The notes: a model not told the origin generated them from the sequence alone. DNA of 40,409 bases from Planctomycetaceae bacterium (GCA_012965455.1 DTSG01000099.1:1-40409); one strand, 5' to 3'; numbered from the stretch's first letter, positions 1 through 40,409 are shown. A program made the numbers and translations.

Positions 1-666
1 CCAGGGGAACGAGATTATCAGGCACGCATTAATATGTACCAGCTGGCAGCGAGGATGCAGACGTCGGCTGTGGAGGCAATGGATCTAAGTCAAGAAACCG
101 CGGCAACGAAAAAACACTACGGTATGGACGACCCAATGACCAAAGATTTTGGCGCACGATGTTTGATTGCGCGGCGACTTGTTGAGCGCGGTGTTCGGTT
201 TGTGCAAGTTTTTACACAGAATCAGTTCTGGGATCACCACGGTCGGATTAGGACTAGCTTGCCAGCGGCTTGTAAAAAAGTAGACAAACCATCGGCGGCA
301 CTTGTTAGTGATCTCAAGCGACGTGGGATGCTCGATGAAACGATTGTGCATTGGGGCGGTGAAATGGGTAGACTGCCGGTCATCCAAAATGATACGGGTG
401 CAAACAATGTCGGCCGCGATCATAACACCAAGGGCTTTAGCATGTGGGTTGCCGGTGGTGGATTCAAGGCCGGACATGTACATGGAAAGACGGATGAGTT
501 TAGTCATCAAGCGGTGGATCAAATCGTAAACCACTATGACTACCACCATACATTGATGCATCTATTTGGTTTAGATCACCAGCGACTGGCATTTGAACAT
601 AATGGACTTAGTAGAAAGCTAATTGAAACAGACAAAAGCCAGCTAGTAACGGAGTTAATTACTTGA
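1..666 (+). CDS. DUF1501 domain-containing protein, C-terminal fragment (5' end lies outside the window)
   Basis: Frame 1 is open from base 1 (PGERDYQARIN-MYQLAARMQ...), so the ATG at 34 is internal. The sequence aligns closely with the C-terminal half of the DUF1501 paralog at 22366-23814 (CLIARRxVERGVRFVQ, HWGGEMGRLPV, GRDHNTKGFSMWVAGGG). Confidence 0.85.
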   Translation, partial: PGERDYQARINMYQLAARMQTSAVEAMDLSQETAATKKHYGMDDPMTKDFGARCLIARRLVERGVRFVQVFTQNQFWDHHGRIRTSLPAACKKVDKPSAALVSDLKRRGMLDETIVHWGGEMGRLPVIQNDTGANNVGRDHNTKGFSMWVAGGGFKAGHVHGKTDEFSHQAVDQIVNHYDYHHTLMHLFGLDHQRLAFEHNGLSRKLIETDKSQLVTELIT

Positions 667-931
667 TTGCAGTAAGAAAAATAAAGGATGAAAATAGCAG
701 GGGATAAGTCAAAATCTATTAAATCCCCCCCAAGTTAGGGTTTTTTACGTTTTGTATTTATATTTGGATGGTACTGGAGCAGGATTCTTCTAGTTGGCAA
801 TTTAGTCCTTTGATAAAATGTACGATATAAAAGATGAGTGTTTAAGAAGTAGCCGAGCAGGTACATAATGGTAGTGGGTGATCAATAGAGCGTTTGCACA
901 ACGAAAAAAAATGATTAAGGGCAGTTAGCCA

Positions 932-2239
932 ATGGCGGCAGAATATCAAACAGACCATTATTGTGACGGTGTAAACCGCCGCAGCTTTTTACAGATTGGT
1001 GCCCTTGGCGGTCTCGGCCTGTCACTGTCGAGCTATCTTAAGAGCACTGCCGCGACAACGGACAAATCCCCCACGAATTGCATTTTGATTTGGACTCGAG
1101 GCGGAACAAGCCACCACGATACGTTAGACCCAAAACCAGATGCACCGACGAGTATCCGCGGTGAGTACGACGTAATCGACACAGCGATTCCCGGAGTCAA
1201 GTTTACAGAGATATGTCCTAACTTAGCCAAGCATGCCGACAAGTTTTCGGTTTTACGAGGTTGGAATCCACGCAACGGAAGTCATGGAACCGCAGACCAA
1301 TATGTGATGAGTGGTCGCAAATTCAATCAGGCGGTGGCCTATCCAACCTATGGCAGTGTCCTGAGTCACTATCACGGATTCCGTACGGCGATGCCTCCAT
1401 TTATTCAGCTAGGCACGAATGTTGATCGTCGCTTTGGCGGTGGCAGTGCAGGCATCTTGGGTTTGGAGCACATGCCGTTTGAAATCGATGCGGACCCCAA
1501 TGCCGCTAAGTTTACCGTACGGGATATCACTCCGCCGAGCGGTGTTTCGTTTGCACGAATTGATCGCCGCCAGAGCGCCTTGGCTCGGCTCGACGCATTG
1601 CAGCGCAACACCGACGTACAACAGCCAGCCTTTGCTGCTCTTGACGAACACTATAAAGCGGCATTCAACATGATCACCGCTCCGGAAACCAAACAAGCAT
1701 TTGACTTAGAAAAAGAAGATGCCAAACTGCGAGAAGCATATGGCAAAAACCGTTTCGGGCAAAGCTGTTTGTTATCGCGACGACTTATCGAAGCGGGTGT
1801 TCGTTTCGTCACGGTTACCGATGGTGGCTGGGACACGCATGCCAACAATTTCAAAGGTCTTAAAACTCGTATTCCACCGGTCGACAAAGCTTTACCACAA
1901 TTGCTGATGGATCTCGCAGACCGAGGAATGCTAGACACGACGTTAGTTTGTTGGTTCACGGATTTCGGCCGCACCCCGAAAATTAACTCAGCGAGCGGTC
2001 GCGATCATTGGTCGACGGCGGGATTTGCTGTGATGGCCGGTGCTGGCATTCCTGCCGGTACGATACTTGGAGCGACAGATGCCGAAGGGGGATACGTCTC
2101 GAAAGATGAGTACTTTACGGATGATATTGCCGCCACCGTGTATAGCAAGCTAGGCCTACCAACAGACTTAATCGCTCACGCACCAGATGGTCGCCCAGTA
2201 CGTCTTATTGAAGGTCGCCCAATTAAGGAGTGGATGTAA
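932..2239 (+). CDS. DUF1501 domain-containing protein (sulfatase/alkaline-phosphatase-like fold), TAT-exported
   Basis: 435-aa ORF. It has a twin-arginine leader (CDGVNRRSFLQIGALGG) and the DUF1501 hallmarks GGTSHHDTLDPKPDAP, RLIEAGVRFVTV, DFGRTPKIN and GRDHW. Confidence 0.9.
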   Translation: MAAEYQTDHYCDGVNRRSFLQIGALGGLGLSLSSYLKSTAATTDKSPTNCILIWTRGGTSHHDTLDPKPDAPTSIRGEYDVIDTAIPGVKFTEICPNLAKHADKFSVLRGWNPRNGSHGTADQYVMSGRKFNQAVAYPTYGSVLSHYHGFRTAMPPFIQLGTNVDRRFGGGSAGILGLEHMPFEIDADPNAAKFTVRDITPPSGVSFARIDRRQSALARLDALQRNTDVQQPAFAALDEHYKAAFNMITAPETKQAFDLEKEDAKLREAYGKNRFGQSCLLSRRLIEAGVRFVTVTDGGWDTHANNFKGLKTRIPPVDKALPQLLMDLADRGMLDTTLVCWFTDFGRTPKINSASGRDHWSTAGFAVMAGAGIPAGTILGATDAEGGYVSKDEYFTDDIAATVYSKLGLPTDLIAHAPDGRPVRLIEGRPIKEWM

Positions 2240-2272
2240 TACCTCGAGTAAATTTCAGAGGTATCCAAAATT

Positions 2273-3682
2273 ATGTTTAGACTCACTGGAAAATCAACAA
2301 CACATTGCGATGGAGTCACGCGGCGTGAATTTTTGTCTGCCGGTTCCGCGGGTGTTGTCGGGTTGAGTTTAGCAGATTTATTGCGAGCAGAGGCAGCCGC
2401 AGGCCTAGGGTCGTCTAACAAAGCCATCGTCAATATTCATCTTGATGGCGGTGCACCACAGATGGATACGATTGACATGAAGCCAGAAGGCCCGCGAGAA
2501 ACGCGGGGCGAGTTTCAGCCAATTTCAACATCGGTAGCAGGGATCCAACTTAGTGAGTTGTTACCGAACATAGCTGCTCAAGCAGAGGACTTTGCCTTCA
2601 TTCGTAGCCTTGTCGGTTCGGCAGGTAGACACGATGCATTTCAATGCCAATCGGGATTTGATGCTAAGGAACAATCTAGCTTGGGTGGACATCCAGCCAT
2701 GGGTTGTGTGTTGAGCAAGATACTTGGCCGCGTGTCCGATCCGGCACCAACGTTCGTTGATCTAATGCAAGGACGACCATTGGTTCGTAACAGCGCTCGG
2801 CCAGGGTTTTTAGGGCCCGCCTATAAACCGTTTCGGCCAGATTTGTCGAGCATGTTTGATCGTCCCTTAGAAACTGCGATGAAAGGCGAATTAGCGAGAC
2901 TAGGTTCTAATCACACAACTAGCTTGTCACTCAATGCCGAACTCAATGCGGATCGGCTGCATGACCGTAATTCGTTGCTCCAGAGTTTGGACTCGATTCG
3001 CCGTGAGGTAGATGGCAGTGGCATGATGGATGCAATGGATCGTTATTCGCAACAGGCGACGGGCATCTTATTGTCAGGCACATTCGCCGACGCATTAGAT
3101 TTGTCCAAAGAAGACCCCAAGATGCTGTCGCGCTATATGCCAAATCACGCAGTCTCCGGCTATCGAAATGCCACGGCTGACGAACCAAAAGCCGCGCTGA
3201 AACTATTGATCGCTCGGCGATTGATCGAAGCTGGGGTGCGTTGTGTCAGTGTGACGTTTAGTGATTTTGATACACATAGCAAAAACTTTAGTCGCATGCG
3301 GTATACATTACCAATCGTTGACCATGCAATCGTGACATTTATTAATGACCTGAAAGATCGCGGCATGTTTGATGACGTATCGATTGTCTTATGGGGCGAA
3401 TTTGGACGAACGCCAAAAATCAACGAAAATGGCGGTCGTGATCATTGGCCTCGAGTGAGCCCTGCGATCATGGCAGGTGGTAAAATGCGCGGCGGGCAAG
3501 TGATTGGCGCGACGGACCGCACGGCTGGGGAAGCCATTAGTCGGCCCGTTAACTATCAAGACGTTATGTACACGCTTTACCACAATCTTGGTATCACCGC
3601 AGATCGAGTGACGATTGAAGATCCAACGGGACGCCCGCTGTACCTATTAGACCAAGGCTCGCTAATTGGTGAATTAGTTTAA
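2273..3682 (+). CDS. DUF1501 domain-containing protein, TAT-exported (tandem paralog of 932-2239)
   Basis: 469-aa ORF starting 33 nt after the previous stop. It has the leader CDGVTRREFLSAGSAG and the motifs HLDGGAPQMDTIDMKPEGP, RLIEAGVRCVSV, WGEFGRTPKIN and GRDHW. Confidence 0.9.
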   Translation: MFRLTGKSTTHCDGVTRREFLSAGSAGVVGLSLADLLRAEAAAGLGSSNKAIVNIHLDGGAPQMDTIDMKPEGPRETRGEFQPISTSVAGIQLSELLPNIAAQAEDFAFIRSLVGSAGRHDAFQCQSGFDAKEQSSLGGHPAMGCVLSKILGRVSDPAPTFVDLMQGRPLVRNSARPGFLGPAYKPFRPDLSSMFDRPLETAMKGELARLGSNHTTSLSLNAELNADRLHDRNSLLQSLDSIRREVDGSGMMDAMDRYSQQATGILLSGTFADALDLSKEDPKMLSRYMPNHAVSGYRNATADEPKAALKLLIARRLIEAGVRCVSVTFSDFDTHSKNFSRMRYTLPIVDHAIVTFINDLKDRGMFDDVSIVLWGEFGRTPKINENGGRDHWPRVSPAIMAGGKMRGGQVIGATDRTAGEAISRPVNYQDVMYTLYHNLGITADRVTIEDPTGRPLYLLDQGSLIGELV

Positions 3683-3745
3683 CGGGCACGTGGTATATTT
3701 AGGGACAGCGGTGGTTTGCAAATTAGATAAATTTATGAGGGGAAA

Positions 3746-5329
3746 ATGGTCATGCGTTGGTTTTATTTATTATTATTGGGTGTGGCAGTTAACTTTTCGG
3801 CAGCCGCGGCTGAGCGATCCGACTTTGGTTTAACATTGCGATCGCAGGCGGCAACATCGGCCGAAAACATTCGCTTTCAAGCGCGCTACGATCAGCAGCA
3901 ATGGAAAGCCAGCGAAACCGCAGTGATCGTTTGCGACATGTGGAATCTTCACCACTGCCTGAATGCAACTCGCCGCGGTACAGAAATGGCCCCCCGCTTG
4001 AATCAGCTGCTCAAACAATCTCGTCGACAGGGCGCTCTTATCATCCATGCACCAAGTTCATGCATGGCGCCCTACAAGGATCATCCAGCCCGAGCCACCG
4101 CATTGAATGCTCCGGCGGCAAGCAATTTGCCCGCCGAAATCGACAAATGGTGTTATAGCATTCCGTCCGAAGAACAAGGCACCTATCCACTAGATCAATC
4201 TGATGGGGGCGAGGATGACGACTTAGTGGAGCATGCCGCTTGGGCCAAGAAATTAGCTGGTATGGGACTCAACCCCCGCAGTCCGTGGACAAAACAAACA
4301 GACTTGATCGACATTCATGATAAAGATGTGATTAGTGATAATGGCGTGGAAATTTGGAATGTGCTGCAACAAACAGGAATCAAAAACGTTGTGCTGGTTG
4401 GTGTGCACACAAATATGTGTGTGTTGGGCCGACCCTTTGGGTTGCGTCAAATGGCAAAAAATGGGATGAACGTAGTGCTGTGCCGTGATTTGACCGACAC
4501 CATGTACAACCCAAAAATGAAGCCGTTTGTGAGCCATTTCACGGGAACGGATTTAATCGTTGAGCATATTGAAAAATGGGTATGCCCGACGATAACGAGT
4601 GATCAAATTCTTGGCGGAAAGCCGTTTGTGTTTTCAACAGATACCAGAAAACACGTTGTTATCTTGATTGCTGAACGTGAATATCAAACAAATGAATCAT
4701 TACCGCGATTTGCTTTAGAGCATCTGGGGCAAGATTACAAAGTGACGATTGTTCATTGTGATGAAGATGGCCAAGGCGAACGCAATGCTTTACCCAATTC
4801 GATCCCAGCGATCACACAGGCGGATTTACTATTGATTAGTATTCGCCGCCGAGTTCTTCCACAGGATCAAATGCAGGCCGTCCGGCAGCATATTGAAAAC
4901 GGCAAACCTGTGGTTGGTATTCGCACGGCGAATCATGCGTTTTCGTTGCGCGGCGAAGCGCCCCCGGAAGGCCTAGTGGCTTGGGACAAATTTGATCAAG
5001 AGATTTGGGGAGGGAATTACGCGAATCACCACGGTAACGGTAAAACGACAACCGTGGCGGCGTTGTGCGAGCACGAGATTCTTAACGGTGTTGACCTCCA
5101 AGATTTCACCACGATAGGGTCGCTGTATCAGGTGAACCCGTTGTCGAGTTCTACACAGGCGATATTGTCAGGTACGATTCCTGACAAACCGATGGAACCA
5201 ATCGCCTGGACGAATAAGACAATTTTTGGAGGGCGAGCTTTTTATACATCACTCGGACAGATCAAAGATTTTGACACAAAAACCATGAATGTGTTGTTGA
5301 AGAATGCGATTGCTTGGGCTTTGAATTAA
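3746..5329 (+). CDS. Secreted fusion protein: isochorismatase-like cysteine hydrolase domain + ThuA-like (trehalose-utilisation/GATase1-like) domain
   Basis: Signal peptide LLLLGVAVNFSAAAA. The N-terminal half has isochorismatase-family motifs (VIVCDMWNLHHC; VLVGVHTNMCVLG with the conserved Cys). The C-terminal half has ThuA-like motifs (VVILIAEREYQTNESLP, GKPVVGIRTANHAF, NHHG, PIAWTN, RAFYTSLG, NAIAWAL). The ATG at 3752 (MRWF..) is an equally plausible start and has better spacing from GAGGGG. Confidence 0.75.
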   Translation: MVMRWFYLLLLGVAVNFSAAAAERSDFGLTLRSQAATSAENIRFQARYDQQQWKASETAVIVCDMWNLHHCLNATRRGTEMAPRLNQLLKQSRRQGALIIHAPSSCMAPYKDHPARATALNAPAASNLPAEIDKWCYSIPSEEQGTYPLDQSDGGEDDDLVEHAAWAKKLAGMGLNPRSPWTKQTDLIDIHDKDVISDNGVEIWNVLQQTGIKNVVLVGVHTNMCVLGRPFGLRQMAKNGMNVVLCRDLTDTMYNPKMKPFVSHFTGTDLIVEHIEKWVCPTITSDQILGGKPFVFSTDTRKHVVILIAEREYQTNESLPRFALEHLGQDYKVTIVHCDEDGQGERNALPNSIPAITQADLLLISIRRRVLPQDQMQAVRQHIENGKPVVGIRTANHAFSLRGEAPPEGLVAWDKFDQEIWGGNYANHHGNGKTTTVAALCEHEILNGVDLQDFTTIGSLYQVNPLSSSTQAILSGTIPDKPMEPIAWTNKTIFGGRAFYTSLGQIKDFDTKTMNVLLKNAIAWALN

Positions 5330-5378
5330 CGAGCAGTGCAAGCGAACACACAATAAACCATTGTCAGCGCACCGAACA

Positions 5379-7853
5379 ATGAAAAATAATAACTGCACGA
5401 TGATCATGGCGCTGAGCGTTCTCGCGCTGGCTATGTTTACCGGCGAGGTGATGGCGGCAGCTAAATTTACCGTGTTGCCGAGCGAAGTATTACTCAACGG
5501 CAATTTTGCGCAGGCTCAGTTAGTCGTCACGGCGACGAAGTCGGGTGAAATTCGTATAGATAGCGCTGACTTAACTCACACGGCGAAATATACGTCCTTG
5601 AATGTGGATGTTGTTACGGTAGATCAAACGGGTTTGTTATTAGCAGTTGCTAATGGCACGGCAGAGATTCAGATTCGAGTAGGCCGTAGCAAGCGGATTG
5701 TATCCGTGATTGTCGCTGACATTACAGAAAGCCCCGAGTTAGATTTCCATTACAGCGTCCAGCCAGTTCTTTCCAAAGCGGGTTGTAATATGGGAGCTTG
5801 CCACGCGAGTCAGCATGGCAAGGGGGGATTTGTGCTGTCCGTCTTTGGCTATGATCCGAGCAAAGATTTCTCATCGATTGTAAAAGATCAACTACAGCGA
5901 CGAGTGGACTATATTCGTCCTGAGAATAGCTTGTTTGTTTTGAAACCCACGGCGCAAGTGCCTCACGGTGGTGGCCAGCGGCTCAAGGTCGGTTCAGTGA
6001 TGCACGACACTTTGGTGCAGTGGGTTAGCGGCGGTGCGCAAGGCCCCACGAAGGACTCAGCGGTAGTGGTTGACCTCGTAGCTACGCCTAGTCGACGTGT
6101 TGCGGAAATAGGTAGCACGCAACAGCTTCAAATACGAGCGACCTATTCCGATGGGACAACGCGAGATGTAACCGCGTTGGCTCGGTATGATTCATTGGAT
6201 GACGGACTCTTAAAGGTTTCAACTGCTGGATTAGTCGAAACACTGGGACGTGGCCAAGCTGGCGTAATGGTGCGGTTTGAGGGCCAAGCCACGACGTTTA
6301 TGGTGACGATTCCGTATGGTGCAGACGTAGATTTGCCGCAGTGGTCGGAAGACAACTTAGTGGATAAATTTGCGGTCGACAAATTCCGAGAATTAGGAAT
6401 CCAGCCCTCTCTGCTTTGTGATGATTCAACATTTATCCGTCGCGCTTACCTCGACGCCATCGGTGGCTTGCCGACACCGGCCGAGACACAACAGTTCTTA
6501 GATTTGAATGGCGCTGATAAGCGGACCAAGTTGATAGATCAACTATTAGGTCTCACGGGTGATCCGGCGCAAGATGTTTTTAATGATCGTTTTGCGGCCT
6601 ATTGGACTCTCAAATGGTCGGACCTGCTACGCAACAGCTCCGCGACGCTTGGGGAACAAGGGATGTGGTCGTTACACAATTGGATCCGTGAATCGTTTCG
6701 AGTTAATCGAGGATTTGATGAATTTGTGAAAGACCTAATTCAGGCTCGCGGATCTCTGTATATGAATGGTCCCGCGAATTACTATCAAATTAATAAAAAT
6801 TCATCGGACTTAACTGAGGCAACAACGCAGTTATTCATGGGCATTCGACTTGAATGTGCCAAGTGTCACCATCATCCATTTGAAAGCTACAGCCAAGCGG
6901 ATTATTACGGTATGGCTGCTTTCTTCTCCCGAGTAGGCACTAAGAACAGCGAAGAGTTTGGGTTGTTTGGTCGAGAGCGAGTCGTTGTTGTAAATCCAAC
7001 AGGTGACGTACAACATCCGCGGACGCGAGAAACAATGAAACCGACGGTTTTACATGGCGACGTTATCGAGCATTCGCTGGACCGCCGAATTCCGCTGGCG
7101 TCCTGGCTTACATCTACCCAAAACCCCTGGTTTGCAAAAAGTGTGGTGAATCGCTATGTCCGCTATTTGATGGGCCGAGGGCTCGTAGAACCTGTTGACG
7201 ACATGCGATCTACCAATCCAGCGAGCAATGAAGCGATGCTTTCGGCGCTTGCCGCTTCGTTTGAAGAAAGCGGTTACGATTTAAAACAACTGATACGGGT
7301 CATTATGACGTCCCGAACATACCAACTAGGTTCCGAGCCAACGGAAATGAACGTCTCGGCTGGTAAATACTATGCATTTTATCACGCAAAACGAATGCCA
7401 GCCGAAGCATTGCTCGATGCGATCAACACCGCGACGGGAACGGCGACAAAGTTTAAGGATTTGCCCCCGGGAACACTAGCGATTGAATTACCGGACACGA
7501 ATTACCCCAACTATTTTTTGAAGACATTTGGAAAGCCGTTGCGAGTGAGTGTTTGTGAGTGCGAGCGAGCACCGGATGAGAATTTGGCACAGGCGCTGCA
7601 TACACTCAACGGAGATACGATCGCCAAAAAAATTAGTGACCCGCTGAGCCATTTAGGGAAGTTGCTAACAGCGGAAGCTCCTGTTGAAGAAGTTATCGCC
7701 CACATTTTTATGGCGACGCTGTCACGGATGGCAACGCCGGATGAACAGGCACTGTGCAAACAGATTGTTGCCGAAGCGCCGACAATGAAAGAAGGTTGCG
7801 AAGACGTATTGTGGGCATTAATCAATTCCAAGCAATTCGTTTATATCCAATAA
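5379..7853 (+). CDS. Big_2 (bacterial Ig-like) + DUF1549 (PSCyt2) + DUF1553 (PSD1) domain protein
   Basis: The ORF is open from TTG 5361. ATG 5379 gives MKNNNCTMIMALSVLALAMF..AAA, a signal peptide. Ig-like region: VVTVDQTGLLLAVANGTAEI. CX4CH motif: GCNMGACHASQHGKGGF. DUF1549 motifs: FIRRAYLDAIGGLPT and CAKCHHHPFE. DUF1553 tail: FGKPLRVSVCECER..LHTLNG...LINSKQFVYIQ. Confidence 0.85.
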   Translation: MKNNNCTMIMALSVLALAMFTGEVMAAAKFTVLPSEVLLNGNFAQAQLVVTATKSGEIRIDSADLTHTAKYTSLNVDVVTVDQTGLLLAVANGTAEIQIRVGRSKRIVSVIVADITESPELDFHYSVQPVLSKAGCNMGACHASQHGKGGFVLSVFGYDPSKDFSSIVKDQLQRRVDYIRPENSLFVLKPTAQVPHGGGQRLKVGSVMHDTLVQWVSGGAQGPTKDSAVVVDLVATPSRRVAEIGSTQQLQIRATYSDGTTRDVTALARYDSLDDGLLKVSTAGLVETLGRGQAGVMVRFEGQATTFMVTIPYGADVDLPQWSEDNLVDKFAVDKFRELGIQPSLLCDDSTFIRRAYLDAIGGLPTPAETQQFLDLNGADKRTKLIDQLLGLTGDPAQDVFNDRFAAYWTLKWSDLLRNSSATLGEQGMWSLHNWIRESFRVNRGFDEFVKDLIQARGSLYMNGPANYYQINKNSSDLTEATTQLFMGIRLECAKCHHHPFESYSQADYYGMAAFFSRVGTKNSEEFGLFGRERVVVVNPTGDVQHPRTRETMKPTVLHGDVIEHSLDRRIPLASWLTSTQNPWFAKSVVNRYVRYLMGRGLVEPVDDMRSTNPASNEAMLSALAASFEESGYDLKQLIRVIMTSRTYQLGSEPTEMNVSAGKYYAFYHAKRMPAEALLDAINTATGTATKFKDLPPGTLAIELPDTNYPNYFLKTFGKPLRVSVCECERAPDENLAQALHTLNGDTIAKKISDPLSHLGKLLTAEAPVEEVIAHIFMATLSRMATPDEQALCKQIVAEAPTMKEGCEDVLWALINSKQFVYIQ

Positions 7854-7885
7854 CAGAAGATTGTTATCTTTGAGGAGTGGTGATC

Positions 7886-9994
7886 GTGAAGCGACTCGCT
7901 GGGACATTAATTGGCCTGTTGTTGGCAATTGGGGCAGAAGCGCAAACATCGTATCCAATGTTGATGACGTTGCAGCCAATCGCGATCCAAATCGGCACAA
8001 CTGGCGAACTTGAAGTTCAGTCGCGTTACAGTATGTGGGGAGCGACGCGAGTTATCATTTCGGGTGAGGGATTGTCCGGCGAAGTTGTTCATCCGCAGCT
8101 GCCCCCAGCAAAAGAAGGTGAAAAACCGACGGAACCGTCGCTCACCACACTCAAAATCAAATTCACCGCAACGCCAGACGCTGCTCCGGGAGTCAGAGAG
8201 TTCAAGCTATTGACGCCACGCGGAGTGAGTACAGTTGGGCAAATTGTGGTGACACGGGACAAGGTAGTTTTTGAGGATATCAAATCAGATTCGTCAGAAA
8301 ACGCGGTGTTGTTTGAAATTCCGGCCACGCTTACCGGAGTGATTGAGAAGACCGAAGACCGCGATTATTTTAAGTTTTCGATTGACGCTCCGACCCAGCT
8401 AGTTTTTCATTGCCGCTGCATGCGACTGCAAGACCGGATTCATGATCTTCAGAAACACGCGGATCCAATGATTACGGTTAAAAACAGTCAGGGCTCAACC
8501 ATCGCGGCCAATGATAATTATTTTGCGGCGGATCCGTTTATGGTGGTTGAATTTCAGCAAGCGGGGGAATATTACCTCGAAGTTCGAGATGTGCGTTTTA
8601 CGGGGAACAAATATTGGAACTACGCCATCGACGTGTTGAATCGACCCTTTGCTACCAATGTCTTTCCGTTGGCGATTTCTGCGACGAAGCCGACGACGTT
8701 TGAATTGATTGGCGAGAGTGTACCTGCTGATAAGACGATTGCATATGTTCCGGCAACTACGGGGCTGGCTCTGGGGCCACAAATGTTGTCCTTGGTGGAT
8801 GAACAACAAGTGTTTGATCCCGTGGCGGTTTATGTTTCTGAGGAAACCATATTGCTAGAGACCGCGACTGACAACAATGACAAAGAACATGCTCAACAGA
8901 TTCAAATACCGGCAGTCATTAATGGTCGCGTAAGTCGTGATGCGGATATCGACTATTATCAGTTTACAGCCAAAAAGGGTGACAAAATATCGTTTGAGAT
9001 AATCGCTCGTCGTCGGCAATCGATGCTGGATAGTTATATTGTGTTAGAAAATTCAGCAGGCGCGCAGCTTAAAACGGCGGATGACTTTCAGTTTGGACGG
9101 CGTACTTATTGGGACTCGCGGATCGAGAACTATGTTGTGCCCGACGATGGCACTTACTATATCGCCGTCTATGATCGTCACTTGCGCGGTGGTGCTGAAT
9201 TTGTTTATGCGTTGGAGATTACGCATAGCCACCCCACGTTTGAACTGTTGTTGGATACTGCCAAAACGCTGACTGCCCCAGGAACAGGTGGTGTCGTATT
9301 TTGCCGAGTAAAGCGGCTCAACGGTTTCACGGGTGAAGTGCAGCTCCATGTTTCTGGGATGCCAACAGGTGTGACCGCTTTTGCAGGCCGAATTCTTGCG
9401 GGGGCTACGGATGGATGTATTATTTTCCAAGCGGCGCAGGCTGCTCCGTTGGGGGCGGCCAATGTGCGGATCTATGGTACTGCTGTGGACGCTGACGCTG
9501 AAGCAGTGGTTGAAGTGGACGCACTAGCGTATCAAGAAACGTATATGCCCGGCGGTGGCCGCAATCATTTTCCGGTAAAGGTGCATACGGTTTCGGTTCA
9601 GCTGCCCAGTGATATCCAATCTTTGAAATTGAGCACGCAAGAAATTACGCTGAGGCCAGGTGAGGCTGTGCGGATTGATGTTGAAATGACTCGCGCAGAA
9701 GGATTTGATAAAAACATCTCTTTAGATGTACTCTTCAAACATCTCAGCTCGGTATGGGGAGACACACTGCCAAAAGGGGTCAAGTTGGATGGCAGCAAAA
9801 GCAAAATCTTAATTACCGGCAAAGAAACCAAAGGTCATATTACTTTGGTTGCCGATGATAAAATAGAAAAGGTCGAAAGACAACAAGTAAGCGTGATGGC
9901 AAATATATCGCTAAATTTTGTTATGAAAGCGACGTATAGTAGTCTGCCATTGTTTATAACAACGGTTCCCAACGAGGAAGAGCCGGAAAAATAG
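7886..9994 (+). CDS. Secreted multidomain protein with two pre-peptidase C-terminal (PPC)-type domains and Ig-like modules
   Basis: The ORF is open from GTG 7877. GTG 7886 lies 8 nt after GAGGAG and gives MKRLAGTLIGLLLAIGAEA. Two PPC-like signatures are present: EDRDYFKFSIDAPTQLVF...ANDN and DADIDYYQFTAKKGDKISFEI...TADD. The start is only 23-32 nt after the DUF1553 gene. Confidence 0.7.
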   Translation: MKRLAGTLIGLLLAIGAEAQTSYPMLMTLQPIAIQIGTTGELEVQSRYSMWGATRVIISGEGLSGEVVHPQLPPAKEGEKPTEPSLTTLKIKFTATPDAAPGVREFKLLTPRGVSTVGQIVVTRDKVVFEDIKSDSSENAVLFEIPATLTGVIEKTEDRDYFKFSIDAPTQLVFHCRCMRLQDRIHDLQKHADPMITVKNSQGSTIAANDNYFAADPFMVVEFQQAGEYYLEVRDVRFTGNKYWNYAIDVLNRPFATNVFPLAISATKPTTFELIGESVPADKTIAYVPATTGLALGPQMLSLVDEQQVFDPVAVYVSEETILLETATDNNDKEHAQQIQIPAVINGRVSRDADIDYYQFTAKKGDKISFEIIARRRQSMLDSYIVLENSAGAQLKTADDFQFGRRTYWDSRIENYVVPDDGTYYIAVYDRHLRGGAEFVYALEITHSHPTFELLLDTAKTLTAPGTGGVVFCRVKRLNGFTGEVQLHVSGMPTGVTAFAGRILAGATDGCIIFQAAQAAPLGAANVRIYGTAVDADAEAVVEVDALAYQETYMPGGGRNHFPVKVHTVSVQLPSDIQSLKLSTQEITLRPGEAVRIDVEMTRAEGFDKNISLDVLFKHLSSVWGDTLPKGVKLDGSKSKILITGKETKGHITLVADDKIEKVERQQVSVMANISLNFVMKATYSSLPLFITTVPNEEEPEK

Positions 9995-10013
9995 GAATCT
10001 AGGGAATCCGACC

Positions 10014-10778
10014 GTGGCGAGAATCGTACAAATCACCGACACTCACCTTTCGACAGACCCGTCAGAGGAATTGCTCGGATGTCGGACCCACGATTCGCTA
10101 AAACGTGTCTTGCGACTAATCCAAGACAGCTATATGGAATGTGACCGCATGATTGTTACAGGTGATTTGGTCCACGAAGAAGGACCAGATGCCTACCACA
10201 TGGTTCGTGAAATATTGACACCGTGGGAAGACAAACTGCGTGTGATACCAGGTAATCACGACATGCGCGACGGAATGCGGGAGGCATTCGGTGATCGAAT
10301 TAATGGCTGCCCCGCAGCGGTAACGTTTGTAGATGAATTGGACGCGTGGCAATTGATTGGGCTCGACACGCTTTTAGATGGCGCTGTCGAAGGTGATTTG
10401 AGTGGACCACAATGGGAATGGTTAGAGAGTCGTTTAGAATCTTCGAACCAACCGACCGTATTGTTTATGCACCATCCACCCGTGTTTGTAGGCAGTGAAT
10501 GGGTAGATAAGTTGGGCCTGCTTTCTTTTATTCCATTTGCCAATCTGGTCGAGCGATTTGAGCAGATCAAGCTGGTGGTGTGTGGACATGTGCATCAGGA
10601 CTATCAAACGGAGCTATTTCAAGCGACGGTTGTTACGACGCCAAGTACATCGGTTCAATTTAAAATGAACTCGGCGGAGTTCGCCACGGAAGACTTGCCA
10701 CCAGGGTTTCGCATCATTGATCTGCACGATGACGGCACGTTTGATATGAGCGTAATCCGAGTTTCTCATTCACGTTAA
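10014..10778 (+). CDS. Calcineurin-like metallophosphoesterase (CpdA/GpdQ-like phosphodiesterase), no signal peptide
   Basis: GTG start 19 nt after the previous stop. The full metallophosphoesterase motif set is present: ITDTHL, TGDLVHEG, PGNHD, MHHPP, GHVHQ. Confidence 0.8.
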   Translation: MARIVQITDTHLSTDPSEELLGCRTHDSLKRVLRLIQDSYMECDRMIVTGDLVHEEGPDAYHMVREILTPWEDKLRVIPGNHDMRDGMREAFGDRINGCPAAVTFVDELDAWQLIGLDTLLDGAVEGDLSGPQWEWLESRLESSNQPTVLFMHHPPVFVGSEWVDKLGLLSFIPFANLVERFEQIKLVVCGHVHQDYQTELFQATVVTTPSTSVQFKMNSAEFATEDLPPGFRIIDLHDDGTFDMSVIRVSHSR

Positions 10779-10821
10779 TCTGCCTCGCCGCACTACTAAT
10801 ATCGGCGCTTAATCCGTTGTA

Positions 10822-10850
10822 AAATAGACGTGATATAAATAGGTCTATTT
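10822..10850. promoter_or_regulatory. 8-bp inverted repeat flanking an extended -10-like box (candidate promoter/operator for the lactonase gene)
   Basis: AAATAGAC (10822-10829) pairs perfectly with GTCTATTT (10843-10850). The 13-nt spacer contains TGaTATAAA (10831-10839). The element lies about 30 nt upstream of ATG 10871. Confidence 0.3.
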
Positions 10851-10870
10851 AATGTAGAGGATTGTCAAAG

Positions 10871-11866
10871 ATGATCAGACAAACAAGTGTGTTGACGGTG
10901 TTGTTGAGTGTGTGTTCTTGGTATTCACTTGGGGCTCAGGAATCGAGCATCGTCGAATCGGAGGTAACTTCGGTAAACGAATTGGTATTTACAGAAGGAC
11001 CCGCCTATCATCGCGATGGCTCAGTATTCTATACCGACATCCAAAACAATCGCATTTTACGTTTAGCACCAGGGGCCGCCGTGGCGGATACCTTTTTAAA
11101 CCCCAGTGGTCGGGCAAACGGATTGATGTTTGATGCCCATGGGTTTTTGATTGCCTGCCAAGGGAATGAAAAAGGTGGCCTCGGCGGGCGGCGATTGGTT
11201 CGTATTGATCCCATCAGTAAAAAACAGACAGTCATCGTGGATAACTATGAAGGCAATCGCTTCAACAGTCTCAACGACCTTTGTATTGATAAAGCGGGCC
11301 GAATCTACTTTACCGATCCATACTATTCTCCCGATCGCAGCATGCTAGAACTGAAGGTGGAAGGTGTTTATCGAGTGAATTCAGATGGTACAGGCTTAGT
11401 TCGCATTCTGGATAATAAAACAGTCTCTCGCCCCAATGGCATCTCAATCACTCAAGATGAAAAAACGCTCTATGTCGTCGACAACAACCCAACCGTGCCG
11501 CAACGAAAGCTGTGGGCGTTTGCTCTAGATGACGCAGGACTCGCAACCGGTAAACCACGTGAATTGCATGATTTTGGTGCTGGCCGTGGCGGCGATGGTA
11601 TGTGTATGGATAGTGTAGGCAACTTATATGTGACCGCCGGAGCGAACCGAAAATACCCACTACAAAACCTCGACAATACCGCCGGTGTCTATGTGTTTTC
11701 ACCAGCAGGTAAGCTGTTGGAAGTAATCAAAGTTCCCGAGGATATGATTACCAATTGTTGTTTTGGGGGCTCGGACATGAAAACTCTATATATCACCGCC
11801 GGAAAAACACTGTGGCAAGTGCGTACCAAGGTTGCGGGGTATGCCTTGTGGCCTAAAGCAGAGTAG
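10871..11866 (+). CDS. SMP-30/gluconolactonase/LRE-family lactonase, secreted
   Basis: The ORF is open from TTG 10862. ATG 10871 follows GAGGA. Signal peptide: MIRQTSVLTVLLSVCSWYSLGAQE. Beta-propeller lactonase motifs: EGPAYHRDGSVFYTD, NDLCIDKAGRIYFTDP, PNGISITQDEKTLYVVD, GGDGMCMDSVGNLYVT. Confidence 0.8.
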   Translation: MIRQTSVLTVLLSVCSWYSLGAQESSIVESEVTSVNELVFTEGPAYHRDGSVFYTDIQNNRILRLAPGAAVADTFLNPSGRANGLMFDAHGFLIACQGNEKGGLGGRRLVRIDPISKKQTVIVDNYEGNRFNSLNDLCIDKAGRIYFTDPYYSPDRSMLELKVEGVYRVNSDGTGLVRILDNKTVSRPNGISITQDEKTLYVVDNNPTVPQRKLWAFALDDAGLATGKPRELHDFGAGRGGDGMCMDSVGNLYVTAGANRKYPLQNLDNTAGVYVFSPAGKLLEVIKVPEDMITNCCFGGSDMKTLYITAGKTLWQVRTKVAGYALWPKAE

Positions 11867-11962
11867 TAACGGATTGGTCGATAACGTCCACATAGTCCTA
11901 ATGGGGAATGAATTTGGGAAATACGGGCATGATTAACCTTCGCCCGACATAGAGTTATCCGA

Positions 11963-11972
11963 TATTATAGAG
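11963..11972 (+). promoter_or_regulatory. TATTATAGAG box (copy 1), upstream of a DUF1501 gene
   Basis: This 10-mer is identical to 19119-19128. It is followed by aGATAG and lies 43 nt upstream of ATG 12016. A second ATAGAG core sits at 11949-11954. Confidence 0.3.
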
Positions 11973-12015
11973 AGATAGATCCAATCGTCCTCACAAGCTA
12001 TTGGCAAAACAAATC

Positions 12016-13359
12016 ATGACAAAATATTCGAACTGCGCCGGAATCACTCGGCGTCATTCTCTCAAATTAGGTTTGGGCGGTCTGTTTGGTGGTGGCCTAG
12101 TAAACGCCTTACGCCATCAAGCTGTTGCGGCACTCGATGGCCCGCGTCGACAATCGGCTAAACGTTGTATTTTGATTTGGATGGATGGCGGCCCCACTCA
12201 TTTTGAAACGTTTGATCCCAAACCCGATGCTCCGGCTGAAATCCGCGGTGATTTTGGTACCGTCGCAACCTGTAATACGAGCGTCCATTACTCGGAACAT
12301 ATGAAACGCTTGGCGGCGATTAGTGATAAATATGCGATGATTCGTTCCATTCGTCACAACCAAGGCAATCACGGAGCCGGCAATCACTATATGACAACCG
12401 GTGCTCCGCCGCGCATCCCAGTGGGATGTGGAGCATTTGTTAGTTTTCACCCGAGTATGGGATCTGTGGTTAGTCACGAATTAGGTGGTCAAAACAACCT
12501 GCCCAACTACTTTTCGATGCCCCGCATGTCGCGCAGTGGTGGTCCTAACTTCCTCGGCGCCAATCATGCGCCGTTTGTTGTCGCGGATGATCCACACCAA
12601 CCGAATTTTCGAGTGCGCGATGTTGCTGTTCCCAAAGGTCTAACGGAAGGTGATTTTCAATCGCGGCGAAATGTTCGAGTGTTGCTTGATAAAATGCAGC
12701 GCTTAAATAATACAGCATCCGGCGACCCAGCAGCGGCCTTAGATGATTATTATGAACAAGGGTTCAATTTAGTTACATCGCCGAAGGCGCAGCGTGCTTT
12801 TGATATTTCGTTAGAACCGGATGAAATGCGGGATCGATATTATCGCAATTCATTCGGTCAACGATGCTTGCTTGCCCGTCGTTTGGTCGAAGCAGGCGTA
12901 CCGTTCGTCACCGTTTACGACGGTGGGTGGGATAGCCACTCGAATTTGTTTGGTGCACTCGGTACGCGATTGCCGTCATGGGATCAAACAGTAGCGACAC
13001 TCATCGAAGATCTAGATGAACGAGGAATGTTGGCAGATACATTAGTGTTAGCCTTGGGCGAATTCGGACGAACTCCAAAATTGTCAACCTTGTCGGGTCA
13101 AACGACGGCCGGCCGAGATCACTGGGCTAATGCGATGAGTGTGTTAATGGCAGGTGGTGGCACTCCTGGCGGCGTTGTTGTCGGTGCCACAGACCGTAAG
13201 GGCTATTCCGCCTTTGAAAATGTAAAGAGCCCAGAGAATTTTGTATCTACGGTTTATGCTAAACTTGGGATAGATCCTGCCAAACTGCTGTATACTCCAC
13301 AGGGCAGGCCTACACATATTGTTAGTGACCCGACGCCAATCCGCGAACTGATGGGTTAA
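12016..13359 (+). CDS. DUF1501 domain-containing protein, TAT-exported
   Basis: The ORF is open from TTG 12001. ATG 12016 gives MTKYSNCAGITRRHSLKLG, parallel to the leaders of the other paralogs. Motifs: MDGGPTHFETFDPKPDAP, RLVEAGVPFVTV, GEFGRTPKL, GRDHW. Confidence 0.9.
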   Translation: MTKYSNCAGITRRHSLKLGLGGLFGGGLVNALRHQAVAALDGPRRQSAKRCILIWMDGGPTHFETFDPKPDAPAEIRGDFGTVATCNTSVHYSEHMKRLAAISDKYAMIRSIRHNQGNHGAGNHYMTTGAPPRIPVGCGAFVSFHPSMGSVVSHELGGQNNLPNYFSMPRMSRSGGPNFLGANHAPFVVADDPHQPNFRVRDVAVPKGLTEGDFQSRRNVRVLLDKMQRLNNTASGDPAAALDDYYEQGFNLVTSPKAQRAFDISLEPDEMRDRYYRNSFGQRCLLARRLVEAGVPFVTVYDGGWDSHSNLFGALGTRLPSWDQTVATLIEDLDERGMLADTLVLALGEFGRTPKLSTLSGQTTAGRDHWANAMSVLMAGGGTPGGVVVGATDRKGYSAFENVKSPENFVSTVYAKLGIDPAKLLYTPQGRPTHIVSDPTPIRELMG

Positions 13360-13424
13360 TGCTACCCATTTAGCGATTGTGTTCCTATAAAAAATATTTT
13401 GAGCGATTAACTCGAGGCAAGAAA

Positions 13425-14726
13425 ATGAACAAACCGAATAACACGTCCCCACAAAAAATGCCGCGACGCGATTTTTTAGCAGCGAGTGCTGTGGCTACAA
13501 CAGCGGTCGCGTCTATCACGGTGAATGCAAAACAAGCAGATGGCAAACTAGTCGTTGGCGTGATGGGGATGCAGCGCGGCCGGAGTTTGGTGGATACGTT
13601 TGCTAAACATGCGGATGTTGTTGTGAAGTACGTGTGTGATGTGGATAGTCAGCGAGCTGCCAGTGCAGCGAAACTAGTCCAAGGAGCTGTTGGATATACA
13701 CCCCAGGCGATTACCAAGTGGGAAGATATTATTGCGGATGACGAAATTGATATTTTGGTGTGTGCCGCACCAAACCATTGGCACGCACCAGCGACTATCG
13801 TTGCAGCGGAAGCTGGTAAACATGTGTATGTTGAAAAACCGTGTTGCCAGAATCCTTGGGAAGGCGAACAACAAATTGCCGCGGCTCGCAAAAATAACGT
13901 GTGTGTTCAGATTGGCACCCAACGTCGCAGCAGTCCCGCGATTATTGAAGGGATGGAGTTTATCCACAGCGGTGGTATTGGAAAAGTACATGCGGTGAAC
14001 TGTTATTACTTCAGCCAACGTGGCAGTATTGGCACAGGCAAGCCAGCGGAAGTCCCAGCACATATTGATTATGAACGCTGGCAAGGTCCCGCTCCGCGAC
14101 AACCCTATGTAGACAATCGTGTGCATTACAATTGGCACTGGTTCTGGCATTATGGCAATGGCGAACTTGGCAATAATGGGATCCACACCTTGGACATGGC
14201 ACGTTGGGCACTGCAAGCAGAATTCCCAACGCGTGTTACTTCGACTGGTGATCGTTACTACTTCGACGATGATCAACAAACCCCAGACACCAATACTGTT
14301 TCCTATGAATTCGGCGACAAAGGGCATGTGACTTGGTTCGGCAACAGCTGCAATCGAAATGGTAGCGGATTTGTTACTGTTTATGGCGATAAAGGCTCTA
14401 TCGAATTCCACAGCGCCGGTGGATATACGGTTAAGGACGGCAGTAACAAAGAGGTTAAGACTGCCAGTAGCGGCCAAGGTCAGCCAGAACATGTGGATAA
14501 CCTCATCCAGAGCATCCAAGCTGGAGATTGGTCCAAGCTAAACGCTGAAATCGAGATCGGTCACCGCAGTACCCTACTCTGTCATTTAGGGAACATTGCT
14601 CACCGTGTTGGTCGAGTGGTAGATTGTGATACAAAAACGGGACGTGTGCTTGGCGATAAAGAAGCTGCCGCACTCTGGAAGCGGGAATATCACGAAGGCT
14701 GGGAAGAACGTCTCACGATTAGCTAA
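13425..14726 (+). CDS. Gfo/Idh/MocA-family NAD(P)-dependent oxidoreductase with twin-arginine signal peptide (periplasmic)
   Basis: The ORF is open from 13377. ATG 13425 gives MNKPNNTSPQKMPRRDFLAASAVATTAVASITVNA. There is a Rossmann GVMGMQRG motif and the conserved family EKP motif (HVYVEKPC). Confidence 0.85.
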   Translation: MNKPNNTSPQKMPRRDFLAASAVATTAVASITVNAKQADGKLVVGVMGMQRGRSLVDTFAKHADVVVKYVCDVDSQRAASAAKLVQGAVGYTPQAITKWEDIIADDEIDILVCAAPNHWHAPATIVAAEAGKHVYVEKPCCQNPWEGEQQIAAARKNNVCVQIGTQRRSSPAIIEGMEFIHSGGIGKVHAVNCYYFSQRGSIGTGKPAEVPAHIDYERWQGPAPRQPYVDNRVHYNWHWFWHYGNGELGNNGIHTLDMARWALQAEFPTRVTSTGDRYYFDDDQQTPDTNTVSYEFGDKGHVTWFGNSCNRNGSGFVTVYGDKGSIEFHSAGGYTVKDGSNKEVKTASSGQGQPEHVDNLIQSIQAGDWSKLNAEIEIGHRSTLLCHLGNIAHRVGRVVDCDTKTGRVLGDKEAAALWKREYHEGWEERLTIS

Positions 14727-14813
14727 CGTCTCAAGCAGCGAATGATCTGTGTGTCTTTGCGGATGATAGAGAACGACTGCACATACGTGTTATAAATTAA
14801 TTCAAACAGGGGG

Positions 14814-14830
14814 CTGGCAGTCATTGCCAG
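14814..14830 (+). promoter_or_regulatory. Small perfect hairpin in the 5' leader of the sulfatase gene
   Basis: CTGGCA (14814-14819) pairs with TGCCAG (14825-14830) around a 5-nt loop, ending 10 nt before ATG 14841. No obvious Shine-Dalgarno sequence lies between them. Confidence 0.2.
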
Positions 14831-14840
14831 TACAAGCGAA

Positions 14841-17612
14841 ATGTCTAGTTTCCATAAGTGGTTGTTGTATACGTTGTGCGCTTTTGGGTTTGTCACCAGC
14901 AGCGGCAATTCACTGCTAGCTGCGAAAAAGCCCAACATTGTATTCTTCTTAGCGGACGATCAGCGCAATGACCAACTTGGTTGCTATGGACACCCGATAA
15001 CAAAAACACCCAATATCGACAAACTCGCTGCCGCCGGCACTCGATTTACAAATGCATTTGTCACGACTTCTATTTGTGCGGCGAGCCGAGCGTCCATTTT
15101 TACGGGACTTGTCGAACGCACCCATCATTATACCTTCGGTACTCCTCCGATCGCTCAAGACCTAGTCAAGAATAGTTACCCGGCGGTGCTGAAAGCAAAT
15201 GGTTATCGCACAGGTTTTGTGGGCAAGTTTGGAGTTGGATTCCAGGGTGGAACCGACCAGGCTTTTGACTTCTTCCGGCCAATAAACCGCGGGCCTTATT
15301 TTAAACCCCAGCCCGACGGTACGCTGCGCCATACGACTCAGCTAGCAGGTGATGCGGCCATTGAGTTTATTCAGAGCAGCGGTGATGCGCCGTTCATGTT
15401 GTCAATCAGCTTCAATGCAACTCATGCCGAAGATGGAGATAAAGTGGACCATTTTCCTTGGCCCAAAGTTGTTGATGGAATGTACCGTGATGGTGAGATC
15501 CCTCCGCCACGCCTTTCGGACCCAGCCATATTTGCCAGCCAACCGGAATTTCTTCGCACGAGCCTAAATCGCGAACGGTATTTCTGGCGTTGGGATACAG
15601 CCGAAAAATACGATAAAAACATACGTTCGTATTATCGCATGCTCAGTGGAATCGACCATGTGGTGGGCCGAGTGGCGGCAGCGCTTGAAAAGGAAGGCTT
15701 GGCTGAAAATACGATTGTTATATACACCGGCGATAATGGTTATTACATGGGTCAGCGAGGCTTTGCTGGAAAATGGTCTCATTACGAAGAGTCGCTGCGA
15801 GTCCCCCTGATTATTCATGATCCCCGTGGTGATCTCAAACCGCAGGTTCGCGACGAAGTCGTGTTAAATATAGATCTGGCGAGTACCTTTGTGGCGGCTG
15901 CCGGGATCGATTTGCCGGAACAATACCAAGGCCGCGAGTTGAATACACTAGTTGCTGGGCGACAATTGAATTCCTGGCGTCAGGATTTCTTTTGTGAACA
16001 TCTGTTTCACGTGCCTGGTCGTATTCCAAAATGGGAAGGTGTTCGAGGCCAGCGTTGGGTCTACGCGAGTTATTTTGAAAATGACTTTGAGTTCTTACAT
16101 GACTTGCAAACAGATCCAGATCAGCTACGGAATCTAGCTAAGGACCCAGAGCATCAAGATCGTTTGCAGCAAATGCGGACGCGAAACGCGGTTTTGAGAG
16201 AATCCTATGGTGGTGAATACAGCCATGAGCTAATTCCAACGCGGGCTGATTTACGGGCGGCCAAAAAACCACCCGCCAAGAAGCCGCCGGTTGTACCGCT
16301 GCGAAAACCGAGTCCACCCAAAGAGTCCACTCAGCCAAATGTGATATTGCTGATTTCAGACGATCAGTCTTTTACAGATTACGGTTTCATGGCGCATCCA
16401 GTAATTCAAACGCCGCACCTCGATCAACTCGCTCGAGAAAGCGCCACATTCAAACGCGGCTACGTTCCGCAGGCATTATGTCGCAGTTCCTTGGCAACGT
16501 TGATTACTGGCTTGTACCCGCATCAACACCACATCGTCGGCAATGATCCAGCTCCGTTGGGACCTAGTGCAAAGCCTGGTGAATATCAGGCACTACGAAA
16601 TAAGCTGATCGCAAATATTGATAAACATGCAACGGTCCCACAATTGTTGAGCGAGCAAGGCTATTTGAGTCATCAGAGTGGCAAGTGGTGGGAAGGTCAC
16701 TACAGTCGCGGTGGCTTTACACATGGAATGACCCATGGCGATCCAACGCGGGGCGGTCGGCACGGTGACTTGGGACTCAAGATTGGCCGCGAAGGTTTGG
16801 CACCAGTTAAAGAATTTATTAAAGAAGCTCAGGCAAAAGAGAAGCCGTTTTTTGTGTGGTACGCGCCGTTCCTGCCACACACGCCACATAATCCCCCAAA
16901 ACGAATCTTAGATAAGTACACCGATGGACAACGGTCGGTGCAACTAGCAAAGTACTACGCCATGTGTGATTGGTTCGATGAAACCTGTGGTGAGCTCCTC
17001 GGTTTTGTTGATCAACAGGGATTGCGTAAGGACACGGTGATTATTTATGTGACCGACAATGGCTGGATTCAACGGACGCCGGGTATGAAACTGCCAGCAG
17101 GCTGGAGGACTCAATATGCCCCCCGCTCGAAACAGACCGCCAACGAAGGTGGTACGCGTACGCCGATAATGGTTCGCTGGCCAGGCCACGTGAGGCCAGG
17201 AATACGACCACAACTTGTGAGTAGCATTGATATTGTGCCAACTATTTTAGAAATTTGTGGCTCGCAGCGAACTTCGGCAATGGCTGGAAAGAATCTCGTC
17301 GCTGTCGCCCAAAACACTATTGCTGGCCATCAAGCGCTGTTCGGTGAATCCTATGCGCATGACATCATCGATTTGGATGATATCAACAAGACGTTGTTAT
17401 ATCGCTGGGTGATCCAAGGTGACTACAAGTTGTTATTGAGTTATGACGGCATCGTGAATCGATATAAAGCAACCCACGTCGACAAAGGCGCTGGTCCACA
17501 ATTATATAATTTGACGATAGACCCACACGAGCTCGATAATTTAGCGGCAACAAACCCGGAGACGGTGAAACGCTTGACGGACGTTTTGTATAGCCATTGG
17601 GATCACCGTTAG
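14841..17612 (+). CDS. Two-domain (tandem) sulfatase: two complete S1-type sulfatase modules joined by a Lys/Pro-rich linker
   Basis: Signal peptide MSSFHKWLLYTLCAFGFVTSSG. Module 1 motifs: NIVFFLADDQ, SICAASRASIFTG, GKFG, YTGDNGY. Linker: AAKKPPAKKPPVVPLRKPSPPKE. Module 2 motifs: NVILLISDDQ, LCRSSLATLITG, GKWWEG, PFLPHTPH, VTDNGW, NEGGTRTP. Confidence 0.85.
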   Translation: MSSFHKWLLYTLCAFGFVTSSGNSLLAAKKPNIVFFLADDQRNDQLGCYGHPITKTPNIDKLAAAGTRFTNAFVTTSICAASRASIFTGLVERTHHYTFGTPPIAQDLVKNSYPAVLKANGYRTGFVGKFGVGFQGGTDQAFDFFRPINRGPYFKPQPDGTLRHTTQLAGDAAIEFIQSSGDAPFMLSISFNATHAEDGDKVDHFPWPKVVDGMYRDGEIPPPRLSDPAIFASQPEFLRTSLNRERYFWRWDTAEKYDKNIRSYYRMLSGIDHVVGRVAAALEKEGLAENTIVIYTGDNGYYMGQRGFAGKWSHYEESLRVPLIIHDPRGDLKPQVRDEVVLNIDLASTFVAAAGIDLPEQYQGRELNTLVAGRQLNSWRQDFFCEHLFHVPGRIPKWEGVRGQRWVYASYFENDFEFLHDLQTDPDQLRNLAKDPEHQDRLQQMRTRNAVLRESYGGEYSHELIPTRADLRAAKKPPAKKPPVVPLRKPSPPKESTQPNVILLISDDQSFTDYGFMAHPVIQTPHLDQLARESATFKRGYVPQALCRSSLATLITGLYPHQHHIVGNDPAPLGPSAKPGEYQALRNKLIANIDKHATVPQLLSEQGYLSHQSGKWWEGHYSRGGFTHGMTHGDPTRGGRHGDLGLKIGREGLAPVKEFIKEAQAKEKPFFVWYAPFLPHTPHNPPKRILDKYTDGQRSVQLAKYYAMCDWFDETCGELLGFVDQQGLRKDTVIIYVTDNGWIQRTPGMKLPAGWRTQYAPRSKQTANEGGTRTPIMVRWPGHVRPGIRPQLVSSIDIVPTILEICGSQRTSAMAGKNLVAVAQNTIAGHQALFGESYAHDIIDLDDINKTLLYRWVIQGDYKLLLSYDGIVNRYKATHVDKGAGPQLYNLTIDPHELDNLAATNPETVKRLTDVLYSHWDHR

Positions 17613-17654
17613 GGGTGATGGGGAAACAATTTGTAGCAGCCCACCCCGCTACCC

Positions 17655-19064
17655 TTAGTTTTCCAGTCCGGCCGCTGCGATCATAGCTGCACCGATGCAA
17701 GCTTCTTCCCGGGCGGCTGCTACCTGTAGTGGCAACTGGAGCTCTAGTTCAATGCATTCACGGAGCAAAGCGTTTTCACGCAAACCGTTTCCAGCACAGA
17801 CAATGTTAGTCATTTCGCATCCTGTAACCTCTTTCATCATTGCATAGCCGTCGCCAAACACTCGAGCCATACCTTCCAGCAATGCTCGAATAAGATGTCC
17901 GGCGGTAAAATTATCCAGTCCAACGTGTTCCCAAGAAGCTCGTAGTTCCGGGCGGCTACGTGTGCCGGTGAACAACGGCGAGCAGTGCAAACCGTCGGAT
18001 CCGGCGGGAACCTCGCTAGCTAGTTCACACATTTGATTAAACAAATCGTCACTAGGGGCACTGCCGCTGAAGTCACATAGGGTTGTAGCGAAAAATCGTT
18101 CGAGTTCCGCAAAACTACGGCCCCCACACAACCCCGCATTTACTAGTAAATAACCACCCAATGGAAATGGCCGTACTTCCAAATCCGGATGGTCCGCGGC
18201 GGTCTCGCTGTACATCGCAACCTGTCCGCCCGTTCCGACGTTGATAAATAATTGTGTTTTGGGATCCGTTACGGCGCCTATAAAACTCGCTTGATTATCT
18301 CCGCTGGCCACGAAGACGGGAATACCCGCTGGTAAGTGCATGGTTGTTGCCCATTCTTCGCTGAGGTTACCAAGCACCTCGGTAGCTTTACCGATTGCGG
18401 GAAAAATATCCGCAGTGAGGCCCAAGGCGTTGATGGCGTTTAGGTTCCAAGCCTGTTGATGAATGTCAAAAATGCCACTGCTGGCCGCACTGCTTGGACT
18501 GCTGACTATCTTACTTGTAGCAAATGTTGCTGCGACGTAGTCCATAATAAATGCGGCCGTGTGATCGCCACTAGGTAAATAACCATAGTGATGTAACCAA
18601 GCGAGCGTGCATCCCATATATCCGGTTGCTAGTTTGCAGCCGTGCCGCTGCTGTGTATCGGTACCGATAAGGCCGAGGGCAAAATCGATAAACGTATCAT
18701 GGTTGCCATCAAGGTCGCGCGCAGACAATTCCCCTCGGCGGTCCTGCCAGTTGATATAGGGTGTGACACATTGCAGGTCTTGATCGACTAATACGACGCC
18801 ATGTTGCTGTCCAGTGATTCCTAGGCCAGAGACTTCAGAGACACGGGTTCCAAGTCCTTGAGCGACTTCGCGGAGACAGTCGGCAGCACGCTGCAAGATC
18901 AATGGTGCCTCCCATTCACTACGACCTTGGGGGTCAACCGATGGCTTAATGGTTTGTGTTTTGTTGGCAACGCTGTGACAAGCGATGGTTTGCCCGCTAT
19001 TCTCAGCGAGCGCTAAGGCGGTAATTGTGGTTGTTCCAATGTCTAAACCGAGTACTACAGACAT
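17655..19064 (-). CDS. FGGY-family carbohydrate kinase (xylulokinase/sedoheptulokinase-like)
   Basis: 469-aa ORF. N-terminal sugar-kinase phosphate-binding motif LGLDIGTTTITALAL. GITGQQHGVVLVD is typical of FGGY_N. FGGY_C-like motif: INVGTGGQV...GGRSF. Confidence 0.8.
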   Translation of the reverse strand: MSVVLGLDIGTTTITALALAENSGQTIACHSVANKTQTIKPSVDPQGRSEWEAPLILQRAADCLREVAQGLGTRVSEVSGLGITGQQHGVVLVDQDLQCVTPYINWQDRRGELSARDLDGNHDTFIDFALGLIGTDTQQRHGCKLATGYMGCTLAWLHHYGYLPSGDHTAAFIMDYVAATFATSKIVSSPSSAASSGIFDIHQQAWNLNAINALGLTADIFPAIGKATEVLGNLSEEWATTMHLPAGIPVFVASGDNQASFIGAVTDPKTQLFINVGTGGQVAMYSETAADHPDLEVRPFPLGGYLLVNAGLCGGRSFAELERFFATTLCDFSGSAPSDDLFNQMCELASEVPAGSDGLHCSPLFTGTRSRPELRASWEHVGLDNFTAGHLIRALLEGMARVFGDGYAMMKEVTGCEMTNIVCAGNGLRENALLRECIELELQLPLQVAAAREEACIGAAMIAAAGLEN

Positions 19065-19095
19065 GATTGAATTGCTGGCACTACAAAAGAGCTAT

Positions 19096-19124
19096 TTGTT
19101 ATGGGCGTGGTTGTTCGCTATTAT
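19096..19124 (+). promoter_or_regulatory. Candidate sigma70-like promoter for the PSCyt1-DUF1553/DUF1501/SGNH operon
   Basis: TTGTTA (19096-19101), a 17-nt spacer, then TATTAT (19119-19124). The -10 is the first 6 nt of TATTATAGAG box copy 2 (19119-19128). Confidence 0.3.
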
Positions 19125-19203
19125 AGAGGATAGTGGTAAGCGAGACGCGTAGCCTAATGTCGATTTGCCACTCTTCCCAAGACCCCCACCAAAGCATGCC
19201 GCG

Positions 19204-22200
19204 ATGCGTATATTACAAAAACTCGTTCTGACCGCCGCAGCTGCCGCAGTTGTTTGTATTAGTGTTAATTGTGCAGCTGATGAAAAGAACCTCACCTTTG
19301 AAGGTGATATTCGGCCGCTGTTTCGCACATACTGTTTTGATTGTCATGGGGCGACGGAGAAACGCTCCGGCAAGCTTGATTTACGGCTCGTGCATTTCAT
19401 GGAGAAGGGCGGCGATTCAGGTCCAGCGATTGTTAAGGGGGATGCTGCTGGGAGTTATTTGCTGGAGCGAGTTAAAAATGGTGAGATGCCGCCCGGCGAT
19501 CATCGCGTGCCAGAAGATAAGATTGCTATTTTGCAGCAGTGGATACAAGAGGGTGCAAAAACAGTACGCCCTGAACCCGCATCCATTGGCCTAGGCTTAG
19601 GTGTCAGTGCTGAAGAACGAATGTATTGGGCCTATCAAACAATTGTCCGCCCTGCTGTGCCAACGGTAACTAAAGCGGATCGCGTCCGCACTCCAATTGA
19701 TGCACTGTTGCTAGCAGCGATGCAACAACATGATTTGCGTTTTGCAGCGGACGCTGATCGTCAAACACTAATGAGGCGGGCAGCGTTGGATTTGACAGGT
19801 TTGCCTCCTACGCCCAAACAGATTCAACAGTTCCTAGACGACAAAGATAGTGATGCCTGGGAAAAAGCAATCGATCGTCTGCTGGCGTCAGAGCATTATG
19901 GTGAACGGTGGGGACGACATTGGCTGGATATCGCGGGCTATGCTGATTCGGAGGGATATTCAAACAGTGACCAACCACGAACATGGGCATTCCAGTATCG
20001 GGATTGGGTAATTAACGCTTTTAACAGTGACATGGCGATTGACCAATTTATTGTTTGGCAGTTGGCCGGCGATGAATTGGTTACTCCGCCCTATGCAAAT
20101 ATGACGGATAACGAAATCGCACGCCTAACAGCAACCGGTTTTTTGCGAATGGTCGCTGATGGTACAGGGCAAGAGAACAATGACGTTGTTCGCAATCAAG
20201 TTGTTACCGACACGATCAAAATGGTGACGACTTCGCTTTTGGGATTGTCGGTAGGTTGTGCCCAGTGTCATGACCATCGTTATGATCCAATTTCCCAAGA
20301 GGATTACTATCGCATCCGCGCGGTGTTTGAACCAGCCTTGGATCCTAAGCAGTGGCAAGTGCCCAGTGGTCGCGCTATATCGCTGTATACCGATGAAGAC
20401 CATGCTCAAGCCGCGGAAGTTGAAAAGCAGGCGGCCGTGAAGGTGAAAGAACGCAGTGAAAAGGAAAGCGAGTTTATGGCGGAAGTATTAAAGCTGGAAC
20501 TGGACAAAGTTGAAGAGTCAAAGCGGGCCCTGTTAAAGGAAGCCCATGGTACAGCAGCTGATAAACGCACAGCAGAACATAAGAAGGCGTTAGCCGATAA
20601 CCCAAATATTGCTAAGTTAAGTCCGGGGGTATTGTACCAATACAACCAAGCCCACGCAGATAAACTCAAAGCGCTAGCTGCCGACATCGCGAAGATTCGA
20701 GCGGAGAAGCCGGAGCACAAATATGTGCGAGCCATTACGGAAAAGCAACAATCAATAAATCCGACGTTGTTGTTTTATCGCGGCGATTATCGCCAGCCGC
20801 AACATGAGGTTAAGCCGGGCGGATTGACGGTAGCGACCGCGGCAGACAGTCCGTTGGAGATTATCGATAACGACCCGAGCTTGCCCTCGTCGGGACGTCG
20901 GTTAGCCTATGCACGGTACTTAACGAGTGGCCGCCATCCCTTGGTTGCTCGAGTACTTGTCAATCGATTTTGGATGTTACATTTTGGTAAAGGCTTGGTT
21001 TCGACGACAGGCGAATTTGGGAAACTAGGTACGAAACCAAGTAATCCCGAGCTGTTAGATTGGTTGGCGGATGAATTTATGTCCCAGGGCTGGAGCCTCA
21101 AACATCTGCATCGCAAGATCATGACGTCGACCGTCTATCGGCAACAAGCTCGTCGTACGCCTCAGGCCGATGGTATTGATAGCGCCAACCAATTGTATTC
21201 CCATTTTCCCGTTCATCGCTTGGAAGCCGAGACGATTCGCGATTCAATTCTTGCCGTTAGTGGCCGACTGGATTACACACAATTTGGCCGCGCGGTGGAA
21301 GTTAGCGCGGACGCCACGGGTCAGATCGTGATTACCGGAGAGTCGCAGCGCCGTAGTATCTACCTGCAGGTACGACGAACTCAACCCGTTGCTATTCTTA
21401 AATCCTTTGATGCACCGGTTATGGAAGTAAACTGCACCGATCGTACCCACTCGACAGACGCGACCCAATCTTTGATGCTGATGAATAGTGAATTCATCCT
21501 CGGATTTTCCAAAGCGTTTGCTGAACGATTGAACGAGGAAGCCGCTCAGCAAATACCGTTGGCAGAGGTGGCGGCCGTCGCCTATCGCGCGGCGGATAGC
21601 GATATTGTGAATTTGAATCCTTGGCGGTACGGGTATGGAGCGATTGATGAAGCGGAGGGAGATCAAATCCCAACGGTTGAATTTACGGACTTCCCCTATT
21701 TTGGAAAAGGACGGTGGAGTGGTAGTGAAATGTTGCCGGATGAAGTCACGTCCTTTTCATTTCTATCCGCGACCGGGGGTCATGCAGCTTTGCCCCAACT
21801 CCATCCGATCCGTCGCTGGACGTCGCCTGTTCAGGGAAAACTACAAATCAAAGGGACGTTGAGCCATGCAACCGATAATGGAAATGGAATCCGCTTAACC
21901 ATGATCAGCAGTCGCCGCGGACTACTGGGTAGGTGGAGCGCTCATAATTCAACTCAGGCGTACGAACTGACAGTGGATGTGGAAGTGGGGGATATTATTG
22001 ACGCAGTCGTTGATGCACAAGGATCACATACGTCCGATAGCTATGCCAATCGATATGAGATTTCGCTTGTAGGTCGGGAGCACGCAGACAATCGTTCATG
22101 GGAATCGACAACGGATTTTCAAGGACCCATGGAGCCGAATGCATATGAACAAAAGGCCACGGTTGGTCAGCAGCTGGCTTATGGATGGCTGTTAGCCTAT

Positions 22201-22362
22201 GGACGGCGGGCGACTGAGGAGGAGTTACAGGTGTCGATCGAATTCATTCGCGAGCAGTTAATTTTATTACGCAGGCAAGACCATAAGACTCCTCTGGCCC
22301 AGGCGATGACAAATTATTGCCAGGCCTTATTGGGATCTAATCAGTTTTTATATATCGAGTAA
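19204..22362 (+). CDS. PSCyt1 (planctomycete cytochrome c-like) + DUF1549 (PSCyt2) + DUF1553 (PSD1) protein
   Basis: The ORF is open from TTG 19165. ATG 19204 gives the signal peptide MRILQKLVLTAAAAAVVCISVNCAA. CxxCH motifs at 19333-19347 (CFDCH) and 20257-20271 (CAQCH). Other motifs: GEMPP, LMRRAALDLTGLPPT, NRFWMLHFGKGLV, ALLGSNQFLYIE. Confidence 0.9.
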   Translation: MRILQKLVLTAAAAAVVCISVNCAADEKNLTFEGDIRPLFRTYCFDCHGATEKRSGKLDLRLVHFMEKGGDSGPAIVKGDAAGSYLLERVKNGEMPPGDHRVPEDKIAILQQWIQEGAKTVRPEPASIGLGLGVSAEERMYWAYQTIVRPAVPTVTKADRVRTPIDALLLAAMQQHDLRFAADADRQTLMRRAALDLTGLPPTPKQIQQFLDDKDSDAWEKAIDRLLASEHYGERWGRHWLDIAGYADSEGYSNSDQPRTWAFQYRDWVINAFNSDMAIDQFIVWQLAGDELVTPPYANMTDNEIARLTATGFLRMVADGTGQENNDVVRNQVVTDTIKMVTTSLLGLSVGCAQCHDHRYDPISQEDYYRIRAVFEPALDPKQWQVPSGRAISLYTDEDHAQAAEVEKQAAVKVKERSEKESEFMAEVLKLELDKVEESKRALLKEAHGTAADKRTAEHKKALADNPNIAKLSPGVLYQYNQAHADKLKALAADIAKIRAEKPEHKYVRAITEKQQSINPTLLFYRGDYRQPQHEVKPGGLTVATAADSPLEIIDNDPSLPSSGRRLAYARYLTSGRHPLVARVLVNRFWMLHFGKGLVSTTGEFGKLGTKPSNPELLDWLADEFMSQGWSLKHLHRKIMTSTVYRQQARRTPQADGIDSANQLYSHFPVHRLEAETIRDSILAVSGRLDYTQFGRAVEVSADATGQIVITGESQRRSIYLQVRRTQPVAILKSFDAPVMEVNCTDRTHSTDATQSLMLMNSEFILGFSKAFAERLNEEAAQQIPLAEVAAVAYRAADSDIVNLNPWRYGYGAIDEAEGDQIPTVEFTDFPYFGKGRWSGSEMLPDEVTSFSFLSATGGHAALPQLHPIRRWTSPVQGKLQIKGTLSHATDNGNGIRLTMISSRRGLLGRWSAHNSTQAYELTVDVEVGDIIDAVVDAQGSHTSDSYANRYEISLVGREHADNRSWESTTDFQGPMEPNAYEQKATVGQQLAYGWLLAYGRRATEEELQVSIEFIREQLILLRRQDHKTPLAQAMTNYCQALLGSNQFLYIE

Positions 22363-22365
22363 AAG

Positions 22366-23814
22366 ATGTTGCCCTCCAAAACAAACGTGGAATTAAATCG
22401 TCGCCATTTTCTGTCGGAAAATGCGATGGGCGTGGGCATGGTCGCGCTGGCCACGTTGCTGGGCGAAGAAAATTTACTGGGCGTACCCAAGAATGTACAG
22501 CAGGCGCCCGTCACTTTTGATATGCGGCCGCGCAAGCCGCAAGGTCTGCCAACAGCCAAAGCGATGATTTCATTGTTTCAACATGGCGGTCCTGCCCACA
22601 TGGACCTCATGGATCCCAAAACGGAATTGACGCGGCTGGATGGGAAAACTTATGACGGCGATGTTGGCTTTAGCTTTATTAAACGCGCGACAAAGACGCT
22701 GAAGGGTTCCAGTTTCAAATTCAGTAAACGAGGTGAATGTGGCACAGAGATTTCGGAGCTGTTGCCCGGTCTGAGCTCCATCGTGGACGATGTTTGTGTG
22801 ATTCGTTCGATGCATACGGGCCATAATGGCCATGAGGTTTCGATCCGCTATATGAATTCTGGGATTGCTGGGGTTACTGGCCGACCATCACTGGGCAGTT
22901 GGATCACCTATGGACTGGGCTCGGTCTCTCAGAACTTACCCGCTTATATGGTGCTTACCGATCCGGCTGGAACGCCGGTGGACGGCACACATAACTGGTC
23001 CAATGGTTGGATGCCATCTTTATTTCAGGGAACGGTGTTGCGACCGAAAGAACCGCGAATTCTGAACCTGGCGGCGCCGGCACATTTGCAAGGGAGCGTC
23101 CAAGCTTCCAATCTCTCGTTCCTCAATCGAATCAATCGGCGACATTTGGATAAACACCCAGGTGAACATGATTTGGAGGCGAGGATTGCCAGTTATGAAC
23201 TGGCGGCTCGGATGCAGGATTCGGCCCGCGAAGCCCTCGACATTGCTCAGGAAACCAAAGCGACACAACAATTGTATGGAATTGATCAAGAGGTCACGCG
23301 GGATTATGGTACGCGCTGTCTGATCGCTAGACGGATGGTGGAACGTGGCGTGCGGTTTGTGCAACTGTTTCATTCAGGTCAGCCATGGGATAACCATACC
23401 AACCTGATTAGTACACTCCCCAGCGCTTGCCGTAAGACGGATGTTCCCTCGTCAGGATTAGTAAAAGACCTTAAACAGCGGGGGATGTTGGATGAGGTGC
23501 TTGTGCATTGGGGGGGCGAAATCGGAAGACTACCCGTCGTCGAAGGGGATCCGAAGACGGGCGGCCGCGATCATAATGGTCAGGGCTTTAGCACGTGGCT
23601 TGCCGGAGGTGGGATTCAAGGTGGTATGACCTATGGAAACACTGATGATGTTGGACATCGGGCTGTGGAAAATATAGTAACCCCCAATGACTACCAAGCC
23701 ACCCTGTTGCATCTCTTTGGACTCAATCATAACGACCTCTATTATTTACATAACGGCCAGGAACAAAAACTGGTCGTGTCCGCTGCCCGAATTGTTAATG
23801 AAATAATTGCTTGA
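22366..23814 (+). CDS. DUF1501 domain-containing protein, TAT-exported (GRDHN subtype)
   Basis: The ATG lies 3 nt after the stop of the DUF1553 gene. Leader: LNRRHFLSENAMGVGMVALA. Motifs: FQHGGPAHMDLMDPK, RMVERGVRFVQLF, HWGGEIGRLPV, GRDHNGQGFS. Confidence 0.9.
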   Translation: MLPSKTNVELNRRHFLSENAMGVGMVALATLLGEENLLGVPKNVQQAPVTFDMRPRKPQGLPTAKAMISLFQHGGPAHMDLMDPKTELTRLDGKTYDGDVGFSFIKRATKTLKGSSFKFSKRGECGTEISELLPGLSSIVDDVCVIRSMHTGHNGHEVSIRYMNSGIAGVTGRPSLGSWITYGLGSVSQNLPAYMVLTDPAGTPVDGTHNWSNGWMPSLFQGTVLRPKEPRILNLAAPAHLQGSVQASNLSFLNRINRRHLDKHPGEHDLEARIASYELAARMQDSAREALDIAQETKATQQLYGIDQEVTRDYGTRCLIARRMVERGVRFVQLFHSGQPWDNHTNLISTLPSACRKTDVPSSGLVKDLKQRGMLDEVLVHWGGEIGRLPVVEGDPKTGGRDHNGQGFSTWLAGGGIQGGMTYGNTDDVGHRAVENIVTPNDYQATLLHLFGLNHNDLYYLHNGQEQKLVVSAARIVNEIIA

Positions 23815-25022
23815 TGACCTATCTTCAAATTATGAGCGTTGCTCTGATGATGCTCTCGACCAGCGTTGTCGCTGACGAACTGCCGGATGTTTCCGATGAT
23901 CATTATCACCTGCGGGGATCGTTGACCAATAGCAAGTTTGTGTTTGAGTCTACCAAGCGGGGACATGTCGCCTTCATCGGCGGGAGCATTACCGAAATGA
24001 ACGGCTATCGGCCGTTAATGAGTGCTTATTTACAGCAACAATTTCCCGCAACCCAATTCACTTTTACCAATGCCGGCATTGCCTCAACATGTTCGATGAC
24101 CGGTGCGTACCGAATACAGCGGGACGTCTTATCGAAAGGTCCGGTGGATTTGTTGTTTATCGAGTTTGCTGTAAATGATGATCAGGATGCGGGATTTGAT
24201 TTTGCACATGCCGTACGTGGCATGGAAGGGATGATTGCTCATGTACGTCGACATAATCCGCAGGCGGATATCATTGTGACGCATTTTGCCAATCCAGGGA
24301 TGATGGACCGACTTCGTCAAGCTGAGATGCCAGTATCCATGGCAGCACATAATGCGGTTTGCAAACATCATCGCATTTCTACGAATGATCTATGCAGTGA
24401 AATTACCCAGTTAATTGATGCAAAAAAAACGACTTGGGCGATGTATGGCGGAGTGCATCCGAAACCTTACGGGAATGCGATTTGTCAATCGATGCTGGTC
24501 AAACTACTGCAGCAGGGGTGGGAAAAGCCAGTGACTAGGGTCACGTCTCATTTTCAGGCGGCGTCTCTGTTTGACGCCAAAAGCTATGTGGACGGACATT
24601 TTGTCAGTCCTCAAAAAGCTCAGCGGGGAACGGGTTGGCGGTTTTCGGAGCCAGCCTGGAAAGAGATCAAAGGAAGTTTTCGAAATCGATTTGGCGGCGC
24701 ACCGCTGCTCCACGGTCAAAAACCAGAGAGCGAATTTCGTTTTGCATTTGAGGGTACGTTTATGGGAGCTTTTGTTCTAGCAGGCCCCGATGCTGGAGTG
24801 GTTGAAGTACAAGTGGATGGCGGTTCATGGCGCAGCGTTAATTTTTACCACCGCCATAGCCGAGGCCTCCATTACCCACGAACCGTTGTTTTTGCCGAAG
24901 ATCTGAAGGCGGGTTCCCATGTTTTGACGGTACGGATTAGCAAGGCCACCGACGCGCGAAGTCGGGGATGGGCAATACGGATCATGGAATTTGCTGTAAA
25001 TGGTCCACAGATAAAGGACTAA
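23814..25022 (+). CDS. SGNH/GDSL-type hydrolase with C-terminal beta-sandwich-like domain, secreted
   Basis: ATG 23814 overlaps the DUF1501 stop by 1 nt (TGATG). Signal peptide: MTYLQIMSVALMMLSTSVVA. SGNH block I: FIGGSITEMNG. Block III: FAVNDD. Block V-like: GGVHPKPYG. Confidence 0.7.
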   Translation: MTYLQIMSVALMMLSTSVVADELPDVSDDHYHLRGSLTNSKFVFESTKRGHVAFIGGSITEMNGYRPLMSAYLQQQFPATQFTFTNAGIASTCSMTGAYRIQRDVLSKGPVDLLFIEFAVNDDQDAGFDFAHAVRGMEGMIAHVRRHNPQADIIVTHFANPGMMDRLRQAEMPVSMAAHNAVCKHHRISTNDLCSEITQLIDAKKTTWAMYGGVHPKPYGNAICQSMLVKLLQQGWEKPVTRVTSHFQAASLFDAKSYVDGHFVSPQKAQRGTGWRFSEPAWKEIKGSFRNRFGGAPLLHGQKPESEFRFAFEGTFMGAFVLAGPDAGVVEVQVDGGSWRSVNFYHRHSRGLHYPRTVVFAEDLKAGSHVLTVRISKATDARSRGWAIRIMEFAVNGPQIKD

Positions 25023-28000
25023 GGGGTGAGAGTCACCGCAATTTTCCCATTGGCACCTGGCATCGCTTTGATATTTTTGAACGATTGAGCCCAGCCTTTG
25101 TCCGGCTCACTAACAACGATGGTATATATTCCAGCGGCAAAGACTTTGGGACTGAATTGCCGACCGTTGATGCGAATTGTGTAAATGACTTCTGCTGTTT
25201 TGTCATTAACGACTTGGATGACCGGGTTATCGATATCCGTTTCAATCGTCGGTAAGAACGCGACAGCTTTACGTAGATAATTATCGGTTTGGTTAATGGT
25301 CTTAGGCCATCCAGGATAGGGCCGCGCTGTGGGGTCAGTTGGATCAGCAAATCTGGGCCAACATTCCATTTTTATTGTTCGTTTACCTTTATCCATGATG
25401 ACGATTCCATATCCAGGCATACCGTTGTGCAACGCCTTAGGTTCTCGGCCCATGTCCGGTCCAGGGTTGGTTGCCGCATAAACAGTTACTCGATTACCAA
25501 ATCCGTCAAAATGCTCGCCTTGCCACGTCGGTGCTCCCGGGGGACGATTTACTCCAGCAATTTTAGGTTGCCACATCCGCGGGTAAAAATTCGCAATAGA
25601 GGGCACGCAAAAGGACCAAATGGAATTATTATGTTCTTCCACTCCATGGTGTACGATGGTTGCCAAATGTTGGTCTCCCGCTAGGTGGAATGCGAATCCT
25701 TTACGCAGAGCACTAATCGCTTTATTGCGGCCCGTTTGTGGCCAACCGTTGGAATCTAGGTCGGCGATCAAGTACTGCAAACCCCCGCCATGATGTGTAG
25801 CCATGTTAGCGAAGATGGTCTGAGACAGCGCCATTTTCATGTCGGCTCCCTTCCAGTCGCCGCTCCAGTCCTCCAGAAATGTCAGCTGTCGATCGCCCAA
25901 TAGCTTTAATCCAGGGACGTCCGCTTTCAAGACATCAAACTCGGGATTGTTAATATGGTCTGGTCGAGCCGTTCCGGTTGGAGGTAGGCGACCGGCACAG
26001 CCAGACTTGAACTTGCGGTCTTCAAGGATAGCGAAGCTAATGCGGCCATAAGTCATACTGGTGTAGTACACGCCGATGCCTTGATCGATTTTGGTGGGGT
26101 CGTAAGCATCAGGTAAATGACTAGTTTGAGTGCGGTCGACCATCTTGACGAACTCGGCTGGGTGTACATATCCACCAAAATGATCTCGGACTGCCTTGCG
26201 ACCACCTTCGCCCCACACATTTCCCTGAAAGACATCGTGGTCGTCAGGGATCGTCACGGTGGGAATGTCGCGCGTGAGGTCTCGGTATGCCCACGACCAG
26301 AGATACCATTTGTAGAGATAATCTAAGAGGATGTTTTGAGTATCCGGGAACGTTGGGCTGCGACCTTCGTAAAGTTGATCGCCAGAGAAAAACAACACAT
26401 CGGGCTTGTGCGCTGTGACGTGGTCGGAGATCTCTTGATGAGGGAACCACATGCCGTTTCGCCAATCGAACGGTTGGCGTCCGATGTCGTGCGAGACATT
26501 ATGGTTACCCGTAAAGCCAGCGACGACGATTTGTTGTTTGTCGACCGGATCTCGACGGATCGTGCCCGCGAACACCGAGGTTTGTAACTGACCGCTGCGA
26601 TCGCGGGTTTCATAGACCACTCGATAGGGTGTCGTTTTATTCGATTCCCAATTATCAATCGCAAACGGTGCGGTATACCCAGGAACAATGATCGTAGTTG
26701 TCGCAACACGAACCCATTGGTCATCTCGTTGGATCTCTAAATGCGCTTCTTGAACGTCGTCGGCACCGATTGGCGCCAATTGCGCTGTTAATTTCAATCG
26801 CTGGCGACTTATTGTATGTTGGGCTCCGATTACGGGACCTAAGCGGCGTTGCGAAAATGCAGATATTTTATTTCCGCGCAATTGCCAATCTTGAAACCAA
26901 AATCGACATCCAGGATGTGTATCGGATGCCTGACCAGGGTGTGATACAAGTGCGACGTTTCCAATAAGACGAGTGGGCGCCGTTTTGTAAGAGAGGCTCT
27001 GGACGACGTCGCCACTGGCAATATTGATCAAGTCGAGTGTGAGTGTTGCCTGATCTTCCTCTGGACGTACGAAACCGTATAATCGTAAACGGTGTCCGGC
27101 CAGTGTATCTACGACAGGGGGAGCGGGTTCGACAACAGTGCCCTGTTGTCCCAAAGCATAGAATTCGGCCATCACGGTACTGGGTCGATCTAAATGCGAT
27201 GATAGCGCGACGAGTTTCAGAAATCGACCCTTAGCGGTTTCGCAGGATACTTGCTGGAGTTCTCCGCCTTCAGGCAGCGAACCAGCGGCAACGGGGTCGC
27301 CCCAAGTTTCGCCATCAGCACTTATATAAAATGCGTATTTTAGGATACGTCCGCTAACGTTGCTCTTCCGCGGCTGGTAGGCAAAGCCATTAATCACATT
27401 TGTTTGACCCATATCGATCGTAACGTGATGCGGGTGTTTAGGCTTGGCTGTTTTCCATTGCGTGTGCCAGATTGTATTGTCATTGCCGTCGAGGATATTC
27501 GCGGCTGGTGATCCGGTTTCAATACTATCAACATCGACGATCTTCCATTTCTCGCGGTTTAACGAGCCGCTGGGAACGTCGGCGACATACTGTAGAGTCC
27601 CGAGCTGTTCAAAATCTTGGATAATTAGGGAGCCGTTGGGGCGTACACCCGCGAGTATCCCCGCTCCAGGACCACGGTACTGGTGGACGATTGCTGCCGC
27701 CCGGTAGTCCATGGAATCGCCGCCGACACCGATTAAAAATCCAGCCAATCCATGTGGGTTTACGGTCGCTGGATTTTCATTCGCTAGGCCCAGAGTGATA
27801 TCTAGTTGAAATCGTCCCGCTTGGTCGTTTAATCGATGTGTCAGTGTATGCAAGGTGCGAACGCCGAGTCGAGATTGGCCGGCGATACATTCCAAGCGGC
27901 CATCACGCACGGCCCAATCTTGTAAACGGTTCGCCCAAAAGTCGGTGCCAGCCCAAGTTCGTGAGTGCGTGGAGGACCAGTTAAATGTATGGTCTTCAGC

Positions 28001-28057
28001 GGAGACGGATAAACATAATACAGCCGCAAAAAAAGCGACGATGGGAGATAGTTTCAT
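25019..28057 (-). CDS. PhoD-like metallophosphatase with an inserted F5/8 type C (discoidin) carbohydrate-binding domain, secreted
   Basis: Signal peptide MKLSPIVAFFAAVLCLSVSA. Discoidin signature: ILDGNDNTIWHTQW...HHVTIDMG...INGFAYQPR...YAFYISADGETWG. PhoD-like core: VVAGFTGNHN, FFSGDQLYEG, IPDDHDVFQGNVWG, HLAGDQHLATIVHHG. Confidence 0.75.
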   Translation of the reverse strand: MKLSPIVAFFAAVLCLSVSAEDHTFNWSSTHSRTWAGTDFWANRLQDWAVRDGRLECIAGQSRLGVRTLHTLTHRLNDQAGRFQLDITLGLANENPATVNPHGLAGFLIGVGGDSMDYRAAAIVHQYRGPGAGILAGVRPNGSLIIQDFEQLGTLQYVADVPSGSLNREKWKIVDVDSIETGSPAANILDGNDNTIWHTQWKTAKPKHPHHVTIDMGQTNVINGFAYQPRKSNVSGRILKYAFYISADGETWGDPVAAGSLPEGGELQQVSCETAKGRFLKLVALSSHLDRPSTVMAEFYALGQQGTVVEPAPPVVDTLAGHRLRLYGFVRPEEDQATLTLDLINIASGDVVQSLSYKTAPTRLIGNVALVSHPGQASDTHPGCRFWFQDWQLRGNKISAFSQRRLGPVIGAQHTISRQRLKLTAQLAPIGADDVQEAHLEIQRDDQWVRVATTTIIVPGYTAPFAIDNWESNKTTPYRVVYETRDRSGQLQTSVFAGTIRRDPVDKQQIVVAGFTGNHNVSHDIGRQPFDWRNGMWFPHQEISDHVTAHKPDVLFFSGDQLYEGRSPTFPDTQNILLDYLYKWYLWSWAYRDLTRDIPTVTIPDDHDVFQGNVWGEGGRKAVRDHFGGYVHPAEFVKMVDRTQTSHLPDAYDPTKIDQGIGVYYTSMTYGRISFAILEDRKFKSGCAGRLPPTGTARPDHINNPEFDVLKADVPGLKLLGDRQLTFLEDWSGDWKGADMKMALSQTIFANMATHHGGGLQYLIADLDSNGWPQTGRNKAISALRKGFAFHLAGDQHLATIVHHGVEEHNNSIWSFCVPSIANFYPRMWQPKIAGVNRPPGAPTWQGEHFDGFGNRVTVYAATNPGPDMGREPKALHNGMPGYGIVIMDKGKRTIKMECWPRFADPTDPTARPYPGWPKTINQTDNYLRKAVAFLPTIETDIDNPVIQVVNDKTAEVIYTIRINGRQFSPKVFAAGIYTIVVSEPDKGWAQSFKNIKAMPGANGKIAVTLTP

Positions 28058-28132
28058 GTTGGACGTTTGTTCCAGCTAAATGCGAAAAATAGAATGAGCA
28101 GCGATTGTTTCAATGGCATTCAAGAATGAAGG

Positions 28133-30001
28133 CTAGGGCAGTTCCAAGGCATTGCCATCATTGGCATTAAACAGATTGAGCCAAGTGTCAGTTGGTAGAT
28201 CTAGGTCCAATCTTTTGACCGCACCGTCCGCTAACAGTACGCTGGTTTTGTCATGACCTCTTAACCCAAGGCTGTCGAGCTCGTTTTCCCCAGTAAATAG
28301 AATGGGATCAGGTTTGGTCCACGGTGTTGCGTGGTCAGGGCCAACTGCGATAACGAGGCCAGTATTTGACGTCCCGTCCTTAATAGAACTAAACGTTTGC
28401 TTCGTTACTTGAGTCAACACTGAGCCTTTACAAACGGGCGCTCGATATACGGTTTTTGTTGTTAGTTCGGGATAACTAGGATGAAGATATACGTGGGGCA
28501 TGCGGTCTTGGAGTTTGATATTGTGATCACTGTCCCATGGCTCATTCAAATGAAAGGCAGCGTACAACTCCTGTTCTCCCACATAGGGCAAAATATGTAC
28601 CCGCCAGCTTAAAAGCGGTTTGCCGTCGGCAAAATGTACCGTGTTTGTTTCACCCGTTGGTAGCTGGTCATGACGATTGTGATAGTTGTGTAATCCGAGT
28701 CCGATTTCTTTGAGGTCATTACTTTCGTGCATCTGATTCGTCGCTTCCTTCGCATTTGCAATCCCCATTTTAATGAACTTAATAATCTGTGCACGTAACG
28801 CGTCATTGGTTTCTAAGGATACCGTAATGGTGTTGTCCGTTTTCGTCACACTAAGGTTTTGCACAAGTGTGTTGGCCATCTTTAGTGCCTCAATCATTTC
28901 TGGTTCGGCATTGGGGTTGGCTTCAAATTGCAGAACTTGATTTGGCAAAAGGCTCTTTCCAAGCGAAGCAAAGAAATTAACCTGTGTAAATACGTCAATC
29001 GTCGTTTCCTCATCGGGTGTCATGAGCTCGATGAAGATGGGAGTGTCAGAATCAGGGTTGATGGCAATCGCCGATGAACTAACATTTTTCATGAAAGCGA
29101 CTACGGGTGCAATCTGAGGTGTCTCGGCGAAAAGTTCGTCGAATGCCCAGTCTGGGACGGAGTCAAAAACCGACTTTGTTTCAGTCGCGACAACAAGCAG
29201 ATTATCTCCGCTCAGAGAGGAGACGAGCTCAGCTAGTGCGTTATCACCGCCTTTGCCAGCGACCATTTGCAATAGCTCAGGTTTCGACCCCAACATGATC
29301 GTGGAATTATCTTTGATGTGAACGGCAAACTCTTCGATAAAACTGTTTTGCCAGATGTCCCTGCCGTCTACCGTTGTCACTTCAAACCCACCTTCTTTTA
29401 ACCTGGCGATGAGTGATTCCGTATTCGCGTCGTCGAGTAACGTAATAACAGCTCCATACTTCATGGTGGGCGGTTTCTTATCATCGGCTTCAACGGTGGT
29501 TTCAGGAGCAGGTTGATTTTCATCTGCCGGTGCTGCTTCGATGGGTTCAAATGCGTTCCCTTGCCGCTCATATATAGTAGGTTCGTCAATTTGTTCCGGA
29601 ATGGGAATGCTACCGAGCACCAACACTCGATCGATTTGAGTAACAGCAATTCCCGTTTGGGTTTGTAATTGGCTTAGTGGATTTTGATTGCCTGGGGCGG
29701 TGGACAACATTGCTTCCATGATTGGAGCGACGAGTTTGGACGTCATGATTTTCGAGGGCCGGGCCAGAACAGCGACCTGGAAGTCATCTAGGATAACCGA
29801 AGTATCTGCTGAGTTACTACCATGGATGTTCGTTACTGGTGTTGTGCTCGGAGTATCTGTTGCACCTTCTGCATTTCCCGCCGTAGGGGCATCTATAACA
29901 ATTGGCGGTAGCGGTGTATCTTCGTCGGAATCACAACCGGCGATGAAGAGTGCCGACACAAGCAGTGGTAGAACAAGGAGATTGCGGTAGATGTTGCGCA
30001 T
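28133..30001 (-). CDS. Lipoprotein with an unknown ~430-aa N-terminal region and a C-terminal DUF1559/H-X9-DG-type domain (no prepilin leader)
   Basis: The ORF is open from 30100. ATG 30001 gives MRNIYRNLLVLPLLVSALFIAGC, with the lipobox Cys at 29933-29935. DUF1559-like region: NDLKEIGLGLHNYHNRHDQLP, LSWRVHILPYVGEQELYAAFHLNEPWDSDHN. C-terminal HDKTSVLLADG (H-x8-DG) at 28223-28255. Confidence 0.7.
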   Translation of the reverse strand: MRNIYRNLLVLPLLVSALFIAGCDSDEDTPLPPIVIDAPTAGNAEGATDTPSTTPVTNIHGSNSADTSVILDDFQVAVLARPSKIMTSKLVAPIMEAMLSTAPGNQNPLSQLQTQTGIAVTQIDRVLVLGSIPIPEQIDEPTIYERQGNAFEPIEAAPADENQPAPETTVEADDKKPPTMKYGAVITLLDDANTESLIARLKEGGFEVTTVDGRDIWQNSFIEEFAVHIKDNSTIMLGSKPELLQMVAGKGGDNALAELVSSLSGDNLLVVATETKSVFDSVPDWAFDELFAETPQIAPVVAFMKNVSSSAIAINPDSDTPIFIELMTPDEETTIDVFTQVNFFASLGKSLLPNQVLQFEANPNAEPEMIEALKMANTLVQNLSVTKTDNTITVSLETNDALRAQIIKFIKMGIANAKEATNQMHESNDLKEIGLGLHNYHNRHDQLPTGETNTVHFADGKPLLSWRVHILPYVGEQELYAAFHLNEPWDSDHNIKLQDRMPHVYLHPSYPELTTKTVYRAPVCKGSVLTQVTKQTFSSIKDGTSNTGLVIAVGPDHATPWTKPDPILFTGENELDSLGLRGHDKTSVLLADGAVKRLDLDLPTDTWLNLFNANDGNALELP

Positions 30002-30126
30002 AGTAATAGCTTTTTGGTGAGCAGAGAGAAGTAAGCACCGCGAGTCGTAGCGAGTACGCCCAGCGGAAATTATTATGGATTGAAATGGTTTAGATTTCAA
30101 ATCCCCGATGTTTCCTATTACAAGAG

Positions 30127-30951
30127 CTATTTTTCAGCAGTCAATACGCAGCGTAGACCCAGTGCGTCGTCTTTATGGTCAGCGGGAACGATAAAACGAA
30201 AGCTGCTAGTCAGCTTCAGCGGCTTATCTTTCCAGCTCCCGCCGCGCGCGATGCGAGTTTTACTCTTAGCGGTAATCCATGCGGAGCCGTCGGAGGGCGC
30301 TTGATCGTAGTCATTGTGACCAGTATCCAAACACCATTCCCATAAATACCCGTGGATGTCATAGAGCCCCCAGGGGTTTGGCTTTTTTGCACCGACTGGG
30401 GGATCGTTCCCCGCGGCATTTCCTGTATGCCATCCGTAGTCATTTAGTTTTTCCACGGAATTACCGAAGCTGTAGATTGTTTCCGTTCCCGCTCGGGCGA
30501 AATATTCCCATTCGGCTTCTGACGGCAAACGAACGACTTGGTTTCCCTTGATCAACTTTGCCTGTCTCATCAAGAGAGTTGTTTTTTGACAAAAATCTTG
30601 TGCCTCGGCAAAGGAGAGCATTTCAACGGAGTTTCGGGGTCCCTTCCATTTAGAAGGGTTACTGCCCATAACCGCTTCCCATAGGTTTTGCGGAATTTCG
30701 TAGCGAGCTACGGAAAAGCTATATGCGATGGCTACGCTGTGTTGGGGTTGTTCAAGCGACGCTGCAGTTTTGCCGCCACCCATTTGGAATGTCTTGCTAA
30801 AGTGTTTGGTGTCGGGCCCAATCGCAACAAATTCGCTGTGAAAAACCTTCAACAAAGCCAATTGGCTTTCGGTCGGTTGTTGTGCCTGAATGGTTGCCGA
30901 TGACAGCGCGCTGATCACAGTTGCAATCGTCAGAACGAGGCTTCTAGTCAC
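30127..30951 (-). CDS. FGE-sulfatase (SUMF1/EgtB/PvdO/GldK-like) fold protein, secreted, lacking the FGE catalytic cysteine pair
   Basis: The GTG start overlaps the floA stop (GTGA at 30948-30951). Signal peptide: [25 protein letters not shown]-fold motifs: [60 protein letters not shown]. No Cys-x4-Cys follows the RGGSW motif. Confidence 0.8.
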
Positions 30952-31958
30952 AATGGAGATCCTTCAGCGAACCCAATTTTTCCGGTTTGGAACGCGGTGG
31001 CCATTGCCAGCGGCACTTGGGCTTCCGCGAGTACTAGCTTGGCCCGATTGGCGACGACAGCTGCTTTCATTTCTTGTTCAACGGCGATAGCCTCTGCTCG
31101 ACGTTGTTCAGCTTGAGCCCGCGCGACCCGTGTGTCAGCCTCCGCCTGATCCGCTTGTAATCGCGAGCCGATATTTTCGCCGACATCGACATCGGCAATA
31201 TCAATCGAGACAATCTCAAAAGCGGTTTGTGAATCTAACCCTCGTTCTAGTACTGCCTTGGTGATCCTGTCTGGATTTTCAAGTATAGCGGCATGTCCAG
31301 TGGCGGATCCGATTGAGGAGATGATACTTTCACCGACTCGAGCAATAATTGTTTCTTCTGTTGCGCCCCCAATCAATTGTGTAAGATTGGTTCGCACGGT
31401 AACTTGAGCTCGTACTTTCAGCTCGACGCCATTACGAGCGACAGCACTTAAAAATGTTTTTCCGCTACGTTCTGGGTCGGGGCAATGAATGACTTTAGGT
31501 TCAACGCTGGTACGAACGGCGTCCACGACATCGCGTCCGGCAAGGTCGATAGCCGCGGCTTGATCAAATTCGAGATCGATGCCAGCACTATTGGCAGCAA
31601 CTAGTGCGTCCACGACACGTAATATATTGCCACCGGCTAAGTAATGTGCTTCAAGTCGTTTAGTGGTGACAATTCCGCCGTCGAGGACAGTATCGCCGAT
31701 AGCGTTCGCTTCGGTCGGCAGATTAGCCTGGACCGCTTGGATTTTAGCCCGCATCATGGCTTTTTGATTTACTTGTCGGAACCCCATGGTTACTAGTTCA
31801 AGTAATCCAATTTGCGCCCCACAATTAAAGCCCTCGAACCACAGCGCGCCATATTTCAATGCGATGATAAATAAGGATAATCCAAGGATGCCCAAAAACC
31901 CAAAGACAACGGTCCAAAGGACTCCCGTAGCATCCGCTAAAACAATAATATGTTCCAT
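30948..31958 (-). CDS. floA: Flotillin-like protein FloA (SPFH-domain, UPF0365/YqfA family)
   Basis: ATG 31958 lies 7 nt after GGAGG. The N-terminus has a TM hairpin. There is strong recalled similarity to B. subtilis FloA: [79 protein letters not shown]. Confidence 0.9.
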
Positions 31959-31996
31959 GGTCAAACCTCCGAAAAAATGTCTACTCCTAGATGATA

Positions 31997-32006
31997 CCCT
32001 ATAATG
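31997..32006 (-). promoter_or_regulatory. CATTATAGGG box (variant of TATTATAGAG) upstream of floA
   Basis: The reverse complement of 31997-32006 is CATTATAGGG, an 8/10 match to the box at 11963 and 19119. It lies 38 nt upstream of the floA ATG. Confidence 0.3.
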
Positions 32007-32035
32007 AATATCGATGTGTACGGTTTAATTGTCAA
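32007..32035 (-). promoter_or_regulatory. Candidate sigma70-like promoter for floA
   Basis: On the minus strand: a perfect TTGACA (complement of 32030-32035), a 17-nt spacer, then GATATT (complement of 32007-32012). This puts the TSS about 40-45 nt upstream of the floA ATG. Confidence 0.35.
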
Positions 32036-32068
32036 ATGAGCGTAGCTTTTTCAGTTTTGAGGTTATAG

Positions 32069-33100
32069 ATGCCAAAGGTGTCCAATGCGATTTGCCGCTG
32101 GAGTTCGTTAATTACAGCGAGTCTAGTATTTATTGTTGGTTGTAGTGAGGTTCGTGATTCCAATGAGGCAGTGCAGGCAAATACGGACCAGATGCTCGCC
32201 AACGATGGTAAGTCCCTTACGAAGGTGACATTGCAGTTAAATTGGTTTCCGGAAGCGGAGCATGGCGGTTATTATGCCGCGTTGGTACACGGATTTTTCG
32301 CTGCCGAAGGATTGGATGTAGAAATCATCCCCGGTGGGCCAGGAAGTCCCGTGATTCAAAAATTGGTTGCAAATCAAACAACGTTTGTGGTTGGTAACGC
32401 AGACCAAGTCCTGACTGGAAGAAACCAAGAAGCTGAAGTCACCGCACTGTTTGCCCCAATCCAGATGAGTCCGCGGTGTATCATGGTACATGCGTCTTCG
32501 GGTATCGAGCGGTTGGATGAACTGCAAAATATGACGGTGGCCTTGAGTGCGGGTCGAGCGTTTGCATTGTATATGCAGAAAAAATTATCGCTGAAGGGTG
32601 TCCGAGTGGTCGGTTATCCAGGCAGCATGGCTGTCTTTTTAAATGACAAGAATTTTGCCCAGCAAGGATACGTGTTCAGCGAACCATTCCTTGCTGAACA
32701 GCAAGGTGGTGATCCGCATGTATTGATGGTTTCGGAATTAGGGTTTAATCCCTATGCGAGCTTGCTAATAACCCGTAGTGATACAGTTGACGCTCAGCCC
32801 CAGTTGGTTGCAGCGATGGTTCGTGCAAGCAAGCAAGGATGGCAAACGTATTTAGAGTCCCCCGAGAAAACAAATGCAGCGATCCATCAACAGAATGAAG
32901 AGATGGGGCTAGAGATTCTAGACTATGGCGCTACCGTGCTTAAGGACTTGTGCTTGCCGGATGCAATGCCTGCTGCACAGTTAGGCGACATGACACTGCA
33001 ACGTTGGACCCAACTGCGAGATCAATTAGCAGAAATCGAGCTCGTTGATAAGAATTTGGATGTTAGTAAGGCGTTTACAACAGCAACTGGCCACGAATAG
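32069..33100 (+). CDS. ABC transporter substrate-binding lipoprotein, NMT1/THI5-like (nitrate/sulfonate/taurine/HMP family)
   Basis: Lipoprotein signal SLITASLVFIVGC. NMT1/THI5-like N-terminus: LQLNWFPEAEHGGYYAALVHGFFAAEGLDVEIIPGGPGSP. Confidence 0.8.
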   Translation: MPKVSNAICRWSSLITASLVFIVGCSEVRDSNEAVQANTDQMLANDGKSLTKVTLQLNWFPEAEHGGYYAALVHGFFAAEGLDVEIIPGGPGSPVIQKLVANQTTFVVGNADQVLTGRNQEAEVTALFAPIQMSPRCIMVHASSGIERLDELQNMTVALSAGRAFALYMQKKLSLKGVRVVGYPGSMAVFLNDKNFAQQGYVFSEPFLAEQQGGDPHVLMVSELGFNPYASLLITRSDTVDAQPQLVAAMVRASKQGWQTYLESPEKTNAAIHQQNEEMGLEILDYGATVLKDLCLPDAMPAAQLGDMTLQRWTQLRDQLAEIELVDKNLDVSKAFTTATGHE

Positions 33101-33105
33101 GCAAG

Positions 33106-34572
33106 CTACTCGCCACCCATTTCCGCTGCCCCTGACTTCGCAGATATCGCCTCGACTGGCGGATAATCTTCTTTGGACATGTGTGGTCCGGCCACGGAAC
33201 TAGCGGCACCTTGTCCGTGCGAGTGGGGGTCATTGTAGTGCAAGGATGCATAGTCGACATTGTTGTCTTCTTGGAACATATGCAATGTTTGAGTTGGAAA
33301 TGCAAATTGGATATCAAGTTTTTCGGCAAGCTTCATCACATCAATAAGCAAACGATGTCGCTCACGTAGTTCTGTCGGCCAATCGTCGCATTTAAAAAAC
33401 ATATACAGCAATATATCCACGCTACTCGCGCCGAAGCCGTTTAAGTACACCTGAAAATAATCTTTACGCGTATAAGGATGCCGGCGAATGATCTCGCGAA
33501 TTCCTTCACAAAATGCGTCTATTTGCTCGGGAGTTGTATCATATTGCACGCCAATGGAAGTGTTGAAGCGGCGAAATTCCCGGCGGCCCATGTTGTCTAC
33601 AACCGAGGTCGTCAGGCGACTATTTGGCAAGGTAATCAGAGAGTTATAAAAAGTTCGCACACGAGTACTTCGCATGCCGACGTTTTCAACCGTACCTTCG
33701 ACTCCATCAGAAACAATCCAGTCGCCGATTTCAAACGGGCGATCGGCCAAGACGGTAAGTGACCCAAACAGGTTGCTAAGTGTGTCCTGAGATGCAAACG
33801 CAAGAGCTGCACCCCCAAGTCCTAAACCACCAATGATGGCGGTTACTTCGAGGTCAAATACGTCTGCGAAAAAGATGATGCCAGTACAGACGGTGAAGGT
33901 CTTTAAACATTTTTGGATAAGCGGAACGAGCAAATCGTCAAATTTTGTTCTTGTGCCAAGTGCTTTGTGAGCAATAAACCCAGCGACCCAATCAATGATG
34001 CGAAAGGTTGTCCAGACAGCGGCAAAGACTGTAAAGAGTTTTAACCCGACGGCCAGCACTTTCATGAGTCCTAACGGGAAGCCAATGATCCATGAACCGT
34101 AGTACCACGTCGCCGCTTGTGCCAGCAAACCAATTGGCTTCCAAACTTTTCGCTCGGCGAGTTTATCCGATTCTGTATCCTCCTGGCGACTATGTTTTCG
34201 AGCGAACCGTACTAAGGCACTCAATATGAACCGAGTAGCCATATCGACAAACAAACCTAAGAACACTAATACAAAGCAACTGATCCACTGGTAGTGGGCC
34301 AGCAAAAACCGAGTTGTCAGCAGCGATTCGGGCATCTGTTCCCGAAACGTTTGCTTGAGGCTCTGGTATTTTTCCAACTCGCTGTCGAAGGCATTTGCTG
34401 TCGTTGGCGCGATGGCGGCGCTGTCTAACGCTGCACTATCGTCGTCGGAGCTTTCGCTGCTAGTGGAGGAGCCAAATCCGGGAATAAATTGAGCTTGTAC
34501 GGTCGTTGCACAACTGCAAACCAACCACAAGAGAATTAGATACTGAAAAGATTGTAGGGGTATCCGCCGCAT
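33106..34572 (-). CDS. MscS-family mechanosensitive channel with signal peptide and acidic/Ser-rich N-terminal extension
   Basis: Multiple TM helices. Conserved MscS pore/beta-domain motif: LSNLFGSLTVLADRPFEIGDWIVSDGVEGTVENVGMRSTRVRTFYNSLITLPNS. Confidence 0.85.
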   Translation of the reverse strand: MRRIPLQSFQYLILLWLVCSCATTVQAQFIPGFGSSTSSESSDDDSAALDSAAIAPTTANAFDSELEKYQSLKQTFREQMPESLLTTRFLLAHYQWISCFVLVFLGLFVDMATRFILSALVRFARKHSRQEDTESDKLAERKVWKPIGLLAQAATWYYGSWIIGFPLGLMKVLAVGLKLFTVFAAVWTTFRIIDWVAGFIAHKALGTRTKFDDLLVPLIQKCLKTFTVCTGIIFFADVFDLEVTAIIGGLGLGGAALAFASQDTLSNLFGSLTVLADRPFEIGDWIVSDGVEGTVENVGMRSTRVRTFYNSLITLPNSRLTTSVVDNMGRREFRRFNTSIGVQYDTTPEQIDAFCEGIREIIRRHPYTRKDYFQVYLNGFGASSVDILLYMFFKCDDWPTELRERHRLLIDVMKLAEKLDIQFAFPTQTLHMFQEDNNVDYASLHYNDPHSHGQGAASSVAGPHMSKEDYPPVEAISAKSGAAEMGGE

Positions 34573-34654
34573 TGTATGTTCCGCTTGGTAAACAAAAGAT
34601 TGTCTTTTAACGCTGCGAAGTATATCACTGCAAGGGGAATTAAATACAGACCGA

Positions 34655-35437
34655 TTATTGCTCGAGCTGAAAAGTCCAGCGAGCTAGCAGGGTGCGGCTG
34701 ATCACAGCAACAGCGGTGACCATAGTGACGCCGAGTAGTGAAGATAGAAAAATCGATGCAAATAAGACTTCGGTTTGAAAGTTTTGGCTGCTCATAAAGA
34801 TGTAATACCCAAGTCCCTGCTCATCGATCCCATGACCAGCCATGTATTCGCCAATAACGGCGCCAACAATCGTTAGTCCGCTGGAGATCTTTGCTCCAGT
34901 GACTAAATAGGGGATTGCCTGGGGTAACCGAACCTTGAAAAGAACTTGGTGCGGCGCTGCTCGGTACAATGTCATCAAATCTAACAGGCCTGTATCAACA
35001 CTGCGGAGGCCCGTCGTTACGTTTGTCACGATGGGAAAAAGGCTAATCACTGTGACAATAACAACAATACTGGCCATGCCGCCCCCAAACCAAATAATGA
35101 TCAACGGTGCGATGGCGACGATAGGAACTGTCTGCAAAAAGATCATATATGGGTATACGCCTCGGCGAGCAATTTTGGAAACGGAGAATAACAAGCCGAA
35201 GGTCGTTCCAATCGCCAAGGCCAAGGCAAATCCCGCAAGGGCTGCTTGTGCGGTTATCAGCGTTGCACTCAATAAATCGTCCATTCGCTGGATGCTGATG
35301 GTTATGATTTCCCAAGGACTAGGCAGCAGAATCCGAGGGATCTTCCATATCCAGTCCGCAGCTTGCCACACCGCTAAGAGCAGCAACAAAAATAGTATTG
35401 GGTAGAGGACTACCGAAATCGGGGGTTTCGTTTTCAT
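34655..35437 (-). CDS. ABC transporter permease (SsuC/TauC/ThiX-like, BPD_transp_1)
   Basis: 260-aa polytopic membrane ORF. The start overlaps the ATPase stop (ATGA at 34534-style coupling, here 35434-35437). Its size and architecture are typical of the permease of NMT1-type importers. Confidence 0.85.
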   Translation of the reverse strand: MKTKPPISVVLYPILFLLLLLAVWQAADWIWKIPRILLPSPWEIITISIQRMDDLLSATLITAQAALAGFALALAIGTTFGLLFSVSKIARRGVYPYMIFLQTVPIVAIAPLIIIWFGGGMASIVVIVTVISLFPIVTNVTTGLRSVDTGLLDLMTLYRAAPHQVLFKVRLPQAIPYLVTGAKISSGLTIVGAVIGEYMAGHGIDEQGLGYYIFMSSQNFQTEVLFASIFLSSLLGVTMVTAVAVISRTLLARWTFQLEQ

Positions 35438-36186
35438 AAACCCTCCTGCAGGATACGAGTCACTGCGGCCGTCTTTTCAAGAAACGGAGGTGTATTGCGG
35501 ATGGCTGGGACTCGATCAATGGGCAAATCAATGGCAACATCACCACCCACGGTCCCGTTGGCGTTGAGTACTAACACTCGTTGACTTAGATAAACAGCCT
35601 CGGTGACATTATGGGTTACAAACAAGACCGTCATTTGTTGCGTTTGCCAGATGTGAAGCAGTTCTTGATTCAGTTGTTGCCGCAGTATTTCATCGAGTGC
35701 AGCAAATGGCTCATCGAGCAGCAACGCGTTAGGCTTCATCACCAAGGCTCGAGCAATGGAGACGCGCATCCGCATCCCGCCCGATAGTTCCCGCGGGTAT
35801 TTGTTGATATCGGTAGCGTCAAGTCCGACTAACTTCGCAACCTGTAGTATCCGATCAGACCGGTTTTCCGTAGATTGTTCTTCGAGTTCAAGCGGTAATT
35901 GAATATTGTCAGCAGCGCTGCGCCAAGGAAGCAGCGTAGGATCTTGAAACACAAAAGCTGGTTGTTCACCGCCAAGCTGAACCATTCCCGTGGTTGGGTT
36001 GGTTAGTCCAGCAACGCAACGCAACAATGTAGATTTGCCACAGCCAGATGGTCCGACGATGGAGACCCATTGACCAGCGGGGATGTCACAGGAAACAGAG
36101 TCTAATACTGTAGCGTCGCCGTACTGCATGCTTAGATCATCAATAGTGATGGCAGGTTTGCGTGACATAGAAATAGGCGTAGTCAT
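35434..36186 (-). CDS. ABC transporter ATP-binding protein (SsuB/TauB-like)
   Basis: Walker A: GPSGCGKST. ABC signature: LSGGMRMRVSIARAL. Walker B: LLLDEPFAALD. H-loop: VTHN. Confidence 0.9.
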   Translation of the reverse strand: MTTPISMSRKPAITIDDLSMQYGDATVLDSVSCDIPAGQWVSIVGPSGCGKSTLLRCVAGLTNPTTGMVQLGGEQPAFVFQDPTLLPWRSAADNIQLPLELEEQSTENRSDRILQVAKLVGLDATDINKYPRELSGGMRMRVSIARALVMKPNALLLDEPFAALDEILRQQLNQELLHIWQTQQMTVLFVTHNVTEAVYLSQRVLVLNANGTVGGDVAIDLPIDRVPAIRNTPPFLEKTAAVTRILQEGL

Positions 36187-36220
36187 GGGCGTAGGGGCTT
36201 TGCAGAAACGTTTAGGGAAC

Positions 36221-36230
36221 CACTATAATA
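36221..36230 (-). promoter_or_regulatory. TATTATAGTG box (variant of TATTATAGAG) upstream of the ABC ATPase/permease operon
   Basis: The reverse complement of 36221-36230 is TATTATAGTG, a 9/10 match to the box. It lies 34 nt upstream of ATG 36186. The same bases read TATAAT on the + strand (36224-36229), so the orientation is ambiguous. Confidence 0.3.
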
Positions 36231-36278
36231 GTCACATCATAGACAAACTAGCTACGCTTTTGGCAACAATCAACAATC

Positions 36279-36707
36279 ATGACCGACCCTCTTCCACATC
36301 GAATTGACATTCAAGGCGATTGGCCGTCTGATCTGGCAACGGCTGATCTCGGAATTATTATTATCGACCATGGTTCCCGCCGAGCAGAAAGCAATCAATA
36401 TGTAATTGCAGTTGCTCGGGATTTTCACGAATTCGAGGATTATAGAATTGTTGAACCGGCTCATATGGAACTAGCTCAGCCTGACTTGGCCGCTGCCTAT
36501 GACAAGTGTATTAGCCACGGGGCGAAATATATTGTTGTGCAACCCTACTTTTTAGCACCCGGACGCCATTGGCATGAGCACATCCCGGAACTCGCTGCGA
36601 CGGCGGCAGCCAACCATCCACATACGAGCTGTGTGGTCACCGCACCGCTAGGAATCCATAGTGCCATGCTACAAATAATAGCCGACCGAATCGACCAATC
36701 GTTGTAA
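36279..36707 (+). CDS. CbiX/SirB-type (small) sirohydrochlorin chelatase
   Basis: 142-aa ORF. Motifs: GIIIIDHGSRRAESN (the chelatase His), KYIVVQPYFLAPGRHWHEHIP. The size is typical of short CbiX. Confidence 0.7.
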   Translation: MTDPLPHRIDIQGDWPSDLATADLGIIIIDHGSRRAESNQYVIAVARDFHEFEDYRIVEPAHMELAQPDLAAAYDKCISHGAKYIVVQPYFLAPGRHWHEHIPELAATAAANHPHTSCVVTAPLGIHSAMLQIIADRIDQSL

Positions 36708-36728
36708 CGGCAAAGAGCCAGCCGGTTT

Positions 36729-38864
36729 TCAATGCACGCGTTGTCCGGGGAGGGCGCCTTCGTCGATGGCCAGCATGAACACTTCTTCACCACCAGGCCC
36801 AGCGGCAGCAATCATGCCTTCACTGAGGCCAAACCGCATTTTTCGAGTGGCTAAGTTGGCTACCATGATGACGAGCCGACCCTCTAGATCTGCTGGATCG
36901 TAAGCTTGTTTAATGCCCGCGAATACTTGGCGAGTTTCATTACCACCTAAGCTGAGTGTCAACTTCAACAACTTATTGGCTTCTTCGACATGTTCGGCTT
37001 TAACCACTCGAGCAACTCGCAGATCGATTTTCATAAAGTCATCAAAGCTGATTTCGTCAGCCAACGGTTCATCTTTAAGCGGTTGATCGCTATCGGAGTA
37101 TGGGTGGTTTACGCTAGGTTCCGCGGAAGAATGATCCGTTTCGGAAAGTGCTTGCTGATCCTGCGTAGATTCGGCAGGCGGGTTAGCCACAGATTCAGCA
37201 GCGTCAGCGGCTTGAGCATCGTTTTCTTCACGTGTTTCGTCAATCATGGTTTGCAGGTCTTTCTCTTCGAGTCGTTTTAGCATGTGTTTAAATTTAGCAA
37301 CGGAACTTCCCGTTAGCGGTGTTTTGGATTGTTCCCAACTATTGAGCTGTTCGCCGAGTAGGGATTCTGTTTTATCGACGAGTTCCGGCAGTACCGGGCT
37401 AAGGTAGATAATGATCTGTCGAAACAGATTAATGGCGACGGTGCAGATGTTTTGCAGTTCATCCTGTCTGGCGGGATCTTTCCGCAACTTCCAGGGCTCA
37501 TGTGTTTCTACATATGGATTTGCTCGGTCGGCTAGTTCCATAATAAGTCGCATGGCTAGACTGTAATTGCACGATTCATACGCCTCGGCAATCGCATCTC
37601 CGGCCTCTGCTGCTTGGACAAATAGCCCGCCGTCATCTGGATACTCTGTAGCCAAACCAAGCTCTTGAACGAACTTAGCCGTCCGGCTAGCAAGGTTGAC
37701 GACTTTGCCAACTAGATCGGAATTAACCTTGGCAACGAATTCTTCGATGTTGAAGTCCAAGTCATCAACTTTTCCATTCAACTTGGAAGCATAAAAATAC
37801 CGGAGGTATGTGGGGTCGGTATGTTTGAGATAGGTTTCGGCTTTGATGAATGTGCCGTCGCGTTTCGACATCTTTTTACCAGCCACGGTAAGGAACCCAT
37901 GGATATGTACCTTTGTTGGCAACGTGTAGTCGGCAACCTTAAGCATAGCAGGCCAAAAAAGCGTATGGAAATACGTGATGTCCTTACCGATGAAATGGTG
38001 GATTTCAGTGTCGGCGTTTTTCCACCAGGAGTTTAAGTCACCGCCGGTGCGAGCGCAATATTGTTGGGTGGAAGCGATGTATCCAATGGGTGCATCCCAC
38101 CAAACAAACCAAAAGTGACCTGGATGATCGGGTATTTCAAAACCAAAGTAAGGAGCTGGTCGTGAAATATCCCAATCGCGCAACGGTTCGTGCAAAAAAT
38201 GTCCTTGCAGATAGTTTGCAATTTCCGTTTGTAGATGCTCTCCCGACTGTGACCAGTCTGACAGGAACTCGTGCAACTGTTCAATCATGATAAACAGATG
38301 GTCAGCGGATTTTTCAATGGGAACTGAGCCAGTTAACGTACTGGTGGGATTCTTGAGTTCGCGGGCACTATAGGTCGCTCCGCATTGATCACAGCTATCA
38401 CCATATTGTTCTTCCGCATCACAATGGGGGCAGGTGCCTTGGACAAATCGATCGGCCAAGAAAATGCCCTGCTGGTCGTCAAATAATTGTGTGACTTCTC
38501 GCTGTTCTATAAGCCCAGCGTCTAAAAAAGCTTGCCAGAACTCTTTGCACAATTCATAGTTCTCTGGACAATTCGTACTGCCGTAATTATCGAATTCGAT
38601 TTGGAAATTAGCGAAATCCCGCATGTGTTCTTGTTGAATTTGTTCGATCCACTGTTCTTCAGTACATTGAGTGCGCTGGGCGCTCATCATGATCGCTGTA
38701 CCGTGTGTATCATCGGCACATATATAGATACATTCGTTGCCGCGCAGTTTTTGAAACCGCACCCAGATATCGGTCTGGATGTATTCCACAAGATGGCCAA
38801 TGTGAATAGGGCCATTTGCATAGGGCAAGGCGGAGGTTACGAGTATGCGACGGGGTGTAGACAT
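36729..38864 (-). CDS. metG: Methionine--tRNA ligase with C-terminal EMAP/Trbp111-like tRNA-binding domain
   Basis: HIGH motif: [20 protein letters not shown] motif: KMSKRDG. Zn knuckle: [19 protein letters not shown]-terminal tRNA-binding domain: [28 protein letters not shown]... Confidence 0.95.
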
Positions 38865-38992
38865 GCGGGCACTAAAGAGAAACTGGTTTTATTGCTCCGT
38901 CATTGTATCGAAGAGCGCAAGTTTGCAAAACCGCAGTCGGTGACCGTGTCTGTTTTACTGTAGTAGCCGGAGTTGTTGCGGCAGAACCCTAT

Positions 38993-39586
38993 TTAACTGG
39001 CGGCGCCGGCAACATGCACTGGCATATATTGTTCAGCAGTGCGTCCTACTTCTTCGGAGCCGCGACGTTGACCGTAGGTTGGCCATGCGGAGATACCATC
39101 GAGCTCGGGCATCAAATCGATGAGCTGACTTACGAGCGTATCGGCAAAAGCTTGCATGCTTTCACAATCAGCGTTTTCTTGGATCGAGACTGCACTTTTC
39201 ATGATGCGAATCAATTGTGCTCGTTGCTGAATGGGGCTAGCAAGTCCTTGATCGGGGACATCAATCAGATCTTTGACGGGTACATCCAGTGCATTGGCCC
39301 AGTTTGTTAGTTCGGTAAGAGTTAGATTTGCCGTTGGCTTTTCTTGCTTACGTAATGTACGTACATCGACTCCGGTATGACGAGCGACACTACGGAGCGA
39401 CATTTCTTGCTGTTGTCGCACAAGGGCGATGCGGTTAACCGTTTGATCCGCTTGATCTACGTCTTTCGAAAAGCGCTTTGGTTTAGCTGACGAATTTGCC
39501 TTAACTCGTTTCGCTACCAGCGAAGAACGCAATGAAGCAGGTGCGATGGCTTCTAGTAAATTAAAGTTGATGTCGACCGTCGCCAT
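38993..39586 (-). CDS. XRE-family helix-turn-helix DNA-binding protein with unknown C-terminal domain
   Basis: 197-aa ORF. HTH segment: LVRQQQEMSLRSVARHTGVDVRTLRKQEK...LTLTELTNWANALDVPVKDLI. It is preferred over the antisense ORF 38903-39310, which has no recognisable motif. Confidence 0.6.
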   Translation of the reverse strand: MATVDINFNLLEAIAPASLRSSLVAKRVKANSSAKPKRFSKDVDQADQTVNRIALVRQQQEMSLRSVARHTGVDVRTLRKQEKPTANLTLTELTNWANALDVPVKDLIDVPDQGLASPIQQRAQLIRIMKSAVSIQENADCESMQAFADTLVSQLIDLMPELDGISAWPTYGQRRGSEEVGRTAEQYMPVHVAGAAS

Positions 39587-39742
39587 AGGTGAAGTCCTTT
39601 GTGGTTTTGAATGCGAAATTTGCCCAGTTCGCGATTCTTCTTTTTCTATTTGTGCTTGTTTGATGCCCTAGCTGCTCCGCGCGTTCCCTATAAAACGGAT
39701 AATTTGCCAAAAAACTATTAAATTATCTAAAAAGGGGCTTTC

Positions 39743-39774
39743 GGTTTTCTGGTAGACAGTCCCGCTGGAAAACC
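39743..39774. promoter_or_regulatory. 7-bp inverted repeat in the XRE/hisI divergent intergenic region
   Basis: GGTTTTC (39743-39749) pairs with GAAAACC (39768-39774) across an 18-nt spacer. No T-tract follows, so it is not a typical terminator. Confidence 0.2.
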
Positions 39775-39831
39775 ACATACTTACTGTGTCAGCCGTAGAA
39801 TGGTGAAAACACAATATTTAAGGGAAAACAC

Positions 39832-40227
39832 GTGGCATCTGAATGTAAAAGCTCCGAAAAGGGTCCCGATTTTAGCAAAAACGGTGGATTACTACCTGCA
39901 ATTGCTCAGGACTCGAAAACACATCAAATATTGATGATGGCGTATATGAACGAAGAGGCGTACCGCGAGACCTGCGAAACGGGTACTGCTGTTTATTACA
40001 GCCGTAGCCGTGAAAAACTATGGCGCAAAGGCGAAGAAAGTGGGCATGTGCAAAAAGTAAAGAAGATCTACGTTGATTGTGATCGTGATACGATTTTATT
40101 AAGCGTCGAACAACAAGGGGTCGCTTGTCACGAAGGATATCGGAGTTGTTTTTATCGAGAAGTGACTGCGGATGGCCTCCGAGTGGTTGCTGAGCGAGTC
40201 GTTGATCCGGCAGACGTCTATAAATAA
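39832..40227 (+). CDS. hisI: Phosphoribosyl-AMP cyclohydrolase (monofunctional HisI)
   Basis: GTG start after AAGGGA. Motifs: [72 protein letters not shown]. Confidence 0.9.
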
Positions 40228-40323
40228 AACTACCGCCCAGTCTTTCATCGCGTGCCAGAGTACCGATAATAGAGTTTCGGTATTGCAACAATCAAAAGCA
40301 AACTAATATATAGCGAGACAAGA

Positions 40324-40409
40324 AGATGAGTGCAGAAGCCCGTGTAGAAGAACTTGGCCTAGAATTACCAACCGCTCCCAAGCCTGGTGGCGTTTACAAA
40401 CCGGTTTTA
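40324..40409 (+). CDS. RidA/YjgF-family protein, N-terminal fragment (continues beyond the window)
   Basis: The ATG at 40324 opens MSAEARVEELGLELPTAPKPGGVYKPV, an N-terminus typical of long-form RidA-family proteins. Only 28 codons are visible. Confidence 0.5.

Follow-up and report, generated by a model that had tools for sequence, protein, structure and literature searches.

Bacterial flotillins are usually treated as a fixed pair of FloA and NfeD. In the nfeD-floA operon of Firmicutes (yqeZ-yqfA), the NfeD gene is located upstream of floA and encodes a membrane protein whose OB domain lies in the cytoplasm. This domain contacts the coiled coil of FloA (PMC11222466). The DNA stretch analyzed here (40,409 nt from a Planctomycetaceae bacterium; hereafter the window) encodes a flotillin of the same family (FloA/SPFH5, an equivalog-level match) and, as in Firmicutes, floA has a single, closely linked partner gene in a short operon. 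However, the partner gene lies downstream of floA instead of upstream, and its product is an exported protein with the fold of formylglycine-generating enzymes (FGEs) rather than a membrane protein. This fold is also used non-catalytically. PvdO (PDB 5HHA), a periplasmic protein of pyoverdine maturation, and pFGE/SUMF2 both lack the catalytic cysteines. TvpA of Treponema denticola (PDB 2Y3C) is the variable protein of a diversity-generating retroelement (DGR), a surface lipoprotein with an FGE-type C-type-lectin fold and a hypervariable C-terminal binding site, while PorK/GldK form the lipoprotein ring of type IX secretion.

The floA gene (30948..31958, minus strand) encodes 336 aa from ATG 31958; counted from a TTG, the ORF spans 30948-31964. 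ATG 31958 is the likely start according to the sequence, as the GGAGG ribosome-binding site seen in the initial annotation (31966..31970, minus strand) precedes it by 7 nt. This site is partly kept among relatives as GGAGG, GGAGA or AGAGG. The description as a clear FloA gene holds, since the product matches Pfam PF12127 (FloA) over its full length with E = 3e-117 and 391.5 bits (cut-off 34) and exceeds the cut-off of the NCBIfam FloA equivalog NF010186 (415.5 versus 393 bits). The first 12 or so residues of FloA form an acidic tail, which is followed by a single transmembrane helix (hydrophobic segment at about residues 13-35), the SPFH domain and a coiled coil rich in EA; a 30-residue EA-rich stretch lies near the C-terminus of the translation. 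This agrees with the architecture of N-terminal anchor, SPFH domain and EA-rich coiled coil in PMC11222466. Based on the positive-inside rule and the same study, an N-out, C-in topology is predicted.

Only a 110-bp spacer lies upstream of floA, as initially noted, and it is followed not by an NfeD gene but by a divergent NMT1/THI5-type periplasmic binding-protein gene (32069..33100, plus strand; Pfam PF09084, E = 1.6e-31). The latter belongs to the genomic context and goes with ABC transporter genes (permease, ATPase) at 34655-36186. Two overlapping consensus-like matches form a promoter-like region 5' of floA (31991..32035, minus strand), namely TTGACA-17-GATATT at 32035-32007 and TACACA-18-TATCAT at 32020-31991. 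The former had been annotated as a near-consensus promoter and is present, with 10/12 consensus positions. However, the 7 promoter-like matches found around this region are no excess over shuffled sequences (5.7 +/- 2.6), and the -10 element GATATT is not kept in 11 close relatives. TACACA and TATCAT are invariant in 12/12 sequences of the floA upstream region.

A canonical nfeD-floA operon, with an adjacent co-directional NfeD gene, is absent at the window floA. Searches with tblastn yielded no NfeD gene in the 40-kb window, and profile HMMs built from 16-20 planctomycete NfeDs detected none there nor in any of the FGE-linked loci, even at E <= 10. Of 80 species-level planctomycete floA loci surveyed, 74 extend far enough upstream, and 65 of them have no nfeD directly upstream. 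On the downstream side, 74 loci are likewise long enough; an FGE-fold gene follows floA in 6 of them and is absent in the other 68. Since most planctomycete floA genes lack an adjacent nfeD and most lack the FGE-fold gene, the absent nfeD does not call for a replacement by the FGE-fold protein. The canonical nfeD-floA operon is also found in part of the Planctomycetota, and in these loci one long and one short NfeD gene precede floA. The nfeD-linked floA genes form a clade apart from the large clade that holds all FGE-linked floA genes (neighbor-joining).

The FGE-fold gene (30127..30951, minus strand) encodes an exported, C-type-lectin-like protein of 274 aa. Its GTG start overlaps the TGA stop of floA in the tetranucleotide GTGA (30948..30951, minus strand), which bears out the initial annotation, and a Shine-Dalgarno-like AAGGA is located 8 nt 5' of the GTG. 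The 4-nt overlap is common to all 14 close relatives (88-96% identity). The N-terminus (about 30877-30951, minus strand) resembles a Sec signal peptide cleaved after a -3/-1 motif (IQA/QQ), and this motif is kept in an alignment of 32 orthologues. The protein matches Pfam FGE-sulfatase (PF03781) with E = 3e-31, while its scores for all NCBIfam equivalogs are far under the cut-offs. An AlphaFold2 model (pLDDT 86.9) agrees with the FGE fold at TM values of about 0.65-0.69. Foldseek retrieves TvpA, PvdO and FGE; for the FGE structures, E is roughly 1e-13 to 1e-15, with a TM near 0.64.

The catalytic pair (C336 and C341 in human FGE) has no counterpart here. The 274-aa protein contains no CxxxxC pair, including after the GGSW motif, and none of the 32 aligned orthologues has a Cys pair after GGSW. 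Hence, the FGE reaction is not possible without this copper site, and the protein cannot be a formylglycine-generating enzyme although domain and fold are those of the family: the Cu(I)-binding Cys pair after GGS(W/F) is lacking. The initial annotation of a secreted Cys-less FGE-fold protein was therefore right about signal peptide, fold and missing catalytic pair, but not about "Cys-less", because the family has three invariant cysteines, C121, C207 and C268. With a mean column identity of 65% and about 80 invariant columns, these three cysteines among them, the alignment indicates that the family is strongly constrained in sequence.

Sequence profile and Foldseek place the protein nearest to the fold members that do not generate formylglycine, TvpA, PvdO and PorK. 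True FGEs show the weakest similarity (53 bits by family profile), although SUMF1, bacterial FGE and pFGE/SUMF2 have the same overall fold and the motifs WEW, RGGSW and GLRC in common with it. TvpA is the best match both by sequence profile (114 bits) and by Foldseek (E = 1e-17) and is a ligand-binding member of the fold rather than an enzyme of the FGE type. In contrast to the hypervariable TvpA, the FGE-fold family is highly conserved up to the C-terminus. Moreover, window ORFs of at least 150 aa contain no reverse transcriptase domain, and no template repeat was seen in the window; a TvpA-like DGR variable protein was thus rejected. PvdO is the other leading match in sequence and structure (E = 3e-20 for the single sequence and 95 bits for the family profile; TM 0.69). 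The score for the PvdO model NF051459, 96.8 bits, is far below the cut-off (500), and the protein is therefore no orthologue of PvdO. The context also differs in that no pyoverdine genes lie near the FGE-fold gene. PorK/GldK, the analogy drawn initially, turns out to be one of several and not the closest. The GGSWKD motif is common to both, but the match is weaker (70 bits by profile, TM 0.45-0.53), and PorK, at about 450-490 aa, is a longer lipoprotein with extra regions, whereas the 274-aa protein described here has a signal-peptidase-I type signal and no lipobox Cys. Membership in PorK/GldK was rejected on this ground and because TIGR03525 matches with only 65.5 bits (cut-off 350), through its C-terminal FGE domain. 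No gld/por genes were found among the scanned window ORFs.

The initial annotation suggested examining the floA/FGE-fold adjacency in related genomes, and the adjacency is found there. The comparison covered 80 metagenomic loci that carry the FGE-fold genes most similar to that of the window (54-96% identity). Of these, 71 are informative, and in 53 of the 71 (53/80 overall) a same-strand floA lies directly upstream of the FGE-fold orthologue. The spacer has a median of 4 nt and is at most 120 nt long in 48/52. Clustering at 80% identity yields 37 lineages, 6 of which cannot be judged; floA is adjacent in 20 of the 31 lineages with known state and not adjacent in 11. The genes flanking the pair vary, with at least 10 different ones upstream (including NMT1, MscS, mnmA, esterase and ThrRS genes) and at least 12 downstream (including genes for GFO_IDH, a HEAT-repeat protein, a beta-lactamase-family protein, a sulfatase, PAD_porph and a zinc-ribbon protein). 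floA and the FGE-fold gene thus form a conserved, operon-like pair and not a local accident. In neighbor-joining trees, which are without support values, floA-linked members are scattered over the whole FGE-fold family tree, and FGE-linked floA genes occur at no fewer than five places in the floA tree. Such scatter in both trees suggests that the linkage is old and not a product of recently shared synteny. The pair is found in one subgroup of the uncultured, mostly marine planctomycetes that resemble Pirellulales. All FGE-fold family members come from metagenome-assembled genomes or metagenomes, and part of the conservation reflects shared ancestry because many loci stem from related marine populations. 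In one lineage (L103-L108), the 77-nt spacer between floA and the FGE-fold gene contains a hairpin followed by a T-run, which could partly uncouple the transcription of the two genes. A literature search found no paper on the floA/FGE-fold pair, in line with the initial view that the module is apparently undescribed. Hence, this is a conserved two-gene unit for which no earlier description was found.

We consider it probable, though by no means certain, that floA and the FGE-fold gene form a conserved two-gene operon for a co-expressed flotillin and a periplasmic binding or structural protein in envelope homeostasis. FloA would be an ordinary inner-membrane flotillin whose short N-terminal tail reaches into the periplasm, with a single helix across the membrane and the SPFH domain and coiled coil in the cytoplasm. 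The FGE-fold product would be exported by the Sec pathway and become a soluble periplasmic protein after signal-peptide cleavage. The two genes would be transcribed together and, in the lineage of the window, translationally coupled via the GTGA overlap. The FGE-fold protein might then work with FloA in envelope and membrane homeostasis, either as a binding/structural factor or as a flotillin-dependent client; the frequent MscS-type gene nearby would suit such a role. With only some 12 residues of FloA reaching the periplasm, it is difficult to envisage how a soluble periplasmic protein would touch it directly. Furthermore, 11/31 FGE-fold lineages are without an adjacent floA and 68/74 floA loci without an FGE-fold gene, and thus the partnership is dispensable or can act in trans. 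Most planctomycete floA genes have no adjacent nfeD, and one subgroup has fixed another, exported partner gene instead, a linkage that spans many lineages with tight or overlapping spacing. If the products cooperate, flotillin function would be connected with a periplasmic protein and perhaps with mechanosensitive channels. This would open a concrete way into the question of what flotillins do in diderm bacteria, and one of the numerous orphan FGE-fold proteins in planctomycetes would gain a function. Without such cooperation, the two genes would still be a clear case of a persistent operon.

Alternatively, the genes might be co-transcribed without a common mechanism, the FGE-fold gene sharing the floA promoter while its product has a periplasmic job of its own, such as binding or processing sulfated glycans or sulfatases like pFGE/SUMF2, or a PvdO-like redox step. 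We regard this as unlikely. Pirellulales genomes are rich in sulfatase and FGE-family genes, and the window itself holds a gene for a 923-aa sulfatase and five DUF1501 genes. Sulfatase genes lie 1-3 genes from the FGE-fold gene in several loci (L003, L006, L126, L129, L144 and L164), but by a rough estimate this frequency is close to chance in genomes with more than 100 sulfatases. PvdO is the best NCBIfam match of the protein, yet falls far short of the cut-off of that model (see above). The very high sequence conservation of the FGE-fold family would also fit an enzyme, and the 11 lineages without adjacent floA show the gene in varied contexts. On the other hand, adjacency to floA lasts over at least 20 lineages amid changing surroundings, which is unusual for functionally unrelated genes.

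An MscS gene is found near the pair surprisingly often. In the window, the gene of an MscS-family mechanosensitive channel (33106..34572, minus strand; Pfam MS_channel_1st, MS_channel_2nd, MS_channel_3rd) is co-directional with floA, with the divergent NMT1 gene in between. Among the 43 floA-linked loci with enough upstream DNA, MscS lies directly upstream and co-directional in 10 and one gene away in a further 9, the window included. In animals, stomatin-family proteins tune mechanosensitive channels (MEC-2, STOML3). In a similar way, the channel, FloA and the periplasmic FGE-fold protein might constitute a three-part mechanosensing module, in which the flotillin tunes the channel and the FGE-fold protein links it to the cell wall or a glycan; we judge this distinctly improbable. 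MscS stays nearby even where the order is rearranged to floA-FGE-NMT1-MscS (L136, L141), and in three loci without floA (L125, L140, L148) the FGE-fold orthologue directly follows the gene of a 1190-aa MscK-like channel. However, the MscK-like cases represent a single lineage, and the MscS-linked cases fall mostly into one large FGE-fold clade, so that shared synteny could account for them. About half of the floA-FGE lineages are without a nearby MscS gene, an MscS homologue accompanies only two of the 80 species-level floA loci (L007 and L008), and no bacterial literature linking flotillin and MscS was found. By analogy to the animal proteins, the three genes might even encode a trans-membrane mechano-homeostasis unit in which a flotillin assembly on the cytoplasmic face organizes or gates the channel and the strongly conserved periplasmic lectin-fold protein couples it to the wall or a glycan layer, but this more specific version seems very improbable. 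If true, the unit would parallel in bacteria the mechanosensitive channels tuned by stomatins, and its periplasmic component would be without known equivalent.

A further reading, to which we give very little credence, is the initial proposal, in which the FGE-fold protein, perhaps together with a DUF1559 lipoprotein, would serve as a scaffold partner particular to this lineage and fill the role of NfeD, assembled in the periplasm like the PorK ring opposite the FloA microdomain: the conserved, tightly spaced pair, the lack of nfeD next to floA and elsewhere in the window, the separate clade of nfeD-linked floA and the GGSWKD motif in common with PorK speak for it, but floA without adjacent nfeD is the planctomycete norm (65/74; the FGE-fold gene is lacking in 68/74), NfeD binds FloA in the cytoplasm (PMC11222466) while the exported FGE-fold protein would lie across the membrane from this contact, the protein has neither the lipobox of PorK/GldK nor a TIGR03525 score near the cut-off, and DUF1559 is not conserved with the pair.

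The lipoprotein gene (28133..30001, minus strand; 622 aa) starts at ATG 30001, 125 nt past the stop of the FGE-fold gene. Lipoprotein (lipobox FIAG/C), spacing and strand agree with the initial annotation, whereas the domain is partial and the motif differs. An N-terminal region of 415 aa without known family precedes a partial C-terminal DUF1559 domain (Pfam PF07596, 85.2 bits versus a cut-off of 23.3 at residues 449-546 of the 655-aa ORF), which covers only profile positions 2-108 of 268. The C-terminal motif is H-DKTSVLLA-DG and thus H-X8-DG instead of H-X9-DG, no NCBIfam model matches, and a lipoprotein signal is present in place of the prepilin-type N-terminal helix. Homologues are found only in closely syntenic relatives, the nearest of which have no DUF1559 domain. 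Contrary to its proposed place in the module, the lipoprotein is a neighbor of the pair and not a conserved member. A GFO/IDH/MocA gene is sometimes inserted between the pair and the lipoprotein gene, and a promoter-like site is located between the FGE-fold and lipoprotein genes in the window (30100-30072).

The floA open reading frame (ORF) of the window (30948-31964, minus strand) matches Pfam FloA with E = 3e-117 and reaches 415.5 bits with the NCBIfam equivalog NF010186 (cut-off 393). Translation probably starts at the ATG of 31958, with GGAGG 7 nt before it. The TGA stop overlaps the GTG start of the FGE-fold gene (GTGA, 30948-30951; AAGGA motif 8 nt upstream), which spans 30127-30951 on the minus strand and whose 274-aa product contains the FGE-sulfatase domain (PF03781, E = 3e-31). 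An NMT1-type binding-protein gene is divergent from floA, with 110 bp between them, and beyond it an MscS-family channel gene (33106-34572, minus) lies on the floA strand. The observations on the sequence made in the initial annotation were correct apart from three small points, which concern the Cys content of the FGE-fold protein, an H-X9-DG motif and the floA promoter.

Adjacency of floA and the FGE-fold gene was tested both ways, from FloA and from the FGE-fold protein. A scan with one genome per GTDB species gave 80 floA loci (54-91% identity, nearly all labelled Planctomycetota), and an FGE-fold orthologue lies directly downstream of floA in 6 of the 74 informative ones. The FGE-fold orthologue group is itself large and well conserved, comprising hundreds of full-length proteins at 55-66% identity, and all members with a taxon label are Planctomycetota. 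Among 80 FGE-fold loci from a metagenome scan (54-96% identity), a co-directional floA immediately precedes the FGE-fold gene in 53, none does in 18, and 9 are too short to judge. The association is asymmetric: floA is adjacent to a member of the FGE-fold family with a frequency of ~0.65-0.75, whereas a planctomycete floA has the FGE-fold gene with a frequency of ~0.08. Downstream of one FGE-fold orthologue without floA (58% identity; L006 6001-10423, on a 12.7-Mb contig) come three AIM24-family genes in tandem and a sulfatase gene.

Clustering of the FGE-fold proteins at 80% identity yields 37 lineages, of which 20 are floA-adjacent, 11 are not and 6 cannot be assigned, and the neighbourhood conservation named as a check in the initial annotation is thereby borne out for floA and the FGE-fold gene. 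The flanks differ between lineages both upstream (NMT1, MscS, mnmA, esterase, ThrRS) and downstream (GFO/IDH/MocA, HEAT-repeat, beta-lactamase-family, sulfatase, PAD_porph, zinc-ribbon). In 48 of 52 cases the distance from the floA stop to the FGE-fold start does not exceed 120 nt (median 4 nt), and the GTGA overlap is kept in all close relatives. Members linked to floA are scattered throughout a neighbour-joining tree of the FGE-fold family, and FGE-linked genes occupy at least five separate places in the floA tree, all inside a large nfeD-less clade. Recent shared synteny alone does not account for the adjacency, given 20 clusters below 80% identity, the differing flanks and the scatter over both trees. 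Hence, judged by lineage spread, varied flanks, short spacers and tree positions, the pair looks like an old, repeatedly broken operon rather than a local accident, and the two genes are probably co-transcribed. A sequence signature of FGE-linked FloA was also considered; E291 (95% vs 26%) and G61 (81% vs 19%) are enriched in the linked proteins, but the enrichment is inseparable from phylogeny and the signature was dropped.

The FGE-fold protein had been described as Cys-less. The catalytic pair expected after GGSW is indeed absent, and no CxxxxC occurs anywhere in the protein, but three family-invariant Cys are present. An AlphaFold2 model built from 32 orthologues is confident (pLDDT 86.9, pTM 0.84). 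Foldseek with this model retrieves TvpA (E = 1e-17), PvdO (TM 0.69), true FGEs (TM ~0.64) and, more weakly, PorK, and the family profile ranks PDB sequences in the order TvpA (114 bits), PvdO (95), PorK (70) and true FGEs (53). Model and profile thus place the protein in the non-formylglycine-generating part of the fold. A TvpA-like target of a diversity-generating retroelement (DGR) is ruled out by the conserved C-terminus and the lack of a reverse transcriptase domain in window ORFs of at least 150 aa. PorK and the FGE-fold family have the GGSWKD motif in common. A real FGE, PvdO or PorK orthologue is ruled out by the missing defining residues and by the curated cut-offs, none of which the protein reaches (NCBIfam equivalogs PvdO 96.8 vs 500 and GldK 65.5 vs 350, with EgtB, SenA and OvoA lower). 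Across the 32 orthologues mean column identity is 65% and ~80 columns are invariant; a family-specific helix near the N-terminus (LLKxFxxEF) and an 18-residue stretch are among the conserved parts. This strong constraint points to a function or interface that is specific and conserved, and speaks against variable ligand binding in the manner of TvpA.

All 32 aligned orthologues carry a signal peptide in which a basic n-region and a hydrophobic core precede small residues at -3/-1 and then an acidic residue or Gln, and the FGE-fold protein is predicted to sit in the periplasm. This location bears on the proposal in the initial annotation that the protein replaces NfeD. FloA crosses the membrane once, near its N-terminus, and its PHB domain follows in the cytoplasm, where the OB-like domain of NfeD binds to the coiled coil of FloA (PMC11222466). 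Window FloA exposes just ~12 residues to the periplasm. Since the NfeD-FloA contact is cytoplasmic and the signal peptide of the FGE-fold protein is conserved, NfeD and the FGE-fold protein would act on opposite sides of the membrane, which argues against replacement. FloA and the FGE-fold protein probably share a role in envelope or membrane homeostasis.

The distribution of nfeD speaks against replacement as well. The initial annotation was right that no nfeD adjoins floA, and neither tblastn nor two profile HMMs from Pfam-verified planctomycete NfeDs found an NfeD in the 40-kb window or in FGE-linked loci. However, this absence is the planctomycete norm (65/74 loci) and is therefore unremarkable at the window floA: nfeD is immediately upstream of floA at 9 of 74 informative loci, plus one truncated locus, and apart from these and the 6 FGE-linked loci the floA loci of the species-level scan have neither an FGE-fold nor an NfeD gene. 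In loci of the canonical type, floA is immediately preceded by genes for a long NfeD (~750 aa; NfeD1b_N, NfeD_membrane, NfeD) and a short NfeD (~190 aa), and the floA genes of these loci group in a single clade. Outside this clade adjacent nfeD is absent as a rule, whether the FGE-fold gene is present or not. YqfA/FloA (SPFH5) has been placed in Firmicutes, Chlorobi and Planctomycetes, and some SPFH genes are without an identifiable NfeD (Hinderhofer et al., 2009; PMC2636767). The two-NfeD arrangement is seen at L070, L072, L076-L080, L082 and L086, and canonical loci often encode a Pro/Glu-rich protein of ~235 aa without a Pfam match downstream (L073, L077-L080, L086). The gene mnmA (tRNA 2-thiouridylase) is immediately upstream of and co-directional with floA at 21 of 74 planctomycete loci (L009, L013, L016, L017, L025, L033, L041-L049 and others), anammox (Kuenenia-labelled) metagenome-assembled genomes (MAGs) included. 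One MAG contig carries tandem floA copies (L037 6001-6870 and 7024-7929; 63% and 57% identity to window FloA).

The lipoprotein gene (28133-30001, minus; ATG at 30001, 125 nt past the FGE-fold gene) had been proposed as a further flotillin partner or cargo. The lipoprotein signal (FIAG|C) is present and is followed by 415 residues of unknown family and a partial C-terminal DUF1559; the supposed H-X9-DG motif reads H-X8-DG. Homologues accompany the pair only in close relatives of the window and in one sister group (L001, L008, L110). In the nearest relatives (L007, L087, L089-L097) the homologue ends at ~420-470 residues without the DUF1559 domain, so that residues 416-622 are absent although the first 415 are 85-92% identical; the window protein and the more distant sister group have the domain. 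A GFO/IDH/MocA oxidoreductase gene separates the FGE-fold and lipoprotein genes in L001, L007, L089, L094, L095, L097 and L099 and is missing from the window, L087, L090, L091 and L096, a presence/absence polymorphism among populations ~90% identical. With this restricted distribution and variable domain, the lipoprotein is ruled out as a third member of the module, and its gene is best read as a neighbour of the pair. Downstream it adjoins a gene (25019-28057, minus) for a secreted 1012-aa protein with F5/8 type C (discoidin) and PhoD-like phosphatase domains, whose position is kept in close relatives.

The only other recurrent association found near the pair is with MscS. Among 43 floA-FGE loci with enough upstream DNA, an MscS-family gene is directly upstream of floA and co-directional in 10 and one gene away in 9 more, the window being of the second type. 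L136 and L141 show the order floA-FGE-NMT1-MscS, and the FGE-fold orthologues of three related loci that lack floA lie directly behind a gene for a 1190-aa MscK-like channel (MscS_porin, MscS_TM, MscS). Loci with such channel neighbours include L102-L119, L125, L136, L140 and L148. Most of the cases fall within a single large clade of the FGE-fold family tree, so that much of the pattern may reflect shared ancestry. Nothing relevant to a bacterial flotillin/MscS link was found in the literature.

Upstream of floA, a consensus match (TTGACA-17-GATATT) had been taken as the promoter. The match is present, but matches of this kind are no commoner in the region than in shuffles (7 vs 5.7 ± 2.6), and its -10 hexamer is not kept in 11 close relatives. 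An overlapping TACACA-18-TATCAT is invariant in 12 of 12 sequences, and the spacer (31991-32035, minus) holds the blocks GGTACACAT and ATTATAG(G/A)GTATCAT, invariant in 12 related sequences. The functional promoter may be TACACA-18-TATCAT or of an unrecognised type. A promoter-like site also lies within the 125-nt spacer between the FGE-fold and lipoprotein genes. In one lineage (L103 844-922, L104, L106, L108) a GC-rich hairpin and then a T-run, clearest in L108, lie in the 77-nt spacer from floA to the FGE-fold gene and could act there as a partial terminator or attenuator.

The initial annotation was aware of no described module of this kind, and our literature search likewise found no description of a flotillin/FGE link or of floA-FGE pairing. 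The floA-FGE-fold unit is best read as a variant flotillin operon. The cluster members looked up included no cultured carrier, all coming from MAGs or metagenomes. The remaining window content is typical of Pirellulales, with five DUF1501 genes, two PSCyt/PSD proteins, a double sulfatase and a PhoD-like protein, and an Rfam scan of the entire window gave zero matches. A 527-aa ORF (3746-5329, plus) combines an isochorismatase-like segment with a ThuA (trehalose utilisation) domain, an unusual pairing.
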